Part shown: one piece after another, positions 1-64,000 of the stretch
Position numbering within the stretch: position 1 is the first letter of the stretch
Layout of the letters: every line of letters begins with the position of its first letter
NCBI GenBank assembly: GCA_010015805.1
Contig: ML978124.1
Span: forward strand, 1,674,001-1,738,000
DNA length: 64,000 nt
Source of the DNA: Rhizodiscina lignyota
Lineage: Eukaryota
Reading direction: 5' to 3'
The notes under the pieces: generated by a model
Databases searched by the model: none
Told to the model about the DNA's origin: nothing
The model's input: the letters and a program-made list of their open reading frames with translations, nothing else
Made by a program: the position numbers and the translations under genes

Positions 1-193
1 CTTTACTGCCTACGACGAGCGACCTGAGACAACGAGTGCTTGTGTTGCTAGAGCAAAGGCAGACGAGAACGTCCTTCAAAGACCATAAGCCGCCCAACCG
101 TCTGGATCGTGGATAACATCATTGCTCGCGTTATGAGACTGAGGGGCAGAGTCCCCGGGGTATTTTGGCTGATCGTAAAACTCCAGATCCAGT

Positions 194-3100
194 CATAGCT
201 CGTCATCGTCAATTTCGCTCGGCTTGAGAAGGCCGCCGACCTTCATCTGCCTCTCACGTTCCTGATCCTTGGCATTCTTCGCAGCCAACTCTCTCTCTTC
301 GGCGAATAGCTCCGCATTGTCGCCACTGAACTCCTTGAGCGAGATGAGGAAGTCGCGCAAGATAAGCTTGAAGCGGTTATGGTCAGCGGTATTGGCGAGG
401 AGGCCGTCGATGAAGTTCGAGATTTGAACCCTGCGTTCACGATTTTAGTAAAGAAAATGATGATACACAGTGGCTAACTCACGCTTGAAGATTGGGGAAT
501 GCGTTTGCAAGCAAGTTGCCGGTGAACTGCTTGAGGAAGTCCTTATTCGGCGTGCCCTGAGGGGCCGTGTCTGGCATATAGATTGGACCTTGGAGCTTGC
601 CAGACTCAACCAACCAGAACATCTTAGCCAAGAGTAACGACTGGCTCTTGAAGCCTGCCTTATGATCACTATCCGTCAAGACGAAGAGGACGTCCTGGAG
701 AATAGTAGTAAAGAAGTTCTGGAAGAAGGCATTGCAAGTGTTCTGATCTGTATCGGCCATGTTGCTGATGAGCTCATTGCACATAGATAGTCCAGCAAAT
801 TCAACATCCCGATTGTCGTGCTTGCTAGCCCACATGCAAGAGTCGATGACGAATTTGAATTGCCGGCCGTCGAGTTTCAGTACAGCATTGAAGCAGCGGA
901 GATTGATCGTACGGAGAAGTTTGAAGAATTCGACGCGGTGTTCGGGGTATTCAGAGAAGTCTTTGTTGATCATGTCAAGTGTGCATTCGAAGACATTGTC
1001 CATGATGTTCATGACCTGGTCTTCCATCATGCTCTGTATGTAATCTATTAGCGGCTAACCATTGAACGGGGGGTGGGCCAGACCCAGTGTTTGCTGAGAT
1101 TGGGTCTCCAACGTACATGTAACTTATTGATGATTGTAGTCATGAGGTTCAGAACCTCTGCTTCACGGGCATCTGGAACATTGCGCTTGTAGTCGAGAAG
1201 GACGGCTTCGAGGAGCTGCGGAACAATGCTGTTGTGCACCATCTCAAGATCATCAGCCCTCTCCACATAGGTGTTGATAAGCTTGAGGATTTCCTTCTTG
1301 ACCGTGCGAAGACCTCGAACTTTTGGCATCTTCGTCGCAATAGCACCCTCTCTCACGACAGCTTGGTCGATCAGAGTGCTACTGGCACGGTACATGGTCA
1401 ACATGTCCAAGTAGATGCGGCCGATTTGCGGGTAGAAGTAGCTGCCGATAGAATTGCATGCAGCTACGTTAGTCTTCATGATGTTGCCAATGATCTTGAT
1501 GGCTTCGGCATCCTCTAGGATATTTGGGTCGTTGTGCGCAGTTTGGATGATCTGATCCCATGCAGCGTTTGGCAGAAGCATGAGATCATTAATGAGGCGC
1601 TCTTGGATAGCCTTCTGTCCTTGAGCACTGATCATGTAACCACAGGCTTCGTAAAACGTATGGACCTGTTGCGGGGAGAGGTCATGTGTAATCTTGCTCA
1701 AGTTACGAACAATCTCGTCGATGAATGGCTCGTTCTCGCCAGGCTGGTGAGCAACGAAATGCCTTCGGCATTTGTTCGCAATCTTGATGAACGTATCGCA
1801 AGCCATATCTTGTACACCTGTGGATAGTTAGACCGAGTACGAAATGGGCTGTGAGGGATGACGTTACCTTCATGCGTCTCGTGCATAAACTCAAAGAGCT
1901 TGTTGACCACGGTCTTGAGGAATTTCCAATGGGCCTTGAGGAAGCGCGGATACTGCCCAACGATGTACATAATGTTACTCGCCACAACAGCCTTGTTATC
2001 TTTGCCGCGCTTCATCTCAGTCAAGCCTAGGAGATCCTTGATGACAGTAACGAGGAAGCGCTTTTCTGTTTCTTCGTTCATGGCGCCGGAAATGGATCCA
2101 ATGGCCCAACACAGGGTATTGCAATTGGCCCACGACCACTCTGATCCATCGACTTGTCGCGCAAGCTTCTCGGACATGATCTGCTCGGTATCGTTGACGT
2201 CTAAATGAGTAAGGAATACGAGGCACTCCCTCGTTGACTTGTACAGCTGGATGGTGTCGCTCTCCTTGACGAACTCGCGGACAATTTCACCCTCGTCATT
2301 CTCGACAATCAAAACCTCCTCTGGACGGACCATCTTCTCAATCATGACCTGGCGCAGATTCGAGAGCACCTCACTGTACTTGTGCTTGCGCAACGGATAG
2401 TTCATGAGCATCGCAGGATCGCGCGCACCACCGTTCGACATGGCGGCACCCATGCCCATGTTAATCAGCGGGTTGATATCGCCGATCGGAAGTTGCTGCA
2501 TCTCATCGTAAAGCTCGGAAACAAGCTTAGTCCAGTACTCGAGGCAAATCTTGAAGATTTCGCGGTCATCGATTTGGCTTATGCGAATAAGATAGAAGTG
2601 GCCGTGTGTGAGAAAGTCACGGTTTGGGAGATTTTCGATGACACTCAGATGCATCGTGAAGAAGTTGCAGAGGAAGAGGGCCAGATTCTGAACAAACTCT
2701 TGGTCTCTGCCATTGCTTGAAGCGTAGGTCTGCTTCAGGTCGAGGGAGAGGGGAATGATCTTTGAGATCGCCGTGAGCGTCTCCGTAAACATCTGCACCA
2801 ACTTCTCATTGTATGTAGGCTCAACGTGCAAGCTTGCAATCTCCGTCAAGCACTTGAGTGTGATGTTACGGAAGTCGGGCACGTCGAAGAAGCGGCTACG
2901 AAGCGTCTCAATCAAGCTGACTCCGCTCGGAGGTGTCTCGAATATGTAGCCAAGAGGGATCCAGTTCAGGAAGCGGAGGAGAGTTTCCAGCGTGGCTTTG
3001 ATAAGGCTCGCCTGAGAGGCCGTGCTCAGAATCTCTGAGCAGAGTTGGTAGATCGACGTGAACTCGTCGCACATGCTCTGCTTAAGCTCTTTCGTCTTTG

Positions 3101-3658
3101 TCGAGGTCAGCTGATCCGCAGAATAATCAAACACCTCTTCAGAAAGCAATCGCAGGATTGCCATGTTGTTCTCGCAAATCGGAAGGCTGCTCCTGCAGGA
3201 GGAGATGATCTCGTTGATGAAAGTGGGCCAATTGTGGGGCCATTCCTGCTTCAGGATATTCACGAGGGTGAGGTTGAGTTTGTTGAGAAGTGTGCGCTGA
3301 CTTCGGAGGCTCTCTTCGGTTTCTGAGGTCTTGATAATGACGTTGACAACGAAATTGCGAATTCCTATGGACATTAGTACCCATCATACTCGCACAAAAA
3401 AAGTGTGAGTGTCATACCTTGACACTGATCACGCGGTAGCACCTTCCATCGTGTCAGGATAACGTGATCGAGCACCTGAAGTCCCAAGAACTTCGTCTGG
3501 GGATATGTCGCATCCGACAAGATCTTGTCCACCATAAGCCACGCATCAGGGTTCTCCTTGAACTGGTTCAACGTGTTCTGTGCCTGCTTCTGTGTCTCTC
3601 CACGACCTTCGTAAAACGCCCGCACGGCGGCATCGAGCTCTGCTATGCTCATCGCCAT
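194..3658 (-). CDS. CRM1: Exportin-1 (CRM1/Xpo1/KapK), 5 exons
   Basis: Joins ORFs 3374-3658, 1698-3374, 1048-1806 and 479-1030 via GT-AG introns at 3365-3417, 1818-1867, 1034-1116 and 431-482. Motifs [29 protein letters not shown] and [17 protein letters not shown]; ends ..[14 protein letters not shown] (TGA 194-196). Confidence 0.97.
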
Positions 3659-4299
3659 GTTGAATGAGTTTGGTGTGAACTAACACCACTTGGTGAACGC
3701 GCAGTCGCCTTCTTGAAGCTGAATCTACTCCGCGCTAGATCCCAGCAGTTGTGATCATGCAGCGACAGGAGTAGTCCTCCGCGGACGCGTGGGTGACGTG
3801 GTTGAGATAGCTCGGTCGACGATGAATCGAACGGCGGGGCAAGTGATGAGGTGTTTTGGTGGTTGGGAGGTAAAGCGGTGAGGTTTTGGGACGCCTAAGG
3901 GAAAGAGAAGCTCTAGAAGAAGTCACAGTGTGCTCGTGCAACACAAAGCGACTGACTGGAGCAAGCAAGGCTGCACCGTTGAAGGTGAGGATGGTTGGCG
4001 TGTGGCGGGTGATGCAACGCGAAGGAGAATGCCCAGAACTGCTTGTTAGGCTGCGGCGCGGAACTAACCGAACACCCGGGCTTGGCGTTTTTCGGCTTCG
4101 GGAATGGGCCTCTGAGCTTCGCCCGGACAACCATGCATCTTCGCCGAATTGTAGCTTAAAGTGGCGCATAAGATATCACACCTGTTCAGGAAAAAGAGAA
4201 TTCATTCGAAAGTTCATCATAATCGCCTGCTATCCAATCTCCTTCTAGGAGCAATCAACACCCTTCTCTCGCGTTCTCTCCTCCGTTCTGGTCAGATAT

Positions 4300-6656
4300 T
4301 TACAGCATCATACTTCTCCTTCTCGCAGCAACCCTTTCTCTCCTTGCTACATTCAAACTCTCCCCTGCTGCTGTCCCGCTAGTACTTGTACCAACTCTAC
4401 TTGAAGGTCGCGTGAGATTTGTCATTGTCTTGCTCCTGATTAGACCCTCAGTCGCACCTCCATTAGCAGCGGTGGCGTCGCTAGCTGCAAGCATCGAGGG
4501 AACTGAAGAGTGTCGCCTGGAGCTTCGTGCTTTGCTCGCGTCCAGTTTATTCCGAAGCTTTTCCGATGACGATGGCTGCGATCCTTGAGGTGAAGATTCG
4601 TCAAAGTCGAAAATGGCTAAGCTGTCGCGCTTTTCGTCGGTCATGCCCTCGACGTCGGCTTCCGAGATAACTGCTGGCAAGACCTGGGAAGGCCGACCTA
4701 ATCTCTTCCGCATGGCAGAAGTAATACTGGCTGGGCCTGATATGGCTGTAAGATCAAGTACCCCGAGATCAATTCTTGGATCCATCCTCTGCGGCTCTGG
4801 CTCTTCGTCCGCGTGTTGCTCCTGGGCTCTCGACAGTGCTACCTTGTTCTGAAGAGGAGAATTTACCTCTCCAATCAATTCGCCCTCCCTCTCTTTGCTC
4901 GAAGCAGATTCTGTAGGTAGCCTTGTCCAGTCTTCAATGCTCGTGTCACCATCTTGGCGCTCCCGTTTTGTCGTCCGCTCTGGCTTTATCACAGTTGGCC
5001 GTCCTCCTCTTCCCACAGCATCCACAAGTTCTTTTCCTGGTCGACGCATCTTTGTGTTCAAGCTTGGCTCCGCGTAGTTGACTTGAGCACGAGCGCGTCG
5101 TCCTGGGCGACTTGTGGCCTGGGCGTCTCCGTAAGTTAGGTTAGGTTCTGGCGTGTCTCGCGGTGGCGGTGCTGACGATTCGGTTGATGGTGGTGAGAAG
5201 ATGTCAAGCGCAGCGGGAGTCTCTGGCGGTAAACTGGCGGCATCCAAGACGATATCTGCACGGTGTGGTGGTGGCAGTGGAACATCATCCACCACCGTCT
5301 GTGGCCGTGATTCAGGTGCTGCTTTAGGTTTTCTCTCTCGTGCTCGTCGCTCGTCGAGCGCAGACACTGCTATGGACTTTTTCAAGTCCATCAGTTCCTC
5401 TCCGGATTTCTCTTTTGGTAGCTTTTTCGGAGAGTTGACTGGATCCGTATTTACGCTCTTTGAACCCAGAACCTTACGCTCTGTTACCTGCGATGTTTTC
5501 GACGAGCTCTTCTCGGGAAGTGCTGGCGCAATGGTCTCCTTCTGCTTCTTCTCGCCATCGTCACTGCGCTGTCTTTCAGTTCTTGCGGAACTAACCCTTC
5601 TACTAAACTGGAAGGCTTCCTTTGATATTGTAACCGCATCATCTTGTTTCTCCTCGACCTCGCGAGTACTTAGCTTCCGCTTAGCACCCGCTCGGATAGG
5701 TAGGACTTGGGATACTCCTTGCGCTGCGTGTTCTGACAGGACATCTGCACTTTCTTCTGTGGGCGGGGATTGGAAGACAGTCATTCTTCGAATATCAATA
5801 CGAGGTTGGCCATCACGTCGCTTGCGTCGCGTTTCGAGATTCACCGACATCGACGTGGACAGTGCGTCTGGGATTTGCTCATCTTCTGCACTGGAGGATT
5901 GAAGTACTGATGGTGGGTCGAACTTGATTGGGTCTTCGTCAGGGAAATGCGCAACAGGCGGTGGGCCTATGTCAGGAGACTCGCTCGCGTTCACGATGTC
6001 TCGAATTTCCTCAGCACTAATATTTGTCAGATCTTCTCCAGCCTTATTCGCGTTGCCAACATACTTCAATGTCCGTCTTGGGAAAGGTTTGTCTTCTCGT
6101 ATAGATGGCAGTCGTCCATCCACTCCAGCTTCTGCTGCAGCAGCTGATGCGACAGCCCTCCATTCTACCAAACTACTCGTCTCCGCTGTTTTTCGTCTTG
6201 CCGTTGTTGTACTTGGCCTTGCCGTTATATCCAATTCCGCAAGCAACAGCCCAAACTCTTGCATCTTCGCTTCTAATTTGTCCTTGACAGAGCTAACTAT
6301 ATCCGCAGATGGTCCATGTCGACCACGCCGACCTTCGAGTTGGTTCTGGAGATCGGCAACTTGTTCTCGCAAGGAAAGGTTTTCGGCAAGGAGGCGTGAC
6401 GTTTCTGATTCTAGAGTACGGATGCGCATAGACTGGGCGGAGTTGTGTCTGGATCAAAATTCTTAACATAGCTCGTACAGATGGATGCGAATGCATACTT
6501 TGCAAGCTCCCTATTCTGGCGAATGAATCGTCTCTTCACTGTAGCGGCCTTCTTGTCAGTCTCCATTGAAATTTAAATCGTTCAAAAGATGCGGGTCGTG
6601 TGCCTACCCACATCGGCCGACTCTGTAGGTATCGGCACCTCGTTGAGTCGCGCCAT
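4300..6656 (-). CDS. SGO1: Shugoshin (Sgo1-like)
   Basis: Spliced N-terminus MARLNE..KRRFIRQNRELAKHNSAQSMRIRTLESE (shugoshin coiled coil) and the basic SGO motif RRARAQVNYAEPSLNTKMRR. Two 5' introns plus a probable in-frame 48-nt intron at 6017-6064. Confidence 0.9.
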
Positions 6657-7007
6657 CGGCGCAGGCGCAAAGGATAAATGGCAGTAGAGATGCTGTTGCT
6701 TTGCAAGATTGCTGCGACCGTGACTTGATATGCTCAAAGCATCCGTAACGCCCTTGCTGAAAGCTGGAGGCTAAAGTGGAAGTTGCAGTTAGGGCTTCGA
6801 GCAGGGAAAAAGTTGGCCTAAACAAATATCCCGATTGGGATAAATGCGCACAGCGACCGGCGCACGGACGAGTTTGACACGCGATACCGCGTCTTGCATG
6901 TGAACCCTTCGTGATTTGATATTTGGACGACTCTGCATCAACTCGACAATTGTTATAATCCAAAAAGCAGCAACACTATTTGTCTGAAGCCAGCCTCATT
7001 TCGAAAT

Positions 7008-7577
7008 ATGTCCTACCCAAATCGTCCGACCCTTCCCTCCCACATCCGCTCTGCCTCGACGGCCAACGCGCAATCCTCCGCCAATTCGACAGCGGGCGCA
7101 TCTCCAGTCCTTCTGGCGCGTATAAATGAGAAAAAGGCGGAACTGGCGAGCCTGAAGGAGCTGCAGGCTTTGAGTGCGGGCTTAGCGGATCAGATGCAGA
7201 CGCTGGAAGAGAAGTTGAGTACACTCAGCGACGGGACAGAAGGTGAGGGCGCAAAACTCCTGAGAAGGGTAAGATACGATATCGCAGAAATGGTACTGAC
7301 GGAGTTGAATTTTAGCTGTTGCAGCGGTTCTAAGCAATTGGCACAACGTATTGAGGGCGATAAATATGGCTTCAAGTGCGTAGCTCGCTGCCAACATACC
7401 GTACAGGAATTGTATTGCTAACATCTGATAGTGAAAATACCGAAACCGAAAGAGGAAAACACAACATCAGAGGAGAAGCCCGAGCAAGAAGTGCCATTAC
7501 CCGTCACGTTGGTCCGGATACCGACCGAGCAAGCCGGGCTCATTGCGCAAGGTACATCCGGAGGTGCTGCTGACTGA
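7008..7577 (+). CDS. DAD2: DASH/Dam1 complex subunit Dad2
   Basis: Spliced (introns ~7243-7315 and ~7376-7431): LARINEKKAELASL..LSDGTEAVAAVLSNWHNVLRAINMAS..PLPVTLVRIP, the Dad2 signature. Confidence 0.92.
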
Positions 7578-8208
7578 AGAATCACCGGCTACACGAAATA
7601 CTCGTACGCATACTACCTCAGTACACTGGCCTCCCAATTGAAGAATGTAGTCGACGCTGCCGGCACTTGACTGGCCTAAACCAAGACCCGAACAAAGATG
7701 TTTCTGTGGTCGCCATCATACCTGAGACGGCACTGAGCATATACGATCGAAGGGTATCGGTACGAGTGCTACCGCCATGGATACCAGGAGAGGGAGTTCG
7801 GTTGGGAGCATGAGAGCATGGGGAAGTGATAAATGGCACATAAACGAGGTGCATATTGGAAAGTAGCAGGATGAAGAGCGTCCTTTAAGATGAAGAATCC
7901 CCTCTAATTAGGAGAATATGATTCATGTCGATCGTATGGGTATCGAAGCTCCAGTATCTATATTGAGGGTCGATCTACCAGGTCCTCAAAACCATAATGC
8001 TGCTGCAATTTCCCTATTCCCATTGATGCTGTGCACTTAAGCCGTGATGCAGTTCCCAGCTAATCGCCCCGAAATCATACAACGCCTCATAATGCATCTT
8101 CTATCGCGAGCGCAGATGCCTCATGCTGCGAAAATCATCGTAGTCCCATACGCATTCGTGTCCCGTACACCGTGCCGTAAATCATCGATCAGACACGCCC
8201 TCGCGCAA

Positions 8209-8685
8209 CTAGCTCTCTTTCGCTTTTCCCTTGCCATTCCCATACTTTGGTACCCTCTCATATGCATTCGGGCTTGGCTTTCTCGCTTTGTCTTTCGCGT
8301 CTCCTTCTCCTCCGTTGCCGTCGTGCTCATGGTTGTGCTTGTGCTTTCTTCTCGCTCTCGATCGCCTTACCGGCCTCGCCGCACCGTCATCCGCGCCACT
8401 GTCAGAGTCATTGCTCGATGATGAATCATCCGAAGAGTCCTCGTCTGATGATTCGCCCACTTCGCGCGGCTTGTGGTAGATGCAGCATACTTTGGAGCTC
8501 TTCTTGCCCATGCCTTCGTTGTCAATGACGTCTTCTGCCCATTGGATGTGCCGCTCTTCAGCGGGAGAGATGGACTCTGCGCGTAGGCGGAGGGTGCCGG
8601 ATGTGGCTATGGAGGGTTCGGCGGTGGTTTGGGTCGTGGATGCGGAGGCGGCGGCAGTATTTTGTTGGCGCATATGTTGCGCCAT
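8209..8685 (-). CDS. YPI1: Type-1 phosphatase regulator Ypi1 (inhibitor-3)
   Basis: [34 protein letters not shown] (RVxW-like PP1 motif plus CCIYHK), followed by an acidic/Ser tract and SPNAYE. Confidence 0.93.
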
Positions 8686-9093
8686 TATGGTTATTTGTAG
8701 CTTTGTGGCTGGTGAGACGGAGATCAAGGTCCTGGTGAGGTTTTTGAAAGGAGAGGAGAAGAGGAGGATATAGTGGTTATCACTGCGTGCTTTTTGTGCC
8801 TCGAATGTTCTAGGTGCAGATTCGAGATGTGGAGAGACGCGGTTGGAGGTTGATGACCTGATGCTCCTGCAGCGCGCCCAAAAATAACGACCGGGATTTT
8901 GCCGCCCTTCACCCGTTGACGTAGTGACAACCTCGGATCGGTGTCAGGGATTTATGGCCGATTTCAAGCCATAATGGCTTTCTTTCTTCCTGTATTTTTA
9001 TCATTTCAATGTTTGTGAAGTGACAAATCATTCGTGTAAGAGCTAGGCGTTTGGGCAAATAGAGGCTCTTTGTTCCCTTTAGATTCACGGCTA

Positions 9094-10298
9094 ATGAGTT
9101 CCAAAAATGGATCCAAAGTAATTGGCCACGTCCAAATCAAATTATTGGCATGATTCTAATGCGATATAGGCATCACAGACCTTACCGATAGTATCGCTAC
9201 TCTCCGGGGGCGTTGCGGGAGGTGTGGAAGCAGCAATAACGGTATCTTCATCTCCGTCTCATTATGTGTCACGCGATCAAAGCTGATTTTTGCCCAGTAT
9301 CCTATGGAGTTTGCGAAAACTCGCGTTCAGCTGCGGAATGAGCGAGGTGTCCCGTCACCAAGGAATCCATTCAGTATCGTAGCACAGGTCATACGAAACG
9401 AAGGCTTTCGCGCACTGTACAAAGGGTGTTCAACTCTCATCGTAGGCTCTATTGGCAAAGATGCTGTGCGCTTCTTGTGTTTCGACACTATCAAGCACCA
9501 ATTCGCAGACCCAGAGACCGGGACGCTCACTCCAATCCGAAACATGCTCAGCGGAATGGCAACAGGTGTAGTCGCGAGCGTCACCTGCGTCACTCCAACG
9601 GAGAGAGTAAAGACCGCATTGATCGACGATGCGAGAAACGAGAAGCGATTCCGGAACCCTTGGCATGCAATTAAGCTCATTGTCCAGGAGAGCGGGCCCA
9701 TGGGCTTGTATAGAGGCCTCGCAGGGACAACTCTCAAGCAAGCAGGTGCCACGGCGTTCCGCATGGGCACATACAACATCCTTAAGGACTATGAGAAGAA
9801 GCGACATATTCCACAGACCATACTCACAAATTTTGCGAATGGAGCAGTAGCGGGTACGGTGACGACGCTGGCGACACAACCGTTCGACGTAGTTAAAACG
9901 AGGTAAGAATGTCATTGTGCAACACCAATACGCACCTTGGAGACGCTGCTCTGCCATGCTGGCTAAAGCACGGAAATTTACTGCAACCAGCACTTGAACT
10001 CCTGCACATTTAAGCACTCAAAAATTCCAAGAGCCACTACGGCTTTAATTTTAACACGGCTGAACTCCGTTAACGTATATTGGCGTCTAGGTCGCAGTCC
10101 GCACACGGTGCGAGCACCAGTGAGGCTATCAAAAGCGTATTAAAGGACAATGGTATTCGTGGGTTCTGGAAGGGTACAGTGATGAGGCTCGGAAGGACTA
10201 TAGTGGCTGGTGGCATACTGTTTACTACTGCAGAGGCTGTCGCGAAGGTGCTGAATCCGCTATTTGGGCAGACTTCAATCGGGACGATGAGTCATTGA
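9094..10298 (+). CDS. Mitochondrial carrier, tricarboxylate (citrate) transporter-like
   Basis: Three Px[DE]xxK repeats (PMEFAKTR, PTERVKT, PFDVVKTR) and GGVAGGVE..TYP. Introns at ~9118-9169, 9242-9297 and 9903-10090. The start codon is approximate. Confidence 0.88.
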
Positions 10299-10639
10299 AT
10301 ATAAATTAATTGGACTAACAAATCATTCTTCCATTATCGTGCCACTAACAAACTGTAGAATGAAACCCGGTCGCTTCTCACCTTAACTAAATGGCGCCAA
10401 ATTTGCACTAGACTCCCGCGTATTGGCATTTGTTAGTGATCCTCAATTTCTACTGACCTTGCCACCTTTACAGAAGCAGAGGCTCTGGTTATACGACTGT
10501 TGAGTCAGACAGCTCACGCCCAGGTTCATTCCGCCATCTAGTCCCAGAATAGAGAGCTTCTGACACACAGGCGAAAACCAGAGCAATACAGGCTTTCCTC
10601 CATAGAGGGTATTGTTCCCCAGGATCGACACCATTCTTC

Positions 10640-11284
10640 TCACTCCAACGTCTTCCTCAACGAGGCAGCAATGAGCAGGATCTTCTCTCCATCCAGCGTC
10701 ACAGGGTACATCGGGTCCTCCCTCTCCTTCACGTAACCCATTCTAGCATACCAGTCCTCGTTACTCGTCCCCTTCTCCGGCATCTCGATGTTGAGGCTCG
10801 AGCACACCCTCGCATAAAAGGGCCTCCACTCCTCCCCATCGTCCTCGATATACCGCTTACTGATCGCGTTGAGCGTGATTGACTTGCAGTCTGGAGAGCC
10901 ATACGGCTCCACCTTGGCCCACGACTCCAGTGCCCGGACGGCTGCACCACCCAACCCTCCATGGCGGTGTTCGGGCAGGATGAACAGATCAGCAATGTGC
11001 ATTACAGTCTGGCCATCCAGAGCTTCGATCTTCTTTTGGGTAGATATATGGCCAAGGAGGCGCTGCGGCGCCGGCTGGGCGGACACTGATGGCGGGACAA
11101 CCCAGAACATGGACAGCGTATGGGTGTCCATGGCTGCTCGCCATGCTTCGAGAGTAGAGGGCGAATTGGACCACCCGCAAATGATGCGCTGTCGTAGCAG
11201 TTCGTCGAATTCAATAGCGTTGTGGAGGTTCATGGGTTCCAGGATGCTGTTTTGAGCGGCTTCGATCGCGGCTAGCTTTTCCAT
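10640..11284 (-). CDS. GNAT-family acyl-CoA N-acyltransferase
   Basis: Intronless 214-aa ORF with LFILPEHRHGGLGGAAV (acetyl-CoA binding R-x-x-G-x-G) and WYARMGY. Confidence 0.85.
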   Translation of the reverse strand: MEKLAAIEAAQNSILEPMNLHNAIEFDELLRQRIICGWSNSPSTLEAWRAAMDTHTLSMFWVVPPSVSAQPAPQRLLGHISTQKKIEALDGQTVMHIADLFILPEHRHGGLGGAAVRALESWAKVEPYGSPDCKSITLNAISKRYIEDDGEEWRPFYARVCSSLNIEMPEKGTSNEDWYARMGYVKEREDPMYPVTLDGEKILLIAASLRKTLE

Positions 11285-12228
11285 CCTCGGCGGTGAAGAT
11301 CGAGGTTGTCTTTCGATATCTCAGGGGTAACCAAATATTTGGCCGCCCGGGAAGCTGTAACGCTTAAGGGCGAGTAGCTCTTGTACTCCAAGGTAAACGA
11401 GACTATCTCTGAGAGATTGGCTGTGTATTCTTTGGAGTGTACTGAACAGTAGTGAGCCTTTAAAAAAGCTTGTATGCCTTTGTTTATTTTAGAGGCTACA
11501 TACGTATCCTGAACGGATGCTGTTCAGTGTCTTGAAAGTAACGACCGGTATCTTTGTCACCTTCGAGATGCGTCCAGTGTGGCTCTTTATACCCGTTACC
11601 GCTGAGCACTCGCTGCCCATAGAAAGCCATGGCATGTACTTAGAACGTCCTAAAAAGGACATTCATGAAGAGTACGCCCTCCTATACCCCTAATATGGCT
11701 ATGTCGCCTAAGCACCTTCCTATTTAGGCTTAGCAAGATCCTACCGAACTCCCGTTCTTAATGTCTGGAGTTTCATGCTGCACTATCACTCGGACTGCCA
11801 AGCTGCTGGACATAACCAAATATCTACTAAAGTGAACAGAAGAAAGAGGATGTTCCTGAGTGAGTTACATGGTGCGATGGTGATGATCCGGATTGATAAA
11901 GCTCAGCCACCGTTCAGCCACAGTTGAGCCCAGACCAACGTTTGAAGGGCGTTCGAATAAAACTATCATCTATGCCAGCATGATTAAAGATATCATGCCT
12001 TCTGATATCTGCCTCGATTCATGAGGATGGTTTTGAATATTGGATAAGAAACAGTGTGGAAGCTGGAGCGGTGATAAGGTGCCTAATCTCTAGAAAAATG
12101 ATGTCACCTTGCAGGAGAGTGCAGATACAATAATGCTTGTCTCAGGTGGTGATATCTTGCATTATGACGACCGAAAAGGCAGCGATCTCATAGCCCATGT
12201 CAAGAATCAATCATGTTATTGTGTTGCA

Positions 12229-13067
12229 ATGGAAGAGCAAGTAGACCACCTAGTAAAGAAGACATGGGGTGAGTTTTGGGTGGCGGACGAGAAGATTGAG
12301 CTAATTGTCTTACAGAGAAATATGAGAAGACGCCAAAATCTCAGCGCCTGCTCATAGGCGTATCCGGCATTCCAGGCTCAGGTACTATTGATGCCTTTAA
12401 AGTCTATAGCAACTTCCCTTGACGTGTTAAAGGCAAAACGACGCTCGCATCGATCGTAGCGAAACGCATAAACGAACTCTATCACGACCACGCCCCCGGT
12501 TGCTCTTGCGGAAATGCCGTCGCCGCATTCATCCCCATGGATGGTTACCATTTGTCCCGCGCTCAGCTTGATGCGATGCCAGACCCGGTGACTGCACATG
12601 CGAGACGAGGTGCAGCGTTTACATTTGATGGCGAGAGCTTCCTCCATCTCGTCAAGAAATTGAAAGAGCCTCTACTCCCCGAAAGCACAACTCTCTATGC
12701 CCCTTCATTTGACCACGCTGTCAAAGATCCTGTGGAAGATGATATCCCGATAAGCCCTGGCATGAGAGTTATCGTGTTCGAAGGTAACTATCTCAGCTTG
12801 AACAAGAGTCCTTGGAAAGATGCGGCGGCTCTCATGGATGAGCTATGGTTTGTTGAAGTCGACTTCGATAAATCAAGGCAGAGATTGGTCTCGAGGCATG
12901 TCAAAGCTGGAATTGCGAGAGATGAGGACGAGGCGAACATGCGTGTCACTGAGAACGACCATGTGAATGGGGAAGAAATTGTAGAAGACAGGATGGACGT
13001 GGACGAAGTCATCATTAGCAAAGAGGATGAGTTATGGAAGCCAGAGAAACAAGAGTTTGGTAAATAG
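12229..13067 (+). CDS. P-loop kinase of the phosphoribulokinase/uridine kinase family (YFH7-like)
   Basis: Spliced MEEQVDHL..LLIGVSGIPGSG|KTTLA (Walker A split by an intron), PMDGYH, RRGAAFTFD, FDHAVKDP, EGNYL. Confidence 0.9.
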
Positions 13068-13599
13068 ATAATTCTGAACCTAGAGCTGTCCAAGTCCACC
13101 GCAATTAGTTATTCAGAGTCGCCATCCGGAAGCCGCAACTCGGACTCCCTAACCATCCTCTCCAACTCTACCATAAACCCTACCCTCCTTAGCATAGATG
13201 TAGTCTTACGCATCTACATCTACCGCGAACATATCACCATCTCTTCAAAGCCACCCGCCATGCACCTGACGTCGAGCCTTCGACCAGTCCGCGGAGTAGG
13301 CATCTCTCTTCTTCCGGTTTGCGCGATATCCCGTACACGTAGCCAAGTCCAACTTACACTCTTAGCGATCGCTTTTGACCGAGTACTGGGAGAAGCACTA
13401 TCGGTTATACCGCGGATCTATACGAGATATGCACTTCACTTCAATGAAAGTGTTTCGGATACATTTGCACCTGTGCAACGGCATTGATGCCGGTACCATT
13501 TAGTATCCTATCCTTTTGAATCACGTGTGTCCCTTTTCGTCTACCTACACCCCTTCCACAACCCACACCGCCGCTCCCATACCTCCCGCAGAAACCCCC

Positions 13600-14290
13600 T
13601 CAAGGCCCACGCACCGTCCAATCATTGCGTCCATGCACCTCCGCCATGTGCCTCCGCAATCCCGCCTTCCCCTCCCTGCCCTCCTCCGATGGCTTCCACA
13701 CCACTCCCCGCCCTCCACACAAATGGCAAGCCACACTCACCCACAGGCCGTCGCGGCCCACGACCACGTCCGGGTGTGTTCGCAGGTAGAGGAATCCGTC
13801 GGCGTCGCGAGCGCAGTACTCTGGCGTCATGAGGGTGCGCGTGAGCGCCAGCGCCGCGGCCATGTTGACCGGGTCGTTGGTGCGCATGAGGCGCGTGGAG
13901 TTGTTGACTACAGCCAGGGCGGCAGTAGTTCTAGCCTGGGGGGTCGCTGCGGCGCCGGTCGGGAGGACGACGGGAAGGTGTTGCGGCGCGCCGCCTTCGT
14001 TGATGAAGATTTGGGTGGGCATGGGTGGGTCCAGGGCGGCCTGTTACCGGACGTAATATTTTTCGTTTAATGAGTTCAATGGTATGAAAAACACTCACAA
14101 GATCATCAACACTCTGGCCCAGCCGGACATTGACGCCCCTGATCTGCCGTTCGGTGTTGTTGAGGCTCTCCATGAGCTCCGACTTCTGCACCGTGAGGCT
14201 GGCTTTGAGCTCGACGAGGCGAAGCTGATCGGCCTTGACCCGATCAATTGCTTCCTGATTGGGGTTCTGGGGCCGCTGGTGTGCCGACAT
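13600..14290 (-). CDS. Hypothetical protein: N-terminal coiled coil plus a possible C2H2-like motif
   Basis: ORF 13931-14290 joins ORF 13600-14022 in frame via a GTGAGT..CAG intron at 14041-14098. Contains CHLC..HMAEVH. The 3' end is uncertain. Confidence 0.5.
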
Positions 14291-14561
14291 GTTTGATAGT
14301 GTTGATAGATTGTTGAACGAAATTTGGGATGACGGAGGTGTTTGTGGACGCAGTAGGGAAATTTGGTATCGAAAAAGTTGAGAGAAAGAGAGAGAGGAAA
14401 CAGTGAGAAAGAGCAGCTTTTATATTCAAGACTCTGCGGAAAGTAGGCGCCAAGCTCTTGTCACTAAACTGACCCGCCAACCAATAAGAAAGTCAAATTC
14501 ATGGTATAACACATCCGCGGCGCTATGCTTTTCGCTCAACTTGCCACATCTCGTACCGCAC

Positions 14562-16224
14562 TCACTCAAGCTTGCAATAATTCGCCGGGAACGCGCCCCT
14601 TCTGCCCTTCAGTTCGCCCTCCCACCAATCCATCTCACTGTCCGTCTTCTTGACGACTTTGATCTTATCCCCTTCTCTGAATGACAAATCGCCCTCGCCT
14701 TGACCATCAAAGTCATACAGCGCAGTAACATACTGCCATGTCTGGCTCTGGAACTTCTTCGGTGGCGGAGGTGGTGGCTTTTTCTTGCCTACCACGCTGC
14801 CTCCAGGCGTCACGATTGGGGTGCTGGAATACGGATTTATGGTGCCCGTGGCCCGCGGAACGTTGAAGTAGTCCTCCTGCTCGCCCGTGGATGAGCCCTG
14901 AGAGTAAAGGCTGGCACCGCCTGATGACATGCGGATGAGGCCATCGTTGGAGCGCGTGGCCTTTAAGGAGTTGGTGGACGCGTAAGAGTTGATGCGCGGT
15001 TTCTCCATCGGCGTCATTTGCGGCGGCGGAGGAGCCCCGTTTCTGTATGATCCTGGCGACTGGACGTTGGACTTGCTCTGCGGGACAGACGTCTGGCTGC
15101 TTCCTCGTCGAGCAGCGAAGCCATTACGGATGTTGAGACCGGTGTATGACTTCTTCCTGTCACTACCAGCGTCCATGGCCTGGTGGATAGCCTTGCCTTC
15201 AGCTAAGATTCGTAGCTTTTGCTCTGCCTCCATACGCGGCCGTTCGAAATCTTCACGCCATGTCGCTACGATCTCCTCAAGCTCCGGGGCTGGGGACGGC
15301 AGACTGTGGTCTTGACAATAGTTGTGGAGGGTAGTGTAACAGTTTGCCAGGAGCGCATTTTGGATCTGAATCTGAGCTGCGAGGAGATGCGGGAACAGGG
15401 ACAGGAGGCCGTTGACTAGCGGCGGAAGGCATTGCTTGAGACTCTCGTCCGCACTTTCGTAGTCCTGTAAAGCTTGTTATAGACTTGAAATACGCAGGGC
15501 TGAGGTAAAGCTTACAGCTGTCGACCTGTCCAGGTCAATCTGGTGCTTCGCCAGAGCCGTGTTTTCTCTATCAGAGCGTCTAGTCTTCTTCTCCACCGCA
15601 TCAACCCTGCTCTGATATCTCTCGTAGTCCAGCTATATCACCTGATTAGCTGAAGAACACCCACAATAGAATATTAAGGTCCGTACCTTCCTATCCTCCC
15701 TCTTCTTGATAGTCTTCTTCATTGGCTGAATAGCCGCCCTGGCATCTTGTGCAGGCTTAATTATCTTCTCGTCCATCTCCCTTACTTCTTCCAACAAGTC
15801 CTTCTTCAGCTCGGCGTATGCGGTCCTAAGATGGGCAACGCGCTGCATTGGCAGCCTCGGCGTCTGGATTGGCCTATGAGCAGGTTCGTGGCGTTCGTTA
15901 CCTTCATCATCTTTGAAAGTAGCTATGATCGGACTGTAGATGCCCTCGAGCTCGTAGGTGAGGTTGGCTTGGTGCTTGAGGATGTCGGTCCACGCGTCTC
16001 TCCACGCTTGGCTCGCGTCGATGAGCTGAGAATGCAAGTTAGTTTGGTTACCAATGCTTCACTCGTGCGATAAGAGATGATCAGATATGAAGAGGAAGAC
16101 GCTGGAAACTCACAGATTCAAGCGCCCTGTCAGCTTCTTTAAACTCGGCGATCAAAGTGCCCACGACAGCGTTGTCGGCGGTTCTGGGCAGGAACGCACC
16201 GAATTTCCTCTGCATGCGCTGCAT
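14562..16224 (-). CDS. BAR-domain plus C-terminal SH3 protein (Rvs167/Hob1-related)
   Basis: Helical BAR-like exons (..KKTIKKREDRK|LDYERYQSRVD), a KKKPPPPPPKK tract and SH3 motif ALYDFDGQGEGDLSFREGD..WWEG..GAFPANY; three introns. Confidence 0.88.
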
Positions 16225-16714
16225 CGTGGAATGCTGGCGACAAAGGCTCTGGAACTTTGTAACTAAAGTGAAGAAATCATCAATTGGATGGTATGAGGCG
16301 AGGCAAAGAGGACAGAGAGCGGTATGAGTCTTGGATGGCACAGCCTTATGGACAATATGCCTTTTGCGGAGCGCTGATCAGGATTCGTGTCGCGGCCCCC
16401 AATGAGGCGGCACAATGAGAGGGCTACTCCCCGCGTTTCACCTTTGCTTGCGCCGAAACCAGGGAAAGGGTTGCGACATCCCGCGAGCTAGTGAGGGCGC
16501 AGAGCATTGGCCATATCGCCATCGTTTTTCGACATCGTTTTTTGATATCCGTTTTGGCTATTGTACATTGTATACAGTTGGGTACCCAGGTACCCTTCCT
16601 TGCCCACGTATTTTCAGAAGCTACCCAAGTAGAGCCTTCATAGCTCTCAATCAGCATTCAGCTCGAAGGACTGCCTATTTGCAGCCACAAGTAATCGCCA
16701 TTCAGCGAGGTGAC

Positions 16715-18691
16715 TCAACGGCCCCGGAATCCGCCATAGCCTCCGCGACGGCCATATCCACCAAAGCCGCCCCTAGGACCACCGTATCCGCCGACTGCCC
16801 TGTTGTCGCGCTCTCTCACTCCCGGAGGAACGAACTGAGCGCCATTATCCACGAGGACATCTTCATCCTCAAACGTGTACTTCCTAAGCTTCTCGTCCGG
16901 TCCGATGCCTCGTCCGCCTCGCCAGTCACGGGAAGTCAGCCGGTCGAACTCATCCAACCGCTTATCCACGATCTTGTCTGCCACTGGCAGGAAGTAGAGC
17001 TTCGGCTTCGCAGTCGTAGACTTGAACAACTTGTCCAGCGCAACAAAGCCCTTGCCAGCTTCCTTTGGCTTTGGTCGTCCTACTGGTCGTGAAATTTCTG
17101 CTTCCGTTGTGCGTCTTGATATTGTATCAGGACGTTCTGGCATGTCATTGAACTCACCTCGATCCGTACCACGACCCTGTCTGCTCGGTCCAGAAGTGCC
17201 TGCACTCACCGATTCTCTGTGTAGAGCCTCGACACCTCCATCCCTACCATCCTCATAGACAACCTCCCACCTCTTGATGCCACTCTTTGTACCATCCCGT
17301 TCCATCTCGATCCACTCTGCCACCTTGCCCTCTGGGACGAAATCAGCCCACAATTCTAAACGGTCTCGTTCGTTGGGCCACTTCTGATTGTGCATCGCAG
17401 ACCTCACACGTGCTGCTGCGGACAACGACGTGAATGTGGCGAATGCATGCGTCTTGATCTGATCAAGGTAGAAGGTCTGTAGAATCGACTCATCGGGCTG
17501 CGATGAAGGTCCAGTAGCGATGGTGATAAGGTGTGCCTGGAGTGCTTTATCCTGAAGGGGGCGCATGAAGTTGCGAATGTAGACCGCACTCGTGGCAGGA
17601 TGAACAGCAGGCTCTACTGGTCGATCATCGGTCTCGGCGCTCTCTGGCTCTTCTTGCGTAGGTGCAGGAGGTGCAGTCTGGAAGATCTTCCTGAACCTTC
17701 TATCCTTCTCTTCATCCTTCGAAAGACGTCTCTTCTCGTGTTGCGCAACATCATCTCTCTTCTCCTCACTCTTAGTATCTTGGCCTGGGGTGTCTTGTGA
17801 AGCCTTGTGGTCTTCCATAACTTCATCCTCTGCGGTGCCGGCATCTTCTGCTTGCTTGGCCTCCTCTCCTGTGGCAGGCTCCTCTGCCATCATGACATCA
17901 CCCTCTGCCGTGGGAGGCTCATCTGCCTGCTTGACCTCCTCCTCTGCTCGCTCAACATCATCCTCAGCCTTGTCCTCTGCTATTTCCCTCATGTCACTGT
18001 CCTCTTTGAGGTGCACAGTGCCATCATCGTCATCCTGACGCAACTTCTTGTTCACAACCTCAGACTCATCGACCGGGGGTGTCGCACTGCGGCGTTTGCG
18101 CTTCTTGCTATCTTCTACTAGCTCTTCAGGCTGAACAGGTTCAGTTGAAGGCGCCGACGATGCTGGTGGTGCGTCCGGCATCGCTTGCTCTGGTGCTGGT
18201 GCAGTGGTTGGGGGTTGCGACTCGCTTGTAGGCACGGGTGTTGCGGTAACGGAGGGTCCTGTTGATGGTGCGGCAGCATGCTGCGACGCGTCTTCCGCGG
18301 GAAGTGTCATGCTTGAATCCGCGGTCGGTGCTGCGGGAGCCTCATCGGCAGGCTGGGTCGTAGCCTGAGTATCTACAGCACCTGGTTGTTCGGTGTCCTT
18401 GTCCTTAGATTCACTTGCGCCTTGCTCTACATTAGAATGGGTGTAGTATACTGTTCGCGCTTTACTTGATTCACCTGCTGGTGCTTCATCTTGAAGTGTT
18501 TGCTGCGACTCTGCGACTTCTTCACCAGCCGGCGGCGCATCTGGTGTTTCACTGGATGCGAGTTTTTCGCGATCTTCTTCCTGGAGCCTCTCGATGATTT
18601 GCTGTTTGCGCGTGAGACCCGTGGATGGAATGCCGCGCTCCTTGAGCAAGGCGCGCAGATTCGCGACCGTGAGCTTGTTGTAATCCGTCAT
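16715..18691 (-). CDS. SAP-domain protein, Acinus-like (SAP, RRM, RSB motif)
   Basis: N-terminal SAP LTVANLRALLKERGIPSTG, RRM-like AVYIRNFMRPL..DQIKTHAF, RSB motif LDKLFKSTTAKPKLYFLPV and an RGG tail. Confidence 0.85.
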   Translation of the reverse strand: MTDYNKLTVANLRALLKERGIPSTGLTRKQQIIERLQEEDREKLASSETPDAPPAGEEVAESQQTLQDEAPAGESSKARTVYYTHSNVEQGASESKDKDTEQPGAVDTQATTQPADEAPAAPTADSSMTLPAEDASQHAAAPSTGPSVTATPVPTSESQPPTTAPAPEQAMPDAPPASSAPSTEPVQPEELVEDSKKRKRRSATPPVDESEVVNKKLRQDDDDGTVHLKEDSDMREIAEDKAEDDVERAEEEVKQADEPPTAEGDVMMAEEPATGEEAKQAEDAGTAEDEVMEDHKASQDTPGQDTKSEEKRDDVAQHEKRRLSKDEEKDRRFRKIFQTAPPAPTQEEPESAETDDRPVEPAVHPATSAVYIRNFMRPLQDKALQAHLITIATGPSSQPDESILQTFYLDQIKTHAFATFTSLSAAARVRSAMHNQKWPNERDRLELWADFVPEGKVAEWIEMERDGTKSGIKRWEVVYEDGRDGGVEALHRESVSAGTSGPSRQGRGTDRGEFNDMPERPDTISRRTTEAEISRPVGRPKPKEAGKGFVALDKLFKSTTAKPKLYFLPVADKIVDKRLDEFDRLTSRDWRGGRGIGPDEKLRKYTFEDEDVLVDNGAQFVPPGVRERDNRAVGGYGGPRGGFGGYGRRGGYGGFRGR

Positions 18692-18983
18692 CGCGTTGGG
18701 AAACGTTCTGCTTGGATCATACGTGGTGTGGTATGCGAATGTGTAGGTGGGAGGTTGAGAGTTTGAAGTTGGAGAGATAAATAAAGACGCGCGTGAGCAG
18801 GTGTAAACCTTGGCGTCATGGCCGTTTTCGTTTGCACTTGGCAGTGGAGCCCAGCAGTGTTGCGGCGGCGCGGGCGGAGGCGCGGAATGCGGAAAATTCC
18901 GCTGTCAGCCGCGATGCAGGTACCGAGATCGTGAAGAGATCGTGGGCTTCAAAATGCGTCATTAATTCACTGGAAAATCTCCG

Positions 18984-19843
18984 ATGTCGACCGAAGTGGC
19001 GAGCAATGAGACCCCACACGGCCCGTGTAGGCAGCGTCAGGTCAATGGCGTCTACTGGAAGAATGAGAGCACGCAAATACCGGTTTACTATGATGTACGC
19101 TCCATAGACGACATGCTCTCGCTTATCCGGACAAACCTGAGCCGGGAGCGAGATGAGATCGTCCCAGACACAGTACAATTAGATGTGCTCTTTAATCCTG
19201 GTGCAACGCTCGCGATTGAAGGCTTACAACCCACCGAACAGTCTCAATCTTCAGCATCAGGCGGACCACCAGCAGGGAATGCACCTGAAGTCAAGTGGAT
19301 GACGACCGTGGAGATCCTGAGTTATCCTCAAGACTTAGAAGACTGGAGGAAATTCTATCAAACAGTCGCAAAGAGTTTTGTCAGGAGCATAGCAGATACC
19401 GATGGCTACAGCTACAGCATGAGGCAGTTCTTTCTCACGAAAGGGGGGGAGGTTAGGACAAGGTATGTCTGCAAAGACTCTACTCAGAACAGGGACCGGG
19501 TATCTTCAAGCCGTATTTCAAGAAAGAAAACAATTAGAACAGATGGGACTGTCTCTAAAGGCCGAAGCAAGAAGAGGCAACCCGCAGTTGATGCCGGTGA
19601 TCCTAGTATGTCCACGACCTATCTGCGTCCTTTGAACAAGAAAAGAGGAGAAGCTAACAGGGCGTAGCGAGCAGTAGGCGGCTTCCAACGTATGAGTGCA
19701 AAGGCTACATCTCTGTCGACTTTTGTACCACGGCCCAGACGATTAAGATTCGATATCGACATTTGCCGATCCATCGAGCTGTCGGCAACAGCGTCAATTT
19801 GCGCAATGAGCATCAACAAGACGCTCCAGATCTCGATGGATGA
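18984..19843 (+). CDS. Hypothetical protein with a putative WRKY/GCM1-like C2H2 zinc DNA-binding domain
   Basis: ORF 18984-19667 plus intron 19606-19667 (GTATGT..GCTAAC..TAG) extends in frame to RYVCKDS..LPTYECKGYISVDF..IRYRHLPIH..DG* (TGA 19841-19843). Confidence 0.6.
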
Positions 19844-22768
19844 ACCTTGCATACTCTATTGCAGACAGATTTTGGTCATCCTTTGGTCGATCACGGCAAT
19901 TGCTCATCGAGTATGTGGCTATACATCAAGATCTGCCATTGTGCCAAGCCATCTGGGCGTTGGTGAGCAGTGCGAATGTGAAAAGGTTGTGAGAAGTCAT
20001 TTGAAGATCAACTCAGCCGGAAATTAGGGCATGATGACCAGTGGCATCCGAGGTGCAAGACTTCCGCACGCTTTCAGCTCGGTAAAGTTTCCTGTTCCAC
20101 GTCCTTCCAAACCGTGGACCGAACCACGACTGACGATAATCAGGGGAAGCAACAATTGTGCAGAATCTCGACCAGCACCCTGGGCAAAGGGTCTAGTGTC
20201 GTCACTTATCGACAAAGACTCGCGCAACCCCATAGTGGAGCTGTTATAGTCAGTGTGCCTCTATCGATGCGCCAATTCTTGCGCGGCAAATGCGCCGAGA
20301 AGGGCTAGAGAGTTTGAATCATTTCGCGTGACGGGAACGCTGCGCGGGAGAGCGTGGCTGAAGATCTCGATGTAACGGGACAGAAGGCAGAGAAGGCAGA
20401 GAAGACGTGCAGGGTATCATGCGTGGTATGCTCTCTGGATATGGTGCCACGGAATGCGGCGGCCAGGCAAATCCTATCGTGCAGCGTGTCCAGGAGAACG
20501 CTCCGACCTCTCCTGTCAATGCCTGAATGCAGACGCGGTGTAACAATGGCAAGGCGCGCGGCATTTGTGACGACCCAAATATATTTAAGGGGACAAGAGT
20601 GGAATTTCCCGACGTCTAGTCTTGTTCGAAATCTAGAACATGCGAATGACTGCGATAGTGAAGTGAGCCTTTTTTCCTTCAGGTCGGATGCCTTTTTGGC
20701 TGGACATAGCCATTTTCGTTATGAGCAATCATATTTCTCGCTAACCACCCCTAGTCCAATGCTGCGCTGTACGCCATATGCGAGCAAAGTTGCTTTCGGT
20801 GCGTGATTATCACTACATGATCAGATATAGGAAAGTGCGACGTGAGTGCTGTCCAATCGTAGCAATTCAATGCCAGCGATGCATTTTCACATACGAACCA
20901 GTCAGTTATGCACTCCAGACAGTCGTTCAATCATTCATCTGCCAACTCCCGCTCACGGTAATGACTCTCCCACACAATACGAGTTTGCTTCGTTGCCTTC
21001 TGCATGTCCTTGGGCTGCCCAATGCCCTGTTGCGGTGATGTTGCACAACCGCAAGCACGCGACAGTGGTCATTCCGTACCAACGTCTGCGCGCCAGCGCG
21101 CCTCCTCGATCACGCCAAATCATGTAGATGTTGAAGCACGTTGACCGCTTCTGTGGCCATGGAGAATTAATCCTTCCCTTGACGCTTCCCCTCTTTTCGA
21201 CCGCGCCTGCTGCTACTTCACGGATAGGTCCGCTTGAAGCAGAACGGTATCACCGCGGCATCTCTGACAGGCCTGACATGCTTCATAAGTAGCGTCGTCG
21301 ACTGCTGGAAACCAATCATGATGCCGCTGATCTGGGACCTGTGGTTACCTCAGCGACCTTCGAGACCGCCTGACTGAAGCAAGTGTGCGGATCGGTCTTC
21401 ATCTTGAGAGGAAGATTCGGTGGTATTGGAGCATCTCTAGCACCCGTTTACAAGGACCGATAATGGTGTTTGGGCATGAAATGACCTTTCCACGATCGAG
21501 GGTGATACGCCTGGGAGGGTAACAAACTGCCTGCTCCTTCAACGCCCGAGAGCCTCATTGAAATAAGTATATTACGTCGTGACAGTGCCGTATCAAGAAA
21601 CTGTTGCAGAATGTCTGTGGCACGCAAACACCCGAAGCTGAGTGCTATCGTCGCAGGAGAAAACTCAGGTGAAGTTGAGCGGAGGGCGCTCCGGAGATAT
21701 CTGGTTGGGCGGCATTTGCGGACCGCCAGGCCTCCCCGACTCGAACAACATTCTGTGTAACAAGTGAGGGATACCGCTAACGAGCAGGGATACCGATATT
21801 CCGAATAACCGTCCGGAGTGGAGTCCTAGGGATGCAGCGGATTCGAGTCCGGATGGAAAGCCACATATGAAGAAGAGAGGGTGAAGGATTCTGCAATTCT
21901 CGATTTGGAAGACGCAAGAAGATCGGTAATTGACAGCTTCAAAGCCCAGAGGTTGTGACATGTACGATGACAAAACTACTTCAATCAATGGCGTGTGAGA
22001 AGCTCTTAGAGTCGTACTAGCGAAATGCAATGCTGGAATAGTCAACAGCATGCCGCCAGCGCTTTGGATGCAAGCTCCCATGAGCACGAGCGAGGTCGAG
22101 CGCGCGGATATGGACCTGGCGCGGCTAGTGGCTTTGAACGATCGGCTAGATGGGCGCTCTGTATGCCTTTAAAGTTAGATAGGGAATACAAACTTCTGAC
22201 TGTACAGTAAATGGAATTCCGGAATGCAGGCACTAACAAATCGAGTGCAGAATTAGTATGAGCGCCACTGAAACCGGAGAATTTCCATGTCAAGATGCCA
22301 CGCCCTTTTAATGGAGATCACGGCTAATGTGAGATTCGTTGAGCTGCAACTTCTCCCGGGACCTGAAGCTTCGTGCGGCTGTGGCTTCTATTCGTGAAAT
22401 CCTCCACGTCGCGACTGGTGGCCGCTGAACGCACATAATCAGGTGCAAATCTTTGTGCGACATGCTGCATTGATCCGAGCACCTCCATCATTGCAATTCA
22501 TCTCCTGATGGGGTGTGTAAGCGCTGTCGTCGCACGAAAAGGACACTCGTTTGGCGCTGCTCGGGAGCTATATATGGCGGTGAACCCAACTAAAATCGGC
22601 AGATAAAGTGTGCGCAGGCACAAAGTCTCTCTGTTGAGTGAGCAGAGAAGAACGGTTATCAAGGAAAACTAGAGCGCAGATTGTCATACACTGCGGCATC
22701 GCCATGGCACGGAATGGGAGGAAACTCAAAAAGAACACAAACAATGACGACAGTCGCACACGAGAAAA

Positions 22769-23469
22769 GATGTCTTTTGACTTTCTGGCTCCGTCGCACA
22801 AGCTTCATTCCCCTCAAAAGATGTTCCTTGAAGAGACAAGGTTCCATGCAGCGGTATACGCAACTCCAGTAAGCGCATGGTTGGAACAGTAAGTTGCGAG
22901 AGACAAAGAGGATAGGAGAAAATACTTATTAACTTCACAGAAACTTGACAGCTAGGCAAATACCGTCAAGAGGTGAACAAATTGTCCTGAGACATGATTC
23001 TGGGGGGTCAGATTTGGGGCCACATTGTGATGCGGACTCCGAAATCTCCGCAGAGACGCCAACCTCTCAAGGCACCTTCGACATTTCAATTCAAGACGCG
23101 GCGAGGTCAGATCATAGAAGACGTGTAGACGATCGACACAACTATGACGAAGAGGAGAAATTTGCCATTCTGTGGCTGAGGATTGTTCGCGAGGAAAAAT
23201 GGACCGAGGTCTTACGACATTTCCACATTCTCTTCCCTCCGGACGTTCCTCGACGACAGGCTGGAAAAGGGCTTACGGCGCGGTATTTTCGAAGGAGGAA
23301 AGGCGGGCTGGAATGCCGATACTACAGGTTACGTGAAGACCTTTACATGAAGCCACTCCGTAGCGTTGAATACGACTCCGCGAACGATCGTGCTGTCTTA
23401 GCGAGGATGCACCAAACTGCTGGTCTCTCCAATGATTTCTTGGAGCGTCTGCGTCTTCTGGGTGATTGA
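22769..23469 (+). CDS. Hypothetical small Myb/HTH-like protein
   Basis: YDEEEKFAILWLRIVREEKWTEVLRHF..FP..RRKGGLECRYYRLR resembles fungal Myb/homeodomain-like helices. The first exon and the intron (~22889-22955) are inferred, so the start is uncertain. Confidence 0.55.
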
Positions 23470-24918
23470 CGAGGTCGACTACTCCAGTGTTCTTGCTGTC
23501 TCAAAAGTTTCCATCTTATGGATACGGCCGATCGTTCTTCATGAAATTGCAAAGCCCGTGGCAACTTTCATAATTCGAACAGTGTTTCATTGGTGCATTC
23601 GGGAAGAGCCGGAGACAGGTTAATCAACCTGGAAGGTGGATTGGATGCGCACAGCGCAGTCTAAATGATTTCCCTCGTACGAACGTGGTCGAGAACTTTG
23701 TCCTGTGTGATTGTTGACCTTGTGGAGATTCTTCCAGTGCTTGAAATGGGTTGAAGTTAAGCATCTGGGAAGCGCGGAAGACAAGTCAATCAGGCCGGAG
23801 GACAGGTTCCATCGACAAGCTGACTGTGCTCCAAGAGCTTGGACGCCTTACTAGAGGTACTAGATGTGTAGTCAATGTTAGGATAATAAATTGTTGAGTT
23901 GAGTGATGCTTGAGAGGCGTGATAATGCACGGTACTTTCTCTTTAATAATAATGAAGACTGGTGTGAAAGTCTAATTGTATGCGCTCAGAAGCCCCCAAG
24001 CCGTTGAGTGCAATGAAGACCGACGTGTCACATAGCAAGTGACCTTACCCGTTAACGAAAACGGGCCCAGTCCTGGAAGTCCGTCAGTAACTTCTTAGCA
24101 GCGATAAACCCATTACGCTAAATGGAGGTGGAGGGGGTGGACATCAAACATGTTACTCCTCAATACAAATGAGACCATCTCTGAAACCCTAAGAGTTTAT
24201 GCTTGGACGCGAGGAATGTCTCCAGGTGCTGCGCAAAGAGATGCTGTCCTTCTCCGCTTTGAATCAGACCAGGTCGCAAACTCTTGTATCTATACTCGGG
24301 AACTACGAACCTGTCAAGCCTGATGGTGATATGTAGAGGTGTATCGCAATATGGGATTGTCTTTCTTCACCTCAAACACGATGAGTTCGGACAGTGTGTT
24401 GGTGGCTGCTCAGAAGTGACAGACCTGTTAAGCCTGACGATCGTCGATGCGCTGCGTGATATATGACAATCCTTCCTCAACACAAACAAGAACATGTTTG
24501 AAAATTTACTAACAGATGGGCTTATGTGGCCAAGTGGTGGATGTTAAGGACGCTCAAGGGCCTCTACTTCGACGGAACCGAGCGCGTGGCTGACAGCTTG
24601 TTGACATGTATCCGGAAGTGATCAACCCGTCGTTAAGGGCGACGATTTCCGAGGGGCTCACGTATTTGTATATAACCTTCGATGAAAACGAGAGTATATT
24701 TGGAAGTTGGTTTAGATGTGCTTGGGCGTGACGAACGTGTTGAGTTTGAGAGTTGAGTGTAGCGAGGCCGAAGGAAGGCATAATTGGAGGTGTTCACTCT
24801 TCCATCACAAACAAGAACCTGTCTGAAAGTCCGTCAATATATACGAGTTTTATTTTCAGGGACCACACGTAGCTTGTCTGAAATCTCTTCGATTCAGTCT
24901 ATATCCCCTTCAAACTAA

Positions 24919-26028
24919 TTACCAATGTCTCCTCCACGGATGGGCCCCAAGATCTTCATCGCCGCTGTGCTCGGCTGCATCATCCCAGCCAAACTCTTCT
25001 TCATCTGACGCATTGCGTCGATATTGATATGCGTCAACGTCGTACTCATCGTCAAGCTCCAACTCATCCTCGGGATAATCTGCGCCGTAGAAATCCTCTG
25101 CATTTGAATCTTCATCATCACTCCTCTGAGCTTCATCCTCGCTGTCATTCTCTCTTTCACCAAAGTATTCCTGCCACACCACTTCATCCTCTTCTCTGAT
25201 CAGGAGAATGCCGACATTAGCAGGGTCTGCAGTACTTATATCGATCTCCATTGTGTCGTTCAGAATGTAAGTGTCGTAGACGTAACCATGCTCTTGTTCG
25301 TCTTCGCTTTCAGTGAGCATGGAGCTGAAGACTTGCTCGCTGTTGGGCGCGACACCTGCATCGCCAGCTCTATCTTTGAGCCGTATGACGTTTGTCCTCG
25401 GTTTGAACTTTGGGCCAGTCGAGATAGCAATGTGGGCGATATTTGGCACTGGCAATGCGCCATCGGTATCGGTCGAGCTGACTTGTGGACTCCATGTTTC
25501 TGCTCGCTGTTTGGGGACTGCTGAAGTCTTGCCTGGCCGCTTACGTGGTGGGGAAGTCTCTCGCTCTGTTGCTGGCGATTTGACGATGCTTTCGTTGCCG
25601 GTGATGTGTTGCCGCTTGTTTGGCGGTTCTGTATGCGCTTCGAAGGTTGCTACGGAGCCTTTCCTCTTCTTCGCTTGAGTGAGGACGTATTTTTGGAGGT
25701 CAGGTCTTGACGTTGGCGAGGTGGCGGAAGTGATCGTGATCTGAGATGGAGCGACGGCCTGAGTCGAGCCATTGTCTTGCGGGACAGGAACGTCTTGAAC
25801 GGGCTGGAATCGTCGTCTCTTCAGTTGAGAAGCTTGCTGCTCGGGACCAACGCGCACGAAGACCTGTGATTGTTGGGTGCTCTCGAGGACTATATACATC
25901 AGAGCTGACGTCCCGATATAGCGGACGCTAGGTCATAATGAGGTAAACTTACATAGCACTTCGGGTGTACGCGCCTCCTCATCTTCAAGCTGGAGCTTGC
26001 GCTTGACTCTGATCTGTTGTGGTGCCAT
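24919..26028 (-). CDS. IWR1: RNA polymerase II nuclear import factor Iwr1-like
   Basis: Exon 1 MAPQQIRVKRK.., then an intron, then YVYDTY and the Iwr1 signature DDEDSNAEDFYGADYPEDE. Confidence 0.85.
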
Positions 26029-26214
26029 GCTGTGCACGTTCTGATCGATCGTGTGTGAGTTTTAGTGATTTTGAACGTGTTCTGCGAGCTTTGATTGCAT
26101 GCAACTGTTGGAGGGTGGGCGATGCTTGAATGTTGCAAGGGTGTGGGTGCATTGCACAACATTTAAGGTTTCGCGGAGCTATAGCCACCTCCCCGCCAGG
26201 CACCACGCGTGTTG

Positions 26215-26229
26215 CTAACCCTAACCCTA
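26215..26229 (+). repeat. Interstitial telomere-like repeat CTAACCCTAACCCTA (possible Tbf1-type site)
   Basis: 2.5 units of (TAACCC)n about 190 bp upstream of the Iwr1 ATG, next to ACGCGT at 26205-26210. Confidence 0.5.
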
Positions 26230-26780
26230 CCAGGAGGTGTCTGAACGGGTGAAGGTGTCTAATGTTGCCTCTTGAATGGAGTCTGATGTCAGGATAATAT
26301 ATGAAGACTTTCTTTCTTTCATCATATGCTATAGTGCCTCAAAGCTGAACCGATTTCAGACGAGTTGAACAAGAAACTATCCAGTGATTGGTCGTTTGCA
26401 ATTCGATCTAGCTTCCCAAGCGAACGTAGCACAGAAAGTGAACTCATGATGGTAGTTAGGCTACTCCGGAGAAGGCTAACTACGTTACATAGGCCCGAGC
26501 CAATGATGTTCGTGGAGTTGACTCCTTGAGCTTCAATGAGGGTTTTAATCTCTTAGTGAATACACCTGTCGGCTAGCCGTCATGCCATGTCGCTAAGATG
26601 CAATGCCGTCGATCTTATTATGCAAATAGAGGTGGGTTTTCTCCAGACAAAGTCAAGTCAAGTTCGCACCAGACGCCATGTTGCTCACCAACCCGTGGTT
26701 ACACAAATGCTGCAGGTGTCCTGTAGTGTAAGCGACCGCTTATGCCACAGTCACCTGAGTTGAGAGATGATCTCTGTGCT

Positions 26781-28006
26781 TTAAATCACGCCGGGAATAC
26801 TCTTCCCATGCGCCTCATTAGCCCCAAGCTCTTCCTCTCTCCAACCATTTCCGCCCACTTTTCGTCCACCTTCCGCGCGTTTCACTCGGCACCACAATCC
26901 GACTTCCTTATCCCAGATGAATTGCCAAAGAACATATGTCCAGCTCCTGTGACAGGGAAGATCTGCGTAGAATTCCTTTGCCATCTGGTGGAGTTTTGGT
27001 AGCCTGGTCCATGGAATGGCTGGGAAGTCGTGATGCTCATTATGCAGTCCGACATTGTATGTCAGGATGTTTAGTGGACCATAATATGAGAAGGTCTCCG
27101 GGACAGGTGCAAGGTTGGCCGGGTTCTTCGCAGCAGCTGGCAGCTTTTCGAAAACGTAGTGTTCTGCAATGAAATGCCCTGCACATGGATGCAGCGATCC
27201 TGCCAAGAAAGAGCTCCAGATCAGGTAGCCCAACGCTCTGCCTCCTGCGTATTTGACCAAGATATAGTCGAAGAGAACTTGAGCAGCAATATTGACCAAG
27301 TGTATCCGCGTTATCGGCAAGCGGTAAACGAACATTGGCCGGATGGCGTAGAAGATAAGCTGGAAGGTACAGAAGAACGCCTTTCCAAGGACAGAGTCAA
27401 AGAAGAAAGCTTCAAGAGCAGTCGGTAGGTCAGCGTCCAAACCATCCACACCGAGAGATTTATGATGGGTGAGGTGATACGGCCGAAAAGAGGCACTATA
27501 CGGTATGCCAATTGGCAAGTTTGCAAAAATGGCAAACAGGCGGTTGGCCAGCCCAGACTTGAACGCCAGATTATGTGATATCTCGTGGATCGCAAGGAAG
27601 AGGTTCGAGTTCGCCGTGGCGCCTATGATGTAGGCTGTAAGGAAGAATTGCCATGAAAAGAAGGACGAGTTTCGAAGTAGGACGGCGCAGGCAATCTGCA
27701 ATGCAACAACAGCTATAACGACATATTTGGTCAACGGCTCTGGCCCGCAGAGCTTGGTGACCTGACACGTATTTGTTAGCCTACGGAACAAAACAGGACG
27801 AGGGGTGGGCATAATACTTCTGGGTGTGCTTTTATTATCGCTTGTCTTCGTGTCCGGTGCGGTTCTTCTGTATAAGTCCACAAGAAACGATCGTAATCAT
27901 CATCTCTCGCCGGTGTCTCGGATTCAGTGGATATCGTCGTAGCTAGAGGCGCGCTCTTCGGCCTTCGCTGTGACGCAACGGTGGTCGTAGCAACAGTTGA
28001 AGGCAT
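26781..28006 (-). CDS. DES1: Sphingolipid delta-4 desaturase (dihydroceramide desaturase)
   Basis: FLWTYTEEPHRTRRQAIIKAHPE|VTKLCGPEP, with histidine boxes HEISH, HLTHH and HNEHHDFP. Confidence 0.95.
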
Positions 28007-28783
28007 GACGACGATGGAATTAAAGAGCGACAAAGGACATTAACACCCTCATGTTCGACGTTCTGGAAACCGCCGCCTTGAGATTTTCCAAGAAGTTGTG
28101 GAGCAAGCGCAAGGGTGGGGTGTGCTCGGAGGTAAAGGCACTACGTAAATTGTCGACCCGATCTAGACCGTTGAGCAATTAGCTTGGAAACGTCACCAAG
28201 GTCACAGAGCTTTTTCTCGACAGCGACGGGTCCGATTTCGGCGGAAACTCCCTCGAGTCCGTTCAGAAGTGGTTATCTTGTTCCGACAGTTTAAGCATCA
28301 CTAGTCTCCCCCACTCTGCACACGGGACTTCACCGCATCAAGAAAAGGGGGTTGAGAAGACAACATGTGCACATAGCTTCAATTGAACTGTCCGCAATCC
28401 AAAAAGTTGCGGATAAAAAGAGGGTGAAAACGAACAGATATCCTGCAAGTCACCGTAAGGCGTGGTTTTCTCACGACTCCTCCAAGATGCCTTTCCATGC
28501 CATTTGAAGCTCTCGATATAGTGGAATCTCACCGTCATCTCGCAAAACCATATTAATCATTGATTTCATCGAGTTCGCCATGTCAAAGTTGTGCACTCAA
28601 TGGCGATCGAGCACGCGTTTAATCATGACTGGAGTCTTCTCGAAAGGCGTCGGAGAACTTGTAAAATTTCAACTGCTTGTACTGTGTGTCTTCTTAGAGC
28701 TCCGGCGCTTATGCTCAAAGTTCCTGAGCCATTCCTTCACGTAAGTATGTTCGCTATCTACTCATACAACCGCAGACTCTGCT

Positions 28784-29309
28784 TCACTCTTTCCTCTCCT
28801 TCACCACATGGGTCAGCATCTTCCAGAAGGTGACTTTTACGGGGACGCCACCCCAGCGCCCATCGCTAAGGTTGATGGGCAGGAATGAGACTCCATCTGG
28901 GAACGAGAAGCTTTTTAAGTTAGCAGGGCCAAGCTGAAGAGTGATGGCGAATTGCATACTAAAAAGTCTTCCTTCTCTCCCTCTCCTCTTCCAGCTCGTA
29001 GACAGATCCACCACAGTCCAGGACAACCTTCTGACACATGTCGAAGACATATAACCCGTGCGGGCTAAGAGCACGGCCCTCGGAGGTATCGCCGACATTC
29101 ACCTGGGCCGCAAGTGTCAACGAGCGACGTTAGGGAAATGGTAACGGATGAGATCGAACCTCATAGTGATCGGTGAACGGGAACCATTTCTCTTCCAGAA
29201 TCGTGTCAACCTTCCTCTCGAACTTGCACTGGAGGAACTCTTTGATGACCTCGATGAAATGGTCAATACTATCCCTGCATTTGGCCATGCGGGGAGCCAT
29301 GTGAGGCAT
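28784..29309 (-). CDS. Orphan hypothetical protein, 3 exons
   Basis: MPHMAPRMAKCRDSIDHF..HYE|VNVGDTSEG..RKTF|YFSFPDG..KERKE*. Two introns (29103-29159 with weak donor GTTCGA; 28911-28959, GTATGC..GCTAAC..AAG) keep the frame open. Confidence 0.4.
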
Positions 29310-30329
29310 TTTTGCATCTTTTGAAGAAGTTGGAGATTGGTATATCGATAGCTGATCCTTGGATAAATGGGTCAACTCTTACCGCTGTGCTCGGAGTGGC
29401 CAACGATTCTCGAGAGGAGGAAAGAAGAAGAGATGGGGGGTTTCAGACACAACGCCTTTAATGTACACCCAACAGACTCCGCGTTCTTGCTCTTTCCTCG
29501 TGGACGGAATTCGGTTATTCACTCCTCTCAAACCCAAGAGCAAACACGGTAGTGTGGTCGATTCATACATTAGTGTCTCGCACAGTTCCATTCCATGAAC
29601 AAGCTTTCATGGCTTCACTTTCCCGCATATGCGGTTACACACGATCTTCACACGCGATCTCCACTAACCAACTAGTCACCCATACGAAGCAGCAACTAGT
29701 ATACGGGGAGCGGTACCGAACGCCAGGCGCCAGCTTAAAGAAATACTAGAGGGAACTAGTGCATGGACCCGAACATGCACGCCCGATCAAGCCCACCAAA
29801 GTCCAATCAGTTCCGAGCAAATTCACAGGAAATCAAACGTACGAACCCCTGTCTGAACCGCAGACAAACTTTGGCGCCCTTCGCCATCCCGTTCCATGGT
29901 ACAACATAAAACCTCCGCACGCATCGGAGCCGCAATACTCAATTCGGCCTAGAAGACCTGCGAAGCAGACATGCGAATCACAAGCTGAATCTTTAGTGAG
30001 CCTGGGAAAGCCTTTCTCATTGCACCGGAAGCCTTGGTTTGAGCCTGGAAATCCACTTGTATTAGATGCCCATTCAAGTCTATATCGAAGCAATCGCACG
30101 AATCATCGAGCAAGCCGTTAACAGGTCCAGTTCTTATGTAGCAACAGAGAGCTAAAGAACCTCGCATTTCAGCAAATCAGACTAGACCTCCCTGAACTGC
30201 AAACCTGGCGCCATGCTCTCTCCACCGACATAGACCCAGAGCAAAAAGAAATTCGTATTTCGGAACAGTAGAGTAACACGAGCCACCATTGATGAAGTCT
30301 ATTACTACGTCTAGAGTCCTGAAATACCA

Positions 30330-32497
30330 TCATGCTGCATCATCATACTTGGACTCATGCGTCGCGATCGCTCGTCCAGATGGATCCGACTGGTTGCTCC
30401 ATGTCGGCGTCCATCTCATCACGGTGCTAGCGCAGAAGGACGGAAAGTGCTCATCGAACATACAGCGGTACCAGTACGCCTCCTTGGTGTCCGGGATATC
30501 GTCTCCCCACTCGGGCTTGGGGTTTTTCATGTCCTCGTCGGACACATGCAGCTCGGCGTTGTCCTTGAGCGCGTCGATCCAGCCGTAGCCGACGCCATCG
30601 CTGAACTGCTCCTTCTGGCGCCAGAGGATCTTGTCCGGGAGGTAGGGCTCAACGTTGGGTTCGTCGGTTGTGTCGAAGGCTTTACGGAGGATGTACTTTT
30701 CTATGCGGTCCTTTGTGATCAACTTATCGGCCGGGTCGATGTTCATGGCAACATCGAGGAACTGTTGTGGATGTTAGCGTTGCCTTCTACTTTCCCTCCT
30801 AAATCGAGTTTATATGAAGGTGAACTTACCTGCTTGTCCAAGAAAGGCACACGAGCCTCGACGCCCCATGCACTCGTCGACTTGTTCGCCCTCAGACAGT
30901 CGGCATAATGCAGATTCATTACTCTCTTGATGCACTCCTCATGGAAAGCCGCCTTGCTTGGAGCAGCATGGAAGTACAGGTAGCCTCCGAAGATCTCATC
31001 AGATCCCTCGCCAGACAACACCATCTTCACACCCATCGCCTTGATCTTCCTGCTCAACAAGAACATCGGAGTCGAAGCGCGGATCGTTGTGACATCGTAA
31101 GTCTCGAGATGATAGATGACATCGGACAGAGCGTTGAGACCATCCTCAATGGTGAAGGTGAAGTTGTGGTGACGTGTGCCTAGGAAGTCTGCCACCTCTT
31201 GCGCAGCTATTGAATCCGGCGCACCAGGCAGGCCGATAGAGAAGGAGTTCAGTTGCGGAAGAATTTGTACAGTAGACAGGTGGTCCTCCGCATCGATACC
31301 GACGAGATGATCCGGGTTGCTTCCATTGACGCCGTTGGATTTCGACTTGACTTCCTCGTTGAGGCGGGTGATTTCACGTTGCGCGATTGACGCCACGAGA
31401 CTAGAGTCGAGGCCACCGGACAGGAGAACGCCGAAAGGTACCTCAGCCATGAGTCGCTTACGGACGGCCCTTTCGAACGTCGTGCGGAGGAGCTTATAGT
31501 CAACTGGGGTAGTAGGTATGTTGCTTGGCTCCATCAGCCATTTCGGTGTATAGTATCTCGTCATCTTATCCGTCTTCGAGTCGTAGACGTGACCGGGTGG
31601 GAACGTAATGATGTTGTCGCAAACGGTGTGGAGGCATTTCATTTCGGAGGCGAAGTATACAGCGCCTGGTGTCTTGCTCGAGCGGCCCATGTAGAATGTA
31701 GTAATTCCAATAGGATCCCTTGCTGCAAGGATCCGATCTTGCGTCTTGTCGTGGAGAACCCATGAGAACATGCCGTCGAGGTATTTCGGCGTGTCGAGAT
31801 CATGCTCGAGGTACTAAACGGCCATAAGCATGTTACTTCTATACATGCAACCTCCAAGCACGTACCAACGGTATTATCACTTCGCAATCCGAGTGCGTAT
31901 GGAAGTTGTATGGCTTCTTTAACTGCTTTCGCAGCACCCTGTGATTGTAGATCTCGCCATTGACCGCCAAAGATACCGTCTGCTCGTCGTTCACAAGTGG
32001 CTGCGCTCCACTCTCTATTTGTATTCGTTAGGGATGTCCGATTATATGGTGTGGCGCGAAGGATGCATACCGACGCCGACGATACTCAATCGCTCGTGCA
32101 CAAGGACTAGAATTCTGTCAGAAACTGAACAAGTGCCATTATACACTGAGCACACTTACTTGTATTGTTTGCGACCCAGTTGCCACCTATTATACTTCAG
32201 CATCTTGTTTCTTGAATTTATTGTCAGGTCATGTTTGACTCACTCCAGTCAGGCCCTCGATGGCGAACACTGACAATCCTGTTAGCACTGTCCGAAAAGA
32301 AATCCAAGAAATACTCACGCCTTTCCCAGCTTCAGGGCCATAGGCTTGAACTTTTGCACATCAGGATGGCTATCACGCGTCAGTCTACCTGTCCACACAT
32401 AATTCTCATGCCGTGAGCGGTCTGTATTATCCCGCCACACACGGATAGAGAAATCTCAGTGGTAAACGTACCAATGGCAAGCGAAAATACCACACAT
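30330..32497 (-). CDS. ASN1: Glutamine-dependent asparagine synthetase, 8 exons
   Basis: MCGIFACH (N-terminal nucleophile Cys), [55 protein letters not shown]. Seven introns, six of them in the 5' 700 bp. Confidence 0.97.
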
Positions 32498-32591
32498 GAC
32501 GCCGGGTGGGGAATCAATCCGTCTCTAGAAATCTAAACCGAAATGCAAGAGAGTGAGGTGGTTGAGGGTGGTTTTTAACTGGCGTTGAATT

Positions 32592-32598
32592 TGAGTCA
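32592..32598. promoter_or_regulatory. Gcn4/CpcA response element TGAGTCA
   Basis: Perfect TGASTCA about 95 bp upstream of the asparagine synthetase ATG, a classic cross-pathway control target. Confidence 0.6.
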
Positions 32599-33369
32599 AA
32601 ATGACAGAGAGGCGACCAGGGACCCACCTGCGAACTCGGAGATCGGTCCCGCCATGCAAGGCCCCTCCATGTTCCATGCGTGGCGCGGATATAAATGGCA
32701 TGCTCGCGTGAGCATCACCGCCGCCTTATGGAGTGAACGCAAAAGCTGGGAAAGCGATTGCTCTCTGTCAACTCGGCAGTTTGTGGAGTAATACATATTG
32801 GACAGCATCAGCTGACTCTCAGCGGATGCAGCAGCGGCCAGCGTGCTCCAGTGATTCGATGGGACGGTTCGCAAGAGGAGCTCCTCACATGCAAATGTAC
32901 CTGATGAATGATCTTGCTCTTTAGGAGTTGATATCAAAGTGTGTAGGGGACTACCTAATCAACACCTTCAATCTACTGTTGATACATATGAGACAGCGTG
33001 TTTCAAGTCTCGGCTTTCTTCCACATCTTCGCTCGTTGTGTTCGTCCACCATGCAAGTGTATCAACCTCAGGAAAGCCAGATCCACCGCCAACGCTTTCA
33101 ATCATTTTACCGCTCCCGCAATCTCGACCTCCAGACCACAGAAACAACAGGCAAAGAAGGCAAATGTTCAAGGAGAGTGCAACCCTGGTATCCTTGCTGA
33201 GAAGGCGCATCCCCGTAACAGACCCCACCGGAAACCCGCATGCACCTAGCAGTAAACTTCGTCTTGTGAAAGGCATTCATCTACCCGCGCTTCAATGACT
33301 CCCAATTCTTGCCTATGACTCAAATTCTTGGCTGACCACGCTCTTCTACTCGGTACGCAGTTGCGTATT

Positions 33370-34528
33370 TTAGAACAGGACGTATGCCAGGATGAAGCAG
33401 ATCAGACATAGAGCTGCCACAATCTGCACTGGTACGCCTGCTGGAGCTTGCTGCACCTGCTGAGCAAGACCACCTTTCTCGGAAGTGGTGGCGCCCGTCT
33501 CCGTCTTTCTTTGCCGAAGCACATTCTGTTCCGCAAGCTGCTTCTTCAATTGTTCGATTTGGCGCTGGGCTGCAGCGAGCTGTTCCTTCAGCTCATTGGT
33601 ACTCGTCGGAACGGCGGCTGCGGCGCTTCGTGCGGTCGACTGGACAGTGGCAGCAGCTCCTGCAGCGGCGCCAGATACGGTGTCTGCGACTTTCCTTGTT
33701 CGATCCGTTGTTTCGGACCTGTCGGTGCCGGTTGGCGTGAAAGCCGCCATCGACGGCGAAGCCTGCGACGGAGTAGACTCTGCATGATTGACGCCATTCA
33801 CTTGCTTCTTAGGTGTCGAGGTAGCCTCGCCATCAGCGGGGAGGAAGTTTACGCGGATCTTCCTCTCTGATATGGATGACTTGTTCGTTTGTTCGATTCC
33901 TTGCCACTGTTTATCTGTAAGCAATCATGTATCTGGCCGAAGCCATTCTTCATCTGCATGGGCTGTTTTGCATACGATCGTAGAGATGCTGCCTGAGTCC
34001 TTGTCGGCTGGGATTGGAACGGACTGAACGAGGAACTTGTCTTTGCACTTCGCGTCTAACGGCGGATCTTCTCGCATAGCCTGGAGGAGCACTGCAGGTT
34101 CGTAAGTTCAAAGCAAGACTGCATTGAACCACAACTGACCTTGTACTTCCACTGTGTCCCCCGCCTCAATTTTGCCGGAGTTTGGCCTGACGCAATACCT
34201 ATGAGACGAACGTGAGAATCCAAGTGGCGTGATTGGAGGGACGATGGGGCCGCGCGTACTGTTTAGGAGCTGTGGTCTTGACCTGGAGAGAAGAGATGTA
34301 TTAGAACAAGTATCCGTAACCTCTCAAAACACAGCATTGTTGTGGATTGTTGTTCCTCACCTTGAACGCAACAGGATCCGAGTGGGTGTTCTTGAGCCTC
34401 AACGTTTGCGACACCTCCTGGGTGAAGGGTCCTAATATAGGTTAGCCCATAATTGCAATATATGCCTTGTCTTCTGTAGTAACCGTACGCTTGAAGCCGA
34501 GCTCCTGGGGGTCTAATTCGACCGACAT
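33370..34528 (-). CDS. SCS2: VAP/Scs2 ER membrane protein (MSP domain plus C-terminal TM)
   Basis: Spliced MSVELDPQELGFK|RPFT..VAFK|VKTTAPK|QYCVRPNSG..CKDKFLVQS, a coiled coil, and TM GVPVQIVAALCLICFILAYVLF. Confidence 0.93.
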
Positions 34529-35204
34529 GGCTGATAAGTCGAGATTGGTAATCGGGGAACGCCGTCAAATTCAGGAACAGCTGGCGATGCGCGCAACAAC
34601 CACACGCTGATGCGCACCAAGCAAGCCGAGAGAAGCGGGGACTGGTTGTTGGAAGGAAGTGGGAGTCAGGAACTTAAGTATTCCTAACGATGGCGCGTTG
34701 TTTGAGGGCGTGAGTGAAGTGTTTCGCAGGTTTCGCACTGGGATGGAGAGGTGGTTGGTTTGGTTTTGGTTTGGGGTTTGGGGCGGCGAACTGACGTAGG
34801 AAGCTCAAGACGGGAGCAGCTCGGTGCCAAGACCGAAAGTGTTGCTTGTGAATGCGGACGTCTTGCACCTCTAATTCACGTCACACTTCATTTGTAGACG
34901 TAACTGCGCCAGCCTGCAATTATCCTCCCTCTCGGCCAGTTTTGCGGTCGTCTTGACCCCGCCATCGCGAGAACACACCCTGCCTTGCCTTTCTAGGCGG
35001 AAGCGACCCATTCGGGAAAGAACGCCATCGTCCACCACAGAAGCTTCACTTGCAACGCAATCCACTACTATTTAATTCTCATCTTCCTTCTCCACCTCAA
35101 GCCATATACCTCTCATCTTCAAACCTTGCAACGGCTCGGCAACACATCTACAGCCCCAAACAATAACCTCGTTGCGAACTTCTCCACTAGAACTCGTCCC
35201 CATC

Positions 35205-36194
35205 ATGGCGTCCTCTGATCTGAACATGCTCATCGACATGGGCTTCGACAACGAAAAGGCGTCCCTTGCTATCAAGAAGTCGGGAAACTGTGAGCAGCTT
35301 TCGAGATAGTGAGGCTTGTATGCACTAATATACAGCACAGTACAAGGCGCCATCGACTGGCTCGAGAAGAACCAAGACAAGACCGTCGAAGAAATCAAGG
35401 AGGAAGAGAAGCAGGAAAGCAATGTCTCGATTAGCGCAGCAGACGAGAATGCCCTATCGCTTGTGTGTAACGAGTGCGGCAAGAAGTTCCGTAGCCAGGC
35501 ACAAGCCGAGTTCCACGCTTCCAAAACTGAGCACACCGATTTCTCCGAGTCGACCGAAGAAATTGCGCCTCTCACTGAAGAAGAGAAAGCTGCCAAGCTA
35601 GCAGACCTGCGGGAAAAGTTGGCGGCCAAGCGCGCTGGCCAGAGCGAACAAGACAAGCTTGATAGGAAGAAGAATGAGGAGATTAGACGCAAGGCTACGA
35701 CGGAAGGCAAAGATATCAAGGAAGAGCTTCAGCGAAAGGAGCAGATCAAGGAAGCACAGGCGAAGCGCCGCGAGAAGCAGGCAGACATCGACGCGAGGAA
35801 GGCTGTACTGGCGAAGCTGGAGGCAGATAAACAGGAGCGAAAACGCAAGGCCGAGCTGGAGAAGGCCAAGCGTACTGGCCAAGCCCTGCCAGCGGAGCCT
35901 GTAGCAGCGGCAGCACCGGCCGCTCCGGCCGCTCCCAAGCCTTCTTCGAGCTATACAGAGGCGAGGCTACGCCTGCAAGTTGAGGGAGCGAAGCCGATCA
36001 TGAAGACATATCCGATCGAGACGACTCTCTTTGAGGTTGCGAGCGATGTGGAGAAGGAGGTTCTTGGTGGTGCAGAGGGTGGTGTGAATGGCTTCCAGAT
36101 GACGTTCCCAAAGAAGTCGTTCGATCGATCAGATTTTGGAATGACTATCAAGGAGGCAGGCTGGGTGCCTAGCGCGGCTCTGATTGTACGGTAG
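35205..36194 (+). CDS. UBA, C2H2 and UBX domain protein (UBXN1/SAKS1-like Cdc48 adaptor)
   Basis: MLIDMGF..AIDWLE (UBA), CNECGKKF..HASKTEH, a coiled coil and ARLRLQ..FPKK..PSAALIV (UBX). Confidence 0.9.
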
Positions 36195-36533
36195 ACGTCT
36201 CTTAGACGCTCCAAGGAGAGATTACGAGATGAACGTATTTGCATGGCATGGCTTGGCGTTTGAGAACTAAGATCCTTCTTGGCTTTCACGAGAAACTTGG
36301 GCGGCAGAATATTGATGAAATAGCACGTCGTCACAAAAATGAATCACTCAGTTGAAGTGCACATAATCTGAGACACTCGTCCATTTATCTTTACAGCGGA
36401 GATTATATGATCTTCCATTCAGGTTTTCCAGGCCCCATAACCCTCTTGCGGCCAATCAAAATGCCATTTGAGCCCCGTTGCTTGCCATTCTGTTACCAAA
36501 GGTTTCCATTCACACCTTCCATGCATTCATGAT

Positions 36534-37196
36534 CTAGTTAGAAAAGGGATCGGTCCTGGTGCCCCACCAGGTGAGGAACAGCGACAAACCGACAGTCTCG
36601 AAGACGCGGGCGACAGCACCGACGGCAACAGTGTCCAAGGGGCGCTTCTCAGTGAGGACTTGGGAGATGAACTGAGCAGACAGTTAGCATTCAGATCAGT
36701 CACTTAAAATTCAAAAGCTATAGAGCTCAAATGCCACTTACCGAAGGAGCCGAGCTAGCGAAGAAGATCAAAGTACCCATGTACGCAGCGCCCTTGTAGC
36801 TGAGCGTGCCAGTAGCGTTCAACAGCGCACCGACGCCATATGTCTGAATAGCAGAACCGACGATCGAGCTGCCCCACGAGGCGGCGGCAGTAGCAGCCTC
36901 CTTGGACCTGAAGAACTCCTCCTTGGTGTTGGCAGCCTGTGCCTGGCGGTAGGTCTCACCGAAGACAGGGGCGAGCACGGCGAGCGAGGCGGCGTGCGTG
37001 AAGACGGTGCCGAGGGCAATTGCGGAGGGCTTGACGGGTGGGAGATCTGGAGAGAGTGCTTGTTAGATTTACCTGAAGCATACGAAGAGATTTCGAACGA
37101 CGACGATGGACTTCAGAATGGCGCAATCGTCCTTTGTTTACGTATTGCGGGGAAGGAGAAGCGAAGGTGGATAGACGTACAGTGCAGAGTCGCCAT
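36534..37196 (-). CDS. Small membrane protein, DUF1761-like
   Basis: MATLH|YLPPVKPSAIALGTVFTH..GAAYMGTLIFFASSAPS|FISQVLTEKRP..LTWWGTRTDPFSN*; two introns; strongly biased codon usage. Confidence 0.75.
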
Positions 37197-38569
37197 TGTG
37201 TCGACTTGAGTGCTCGAGTGAATTCGAGAGTAGTCTTATTGCAATTGAGATGTAGTCTGAGGTACTTTGAGACTTGTTCAGGTGGGTTGATGGTGTGATG
37301 TTGGGGTTGCGCAGCGGGAGCTTTATTCGATTGCGGAGCGATGACGTTTGTTTGCATCACCAGACCTTTGGAACTTGGACCTGGCCTTTTTGCTTTCTCC
37401 CAGCCAATCTGGAACTAGCGTCGATCATGGAGGCTTTCATCGGCTCAAGGTTATGCCAATCTTGTTTCTAAAGTCCATGGAAGTTCCCCCTATTTCTCGA
37501 AGAATCGCATTCCCTCCGTTTTCTGCATCGGTTCGGGTACCCGCCTGACCCTCTGAGCATGCTTCGAGCAGAACGTCATCTGAGTGGAAGGTAGGACCTC
37601 TTTAGATCGATATGCTTCATGTTCAGTTTCCTTTCCTAGCTCTGTCAAAGCCTCGACAAGGATGCATCACCCTACGTGTCCATTGAAGGCATTCAGCGAG
37701 ACGGTTGAGCACCTCGAGGGTGGCAAAAAAGGTTGGTCGTAGCTTTCAAGACACTGAACAGTAATAGTGTGCAGCCTCATGCCTGTCATTGACAAATTGT
37801 ATAAGCTTACATTCCGAAGAATATACAACTGAGCTTTCAGAGATACTCTCTCTATTACCCTGGAGAGCAGGAGCTGATTGCCACTGAGCGATTACAGCCC
37901 GCTAGCGGCGAAATATTCTCTCACCCTCGAGCGCACTTCATACAACATCGGATTCGGTAACTGCTGGCCGCAACAAAGTGTTTGCGACGCATGTGAGTTG
38001 GCCTGCGGCCGAGTTTGAATGGCATGGCACAAACTCGAGAGTGCCCATTCGGGAAGATATTCTTCAGCCTAACGGCGAATAGGCCCTCACCAGCGAGGAG
38101 CAGAGGAGGCGGAAGTCACAGCGGAAAATGAACAGAGTGAAGAATTTCCCCTCCGTAGGAGAAAAAGCAAAGGGGTGCGGACCGGAAATGGTATGAGCAA
38201 ATATGAGGCCGCCTACGGATCAGATAAAGACTTAGGGCCGCTCGTAGACGGAGATCAAGGCATTCTAGGCCAGGGTGAATAACATCAATGCTGAGCGAAG
38301 GAAGCAAAGAATCAGAGGAGCTGAAGGCAAGGTCTTGCGGGAAGGAAAAGGGAATCTTCAGCCTCTGTAGAGTAACTGAATTTACAAATGGAATCATTTG
38401 GCAACGCAAATGCAGGCTAGTCTCTAAAATAGCTATCTGATATGGGAACCCTGTTCTGTAGAGTATACCGCCTGCAGCACAAACATGACTAAAAGAAAAA
38501 GGAGGTTAGACAGTGAATACAAAACTCAATCGCATTCTGCGAGAAAAAGAAGGTAGAAGATCCAATATT

Positions 38570-38586
38570 AAAAAAGGGCAAAAAAA
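38570..38586 (-). terminator. Pol III oligo(T) terminator of the tRNA-Thr gene
   Basis: T7 (38580-38586) starts 6 nt after the discriminator base and is followed by T6 (38570-38575) on the minus strand. Confidence 0.75.
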
Positions 38587-38591
38587 GAAGA

Positions 38592-38723
38592 TGCCCACTG
38601 ACAGAATCGAACTATCGATCTTCTCATTTCGTAACATACGAGTGAGACGCTTTACCACTCTGTTTACAGTTAGTCGGAAATTTTCATATTTAAGATTTTA
38701 GGAGACTTACGAGCCAAGCGGGC
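38592..38723 (-). tRNA. tRNA-Thr(CGT) with two introns: a 51-nt spliceosomal-type intron (38660-38710) and a 9-nt canonical intron (38628-38636)
   Basis: Exons 38711-38723, 38637-38659 and 38592-38627 give GCCCGCT TG GCTC AGTGGTA AAGC G TCTCA CTCGTAA TGAGA AGATC GATAG TTCGATT CTGTC AGTGGGC A (72 nt). Acceptor, D, anticodon and T stems pair; B-box GTTCGATTC. Confidence 0.9.
38660..38710 (-). other. U2-type spliceosomal intron inside the tRNA D-arm (between positions 13 and 14)
   Basis: GTAAGTCTCCTAAAATCTTAAATATGAAAATTTCCGACTAACTGTAAACAG: consensus donor, branch site GACTAAC (38669-38675) and CAG acceptor. Confidence 0.85.
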
Positions 38724-39284
38724 AGAAAACATCAGCTCTCTGAAACTGCATGTTAACTATAAAGACTTGACTAATACTGCACACAGAATTTTTTTGGTCG
38801 ACCCACTTTTACCCATTGCATCCATGGGTAGTCAGGAACATCCTCAGCTGTCTCCAAGGCTACAAAATCTTAGAATCTTCTTTACACCTTACATTTCCTG
38901 AAACCAATTTTCCCCTGACTGACCCTTACCGATGTTTCTAGCTCCTGCTCCGCCCAAGTGGAGAGCCTACCGCTGAAGTGGTACCCAAGTAAGAAATTCG
39001 GAGAAACCTTTTGGGCACATCTTTGGCTACCATTGGCAATTTTAGAGAATCAGAATTATTCTGTCATTGTCTAAACCTCCTCCAATGATGCTTCAGTGAC
39101 TATTGGAAGACTCCAGGGTCCATACAGAGACATAAAGTCGCTCTTTGGGGTGGCTCAATCGTGCTCTGCTTTCGCAATCCCGGTTGCTCCTAGCACACCA
39201 TTTCTGTCAGGGACTGGTAAAGAGAGGGATATCTGATTGATTTGTGCTATGCCGGCGGTAGTGCAGGGCCAAATTGCAGCAAGG

Positions 39285-40541
39285 ATGTGGTGCAGATGGA
39301 GCCGGCTATCAGGGGCTGATGGGCGAAGAATTGGAAGTGAGACGCGACATTGGATTCAGGAGGCTTTGGCCAAACCAAATCCAACATATGTTTCATCCCG
39401 GCGACTCTTCGGTATAGCGCGAAACAACGGAGGATGTCTATTTCGAAGAAGCGAAGAAAGAGCTAGAACGCAATTCATCCCAGCATCAACCGCTCTGGAA
39501 CCTTGCCGCTGGACAACATCATCCGCCCTCACAGGCACTGCTCGAGAACCAAATGTACAACCATACACACCTCCAACAACAGGACTCCTCTCATACCTTC
39601 CGCCGTCAGTCGTCCCATATGCTGAGCTCATTCGCCTCGACAAGCCAACCGGAACATACTATCTCTTTTTCCCATGTCTCTTCAGCACTCTCCTCGCGGC
39701 ACCTCTTGCAACCCCAATCGCTCCACCGCTTACAGTCATTGGGACCACGGCTCTCTTCTTCACCGGGGCGCTCGTCATGCGCGGCGCTGGGTGCACCATC
39801 AACGATCTATGGGACCGCAATCTTGATCCTCATGTAGCGCGAACAAGGCTGAGGCCGATTGCTCGGAAGGCTATAACTCCCTTCAACGGCCTTGTCTTCA
39901 CAGGCGCTCAGCTATTGACCGGATTGGCCGTACTCGTGCAGTTTCCAGTGCAGTGTCTCTACTACGGTATCCCGTCTCTTGCGCTGGTAGCGACATATCC
40001 GCTCGCAAAGCGTGTAACGCACTATCCACAATTTGTTCTCGGGCTCACATTCTCCTGGGGAGCCATTATGGGGTTTCCAGCCCTCGGGGTGGATCTTCTG
40101 TCTAACCAAGCAGCACTGACAGCAGCGGCATGTCTTTACGGTAGCAATATCGCCTGGACAGTGTTGTATGACATGATCTACGCCCACATGGACATCAAAG
40201 ATGACGTCAAGGCTGGTATCAAGAGCATTGCACTAAGGCACGAAAAGAACACCAAGGCTGTATTGAGTGGACTGGCGGTTGTCCAGATTGGCCTGCTTGC
40301 AGCAGCGGGGACTGCCGCTGGCGCAGGACCGATCTTCTTCGTCGGCAGCTGTGGTAGTGCTGCCGTCACGCTGGCAACGATGATATGGAGGGTCAAGCTG
40401 AAAGAGGTTGCGAACTGCTGGTGGTGGTTTAAGTACGGGTGTTGGTTCACGGGTGGAGGTATTGCACTTGGTTTGTTTGGAGACTATATTGCCAAGTGGA
40501 TGGGGGGAAAGGCAGAAAGTCAACAAGTGGAAGAGGGCTGA
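39285..40541 (+). CDS. COQ2: 4-hydroxybenzoate polyprenyltransferase
   Basis: PYAELIRLDKPTG, GAGCTINDLWDRNLD..RTRLRP and YDMIYAHMDIKDD (UbiA Asp-rich motifs), with an Arg/Ser-rich presequence. The start codon is uncertain. Confidence 0.95.
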   Translation: MWCRWSRLSGADGRRIGSETRHWIQEALAKPNPTYVSSRRLFGIARNNGGCLFRRSEERARTQFIPASTALEPCRWTTSSALTGTAREPNVQPYTPPTTGLLSYLPPSVVPYAELIRLDKPTGTYYLFFPCLFSTLLAAPLATPIAPPLTVIGTTALFFTGALVMRGAGCTINDLWDRNLDPHVARTRLRPIARKAITPFNGLVFTGAQLLTGLAVLVQFPVQCLYYGIPSLALVATYPLAKRVTHYPQFVLGLTFSWGAIMGFPALGVDLLSNQAALTAAACLYGSNIAWTVLYDMIYAHMDIKDDVKAGIKSIALRHEKNTKAVLSGLAVVQIGLLAAAGTAAGAGPIFFVGSCGSAAVTLATMIWRVKLKEVANCWWWFKYGCWFTGGGIALGLFGDYIAKWMGGKAESQQVEEG

Positions 40542-40871
40542 GCACTGTCTACTAATTGGAGCATGGGATTCAATTCGTCTCTGTATTCGATATGTGTACC
40601 ATAGATCTGCCGGAAAATCAAGACTTCTAACGGACTGGCAGCCTATGTGGTATCCACTCTGTGCGCCTTTGGCTCTCGATCGATTATTCCGCTTCCCTCG
40701 GCAGTCTCGATGTCGAGTTGGAAAGGCTAGCTTCTTGACCTCTCCATCTGTGAAGGGGTGCAAGAGAGCCATTCCTGGCTTGCGTACCAAGCTTCTCTAC
40801 GCTTGCATATCTTGGGTATTCCAGAACTTTTTTCATGTCCTAAGAACAAAATACGGAGTATTGTCATCCTC

Positions 40872-41633
40872 TCACTTACATCCAGTCATGATCCCCAAGT
40901 GCAGCTGGAAACCGCCACGTTTGTATGTTGGATTCTCCGATGTTGCAATACTAGGTTGAGGAGCGGTGTTTGCCACAGGCCCTTGTTTCTGTTTCTTAGG
41001 TATCAATCGCTTCTGAGGTTTGGTCCGCCAGCTGTCGTCGTGGCCGAACAAATGCGCATGCCCATTCGTTTTTGCAACTGAAGGTATACTGGACTTCGCA
41101 CGAAACTCCAACGCCGTGATCGTTTGCGGCTCTTCAACTACATTCTTATCTGCTGCATCCTCATCTGCTCGCTCCGGCCCATTTAACAGGTCTTCGAAAC
41201 GCTTCTGTGCTATCCGCGCAATCTCTTCTTCGCTCCATTCTCGCCTTGCTATCATCGAATCGATCATTCTTCTCCTAGCGTCGACACCAAGCTCAGTCCG
41301 CACCCATCGCAGCATATCTTCCGGCGACATCCATCCTTTGCTTATCATATGCTCTAGCAGTGCGTCTTCATGCTCTTGCGTTAACGTCCGCCTCCTGCCC
41401 ATTTCCTTGTGCTTCGGCGGTCGCACGGATCCATACATCGCGAGATTCTTCTTCCACTGGCGAATGGTGCGAATCGCTACTCCGGTTTCATTTTGAATCT
41501 CTGTTGTCTTCCGGCCTTGGAAGAGGAGTTTCACGACGCTTGCGACAACAGCGGAGTCGTAGCCATGGGTAGAAGCGTAGGGATCATGATGGGAACATTT
41601 CTTCGACTTTGGGGCTATAGGTGGCATCTGCAT
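40872..41633 (-). CDS. Protein with a Tc1/IS630 transposase-like paired HTH DNA-binding domain and no DDE domain
   Basis: EIQNETGVAIRTIRQWKKNL..GRRRTLT..EDALLE..MLRWVRTELGV..REWS resembles the N-terminus of fungal Tc1/IS630 transposases; it is followed by a low-complexity tail. Confidence 0.7.
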   Translation of the reverse strand: MQMPPIAPKSKKCSHHDPYASTHGYDSAVVASVVKLLFQGRKTTEIQNETGVAIRTIRQWKKNLAMYGSVRPPKHKEMGRRRTLTQEHEDALLEHMISKGWMSPEDMLRWVRTELGVDARRRMIDSMIARREWSEEEIARIAQKRFEDLLNGPERADEDAADKNVVEEPQTITALEFRAKSSIPSVAKTNGHAHLFGHDDSWRTKPQKRLIPKKQKQGPVANTAPQPSIATSENPTYKRGGFQLHLGIMTGCK

Positions 41634-42138
41634 ATCCGACTTAGTATCAAATCTGCCAAAGAAGACCTAGGCATGCTTACCGTTGCAGGAAGATTTGCGA
41701 GAAGATCAATGCGGAGTTGCATGTAAAGGTTGTTCTAAGGTGGAGGCTGTTGCTGTGGACAAGGATCGTGGTGCACCTATTTAGGTTAGTGTTTTCTACC
41801 ATAGCATGTGCATGTCCCTCACATCCTCTGGAATTTTTTCTGATTCCAAACGGTCTGTCTGACAAGAATATTGTTCGAAAAGTGGATTAATTAAAATGAC
41901 CCGGTGAAATTTTTGCTCTATTCTACGTAATTACTTTGCCAGACGAAAGAAGTATACGTTATTCTGTAACGCGTAAGGATTCCAGCTCTCAACATCTGTG
42001 TCGCTTAGTCTCTTAAATTAGCTATTCATTTGACGTATAAAACCTGCATGTGTCTACTGTCTGCATGTGCAGTATAAACATGACTAAAAGAGGGGGAGTA
42101 CTCAAATTTTACAATCGGAATCATTCATATTTACAATA

Positions 42139-43634
42139 TCAAAGCGGCGACTTCTTGTCCGCCTCGGCCAGAGCTAAGTCTATAAGCATCCAAAATGTGG
42201 GTATCTCAAGTGTTCTGGGTATCCTGATTCCTTTTTCGCTCTCCCTCAACAGCTTCACGACCGTTCTCCCGCACTGTCCAGAGTCCTTGAAATGGCGTCT
42301 CCGCTCGAACGAGTTTGGCTCGCCTTCGGGCACCACGTAGATCTCGAACCGCTCTCCATTCATGTCTTCGAACAGCTCTGGCGTAAGAGCAGCCGTTACT
42401 GCGACTGGGTCGTGTAGCGGCGGCCCTTGATTCATCCCAAATTCTCGGTGGTAAGTTTTGGAGAAGAAGATCAAGAGCTCGTGAAACATTTGCCGAAGGG
42501 TTGTGCGCTCGCCGCTCTTCTCTTTTCCATAGCCATACGAAAGGAGCTCCAACACCTTCGGGCTCGCAAGCACTTGATGTGTGATGTCCAATGGTACGAA
42601 CGTAGTCTTCTCGGCCAGTGCAGTATTGGAGAAGACAGCTTGCGCCGCTTCCGGGTCGCAATATATGTTGAACTCTGCAAATGGGCTCCAATTGCCACAT
42701 GCATTCTTCTGCTGTATCAACATCGTTGCCAAGTCCTCATCACTAATATCATCCACCTCAAGGGCCAATCCTTTTTCTCTGAACAACTTTGCTAATTCAA
42801 CTGGGGCGATGTCTGGAGGACCTTCAGGATACTCCCTCCACACCTGCGGCGACAGCTTCACGCGTTCCGCATACCGTCCCATCGGTGCGTGAGTGAAGAA
42901 GTTGCCAACTCCACCTCCCATGATACTCAGGCCGCGGATATGACTTGCAAGGTTCGGGTGAAGAGCAAAGAGGAGTGCGGCGTTAGTCATCGTGCCAGTT
43001 GTAACGAGCCATGCCGAATCGCGAGGTGTATTGATGAGTGCATTGTACATAGCATTAACAGCAGTTACATTTGTAACTGGCGGTTTGACAGGTTCTGGGA
43101 GCAGATCTGTCCCATCAAGACCAGTTTTGCCTGTTTCAAGTGTTAGTCGTGTGGAGAACGAGCATTCAGAAATGCGCCGGACCATGGTACTCAGGTGCAT
43201 ATACAGCATATCTAGCGAAAGGTTTTGCAGCGCCCGGGTAGACAGGGACGTCTCGGCAGCCAATTGCCTCCAGTACAGACTGCGTGTTCCACGTCGTGTT
43301 CTCGAGCGAGGCATTGCCATGAACGGTACTTACGCCTAAGAGGTTGAACCGTGGGCATTGAGTGGCGAGGAGAATGGCAAACGCATCCTTAAAGACTGGA
43401 TCAGCTATATAATGTGCATGGTAAGAATGAGCGTGATTCGTACATCGTGTCCTAAACGTCCGTCAGTTCATCTGAATTACACTCAGCGAGCCGTGATGAA
43501 GCTGGGTACGCCAATCAGAGCAACCAGAAATCGCTTAACTTACCTGTATCACAATCAAGCCAGATTGGTATAACATGTTGGCTTTTATCTTTTCCCCAGA
43601 TTTGCAAGGCCTTTTGTCTTGCGGCGTAATCCAT
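42139..43634 (-). CDS. URH1: Inosine-uridine preferring nucleoside hydrolase (URH1-like)
   Basis: MDYAARQ..PIWLDCDTG|HD|DAFAI (DxDxGxDD assembled via an 8-nt exon at 43444-43451), STVHGN, HGKTGLDG, TGTMTN, AEFNIYCDPEAA and PPLHDP. Confidence 0.92.
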
Positions 43635-44104
43635 TTCTTATATTGGACAATGGAAAAGAATGGACAACCAGCTTTGACAGCGCGCCGACATTGATATGGT
43701 CAAAGCCTTCCTGAAAGGGTTGGAGAAAAGGGAACGGGCGCTGGAGACAGGGTTCAGACTGGAACGGCAATATCGGAACATCAAAGGAGATGTCTGTCAG
43801 CAAGCAAAATTTTTCGACATATTCCTATGCGGCACTCACTGGGCTTGGCGAAGAGTTGATCTCAGCACGAATTAGGCACGTCTAGTTTAAACTTCATTCA
43901 TGATCAAAACAAATTTAACAATGTTTATTTGATTTCAATTTTTTTTTTTTAGGCTTAACAAGTTCTTATCCGCATGTTTGAAGATCTCGGCCATGCCTCA
44001 AGCTCACAGTGAGACCAGCAAAGTTGGACAGCAAGAAGAAGCCAGGAGTAGACTACCAAGGACATACAATGCTCGCTAATCCCCCAAGTATCCTGCATCC
44101 CCGA

Positions 44105-47100
44105 TCATTGAACATTGCTCATTTGCTCATGCAACCTTAGTCGGCATCCTCGCCGGAATCTCATCCTCGCCGGAATCTCATCCTCACTGCTGTCGTCTTC
44201 CTCCTCACTATCATCCGAAATCTGCACAATAGTTGGTGTGGCTATCGTCTTTGGCACTGGTGCACTACTCTTGCCGACAATCTTGATCTTCTTTCCTTTC
44301 GATAGAATTGAGGGACGGATCTGCCTGGGCGGGGACGGAGCATCTTCTTCATCGGAATCTGATTCGATTTCAGAGGTGCCGTCCATGGCCCATTTCGCGG
44401 CTTGCATCTTTGCGTTGACGTTTTCGCGGCTCTGTTCAAGTAAGGCTGCAGCGGATCTTGCCATGTTAACAGCTATGAATGACGAACCTCCTATTGCTGG
44501 GATCGTATGTTGGTTCTTTGGCGGACGTCCACGACCACGTTTGGCACTACCAGTTGAAGGGGTGACACTAGCAGAAGCATTCGCTGGTGCGCCTGAGTTG
44601 TGATTCTTTGGCGGACGTCCGCGGCCACGTTTGGCACTATCAGTTGAAGGGGTGACACTAGTAGAAGCATTCGCTGGTGCACTTGAGTTGTGCTTCTTCG
44701 CCTGTGCTGGCCGTTTTGCGGTAGGTGCTCCATTAATGACAGAATCTCCATCGTCAGTGTCGCCCTCCGCATCGACATCCATATTGCCAGTACTGGCGCG
44801 AATGGGTCGTATCATGGGAGCCTTCATTGCTGTTGCTTTGGGAGGGAGAGTCTGACGTCGGGCAACATCTGCTTTGCGATCGCGCTTACGTCCTACAGTT
44901 CCATCTTTGAAATTTGCCGGAAGCTCAGTCAAATCGCCAGCTTCACCGCGTGCCCGGCGTGACGTGCCTTTGCGGATAACTTCGTCCTGGCCGTCAGCCA
45001 TATCCACGTCTGAACCATCAGAAGCGACTTCGATTTCTTCATATGTCACTTTGGGAGCGCGACGTTTGTGCTTGTTGAATCCGTCAGGCTCGCGGTCTTT
45101 TCGGCGATCCCGAAGGGTGAAGTCCTCGTCATCTTCAACTGCAACTTTGTATTGTGTCACATTCTTCTTCTGCGTAAGTCCTGGGCTTGGTAAGGTCATA
45201 GTGCTCTTCGGCTGTGGTATGTCCGACCGAATCAAGACTGTGTTCAGTCTTGACATTGCGCCATTTGTAACCGGCTTTGGAGGTGGTGGTCGATAGTTCT
45301 TGGAAGGGTTCGAAACAATATCACGAAGCTTCTCGCCGTTAATGGACAATTGCACAATCTTGCTCTTTCCTCTCATTTGCGCATACACAATAATATAGCG
45401 ACCATCTCTCCTTGCCTCGTCGATTAGCTTCTTCTCCTGATCTTGCTGATACTGCTTAGTGGCCTTGTTGATTTTCGGGGGTACAAGTGGTTTTGTGAGT
45501 TTCTGTTTTTTGTCCGCTACTAACTTGATCTCGCCGTCATCCGATGGTCGTGGTCGCTTCTTGTGATTTGTCACAGGCGATTTTTGCGAAACGGATCCTG
45601 GGTCAGGATATGCGTATTGCGTAGACTCCCCCTCGCTCTGACCATAAATCGCTGACGAAGGATGGGTGAATAGACTATCGCCATTCGCTTCTGCGCCTTC
45701 CATGGTATCGCCTTCAGTCATTCGAAGCGACGGATCAACAAAACCGTTCACACCCACAGCCCAGTTCGTTGCTGTCCCGCCGCCGAGTGCTGGGTCGATG
45801 CTATCCTCCACCGGAGAGTACGATATCTGGCCCCTAGTAGTGTCGTCTTCCAAGGCATAGTGATCATCAAGCGTGGGATCGCTTTGTTTCGCTGCTTCCG
45901 CTTCACGTCGCCTCTTCTCCATCCTGGGATTATTGATACCAGGAATGTCCGTAGCGTCTAGCCAGTTCAGATTCGACGCTCCAAAATCAACCAAACTCTC
46001 AATACTCCTCACGTCCGCAACATTCTTGGTATTATGGCCCAACATGGTCCCCTTGGGCTGATATGGTCTTTGTCTAGAATCTTTTCGACACGCTCCAGTA
46101 TTGCAGACCTTTCTACAATGCGGGCATTCCCACTGTGGATCTTCCATGACAGCAGTCGGATGAAGATCGTGAGCTCTCCATAAGCTTCCATAACACCAGT
46201 AACGATCGCACATTGTGCATACAGCCATCTTCCAGTGCGCATGTCGGTGGCAGCAGACGTGACAAGGAGCGGAGGTTTGGAGCCAAGCCTTGTTCTTCTT
46301 CCGAATCTTCTTAACCCGGCCGTCCTCATCCACCTCGATTTCCTCTTCAGAAGCTGTTTCTTCTGGATCCGGGTCTGGTTTCTTGATGTCTACCCAAGGT
46401 CGCACTTTAAGCTGATACTGGCAAATTTGTGCCAGAGTTCGTTTAGGATAAATACGACGCTCTTCGGTCAGCGGGAGTTGTGTTGCGACACCTCCATCAA
46501 TCTCGATAATTTGTTTTCTCCATTCCTCGTACCGCTGAAGTAGGTCTCTCCACTTCCATTGTTCGACCCATTTGAAGTTCGACTGACAGGAGCAGCTGCG
46601 CCCCATCGTGAAGCAGTCCATGCACATATCATACGGCTCGTCATTCTCGGTGTCCAGTGCTCTCGGGCACGTCTTGCATGTTAAGAATCGATTGAAAATA
46701 TTGCCGCGGCAATAAGCACAGGTGATGTTGCTGTCGTATGCAAGGAATTCGCACTGCTCTTTTGGCCTTTCTGGGTCGAACATCTCGGAGAGCATTATGC
46801 TCTTGAACATTTCGAACAGGCGTTTGAAGTCTTTCTGGACTTGCCGAATCTTTTTAGAGGTGCGAATGGCGTGCGCTTCTTGGTCGCTCCGGTAGCTTTG
46901 CGATTGAGCAAGACGTAACAGGCCGGAGTATTTTAGGAGGGTATAATAGATGATTGATTTGTTCTTGTACTGTTCATCACGACATACCATGCGTGCATTT
47001 GGAAGTGCTTCCTTGAGAGCCATCTCGAGAGTCTCAACGGTTGTGCGATTCCAGGCGACCTTCATGGTTCGAGTTCCTCGGTTCCAAACTTGATGAGGAG

Positions 47101-48099
47101 CCAGAGGAGGTATCAGGATGAAGTCTCCCGGCTTCTGTTCAACGACATACGTCTTGAAAGGAGCCTTCTGCCACGCAACGACCTGAGCAAAGTGGCTCTC
47201 AACCTCAATGTCGTGTCCAAGAGTGGAAAGCCAGTATTCAGCAACCATATGCCGGTCCTTGGATTCGGTCATGAACCAAATCGACGAGCCCGGTCGCTCA
47301 GGTTTGCCGTCGTCACCAACAGTTCCTGATGCTTCCACCATGATGTTTTGACCAAGTGATGCACACATCTCTCGATGAGATGGTGTATATGTACCCTCAT
47401 GACCGATATAGCACATCAGATTCTCGGCACGCATCTCAGGTGGCAGGCTGCTCATCAAATCGCCCGCGGGTGCAATGCTCTTGCCTTTGCGACGGCCTGA
47501 CGAGTTCGGTATAGGTTCATCGACTGCACCTGGACCACCAGTCTCTCCCGTGCTCTCATTCAGATAGAACAAGCCGCCAGGAATCTGTTCCTTCACTTTC
47601 TCATGCCAGACTGGTGGGCAGTCGATATCTTTCAGATAGATGCGCTGACGATTTAGATCTTTGTAGTTGTCCTTCTTCTCGAAGTATTGATTCGCGAGTG
47701 CGCCCATGTGACGGAGGTAGTGGCCGATTGTGAGAGGGAGATTCTCCTTGCTGGTCAAGTTGCGCGCATTTTCGACTGCAATGTGAGTCAGCATCATGAC
47801 TTGATAGATTGATATGGGCCACCAGACCCACCTTTGTCGCCATGATTCTCTATCAGCCAGCGCCGCTGGAAAGTCCAAGGGTCCAGCTTCTCGTCGAATC
47901 CATCAATCACCAAGGGCTTTCCTCCAATAATGACATGCAGGAGCACCAGCTTTTCGAATTGTTCCATGCCATTTTCCTTGATCGTGTCATACGATATTCG
48001 GTCGACGTATTGAAAATTGTCGGTTTCCTCGACGACAGTGCGGACGTCAAAATCCGGGGAAAGAGGCTCGAAGGACGCGTGCTGTCGCCGCGCGGGCAT
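44105..48099 (-). CDS. JmjC-domain chromatin protein with Cys-rich zinc fingers and AT-hooks (Neurospora DMM-1-like)
   Basis: Exon 1 MPARRQHASFEP..GGKPLVIDG, an intron at ~47777-47830, JmjC YIGHEGTYTPSHREMC..PHQVWN, CxxC clusters and two RGRGRPPK AT-hooks. DMM-1 orthology is inferred from domain layout. Confidence 0.85.
44145..44185. repeat. 17-bp tandem duplication (CATCCTCGCCGGAATCT x2.4)
   Basis: Exact copies at 44145-44161 and 44162-44178 plus a partial copy. Confidence 0.92.
44514..44692. repeat. 90-bp tandem duplication encoding two AT-hooks
   Basis: TTCTTTGGCGGACGTCC starts at 44514 and again at 44604. The unit is HNS(S/G)APANAS(T/A)SVTPST(D/G)SAKRGRGRPPKN. Confidence 0.92.
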
Positions 48100-48480
48100 T
48101 TTTGCGACGAAGCTTCATCCACAAAGAAAGCAGGCGATGCTTTTATAATTGCTGTCGTACGAAGCCGAGGCGATGGAAGCGACTCAGCAGAGATAGTAAA
48201 GCGATGCGCGACAGGTTGTGAGGTGAACTTAAATCGAAATGGAAGAAAGTCAAAAGCTCAAAGTGGTGGGCAGTTGAAGCTAAGTGCGGCCCGTGCGCAA
48301 TGATATAGCAAAAGTCACGAAGGCCTGGGAGCAGTTTGGGGAAACCTCGTACGAATGCAGAATATCTATTTCATGAATTTATATAGTACATATCATAAAG
48401 TACTGTTGCAGCTATTGATACCCGAGTTCCTAAAACGCCATTCGCTTAAGTCTAGGGAGTTTGTATGTTCCCCGCCCAGT

Positions 48481-49936
48481 TCATGACCCAGCAGCAAGGA
48501 AGCTCAGCAGACTTCCTACAGTCAGTCCACTAACAAGGCATAGGCCCATGAAGCCTCCAGCAGCCTCCCTCTCTTCTGGATCGACCCAATCAACAGCTCC
48601 CATCATGCAGGTACTCCCAATGAACCCATTCGTAAGCCCAAACAAAAATTGCACAATGACCAGATAGAAGAAATCGCTGGGAATCTTTGCTCCCTCATTT
48701 CGGATGTTGCATAAAAGGTACATCGGGATGAAGATTACCCTCGCCACTGAAAGGATGAATACTAGCTTCGGTCGCGAAGTAAGGCGTAGAGCGGGAATGC
48801 CTGTGCAAAGACGACCGACAAGGTCGCCAGAATTCCAGAATAGGAATGCAAGCGGGATGAAGGAGGCTGGTTGCGTAATTGGAAAGTGGTTGTCCGGTGC
48901 CGGTGGGTTTACGCTTTCAATCTTCTGAGTGAAGACTGGGAATACCATGGTGATACCTCCAAGCCGTTAGTCAAGTAATAGAGGGAAAAGGGCTAAGACA
49001 TACCAAAGGTGAGAAACACTGCACCAGCCAGCCATCTTAGCTTAGACAATAGCGTGAGCATCGGTACACTCCTCCTAACAGCGTCTTCTGCGGGAGCGTT
49101 GTCTGGCACTAGCTTCTTGCCATGCTTGTCCCGATTTCTGGCGACAAGATACAAGAATGCCACCAGAGTAAGCAGACTGACGGCTGTAGCAGTCAAGAAG
49201 TATGAGAAAGCAGATGTGCTCGACTGCTCAGGGACGCCGTTGCCCTTGTCCTTTGCAGGAGCGCCCATCACGCTCACTATCTGCGCGATACATGGGAGCA
49301 CGCCTGCTACGGCTTGCCCAGTCATGATACCCTGCGGATACTCTTCTCGTCCGAACCCGCTAACATATGCGAAGACGCCGTTCTGACATAAACCGGCCGC
49401 CAAACTCGCAGCAAGAACCATAACCAGGACAAAGCCGAAGTATACGCCTGCGGAAACAGATGTGAAGAGCCGCGTTGATATGGCTAACAGAGTAAATGCC
49501 ACCATGTTGATAACAAGCGACCATATTATTCGTCCAGGATAGTTTGCGCGGGCCTGAAGGTTTGTCAGGAGCAGCATAGCCCCGAGATTCGCGACCGTCG
49601 AGATGGACAATTCGGCGGCTTGGAAGTTCTTGAGAACCCATGGAGAAGATTGAAACCGGCGCTGGAAGTATGGTCCGGCGGCTAGAAACATGTTCCTACA
49701 CTGATTGTCAGTCTCATTACAATGAAGCTTTCGTCCGAATATACACACCAAGCCCAAAGCATTGCAACACCAATCAGCATAAAGATCAAATAATCCATCC
49801 AAGAGAACTTCTTCTCTCCTTCCCTCCCATCTCTTTCATCCCAGTCATTCCCATGATCAGTGTCCGCACCTCCGTTTTCAAGTAGTGGTTGATAGCTCGG
49901 CGTACGCCTGAATACCCTCTTGACTCGTTCCATCAT
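48481..49936 (-). CDS. Equilibrative nucleoside transporter (FUN26-like)
   Basis: FMLIGVAMLWAW|NMFLAA, IMTGQAVAGV, MVFPVFT, WNSGDLVGR and FGLTNG; two introns. An alternative start lies at 50029. Confidence 0.92.
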
Positions 49937-50378
49937 GTCGTCGAAGAAGGATGGGTTCGTCGAGACGTGGGCATCTCTCGCACTAGATATATCAGGCGAG
50001 CGTGGCTCAGCCTGCGACTCATCCTGCATATCGCATGTCGCGTGGCGGAAGCCTGGTTGGATGCAGATGGGCTCAGACCGCGCGTGAGGTGGTCACGGAC
50101 GATGACATGGATGGGACCATTCAATATGGCAGGATATGCGCTGTGGTTTGCCGAAAGGGGGCTAAACCACAGTACGAGACATTCCCGTCCTTTCACAGAC
50201 TTCGTCTACTGTAATGGCAAGCACATACCAATAATTCAAATAGATTTTATTTATTAATTTTCATATTAATACAATTGAAAGTTACTATTACGCATAGTCC
50301 TTATCCCTCATTAAATGGTCATCATAATAGTACAATCAAGTCATTGCTGAAGATCAACCTTTCTTCACTCACAGAGCC

Positions 50379-52265
50379 CTACCTCTCTGTTTCCTTTTCC
50401 TCTTCCTCCTTCTCCTCTTCCAGCTCAGCAGTCGGTTGGCCAGGTGCAGGCTGAGCCTCTTCTTTTCTCACAGTCGTGGCGCCGGGCTCAAGTACTGAAT
50501 TTTCCATTGTTGGACCTCCATCCTCAGGTGGCACCCAGTTCTTACTCTTCATGGGCAATACGCCCATGATATACATCGTATCAATCTCCTCTAGTGTACG
50601 GCCTTGAGACTCGCACACGAAGAAGTAGACAAAGACTGCGCCAGCGAAGCACATGCTTGCAAAGACATAACCGTACCGGTAATCAATCGCCGTCGTGATG
50701 TATGGGGTAAAGAAAGAGATGAGGAAATTCCAGATCCAGTTCGATGCTGTCGCAAGACCCATGCACTTGGCACGATAGCGAGTGGGATAGATCTCTCCGA
50801 CGACAGTCCACACGAGAGGACCCCAAGTCATGGCGAAGCCGGCGATGAAGAGACATGCGAAAACAATCATGGCAGCTCCGGCTTGTGGGGTGTTCTGTGG
50901 GAAGCTTTGGTCCAGAGCGAAGTGACCGACTGACGCAAAGATCAGGAAGCAAACGAACATCCACAGGCCGCCGACGATGAGAGAATGGCGACGACCAAAA
51001 TGCTCGACAACATACAGCCCACCAAATGTTGTACCGAAGTTGACAGCACCGAGAATCATGGCTGTCACGTAAGAGTTTGAAAGGCCGGTGGCAGTGAAGA
51101 TAGTCGTGCCGTAATAAAAGAAAAAGTTGGCTCCAGTGAGTTGCTGAAGCATCTGCATGATGACGCCAATCAACGTCCTTCGGGTCATGGCCGGCGCAGT
51201 GAAGATTTCGTACCACTTGTGCGAGCCAGATTGTTCAAGGTCGAATTTTCTCTTGATCTCACCCATTTCGCGGTTAACTTCCCAATGGTTGTCGGAGACA
51301 CCGTAGCTCAGGGCTATAGTATGACGGGCTTGGTCAACGCGTCCCTTGCGATAATCCCAACGGGGTGACTCTCGAAACAGAAGGATGCCACCACCCATGA
51401 TGGCAGGCCAGATAAAGGCTATGCCCATAGGAAGTTTCCAGGCACGCGAGCTGTTGTCCTTCTCGGTGCCAAAATTGACACAGTCGGCGACGAATATGCC
51501 CAAGGTGATAAAAAGCTGGTAGCAACTGCAGGTTGAATCAGCTCGGGTTTCAACAACCATCTATTTAGCGTTGCGTACCTGATCATAGCACCACGAACCT
51601 GTCGCGGTGCAGTTTCTGCTTGATACATTGGCGTTAGAACGGATAGACCCCCTACACCCAAACCTGCAACCAGTCGGCCGACGGCAATTTGGTACCAATG
51701 AGTGTCAGTGGCGATTTGGACGATGTTGCCGACGCAGAACACGATACAACAGGTGGTGATGCATCTTGATCCATTCGTTAGCAAGTGCCGTTTGCGTCGT
51801 TCACATGCATCTCGTACAGTTTACGTCCAATACCATCTGCAATTGGTGCAGCCGCCAATGCACCTATCAACGTTCCGATGGAGAGAAGGCCAACGATAGT
51901 ACCAGATCGGCTATTTGAGAATGCAGGGCTTCCATCCTTTGTGGTATCACCAAATGCTTGCAAGAAATTGTCCATCTCAAGGAAGCCAGATATTTGACCT
52001 GCAAAGAGTGAGTCTTAACATGTCGATGAAACAACGTCCATGACTGACCAGTATCGTAACCAAAAATGAGACCGCCCATCGACACAAGGGTGGCCATCAG
52101 GAGAATACGCAGCGAGTATACGTGAACAGGTTCATCGTGTCCACGCTGCTTCTCTGCATCGCCAATGATTGCTGTAGAATGGCGAGGGCTATTGTTCGTC
52201 ATGGTTGGTGATGTTGCCCCAGATGCAGAGGCATTGTTACCTCGAAACTTGGAGAGGAACGCCAT
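50379..52265 (-). CDS. MFS sugar porter (hexose transporter)
   Basis: MGGLIFGYDTG|QISG, DGIGRK, PMYQAETAP, RESPRW, QQLTGANFFFYYG and ESQGRTLEEID; three introns. Confidence 0.95.
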
Positions 52266-53244
52266 TTTGAGCACAGGCCGTTGCGGACTCTTCAGTGGGC
52301 ATAACTAAAAGGACGTTTCACGATATTATATACTCCGAGTACCTCGTTGGCGATCGCCGCGGTGCCTAAGGTACTCTCCACACCGCGGGGGAATCACGCG
52401 GACGCAAAATCAATGTATCCATCGCGATGGCGCCGTCACAGATGTTTGCACAGACGCTTGGGGGCCAGTGAGGAGCAGGATATTTCATTTTGTTAATGCT
52501 TGACAGACGTCATGGGAGGTATTTTGCCATCAGATGTAGAGTGAGATCCGCTTTTTGGCGTGCATGCGACACTGACGCTAGCCAATTGAAGCTTCTGCAG
52601 ATCGACGTCAGTCTCAACCGCAGTTCTTTCGGACTCCGACCTGAGCAATGCATCAATGCGGCAAGGGAAAGCGAAAGAGAAATTAGTCAAACCGTGCAAC
52701 TTATCAAGGAGAGATATAGAACGTCAGTCGGTATACGAGAAATTGGCACCCGACGCCTCAGCGACAGAGAAAATAGACAGCAATTAAAAGGAAGAAAAAG
52801 AAATAAGAAGCCGGAGAAAGGACAGGCATAGCATTTCCGTTGGTCTTACGTCGTTTCTCGTGCGAGTCATACTGCAAGATCTAGCGAATCGGATAATAAC
52901 ATTGCTATCAAGAGATTAGCGCAGGTATGGTACGAACTATATTTTGTGGAAGGTCAAATCGCTGTACATAAGGAGTATGGATTGTAGCTGGATAGGAGAT
53001 CTACCATGGGCAAAACGCCAATGATACAATGCTGTGAATTAAGGACGTCTGGAGAGAGACAGTGAAGAGATGTAGATCAGCCAATCCTAGGGAGGAATAG
53101 CGCGCGTTAAGGCCAAACTATGTTGTGGAACCATCAGACAATGACGCTTGGCCTAATCTGGAACTTTTATATCTGAGGGTGTTGGAATTCCAGTCAGCTA
53201 TACCTCTCTCCTCACCCTTGAGAATCCACCCAATGACTTTTTGA

Positions 53245-54525
53245 ATGCTATCCATCCGTGTCGCATTACCACGTACAATAACTTCTTTTCCTAAATTCCA
53301 TCACAACTTCCCACGATTCCCAATTAACTCTTCGCACATACGTGTAGAAGCAACAATGTCCGACCTCGCTCCGACGTCGAAGCGTCAGAAGCTCTCAGGC
53401 CCACTAATTGGAACGCACAAGTAGGTGATCTCCGAGAAATGCCCAAGCTCCACCTTGTTGCCATTTTGATATTGACATGTGAACCACAGTGGCCACTTCC
53501 ATGCCGACGAAGCCCTCGCAGTTTACCTCCTCCGCCTCTTACCAACATACTCCTCCTCCCCTCTGGTACGGACACGCGACCCAGCGCAATTATCAACATG
53601 CCACACAGTCGTAGATGTAGGCGCAGAATATGATTCTGGAAAACTGCGATTCGACCACCACCAGCGCGAGTTCAACTCCATCTTTCCCAATCGGTCGACC
53701 AAGCTCTCCTCTGCCGGATTGGTATACCTACACTTTGGCAAGCAGGTCATCAGCCAAATTACCGGACTAGACGAGCAGAGTAACGACGTTAGTGTCCTCT
53801 GGGACAAGCTATACGAAAGCCTAATCGAAGCGTTCGACGCGAACGACAATGGAATTGACGTGTATGACCCTTCAGCGCTGAAGAGCGCTGGGCTGGAAAA
53901 GCGGTTCGAGAACAGAGGCTTTAGCATCGCGAGCGTGGTGAATAGGTACAATTGGCACCATGGAGAGGAGGAGGCAGAGAAGGCGAAGAGCAAGGAGCAA
54001 CTACAGCAAGAGGAGGACGAGCGGTTTGAGAAGGCAAGCCAGTTCACTGGGGAGCAGTTCATTATGGAGCTACAAGACAAGCATCGCTCCTGGCTTCCTG
54101 CGCGAGCAATCGTCCACGAGGCATATGCTTCACGGCATAAATACCATCCCTCTGGTCAAATCATGGTGCTCCCGTTTCGACAAGGCGGCGTACCGTGGGC
54201 AGATCATTTGTATACCCTCGAAGCTTCCACTGCTAGCGCAGCAAACGGAGGTGCAGACGCGTCATCATACCAGGTCTTATACGTCCTGTTCCCTGAAGAC
54301 GGCACGCCGGAGAGTAAGTGGCGTATCCGCGCGGTATCGATGGAAGGAGGTGGTTTCCAGAATCGGAAGGACATGCCAGATGCATGGAAGGGACTGCGCG
54401 ATGAGAAGTTGAGCGAAGTGAGCGGAGTTGAGGGAGGCGTCTTTGTGCATGCGAGTGGATTTATAGGAGGAAATAAGACCTTCGAGGGAGCTTTGGAGAT
54501 GGCGAAGAAAGCGGTTGAGACGTAA
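53245..54525 (+). CDS. MYG1: MYG1 (UPF0160) exonuclease, two in-frame starts (53245 and 53356)
   Basis: IGTHN|GHFHADEALA, VVDVG, FDHHQR, KLSSAGLV, DANDNG and FVHASGFIGG. The upstream ATG adds a 37-aa presequence-like extension. Confidence 0.93.
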
Positions 54526-55094
54526 TATATGACTTCTAGATGAAGCATTTGTGGCGTTCTGGAATGCATGGATCTGAGAAAACAGTGGAAAAGCAACGCA
54601 ATAAGTTCAAAATAAGCTGCTCAATTCATTTAGAACTTGATAGTATCCAATACTTTCATTTGACCTCCATAAGCCTTATCGTGTACCGTGCTAAAGCTGC
54701 CGTTAAAGTAACGTACAGAGAAACGAAGTGTCAAAAACAAGGCCTTAGCATGGCCTGACTGCGGCCACTCAATAGCCTTGCTCAGAGTTTCCTTTGCTCT
54801 GCCGGTAGAACGCCGCCCAACCAATTCATCAATACATCGAAGAAGCATGGTCTCCTGCCATCTTGAGTATCTCATTGAACATCACCGGAACCACTGTAAC
54901 TGTGACCAGGAAAGAAACCCCTGATATGGCCCAAGATCGGGATGGGTCAAGCTCGCCGTCGCACCGGAAGTAGTACTTTTTCTTTGAACTGTAACCATCG
55001 CAAGAGCAACTCCACGTGACGTCTCTTAGTGAATTCACCAGCTACACGTTCCTTGACGGGGAAGCTACCTTCGGGAGCCACCACCGTCTCGAAG

Positions 55095-55753
55095 TCACTT
55101 CTGAATCATGACCGGCTTCGCACTGGCATGCTCTGTGCCCCGCTCCTCTCCTCCTCCACTCTCCTCTTGCTCCCCCTCTTTCTCCAGCTCATCAGCGCTC
55201 GTCTCGCGCTGCAGATAGCTCGTGCCCTCCTTTACCGGACTGCCGCCATGGCCCTGTACTCCAGCCACGGATGGAGGAAGCTGGACGCCTGGCATGCCGC
55301 CGCTGATGCTACCATTGTGACCGTGTCCGAGTGACGAGGAAGAGTGAGGGATATTCTCTGGAGAAGGATGCTCGCGGCCGATGGAGGTGACGCCGACGTC
55401 AGAGGCTTTGCCGGCTTTGGAGAGGGCGTAGTCGCCTGAGTCGAAGTATTTGCGCTCCTGATAAAGCATTGCAGTGAGTAAGTGTGATGAAGAAAATTAT
55501 TCAAGACCGCGAGACGAAGTGCAAATGAATAGCAAGATGATAAGAGAGTTAGAGAGTGTGGAAGCGGCTTATCATACCTTCAACTTATTCTGAAGCAGGT
55601 CGGTCTTGTTGGGAAGCTTGCCATAGAGGCGGAATAGGCGCTGCTCTTCTGGGGAGAGCGACTGTTATAGGCATCAGTGGTTAACTCCTTTCCAGTAATA
55701 AGGAGGGTTATGCTCACATTGATGTCGATCTTGTTCCTCTGATGGGGATTCAT
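55095..55753 (-). CDS. IGO1: Endosulfine/ARPP-19 family protein (Igo1-like)
   Basis: MNPHQRNKIDIN|SLSPEEQRLFRLYGKLP..|ERKYFDSGDYALSKAG (Greatwall/Rim15 site FDSGDY). Confidence 0.93.
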
Positions 55754-57156
55754 GATGCTCCGTTCTTGACTTTGTTGCTTCTCTTGAGGATTTCGTAGGA
55801 GGCCTTAGGAGCTTGAAGGGTGTACGATAGGGAAGAAGTGAAATCTCTCGTGACCAATATTTTTGTTGTCGTGTTTGGGGCTCTTGCGCTTTGTCTTCTC
55901 GCAAGTTTATGCTGCCCTCGTGCCCTTGTCCTTGCTCAACCCTACCACGGCGACAGGACCAGGGTTGTTACCAGTCAAAGACGGCGTCGTCGCTCCGGCA
56001 GCAGAACGACACGTTTGACGTGGTCACTGCTTTCTGTTGATTGATAGGACCTTGTTGCTATGATTTTACTTCGTATCGCGCGGTGAACGTACGAAGTAGA
56101 GTATGGAGGGGCGATACGACGAAGTGTGATTGACTTTTCGGTGAATTTTGTTCGGTGAGCGATGACCGACGTGCGGACACTTCCGCGGCGACGCTTCCGT
56201 CGTCGATGAAGAGAGCTATGACGCTTATGGGCGCAAATGTTGATCCGAAAGGTCAATGGCAGTCGAGAGTGATGTGCTTGAGCGGGAAACCGCCAGAATA
56301 CGTCGATATCGCGACCCCAGAGCTGCCACGGCTGACGAAGACGAGCTTCAAAGAGGGGTCAACAGCAGGATGCAGTGGATGAGGTGATCCTCTATGCTAC
56401 CAATCGCTAGAAGCCGGTCTGACGGGCCGGTGGAAAGCGTTTAGGCGGGAAGAGTCGTGTGTCGGAAGGAGAGAGGTTTTCAGTGAATTTATGTGCGGTC
56501 TGGGGAATGGGAGCAGATCTGCTGGCGCTGCTGCAGGTGCAAGAGGTGAGGTGCGGGCGATTTACAGAGCAAGTTGCTGCTTGTAGCACGAAAGCAGCCA
56601 AGCCGACGCCAGGCCGAACGTCACGCGGGGCATGGGAGAGGGAGCTCTAGCGAATAATTCACCGTCCCGCTGAACCTTGCTTCACACTGCTGTGCGAGCC
56701 TTTTTTTCTCACTCCGAGTTGGTGGATATGAACCCTTGAACAAGGGTCTTGAAGTGTGCTCGATCATTTCCGGATCCTCATCGTTCATTGCTTGAATTGG
56801 AGTCTAATATGTAGTGCCTCTTTCATTCTGCTACTTCCACAATCTGACCGATCCGCTTTCGAAAGTCATTTCGTTCAAAAAATTAGCACTTCTCATTGAT
56901 GGTACGGGTAGAGCTCCGGTCTCCTTTCATTAGCTCACCCACGCGTCAGTGCTGGCTGCTAGGGCTGCAATACCGTTGACCTCGATTGGGTACTGGAAGC
57001 CACTACTTACTTTTTGCTCTAGCGAAGCGTTGCTATACGACCTGAACCTGACTGCCGGAGCAAAGAGGGCTTAAGACATTCGAGCAACTGCCATCACCTC
57101 GTGACCACTATCCCAATTCTTGAGCGCCATTCGATTCATAAGCATCAGGGGAATCT

Positions 57157-57932
57157 ATGGTGAGCTAATGCCCTGACGCTCTAAATGATCATGTCGAACG
57201 CACCCTGACAAACGAACCCAGAGCAGTACACTAGGCCCGCCCGCCAATGGCGGGCAACACAAGATCTTCATAGTCGAGCATCTTGACCCAGAGCTCGAGC
57301 AGTGGTCTGAGCTTGAATACAAGACCATTGCAGAAGAGTGTCACGCCTCTGGTGCGCAGTTCTGGCTTACGTCGGTTCCTCCGTCACTGCCTCTACCTAA
57401 AAGTCTTCAAGACAAGCAAGCTGAAGGCTTCAAAGTCGAGCAGCGCGGTGTAGAGGAGATCTTTGCTGAAAAGAAGGAGACTGTGTGTTTACTTGATCCA
57501 TCAGCTACGAAGGAGCTGGGTCCTGAAGATGGCAAGCAGTTCACTGTATTCCTGTTTGGGGGCATTCTTGGGGATGACCCGCCTCGAGACAGGACGTCAG
57601 AGCTCCGAAAGAAAGGCTTTCAGGGTCGAAGGCTAGGCCCCGTACAAATGACGACAGATACGGCAGTCCGTGTCACGAGAATCGTTGTCCAAAATGGCAC
57701 ACCATTGGATAAGATACCGTATGTGGACTATCCTGAGCTCAAAATTGATGAACATGAGAGCACGCAAATGCCATTTCGATATGTTGCGACTGAAAAGGGA
57801 GAGCCGGTTATGCCAAAGGTAAGATGTTCACAGTTACGCAATGGCGAGAGTGGTAAAAGCTAATTCAAGTCTCAGGGAATGCGGGAGCTCATCAAACTTG
57901 ACTCTGAGAAAGGTTTCGGCGAGCTCCTGTGA
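57157..57932 (+). CDS. SFM1: SPOUT SAM-dependent methyltransferase (Sfm1/DUF431)
   Basis: ATG|intron 57160-57221|..FIVEHLDPELEQWSELEY..CLLDP..FGGILGDDPPRDRT..QMTTDTAV..MPFRYV; last intron at 57819-57875. Confidence 0.9.
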
Positions 57933-58475
57933 GTGCTGATCATACCTCCAGCGCAGACTCATTCAAGACGTTGCTCGATCCAAGAACATGCCTCAGACTC
58001 GTCGGAACTGCTCTGAAAGAAATATTAACGATGCATTGGGCAACTCGCAACGTGTGAACAAGCTTTATTTGATCACTTGGCTGCTCCCGAGTACCTGAAA
58101 CGGGGCGCTAAATGGGGCGTGTGTGACATGCATCGTGCATGAGGCAGATGTTAGATCGTCAGTTTCCATGTCTCAAGGTTCACGATTTGCAGGGGAAGCG
58201 AATATGTGGCGTTTTATACCCCTGATTCCCAGTGCATGCAGATGGACGCCCTGCAAGGTACGCTCGAGAAAATTGCAGCTTAGAATCACAAAAGATTTCA
58301 ATTGTAGTGATGTTTTTATTTATTTCCTTCAGATATGTCGTAGAGGTGCCGTACAATGCAAGCCCAAGCAAGTAATTCCCCACCTCAAAGCCATGTGATA
58401 TCCACTTCTTACTGAAGCGCCCTCAACTCCATCTCAGCATATCAAATGCTCCGATGTGCCCACTCGCGAGAGACT

Positions 58476-58791
58476 CTACTCCTGGAGCTCAACAGGCATC
58501 TCCTCGCCGTCAGCCTCGCCGGTATTGACCTTCTTGCCCGTCTTCTTGATTGTCTTCAGGACGGTCTGGTAGTTGAGGGTATCGTCGACGGTGTTGACAA
58601 CGGCAGTTTGGTTATCGAGCGAGACTTCGTAGTCCTTAACGCCTGTTTGAAATATGATTGTTAGAATGCGGTCTGCGGCGCGTGAGGAATGTGGCAAGCT
58701 TACCCTCGAGCTTCTTGAGCACACGATCGATGGCGCCAGAGCAGCCACCGCAGCTCATGGTGACGTTGAACTTGTAGTTGTGGGAAGACAT
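58476..58791 (-). CDS. ATX1: Copper chaperone Atx1 (HMA domain)
   Basis: MSSHNYKFNVTMSCGGCSGAIDRVLKKLEG|V..IKKTGK (MxCxxC and KTGK). Confidence 0.95.
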
Positions 58792-59881
58792 CTTGGCTAG
58801 TATAGAAATTATGAAGGCAATGGTCCAAAGGGCTTAGATAGGGAATTTAAATGGCACGGCTGTTGATAGAGCGTTGGAAATAAAGAGACCTCGGACTTGA
58901 TGGCGTGCTCTAAGCCTGTATTTGTAATGCGGAATGAGAGAGGCGGTGGATCTGTCTGAGGTGAAAGGAAGCGGTGACACGGGAAGCTTTATATAGCCTA
59001 CAGTACGACGAATTGTTTCTCAGGAGCGAGAGGACAGGTGTATCGGCAAAATACGCGATACGCGATGAGCGGTTTTAGAGCTGGGTTCGCAGACACGGTT
59101 GGAGGTCGGTTTCGAGACCCTGCCGGTTCTGGAACAGAACGCCATTCACAGCCCGATTTGGGCTAGTGCTGTAGCAAAATATAGAACTTCATTGTTGTCA
59201 CATTACACACTCCTTGATCACTATTCACAACGCCATGTCTCCTTCGGGGCTTCTTCAACGAACACATTGCTTTGCTGGCGTCGCCCCCGTGGCTGAGACT
59301 TAGATCGTGAGAACCAGCGCGACAGCCACTTCTACGTCGACACCATGGAGTTGGATCCTTGTTGTCGGTTCTCGAATGCTATTTAACAGAGCTCCCGGAC
59401 TCCGATGGGCTAATCGAAGGCAGCGCTGTATTAGGGGCCCGTATATTATGTCAACGGCTAGAGTATCGATGAATGAGGGTCTATTAGAAACGCATCTTAC
59501 TGCCTCTCGTCTTGCGATGATATTGACAATGACTCTTCATTCATCCAAGGAGGAGTATGTGAGCACATCTATCCTTTAGGACAAAACTGCAGATCTCTTT
59601 TGTATATTCAAATTATCTTGAGAGTCGACTGTATCGACCAGATACGTGCGACTACCAAAAGAAAAGCCACCTTGCGACCGTTAGACCTAAAGATGCAGCT
59701 GGTTTAAGCCATTTCAAATGCAGACCACTCCTATTGGGCATTATCAATTTCGTTGCTGTATTTTGGTTCATGCTAATCGCACGAACCGCAATTTCTCGTC
59801 TCTTAAATTCCTCCACAACTTTCCTAGTCCACACTTTCAAAGTTATCTATTTCCCGTTTAGCTCGACGGCTTTCCCAAACC

Positions 59882-60771
59882 ATGCCGAAGAAGAAGAGAG
59901 CAGATTTAGCTCGCGAGAGTCTGAACAGGGAACCGTCATTCGAGTAAGGTTATTTGAATCCCTTTGAAGGTCCTTGCTAACTCGGCCAAGGAATGGAAAA
60001 ATTGGCCCTTGCGGCATAATGATTCTCGCAGGCCCAGAAAAGAAACCATTTCTAATTCATAAGGATCTTGTTGCACACTACTCACCGTATTTCCGTTTTA
60101 TGATCGAAGGACACCCTTGGCGAGCTTGGGTAGCTGGAGAGGACTCCTCCATTCCGCTCGAAGATGTAAATCCTGCCACGGTCGGACTCTTTCAACAGTG
60201 GTTATACAGTTCTAAACTACCAAATCCCGTTTGCGACCGCCCTCATGATGACATCCACTATACTAGGAGCGATATAGAAGCCACGAGTCTTCACAAGACG
60301 GTGCTACTATACACGTTCGCGGAACAGTACGACACCCCTGCCCTCAAGTTAGCGACCATGAATTGGATTCTCAGATACGTCACTGTGAATTTCATGTTTT
60401 GTTATCCTTGGTACGAAACAGTCATCGTAGCATTTGCTAAGCTTGAAGAGAACGATCCTTTGCGGAGGCTATTCATCGAACTTTACGCCGACAGATGGAC
60501 TGGGTTTGAGGAGGACGCACAGCTTCGCTGCGCCCCTCGCCTACCGTCTGACTTCACATATGGCGTCATGAAGCTCAAGGGATAGCTGCAACATGAGGCA
60601 AGAGACATGTCATACGAGAGTCGGGAGAATTGGTGCGACTACCACGTTCACGCTGATGAGGCGGAGAAGAGTGCGTGTGCAGAGGCTCGCGACAAGGAGA
60701 TAAGCGGTTTAGAAGTCGAGTGCTATTGGACCGAGAGCGAGAGTGAAGGAGAAGATACGTCGCATAAGTAA
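59882..60771 (+). pseudogene. BTB/POZ-domain gene with an in-frame premature TAG (truncated or pseudogene)
   Basis: GPEKKPFLIHKDLVAHYSPYF..LEDV..WLY..LYTFAEQYD. TAG at 60583-60585 is followed in frame by 61 sense codons including WCDYHVH..EKSAC, up to TAA 60769-60771. Confidence 0.7.
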
Positions 60772-61104
60772 TGAGGCTTGAGTGACTTCTGTCGGACAGT
60801 AGGCTCGAGTGCATTCCCTTGCAGTCGATGTACGCGGCAGTGGATTGGCATGCACCACGAGAAAGAGAACTATTAACAATTCACAGCGACATTCACAAAA
60901 TCCCTCCGTGCGCTCTGTGCACGTCATTACCTTGTTTGCAAACACACTCGTGTTTAAGTACAACACCTGTTCACATAACTTCAACCCATCTCGTGTTCTT
61001 TAGTCCAACACGTTTCAATCATCAAACAACACTCCTTACATTGGTCTACTCTATTGAAGCACTAGCTCTCCCCTTCATTCTTGCAACAGCCTTAACAGCA
61101 TATC

Positions 61105-62009
61105 ATGGCGAACGTAGCTGGTACCGGCAAACAGCCGACTTTCAGGTGAGTGTAATTTGATTGGACTTAAAACTCGGCAATCTGATAAGACGTAGACATC
61201 TCACAATTCGTGGGGCGAAGATGGTGACTATCGAAGTTGGCCCCGAAAAACATCCATTCATCGCTCACAAAGACCTTCTCTGCTACCATTCGCCTTATTT
61301 TCGAGCTGCCTTCGAAGGTTCATTCATGGAAGCTCAACAAGGCAAAATCACACTTGACGAAGTGCTCCCAGAGACCTTTGGATGCTTTCTTGACTGGCTT
61401 TACATGGGCAAGATTCCATACGTACCGGGAAACGAGGTCGATTATTCTACTTCCTCAGACGCCGGCGCGACATCCGATAGCGATGACAATACCCCTTGGA
61501 AGGCGCTCTACACCTTTGCCGACCGCTACAACACCCCAAAGCTGAGAACTGTCATAATGGACAAGGTCTTGGCATATGTTAGAATTTGGAACTGGGTTCG
61601 CGATGGACCCGATGAACTGCTCGACTTGTACATCTTCGGAGATCGATTCGTCATCCCCGAACTCAAGCGAGCAATCATCGATAAGTGGATCTTTGTCTAT
61701 GATCACGCTCCAGAGTACGAACTCATCATCCGAGCCTACGCGGAGCTTCCAGAATCGTCGGGCTTACGGAAGCTCCTGGTCAACCTTAACATCAAGCATT
61801 TCGAGCAACGGTACGAAGGTGAGCTGCGAAAAGAGCTCCCTCGTCTATTCTTAGAGGATATGTATATTGGCTACGCAACAACTCGAAGAGGCATAAACAT
61901 CGATCCATGCGACTATCACGAACACTCCGATGAGGCGGACCGGAAAGATGCCAGTAGAAATGGAAAGCGTTGGGGTGAGAGAAAACGATGGATGTTCATA
62001 CAGGAGTAG
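61105..62009 (+). CDS. BTB/POZ-domain protein (tandem paralogue)
   Basis: Intron 61146-61195; VTIEVGPEKHPFIAHKDLLCYHSPYFRAAFEGSFMEA, WLY and CDYHEH. Confidence 0.85.
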
Positions 62010-62318
62010 AGAGCCCGAGATACTTGCAAGCGTGGCCTCTTGCCCATTGTCTGCTGAAGTTTGCAAATTTCCGTGCTAGCTCAAACAAGGGCCCACGAAT
62101 GGTTAGAAGGTCCTGGGGAGGAAGCGAAATGATTTAGTACGACAGCCTTCACCAGGGCTAACCGACGACAGAGGACCATTGAAGATAGACTAAATTCCCT
62201 TTCCAAATCTAGCCTATGCACAATTAGTCCTTTCCTCCTGAAGAAGTTTGAGCTTGCAAAATCTGAAAAGTGATACACAAGGGCACTAAGACGAAATGTA
62301 CGATTATAGTACGTGTTT

Positions 62319-63104
62319 CTAAATCCTCGCCGCTCCCACGACCCATCCACCGTGGCCTTTTTGCACCAACACTGCACCTCTCACCCCCAAATCCTGCCGC
62401 CGATCCAGAACGAAGACCTTCTCTCCCTCCTTCTCCTCAATCAACCCAACCCGTTCCACACTCTTCACCACGTTCAGATGCGGAAGCGTCTCTCCCTTAT
62501 TCTCTCCCCTTGTGATCTGCACGTCTTGTCTCTCCGGGTCGAACCACGCCACTACAACTTCCAGAGGCTCCGCATCGCTACTGAGCCCGGAAGCATTCAC
62601 AGTGACAATCGTATCTTCTCCATCACCAGTAACTACCGACACGCTGACGGGGAGCTGACTTCCAGCGGAACCGTCCCCCAGCAGCCGCTCCAAATCGCTC
62701 TTCCGGCTCCCAACGCCGCTCGCACGGCCGTTGACGATGACCTGCGGTGTGAACGCGGAGCGCAGGCTCATGCGACGAACATAATCTCGCTGCCGAGCGT
62801 CGAATGCAGAACTGCCGAAGGTGTCGGTCCAGCCGAGGTAGTCCCAGTATGTGACATGGTATGTCAGAAGGAGATAGTCTGTCTGGACTTGAGATGAGCT
62901 GGCGAGAGATATGAGGTTGTCGTTCGCTGGTGGACAAGAGTTGCAGCCTTGGGATTGGAAGAGCTCGACTACGGTAATGGGAAGGGAGGAGGAAGGAACA
63001 GTGGACGAGGATGCAGATATCGAATTGGGGGTGTAGGCCGGTGGTGTAGTCGGAGGAGCGGAGTCGGTATCGGTCGGGTGGATGCGACGGAATATGGCTT
63101 TCAT
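62319..63104 (-). CDS. DUF1223 thioredoxin-like protein
   Basis: VVELFQSQGCNSCPPA, YHVTYWDYLGWTDTF, FTPQVIVNG and ITRGENKGETLPHLNVV; intronless. Confidence 0.88.
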   Translation of the reverse strand: MKAIFRRIHPTDTDSAPPTTPPAYTPNSISASSSTVPSSSLPITVVELFQSQGCNSCPPANDNLISLASSSQVQTDYLLLTYHVTYWDYLGWTDTFGSSAFDARQRDYVRRMSLRSAFTPQVIVNGRASGVGSRKSDLERLLGDGSAGSQLPVSVSVVTGDGEDTIVTVNASGLSSDAEPLEVVVAWFDPERQDVQITRGENKGETLPHLNVVKSVERVGLIEEKEGEKVFVLDRRQDLGVRGAVLVQKGHGGWVVGAARI

Positions 63105-64000
63105 CTTGAATACGTCCAAAAGAATACTCGGTAGATGATCTGCTCAGGTAGTACTTGCACGCGAGGAAGACACAGAGAGTGACGAGTTTGAAGAAAAGGA
63201 ATTGAGCGAATGGCGAACCTACATCTTGCATACCTATGGCATTCTTATACGGATTGATGCTTCATCAACGCCGAAGGAGACATGAAGTTGAGCATGTCAG
63301 ATGCCAAGGCCGTCGCGCTCAGCCACTTGAGGGACAAAATGATAGTGGAATCATTTGAGAGCTGGAGCACAGTCCATTCCACGTTTCCATATTAGCGGAT
63401 GATTCGTCAGCATGCCCAAGGGGAATATGATATTGTCTTCTGGTGCAATCGGGATACCAGAGCAGAGGACCAGCGATCAGAGAAGGCACAAGATGTGCAG
63501 CAAGTTCGATGAAGGACGAGTGGGGTTCCGAATCAAGAGGCGACAGTGACCTCACAATAACTAACGTGCATCCACGTGTGCCGAGCCACCCAGGGTAACG
63601 AGCCAAAAATTGGGTACTTCCACATGAGATCACTCTGAATTTCGCGTGCGCAGTGTATGTGATGCAATTCACCCTGATTCCTGTGGATGGGGCCTCCTAA
63701 AGTCCCGGAACACCTTCTAAGTAAAACTTGAAGCTGACGTTGCCGTCTCCCCGCCTGGTCTGTGAACATGAAGGGCTTCATCTCATCGAAATATAGCCTC
63801 GCATCACCACAGCTCCCATATCGAGCCATCTTCACTTGCGACACGCTAAAAATTGAAGTGTCCGACTCTTTAAACTGATCCCCCCGCTGGGAGACGGTCA
63901 TTAGAGATTGAATCATGCAACTTATCACGCCAAGAGGTACCTCCGACTCAAAACCGATATGATCCTAGTCGGCCTTAAAGCGTCACGCGCACGCTCAAAA

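Follow-up and report, generated by a model that had tools for sequence, protein, structure and literature searches.

In the 64-kb window of Rhizodiscina lignyota (the whole stretch of DNA analysed, 64,000 nt), a tRNA gene sits in the divergent promoter region between COQ2 (plus strand) and a DUF1761 gene (minus strand). The gene, tRNA-Thr(CGU), is on the minus strand and is interrupted by inserts of 51 nt and 9 nt. L001 denotes the same tRNA gene in a metagenome relative. The features of the locus are as follows.

38592..38723, minus strand: whole tRNA-Thr(CGU) gene, 132 nt (sequence; ARAGORN on the in-silico doubly spliced form).
38711..38723, minus strand: exon 1, 13 nt, tRNA nt 1-13, ending GGCTC (sequence; equals L001:404-416), with the acceptor 5' strand, U8, G9 and the D-stem 5' strand.
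38711-38716, minus strand: 5' half of the A box, TGGCTC, within exon 1 (sequence).
38660..38710, minus strand: very probable spliceosomal-type intron, 51 nt, between tRNA nt 13 and 14, in the D-loop (sequence).
38705-38710, minus strand: candidate donor GTAAGT of the 51-nt insert (sequence).
38669-38675, minus strand: candidate branch site GACTAAC of the 51-nt insert, with the branch A at 38670 and 10 nt beyond it.
38660-38662, minus strand: candidate acceptor CAG of the 51-nt insert (sequence).
38637..38659, minus strand: exon 2a, 23 nt, nt 14-37, beginning AGTGGTAAAGC (equals L001:417-439), with the D-loop AGTGGTA, the D-stem 3' strand, the anticodon stem 5' strand and A37.
38638-38640, minus strand: anticodon CGT, within exon 2a (sequence, ARAGORN).
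38628..38636, minus strand: canonical tRNA intron, 9 nt, TGTTACGAA, at position 37/38 (sequence, ARAGORN, predicted fold).
38592..38627, minus strand: exon 2b, 36 nt, nt 38-73 (sequence, ARAGORN), with the anticodon stem 3' strand, the variable loop AGATC, the T arm, the acceptor 3' strand and the discriminator A.
38604-38612, minus strand: B box GTTCGATTC, in the T arm of exon 2b, intact (sequence).
38580..38586, minus strand: T7 run, a Pol III-type terminator, 6 nt past the discriminator base (sequence).
38570-38575, minus strand: second T run, 6 T (sequence).
38757..38763, minus strand: TTTATAG, a TATA-like element, 35-38 nt upstream of tRNA nt 1 (sequence).

The exons of the tRNA-Thr(CGU) gene appear intact. 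The acceptor stem (GCCCGCT/AGTGGGC), the anticodon stem (TCTCA/TGAGA) and the T arm (GATAG/CTGTC, with one T.G pair) are present as the preliminary description had given them. Inspection of the sequence found all of the conserved nucleotides U8, A14, G15:C48, G18, G19, A21, U33 and A37, together with G53, T54, T55, C56, A58 and C61 of the T arm. There were 0 disabling changes in 81 exon nt and 0 in 17 splice-signal nt, in keeping with the earlier claim that the gene shows no decay. The same description had stated that excision of the 51 nt gives a 72-nt cloverleaf. This was incorrect: 81 nt remain, and the 9-nt intron at 37/38 had been overlooked. It had also proposed a tRNA call on the in-silico spliced sequence, and ARAGORN called Thr(cgt) there only when both inserts were removed. 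Nothing was found when the 9-nt insert alone was removed, and the gene was mis-called when the 51-nt insert alone was removed. The mature sequence obtained in silico is predicted to favour a different hairpin of the T region (-23.7 kcal/mol) over the cloverleaf (-21.3 kcal/mol), and in L001 the cloverleaf is the best predicted fold. This competing hairpin counts against reading the gene as a working one.

At the native, unspliced locus, standard tRNA scanners report no tRNA, and the Rfam tRNA match is partial and reaches 19.1 bits, below the 29-bit threshold. The gene is thus missed by scanners, as had been anticipated. When the 64-kb window was scanned for a T arm combined with a 7-bp acceptor stem, a single place was found, which is this tRNA-Thr gene. 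The window has two further B-box words, at 3824-3832 and 33891-33899, neither of which is a tRNA. Codon use fits a demand for the tRNA-Thr(CGU): among the 19 long ORFs of the window, ACG accounts for 119 of 508 Thr codons.

The 9-nt insert is an ordinary canonical tRNA intron and is ancestral. In the predicted fold of the precursor it is paired with the anticodon, and a 12-nt intron occupies the 37/38 position in L001. Canonical eukaryotic 37/38 tRNA introns are removed by the tRNA-splicing endonuclease and ligase (PMC12530127), and the 9-nt insert is like the introns in the cited part of that source in its position and anticodon pairing. The 51-nt insert is unlike them (PMC12530127, same part): it lies at 13/14 and not at 37/38, it carries mRNA splice signals, and it is not linked structurally to the mature domain.

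The sequence agrees with the earlier placement of the 51-nt insert (38660-38710, minus strand) between tRNA nt 13 and 14 and with the signals described for it, a GTAAGT donor, GACTAAC 10 nt from the end and a CAG acceptor. The insert is oriented in the sense of the tRNA and carries a U2-type 5' splice site (GTRNGT), branch (CTRAY) and 3' splice site (YAG); the fungal 5' splice site consensus used was GTAAGT/GTATGT. The strict pattern GTAAGT..CTAAC..YAG has one match on both strands of the 64 kb, exactly the insert, against 0.20 expected, and at least one match anywhere appeared in 13 of 100 shuffles. Donor, branch and acceptor occur together in 1 of 127,898 window 51-mers, even in loose form, and that one is the insert; the combination is not a product of chance. 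All three signals were found in 3 (strict) and 41 (loose) random 51-mers per 2,000,000.

The insert was compared with 16 ORF-joining candidate protein-gene introns of the window, which are themselves predictions. The preliminary description had said that the insert matches the protein-gene introns in length and style. The length does agree, since 51 nt falls within the 47-88 nt span of the shortest variants of these candidates. The style agrees only in part: the G+C content is 29% vs 40-57%, and GTAAGT, CTAAC and CAG occur together in only one candidate (the exact GTAAGT hexamer in 3/16). There are 10 nt after the branch A in the insert and 10-35 in the candidates. The high AT content of the insert relative to the candidate introns is an observation that counts against the main reading. 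Folded by itself, the insert reaches -3.5 kcal/mol (z = -0.96) and is unstructured. It is almost wholly unpaired in the centroid fold of the precursor, in which the acceptor and anticodon arms and the anticodon-intron helix form, and its junctions are unpaired in both the MFE and the centroid folds.

The preliminary description had also proposed a search for relatives among Dothideomycetes. This placement is supported, since the neighbouring COQ2 ORF has 100% identity to a protein listed at NCBI under Rhizodiscina lignyota, a member of that class. A 23-nt exon-2 word was searched against metagenomes and returned one locus, L001, whereas the same word gave 0 loci in genome contigs and 0 in viral contigs. 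A relative was therefore obtained, although the 51-nt intron is absent from it and its locus is not syntenic, with nothing in common with the window beyond the tRNA. L001 matches the Rfam tRNA model over its full length, at 55.4 bits. Its gene is uninterrupted at exactly the junction of GCTC and AGTGG, with no base extra or missing, and the 5' half of the tRNA is identical at 36/36 nt. Exon 2b differs from L001 at 5 positions, all within the T stem, where pairing is preserved throughout: there are two double changes, and a single C-to-U change gives G.U. The intron boundaries are fixed independently of the splice signals, because the tRNA exons and the empty site in L001 define them. On these sequence features, we believe that the 51-nt insert is very probably a real spliceosomal-type intron gained by the tRNA gene.

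The exactness of the empty site in L001 points to a scarless intron gain. Since L001 lacks the intron, the gain may be young, and recency, not selection, may be why the exons are intact. The most economical origin would be that an excised intron was reverse-spliced into a tRNA transcript, with reverse transcription and recombination as the later steps. The empty site without target-site duplication and a host RNA that is not made by Pol II speak more for reverse splicing into abundant RNAs than for gain of the transposon type. Introner-like elements of Dothideomycetes were reportedly described by van der Burgt et al. in 2012. They share with the present case the fungal class and recent spliceosomal intron gain; unlike them, the insert is short and unstructured, has no second copy in the window and shows no target-site duplication vs L001. 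An introner-like or transposon-derived intron was considered and rejected on these grounds, with a best other window match of 12 nt and a weak fold.

A different question is whether the insert is removed by a non-spliceosomal route, by the tRNA endonuclease cutting away from the canonical position, as it does in red algae, nucleomorphs and archaea, or is simply tolerated in the mature RNA. The D-loop introns in nuclear tRNA genes of the red alga Cyanidioschyzon merolae, whose removal is BHB-dependent, speak for such a route (PMC3978253). In the part of that source used here, the BHB introns of this alga, of nucleomorphs and of archaea are like the present insert in that they interrupt the D arm of a nuclear tRNA gene, need an extra processing step and are missed by standard scanners (PMC3978253). 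The present insert differs from them in having no BHB motif, in its GT-AG boundaries and branch site, and in its fungal host. With a BHB defined as two 3-nt bulges and a 4-bp helix between them at the exon-intron junctions (PMC3978253, as given in that part), no BHB could be drawn: 0 of 16 bulge placements gave the 4-bp central helix with 4/4 pairs, and the best gave 3/4 at relaxed offsets. The insert is also unstructured, the exact GTAAGT..GACTAAC..CAG would be an unexplained coincidence, and a 51-nt D-loop left in the RNA would, from established tRNA structure, destroy the tRNA elbow. We consider removal or toleration of this kind very improbable. The reading given in the preliminary description, a tRNA-Thr(CGU) with a spliceosomal intron, is supported in part, by all U2-type sequence features, the sense orientation, the absence of a BHB, the empty site in L001 and exons without decay; it had overlooked the second intron and the split A box.

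A mis-assembly, or an accidental look-alike of a split tRNA, was also considered. The silence of the standard scanners at the locus fits this, and nothing further is in its favour. The independent, DNA-like contig set X1 carries the identical 321 nt with 0 differences in one 64,323-nt record, which may derive from the window's own reads. The splice-signal statistics, the uniqueness of the T-arm and acceptor combination in the window and the 5' half, which equals that of a bona fide tRNA (L001) at 36/36 nt, also stand against an artefact, which we regard as hardly credible. In X1 (34.2 Mb), 1 of 15,746 records matched the window at 80% likeness, the near-identical and probably source contig; the reach of this search for matches of 23-68 nt is uncertain. 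The matching record has no joint and revealed neither an intron-less copy nor a second copy, again with uncertain reach for matches of 23-68 nt. Contigs of this type presumably come from 31-mer graphs. The 64,323-nt record passes through the gene without a break, a hint that none of the gene's 31-mers recurs at another locus.

Hosts of spliceosomal introns are usually made by Pol II, though not obligatorily, as U6 shows. In fission yeast and other fungi, U6 genes, which Pol III transcribes, contain spliceosomal introns, and mRNA-type introns are also known in U1, U2 and U5 snRNA and rRNA genes (PMC5855946). The U6 introns of Schizosaccharomyces pombe and other fungi are among the closest in kind, being short GT-AG introns with consensus signals in a non-coding, Pol III-transcribed host (PMC5855946). 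The origin of the U6, snRNA and rRNA introns is thought to be reverse splicing and then reverse transcription, as is proposed here too (PMC5855946). Unlike those hosts, the present one is a tRNA, which is not listed in the cited part of that review (PMC5855946) and lies outside the spliceosome's active site. The present case also differs in that the A box is split and an endonuclease-type intron is found in the same RNA. Since two intron types are present in one RNA, the tRNA would need both eukaryotic splicing systems. A full-text literature search, with most subscription journals outside its coverage, did not find a natural spliceosomal intron in a tRNA gene, which agrees with the earlier statement that none has been described. 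Koehrer, Vogel and Domdey are said to have described in EMBO J in 1990 an engineered yeast tRNA gene with a pre-mRNA intron that was spliced via the mRNA pathway. That construct likewise combined a Pol III tRNA precursor and an mRNA-type intron; it was artificial and reportedly had the intron at the anticodon-loop position, whereas here the intron is natural and interrupts the D-loop.

The A box is a core Pol III promoter element with the consensus TRGCNNAGTGG. It is split here by the 51-nt insert into TGGCTC and AGTGG, so that the internal promoter is not intact, whereas L001 matches this consensus in full. A pseudo A box with 2 mismatches spans the acceptor site of the insert and, if used, would start transcription within the insert. 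The TATA-like TTTATAG, which is not conserved in L001, may serve as a TFIIIB site and could in this way set the transcription start even though the A box is split. T runs are established terminators of Pol III transcription (PMC5855946). The longest T run inside the gene is 3. The absence of TTTT from the insert was considered as a sign of Pol III compatibility and was dropped as uninformative, for TTTT occurred in only 4,000 of 20,000 shuffles. With its B box and T7 terminator, the gene is of Pol III type in its predicted architecture.

The split A box would not matter if the transcript were made by Pol II. A capped read-through transcript would then be spliced co-transcriptionally, and the tRNA would be released by RNase P and RNase Z. 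The location between the divergently oriented COQ2 and DUF1761 genes and the consensus splice signals fit this, and RNase P and Z do excise a tRNA-like structure, mascRNA, from the Pol II transcript MALAT1. The T7 terminator just after the discriminator base and the intact B box argue against it, and the minus-strand flanks have no Pfam-matching ORF or further splice signals. To our knowledge, no natural nuclear tRNA is made from a Pol II transcript in this way. A functional gene made by Pol II is in our view improbable.

In the pathway that we propose, Pol III would transcribe the 132-nt gene to the T7 run, the split A box being made good by the B box and possibly also by the TATA-like element at -38. 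Once the acceptor, anticodon and T arms had folded, the unstructured insert would remain an open loop. The nuclear spliceosome would remove the insert as a lariat and so rebuild the D arm (GGCUC/AGUGG), with the 13-nt 5' exon held during splicing via the acceptor stem. The tRNA-splicing endonuclease and ligase would take out the 9-nt intron afterwards. The 5' exon is short, 13 nt plus leader, an observation that counts against spliceosomal maturation. Judged from the sequence, a gene that is still functional and whose insert is removed by the spliceosome comes close to an even call without reaching it. The fuller reading, a working and possibly the sole tRNA-Thr(CGU) gene of Rhizodiscina lignyota, with a Pol III precursor that passes through the spliceosome and then through endonuclease and ligase, is offered more tentatively.

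The same scarless insertion could instead have recently disabled this copy. The gene would then be silent or its RNA unprocessed, through the split A box and/or poor access of the spliceosome to a short structured Pol III transcript; uninterrupted Thr-CGT gene(s) elsewhere would serve, and the copy would be intact since it is young. We take this to be a serious possibility that falls somewhat short of probable. Filamentous fungi usually have several copies of each tRNA gene, and this general knowledge supports a dispensable copy, as do the split A box, the uninterrupted state of the only relative found (L001), the lack of a natural precedent in the literature search and the T-region fold that is predicted to be more stable than the cloverleaf. 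It is opposed by the absence of disabling changes from the 81 exon nt and the 17 signal nt, by the T-stem differences from L001, which all preserve pairing, and by the retained terminator. The three splice signals, moreover, are all at full consensus, which is true of just 1/16 candidate protein-gene introns. Even a dead copy would document an intron gain cleanly: the empty site is known, the target site is not duplicated and the host RNA is not a Pol II product.

If the gene does work through the spliceosome, this would make it the first case of a spliceosomal intron in a natural tRNA, and its product the first known RNA to rely on both nuclear splicing systems. Such a tRNA would cross the textbook line that assigns spliceosomal introns to Pol II transcripts and endonuclease-type introns to tRNAs, as the cited part of PMC12530127 draws it. 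It would also extend the short list of non-coding hosts in the cited part of PMC5855946, which holds U1, U2, U5, U6 and rRNA. A hidden class of such genes would then have been overlooked by tRNA scanners. Because the scanners return nothing at this locus, genomes could seem to be without a tRNA that they actually encode.

The tRNA-Thr(CGU) gene consists of five pieces, which were delimited from the sequence and with ARAGORN on the spliced form.

Structure of the tRNA-Thr(CGU) gene
38592-38723, minus strand: tRNA-Thr(CGU) gene, 132 nt, five pieces
38711-38723, minus strand: exon 1, tRNA nucleotides 1-13, 3' end GGCTC
38660-38710, minus strand: 51-nt insert
38637-38659, minus strand: exon 2a, nucleotides 14-37, first bases AGTGGTAAAGC, anticodon CGT at 38638-38640
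38628-38636, minus strand: 9-nt insert TGTTACGAA, exactly at the canonical 37/38 position
38592-38627, minus strand: exon 2b, nucleotides 38-73

The 51-nt insert named in the preliminary description is present and is oriented in the sense of the tRNA. Its excision, which was said to leave 72 nt, leaves 81 nt, and the 9-nt insert at 37/38 had been overlooked. In the predicted precursor fold, the 9-nt intron pairs with the anticodon, as is usual for canonical tRNA introns. ARAGORN did not call the native gene under three option sets, one of which permits anticodon-loop introns. The gene was mis-called when only the 51 nt were taken out, was not called when only the 9 nt were taken out, and was called as tRNA-Thr(cgt) when both were removed. 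The intact cloverleaf expected on excision of the 51 nt is thus obtained once the 9 nt are also removed, but not with the 51 nt alone. Rfam gave no match anywhere in the window at gathering thresholds; a permissive threshold yielded 19.1 bits (threshold 29) for a partial tRNA match that covers model positions 9-63. Default ARAGORN settings also fail on L001, a metagenome-contig locus with a bona fide tRNA that contains an intron, so a blank with these settings on the window says little. When the window was searched for a T arm (5 paired positions, G53-C61, TTCRA-type loop) accompanied within 330 nt by U8 and a 7-bp acceptor stem paired throughout, the tRNA-Thr(CGU) gene was the single hit. Two further B-box words were rejected as tRNAs.

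The 51-nt insert starts with GTAAGT, carries GACTAAC at 38669-38675 with 10 nt 3' of the branch A, and ends with CAG. All three reported signals were therefore located, and the insert has every sequence feature expected of U2-type spliceosomal introns. A strict search with GTAAGT-N(15-45)-CTAAC-N(4-20)-YAG gave one match over both strands of the window, exactly at 38660-38710; 0.20 matches were expected, and 13 of 100 shuffles held at least one match anywhere. Under a loose definition (GTRNGT, CTRAY 6-35 nt from the end, AG), only one of the 127,898 window 51-mers had properly placed signals, and it was the tRNA insert. Among 2,000,000 random 51-mers of intergenic composition, 3 fitted the strict and 41 the loose definition. 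Because the ends of the insert are set independently by the tRNA cloverleaf, chance is excluded. As an explanation, artefact or chance has a negligible probability. Of the 15,746 records in a 34.2-Mb contig set, only 1 aligned to this part of the window at 80% likeness; it was near-identical and is probably the source record.

The likeness claimed to the protein-gene introns of the window holds for length (51 nt against 47-88 nt when the shortest variants of the candidates are taken) but not for composition (29% G+C against 40-57% in 16 predicted candidates). GTAAGT occurs in 3 of these 16 predictions, and GTAAGT, CTAAC and CAG occur together in one; the splice signals of the tRNA insert are stronger than is usual among them. 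No other intron-like sequence in the window is as close to consensus or as AT-rich as the insert at 38660-38710 (minus strand; 29% G+C), and donors and branch sites of the candidates are mostly weaker than its own.

Other intron types were also considered. A bulge-helix-bulge intron was rejected, since a 4-bp central helix, as described in PMC3978253, was found in 0 of 16 bulge placements. A group I or group II intron was rejected because 51 nt is far too short. No pairing is predicted at the insert junctions, and the insert alone folds at -3.5 kcal/mol (z = -0.96), with 33 of 200 shuffles folding as well or better. No second copy of the insert exists within the window, where no other match exceeds 12 nt. 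Against the full set of spliceosomal signals, removal by a non-spliceosomal route is very unlikely.

Metagenome contigs were scanned with a 23-nt word of exon 2a, and L001 was the one locus found. L001:404-487 is a tRNA-Thr(CGU) gene (Rfam, 55.4 bits, full model). Over its first 36 nt it has the same sequence as exons 1 and 2a of the window gene joined together, and GGCTC leads into AGTGG without interruption. The window gene therefore carries an inserted GT...AG unit and nothing else: neither flank shows a lost, extra or duplicated base. The ends of the insert cannot be shifted, because the base after exon 1 is G and exon 2 begins with A, and exon 1 ends with C and the insert with G. The first 9 nt of the 3' trailer (TCTTCTTTT) are common to both genes. 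Nothing else is common to L001 and the window beyond the tRNA, so orthology by synteny is not claimed. L001 also has a 12-nt intron at 37/38; from this comparison, the canonical intron of tRNA-Thr(CGU) seems ancestral in the group. The window gene combines intact exons and a canonical intron with a scarless sense insert, in which the spliceosomal signals are complete and other splicing motifs are absent. We believe that a tRNA gene has very probably gained a spliceosomal-type intron.

In the doubly spliced cloverleaf, inspected by eye, U8, A14, G15 with C48, G18, G19, A21, U33, A37, G53, T54, T55, C56, A58 and C61 are present. The C13.A22 mismatch is not decay, because it is common to L001. 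The in-silico mature tRNA differs from L001 only at five T-stem positions, and the three affected pairs remain paired (window gene vs L001: 49:65, G-C vs A-U; 50:64, A-U vs U-A; 51:63, U.G vs C-G). These data agree with the earlier view that the exons show no decay. The main rival, which we consider quite possible, is that the same insertion recently disabled a redundant gene copy. Within the A box the insert separates TGGCTC from AGTGG, the only relative found lacks the intron, and the literature searched offers no natural precedent; a disabled copy fits poorly, however, with the complete absence of decay, the preserved T-stem pairs and splice signals at full consensus. In the in-silico mature sequence, a competing T-region hairpin is predicted at -23.7 kcal/mol vs -21.3 for the cloverleaf. 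This hairpin, ATCGA/TCGAT at 38604-38620 (minus strand), puts a non-cloverleaf fold 2.4 kcal/mol ahead. The cloverleaf of L001 is its best predicted fold, free of such a competitor.

The gene sits between a DUF1761 gene and COQ2/UbiA, in a stretch without Pfam matches.

Protein genes near the tRNA gene
35316-36191, plus strand: gene for a protein with an OTU1-type zinc finger and a UBX domain
36730-37062, minus strand: DUF1761 gene
39240-40538, plus strand: COQ2/UbiA ORF

About 1.5 kb between the tRNA and the DUF1761 gene lacks Pfam matches. The COQ2 ORF was searched with its residues 120-433, which match an NCBI Rhizodiscina lignyota protein at 100% identity; the next best matches, from other Dothideomycetes, reach at most 85%. 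The NCBI protein P0001 (COQ2, 348 aa) aligns to the window from its residue 31 on (39585-40538), so its model leaves out some 240 nt from an uninterrupted ORF. A 427-aa Phyllosticta protein shows homology that begins 12 residues upstream of the start of this alignment. Together, these alignments suggest that the annotated in-frame COQ2 intron may be wrong or misplaced. A 264-aa ORF beside COQ2 (40875-41666, minus strand) has sub-threshold helix-turn-helix matches only (HTH_Tnp_1, 19.5 bits, cutoff 24.1; MerR_1; HTH_28) and may derive from a transposase or encode a DNA-binding protein.

Consistent with the preliminary description, a full-text literature search, with most subscription journals outside its coverage, turned up no tRNA gene with a natural spliceosomal intron; nothing relevant to such introns was found in PMC3879985, PMC13578239 and PMC11146597. 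A pre-mRNA intron engineered into a yeast tRNA gene was reportedly spliced via the mRNA pathway (EMBO J 1990). A U6 review names U1, U2, U5, U6 and rRNA as non-coding hosts of spliceosomal introns (PMC5855946), and a 2025 paper treats spliceosomal, tRNA and XBP1 introns as three unrelated classes (PMC12530127). An excised intron may have reverse-spliced into the tRNA transcript, followed by reverse transcription and recombination, as has been proposed for the introns of U6 and rRNA (PMC5855946). A run of 7 T (T7) begins 6 nt past the discriminator base, whereas the tRNA gene itself contains no TTTT; the absence of TTTT from the 51-nt insert is not significant. Pol III would transcribe the gene from the B box, perhaps with the TATA-like TTTATAG at -38, to the T7 run. 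Pol II-driven expression, with the tRNA released by RNase P and RNase Z, is improbable. Pol III transcripts can undergo splicing in fungi, as the U6 introns illustrate (PMC5855946). After Pol III transcription, the acceptor, anticodon and T arms would fold, leaving the 51-nt insert single-stranded. The nuclear spliceosome would then excise it, with the acceptor stem tethering the 13-nt 5' exon, before endonuclease and ligase excise the 9-nt intron. Of the 508 Thr codons counted in the window's 19 long ORFs, 119 are ACG, which indicates that the cell needs ACG decoding. Judging from its sequence, we tentatively suggest, at a little under even chances, that the tRNA gene is still functional and that the spliceosome removes its insert.

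Follow-up and report, generated by a model that had tools for sequence, protein, structure and literature searches.

A tRNA-Thr(CGU) gene of Rhizodiscina lignyota with a putative mRNA-type intron in its D arm, and similarly interrupted genes in metagenome contigs

The locus described here raises the question of how a tRNA gene might be transcribed, and its RNA joined, when the A box of its internal promoter is cut by an insert with the signals of a nuclear pre-mRNA intron, and the further questions of whether such a gene is functional and whether it stands alone. Textbooks and reviews separate the two types of intron, with spliceosomal introns being assigned to transcripts of RNA polymerase (Pol) II, U6 being an odd Pol III case, and tRNA introns to an endonuclease and a ligase; in their accessible sections, the reviews concerned describe tRNA splicing as independent of the spliceosome (PMC12530127, PMC13149111, PMC10275265). 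The stretch of R. lignyota DNA that was analyzed, referred to as the window, is 64,000 nucleotides long and has a GC content of 50.6%. On its minus strand, positions 38592-38723 constitute a tRNA-Thr(CGU) gene in three pieces, separated by two inserts. Its features, and those of its immediate flanks, are as follows.

38757..38763, minus strand: TATA-like heptamer TTTATAG, at -40 to -34 from the mature 5' end
38711..38723, minus strand: exon 1, 13 nt, tRNA positions 1-13 (5' strand of the acceptor stem, U8, G9, 5' strand of the D stem)
38660..38710, minus strand: 51-nt insert of spliceosomal type, between tRNA positions 13 and 14, in the D arm
38710-38705, minus strand: GTAAGT, 5' splice site of the insert
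38675-38669, minus strand: GACTAAC, branch motif of the insert, its branch A being 10 nt from the insert's 3' end
38662-38660, minus strand: CAG, 3' end of the insert
38637..38659, minus strand: exon 2, positions 14-37 (D loop, anticodon stem, anticodon CGT at 38640-38638)
38628..38636, minus strand: 9-nt ordinary tRNA intron at the canonical 37/38 site, with an internal ACG complementary to the anticodon
38592..38627, minus strand: exon 3, positions 38-73 (3' strand of the anticodon stem, 5-nt variable loop, T arm, 3' strand of the acceptor stem, discriminator A)
38613-38603, minus strand: B box, AGTTCGATTCT, intact
38586-38580 and 38575-38570, minus strand: T7 and T6, Pol III terminator-like runs starting 6 nt past the discriminator

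Of the elements of a type 2 Pol III promoter, the B box and a T-run terminator are present and a contiguous A box is absent. The A-box consensus TRGCNNAGTGG is found only across the junction of exons 1 and 2; in the DNA there is no contiguous A box at +8 to +19, its 5' half staying at +8 to +13, and the best contiguous match in the DNA of the gene (38665-38655) agrees at 7/9 specified positions. An earlier, sequence-only reading of this DNA had described an insert with mRNA-type signals and an A box split at the DNA level, and the positions and sequences that it gave are all confirmed; the TATA-like element, the B box and the T7/T6 runs likewise lie on the minus strand where it had placed them. 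Its statement that neither half of the interrupted A box fits the consensus in the DNA is formally true but overstated, given the 7/9 match, which lies beside exon 2 and is the second of the two strings quoted there, and the interval that it assigned to the locus, 38651-38763, covers only the 5' part of the gene.

The gene is not recognized as it stands by the finders employed. ARAGORN, applied to the raw DNA with or without its intron option, gives 0 tRNAs in the window, and there is no Rfam match at the gene at gathering scores; at permissive settings Rfam yields only a partial match, to model positions 9-63, whose 19.1 bits fall short of the gathering score of 29. When the 51-nt insert is removed in silico by its coordinates, ARAGORN calls a tRNA, and removal of both inserts gives a 72-nt tRNA-Thr(cgt) cloverleaf, in which the acceptor stem has 7 bp (including one G.U), the anticodon and T stems have 5 bp each, the D stem has 3 bp and the variable loop is 5 nt long. 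The anatomy of the gene and this in silico cloverleaf are established directly. The assignment of the 9-nt intron is based on an insertion in the anticodon loop of the Rfam alignment, on the predicted fold and on the ARAGORN Thr(cgt) call after its removal. With the once-spliced sequence ARAGORN instead gives the label Ser(cga) and an intron at 34/35; this was rejected in favor of Thr(cgt) on the basis of the 5-nt variable loop and the 37/38 placement. The predicted fold of the unspliced RNA retains the acceptor, anticodon and T arms, with most of the insert lying outside the arms. No second copy of the tRNA gene was found in the window. A RAGATH-25 match on the plus strand at 38525-38555, in a T-rich stretch 3' of the tRNA gene, reached 20.9 bits (E 0.0084), the gathering score being 49, and was set aside as probably a chance match.

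The signals of the 51-nt insert are those of a short mRNA-type intron, with a 5' splice site of the form GTRNGT, a CTRAY branch motif and a YAG 3' end. The strict pattern GTAAGT..CTAAC..AG occurs in the 64-kb window at this locus only, against 0.48 occurrences expected from shuffles. For comparison, a crude set of intron candidates was assembled from the window, i.e. short GT..AG segments linking long open frames and having GTRNGT, CTRAY and YAG; this set, which includes false positives, comprises 24 candidates of 46-102 nt, a range that contains the length of the insert. The insert thus resembles the organism's own introns. When the 220 nt upstream of exon 2 were shuffled, an insert whose removal restores a 7/7 acceptor stem arose in 4/2000 cases, and in 0/2000 when a 5' splice-site consensus was also demanded. 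The sequence-only reading had pointed out that the insert has no run of four T, which it took to be compatible with Pol III read-through; the observation is correct, the longest T run being 3, but as an argument it is without weight, since T4 is also absent from 19/24 of the crude intron candidates. An origin of the insert as a repeat or introner was rejected, there being no other copy of more than 12 nt in the window and no inverted repeats around the gene.

Whether the arrangement is peculiar to this gene was addressed in metagenome contigs, by a scan with a pattern for the core from the D loop to the anticodon, which gave 81 Thr(CGU) loci that were then classified by script. Apart from the 37/38 intron, 62/81 loci are contiguous; the filters left 4/81 unclassified, the reasons being variant T loops, a variable loop of 6 nt or the end of a contig, and their 5' halves are contiguous by eye. 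The other 15/81 carry GT..AG inserts of 49-70 nt, at 4/5, 9/10, 42/43, 61/62 or 63/64, the removal of which restores stems of 7/7, 5/5 and 5/5 pairs; the script demanded GT and AG at the insert ends, such that those dinucleotides are no independent evidence in the metagenome set. The split loci fall into the following groups.

Group 1 (L007, L019, L045, L058): insert after position 4; 56 nt; GTGCGT
Group 2 (L037, L052): insert after position 4; 62 nt; GTGAGT
Group 3 (L014, L018, L061, L065, L072): insert after position 9; 49-50 nt; GTCAGT
Group 4 (L053, L073): inserts after positions 9 and 61; 64-66 and 52-54 nt; GTAAGT and GTATGT
Group 5 (L024): inserts after positions 4 and 63; 56 and 54 nt; GTAAGT and GTTAGA
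Group 6 (L016): insert after position 42; 70 nt; GTTAGT

Three loci (L053, L073 and L024) thus have two GT..AG inserts in one gene, and all 15 split loci have in addition a 37/38 intron, of 15-35 nt. Including that of the window there are 16 distinct inserts, which have G at +5 in every case (16/16), a YAG 3' end in 15/16 and, in 14/16, a YTRAY motif located 9-18 nt before the 3' end. Three insert lineages (GTCAGT, GTTAGT and GTTAGA) have a pyrimidine at +3, which is unusual for 5' splice sites. T runs do not exceed 4 in any of the 16, though by a rough estimate composition alone gives as much. Chance rescue of the stems, assessed in five of the loci, occurred in no more than 8/2000 shuffles per locus, and in 0/2000 when the 5' splice-site consensus was included. 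Recurrence of such inserts outside the window is therefore a direct observation, for tRNA-Thr(CGU), the one isoacceptor that the scan covered. An ortholog with an insert at 13/14 was not found: a metagenome pattern demanding an insert of 37-67 nt at 11-14 beside exons like those of the window gene gave 0 matches. With respect to synteny with the window, blastn matched the tRNA alone in any of the loci and tblastx matched nothing, and with an E limit of 1 no further tRNA genes were detected next to any of the 15 split loci. The Atlas taxa for the neighbor of L007 are mixed.

Detection of these loci by covariance model is also impaired. Rfam matches 12/15 of the split metagenome loci, with 24.9-40.7 bits, and only 4 attain the gathering score; L053, L073 and L024, each with two GT..AG inserts and a 37/38 intron, have no Rfam tRNA match at E up to 1, and such two-insert genes would thus escape routine annotation.

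The relation between exons, inserts and flanks in these families is informative as to function. In group 3, the exons of L014, L018, L061 and L072 are identical at 72/72 positions in every pair, compared with 78-98% identity for the inserts and 62-87% for the flanks. The exons of L053 and L073 are likewise identical (72/72), with inserts at 81-92% and flanks at 75-87%. L007 and L037, which adjoin orthologous HAT-repeat genes with 92% amino-acid identity, have identical exons, while their inserts and flanks are only ~60% alike; the 4-nt exon 1 and the GT and CAG ends of the insert are nevertheless kept. Over all within-family comparisons, flank identity ranges from 55 to 95%. Group 3, of the L014 type, and unsplit genes of the L021 type have homologous flanks, and exactly two acceptor pairs differ between them, 6-67 and 7-66, both in a compensatory manner; the 5' partners of these pairs sit in exon 1, i.e. 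across the insert from their 3' partners. The combination of identical exons with diverged inserts and flanks, together with compensatory changes across an insert, implies selection on the joined product, rather than on the DNA as it is, and on this comparative sequence evidence the relatives are under purifying selection on the joined tRNA. One mature sequence is found both split (in the L007 group) and unsplit (in L008, L066 and L077), so that in the L007 family some of the exon identity could be due to gene conversion.

The window gene itself can be compared with its nearest unsplit relative, L003. The 13 nt of exon 1 are all identical to the first 13 nt of L003, and the mature sequences show 5 differences, all of which are in the T stem and keep pairing, as two double compensatory changes and one change from U.G to C-G. 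A tRNA pseudogene or a tRNA-derived repeat is disfavored as an identity for the locus in view of the perfect stems after removal of the inserts, the structure-preserving changes relative to L003 and the absence of a repeat copy in the window.

By the established behavior of TFIIIC and TFIIIB, the transcription start site is measured from the A box. In the window gene the A box is cut in its middle, the only instance among the cases seen; inserts after position 4 or 9 instead leave an intact or nearly intact A box, moved 49-66 bp further from exon 1. With a displaced A box, a start measured from it would be expected to fall within the insert, so that exon 1 would be lost. A TATA tetramer at -50 to -24 from exon 1 is present in 13/15 distinct split loci, including that of the window (the exceptions are L016 and L018), as against 18/49 distinct ordinary loci, duplicates and two loci with less than 60 nt of upstream sequence having been dropped from these counts. 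In the three split families with an insert after position 4, the intact A box is 56-62 bp further from exon 1, yet the TATA is still at -45 to -35. Unsplit relatives have it as well (L008 and L066 at -34; L021 and L043 at -36), for which reason the TATA is regarded as a trait of the lineage. Positioning of TFIIIB by a TATA element thus looks, from the arrangement of these sequences, like the normal habit of the lineage, making such inserts tolerable, rather than like a special device of the window gene. The proposal of the sequence-only reading that the gene needs non-standard promoter logic is borne out in part, since the displaced A boxes of the relatives and the anchoring of their TATA to exon 1 speak for a start that does not depend on an A box in the usual place. 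Each of the 15 split metagenome loci is followed, within 32 nt, by a run of T5 or longer, as are the unsplit relatives; these runs, and the homology of the flanks to those of unsplit genes, favor Pol III.

The best explanation for the locus, which taken as a whole is moderately probable, is that the tRNA gene is functional, that its 51-nt insert is a spliceosomal intron and that transcription is probably by Pol III, with the start positioned by the TATA. That the gene is functional is very likely; if it is, there would be little doubt that it is the spliceosome that removes the insert, and transcription by Pol III would be quite probable. From the sequences we infer that an RNA is made and spliced, as well as the polymerase involved and the order of the steps. 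The host gene would be a nuclear ascomycete gene for tRNA-Thr(CGU), the precursor of which contains two different introns. TFIIIC would bind the intact B box, TFIIIB would be positioned by the TATA-like element so that transcription starts just 5' of exon 1, with the split A box contributing little to the promoter, and Pol III would terminate at the T7/T6 runs. The 51-nt insert at 13/14, as a U2-type GT-AG intron, would be removed by the spliceosome, and the 9-nt intron at 37/38 by the tRNA splicing endonuclease and ligase. Nuclear spliceosomal splicing would probably come first, because it builds the D arm, with end processing and endonuclease splicing following. To our knowledge no demonstrated precedent exists in which the spliceosome efficiently processes an uncapped Pol III transcript whose first exon comprises just 4-13 nt plus a leader.

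The same gene and intron could also be expressed via a Pol II transcript starting from the TATA-like element, which would be spliced co-transcriptionally and trimmed by RNase P and RNase Z. The spliceosome normally acts on capped Pol II transcripts, first exons of 4-13 nt may be easier to use when recognition of the 5' splice site is assisted by a cap, and the recurrence of inserts at six positions suggests a good spliceosome substrate; a TATA at about -35 is compatible with either polymerase. T5+ runs, however, directly follow every split gene, as they do the unsplit relatives with their homologous flanks, the B box of the window gene is intact, and there is no convincing same-strand coding gene downstream of the tRNA, so that a Pol II precursor is considered rather unlikely. 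As to function, the locus might alternatively be a dead tRNA gene that acquired an intron-like piece by reverse splicing and reverse transcription, or by chance, and that is neither expressed nor spliced, another Thr(CGU) gene serving in its place. Consistent with this are the lack of a detected ortholog with the same insert, the D stem with only 3 standard pairs and the Rfam score below the gathering score. A dead gene would nevertheless have to account for a cloverleaf that is otherwise perfect after removal of the inserts, for the preservation of T-stem pairing by all 5 differences from L003, for the intact B box, T runs and TATA-like element, and for a rescue that chance supplied in just 4/2000 shuffles; analogous split genes, moreover, combine 72/72 exons and compensatory changes across the insert with diverged inserts and flanks. 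Loss of function is hence regarded as improbable.

The manner of removal is the remaining point of divergence. Introns outside the anticodon loop, in the D or T arm and several per gene, occur in systems where the tRNA endonuclease cuts at a bulge-helix-bulge, as in Archaea, Cyanidioschyzon and nucleomorphs (PMC3978253 and PMC4090602, in the parts available), and the 51-nt insert could in principle be a non-canonical tRNA intron of this kind. At the window insert, however, the canonical register allows 0/4 central-helix pairs and nearby registers no more than 2/4, while across the 16 distinct inserts, that of the window included, 0-3 of the 4 central pairs are in register. The predicted fold, moreover, places most of the insert outside the tRNA arms, and an extended 5' splice site, a branch motif and a YAG end are not expected for that pathway. 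Within the same gene the separate 9-nt insert lies at 37/38, as expected for an endonuclease intron, whereas the 51-nt insert lies at 13/14 and has no bulge-helix-bulge. Its removal by the endonuclease is thus very improbable indeed.

With spliceosomal removal from a Pol III transcript as the preferred reading, introns in U6 snRNA genes are, by analogy, the closest precedent for the window gene. In Schizosaccharomyces pombe the B box of U6, which is transcribed by Pol III, is situated within an mRNA-type intron, and mRNA-type introns are present in U6 of Schizosaccharomyces and Rhodotorula (Tani and Ohshima 1989, 1991; Frendewey et al. 1990, as cited in the available text of PMC5855946). In both U6 and the window gene a Pol III small RNA gene is interrupted by a short GT-AG intron that has a branch motif, disturbs the layout of the internal promoter and is accompanied by an upstream TATA. 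The host here, however, is a tRNA gene, the insert splits or displaces the A box rather than carrying the B box, an endonuclease-type intron is present alongside, and splicing is deduced from sequence signals. S. pombe tRNA genes have a TATA near -30, and the role of TATA in these genes was reportedly dealt with by Hamada et al. in 2001. The U6 gene of Saccharomyces cerevisiae (SNR6) has a TATA, an A block and a distant B block, an A-to-B spacing of ~200 bp being possible, and 5'-flank consensus elements are known for S. pombe and some plants (PMC5855946 and PMC11547032, respectively, as far as their accessible text goes). The window gene resembles these TATA-assisted Pol III genes in combining an upstream TATA with a B box; it differs in that its A box is interrupted and in that its dependence on TATA is suggested by position alone. 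Like genes with canonical 37/38 introns it is a nuclear tRNA gene that is interrupted, and it has such an intron itself (38628-38636); the difference lies in the 51-nt insert at 13/14 with its GT, branch motif and AG. With the bulge-helix-bulge introns and the split or permuted tRNA genes of Archaea, Cyanidioschyzon merolae and nucleomorphs, it and its relatives share introns outside the anticodon loop, the presence of several per gene and the fact of being missed by standard finders; by contrast with those systems, the motif itself is absent here and the insert bears the signals that mark nuclear pre-mRNA introns in the same organism.

Full-text literature searches, including the parts available of PMC12530127, PMC13149111, PMC3879985, PMC10275265 and PMC5855946, turned up no account of a spliceosomal intron in a tRNA gene, but most subscription journals lay outside their scope, so that an earlier report is possible; the string "spliceosom" does not occur in the accessible portion of PMC4090602. 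The new aspect would accordingly be that a spliceosomal intron of a Pol III small RNA gene, as known from U6, is here, judging from the sequence, in a tRNA; its high interest hinges on RNA evidence. More broadly, the balance of evidence, all of it from tRNA-Thr(CGU), leans towards spliceosomal introns being recurrent and selectively maintained in nuclear tRNA genes of several fungal lineages, at six or more sites (4/5, 9/10, 13/14, 42/43, 61/62 and 63/64) that break or displace the Pol III boxes, with up to two per gene in addition to the 37/38 intron, and with junctions shifted by sliding over 2-5 nt, with no change to the mature tRNA.

If this is correct, the spliceosome would routinely process tRNA precursors, which would most likely be Pol III transcripts from an upstream TATA. 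There would also be a class of tRNA genes that is invisible to standard annotation, and isoacceptors that are apparently missing might be explained, because ARAGORN and Rfam miss or under-score such genes. The genes would further provide a natural test bed for Pol III promoters with an A or B box that is interrupted or shifted 50-70 bp away from the start, and rare evidence on the gain and sliding of introns, e.g. by reverse splicing into an abundant RNA.

With regard to sliding, L024 and L053/L073 have the same mature sequence and blocks in common between their inserts, but there is an offset in the junctions, of 5 nt at the 5' insert and of 2 nt at the 3' insert; from the sequences this looks like intron sliding or re-insertion over those distances. 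The arrangement is 4/5 plus 63/64 in L024 (1132-1346) and 9/10 plus 61/62 in L053 (1122-1348) and L073 (593-815), and the shared blocks include one of 11 nt around the branch motif.

In the vicinity of the window gene, an exon of a COQ2-type UbiA prenyltransferase lies at 39237-40541, divergent from the tRNA gene, its nearest Atlas clusters being mostly from Ascomycota, in keeping with the ascomycete character of the window, and a UBX-domain gene lies at 35313-36194 on the plus strand. The ~2 kb between the UBX-domain gene and the tRNA (36400-38590) hold only open reading frames that lack a Pfam match; those at 38116-38505 and 36956-37414 have translations that look non-coding. In the metagenome contigs, the HAT-repeat open reading frames occupy L007:2-910 and L037:1541-2422, and the tRNA genes split at 4/5 are located ~220-270 nt beyond their 3' ends. 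The tRNA gene is co-directional with this neighbor in L007 and convergent with it in L037, suggesting a local inversion.

A further structural peculiarity is seen in group 3 and its unsplit relative, in which the 3' half of the tRNA and ~38 nt of downstream flank are repeated as a perfect inverted copy ~55-125 nt upstream, a repeat that the window gene does not have. The copies are at 1098-1167 and 1341-1409 in L014, where the arms of 52 and 18 nt are both 100% complementary, and at 1104-1153 and 1299-1348 in L021. In group 3 and in L021 alike, each upstream arm fits the variant of the acceptor 3' strand that is found in its own gene.
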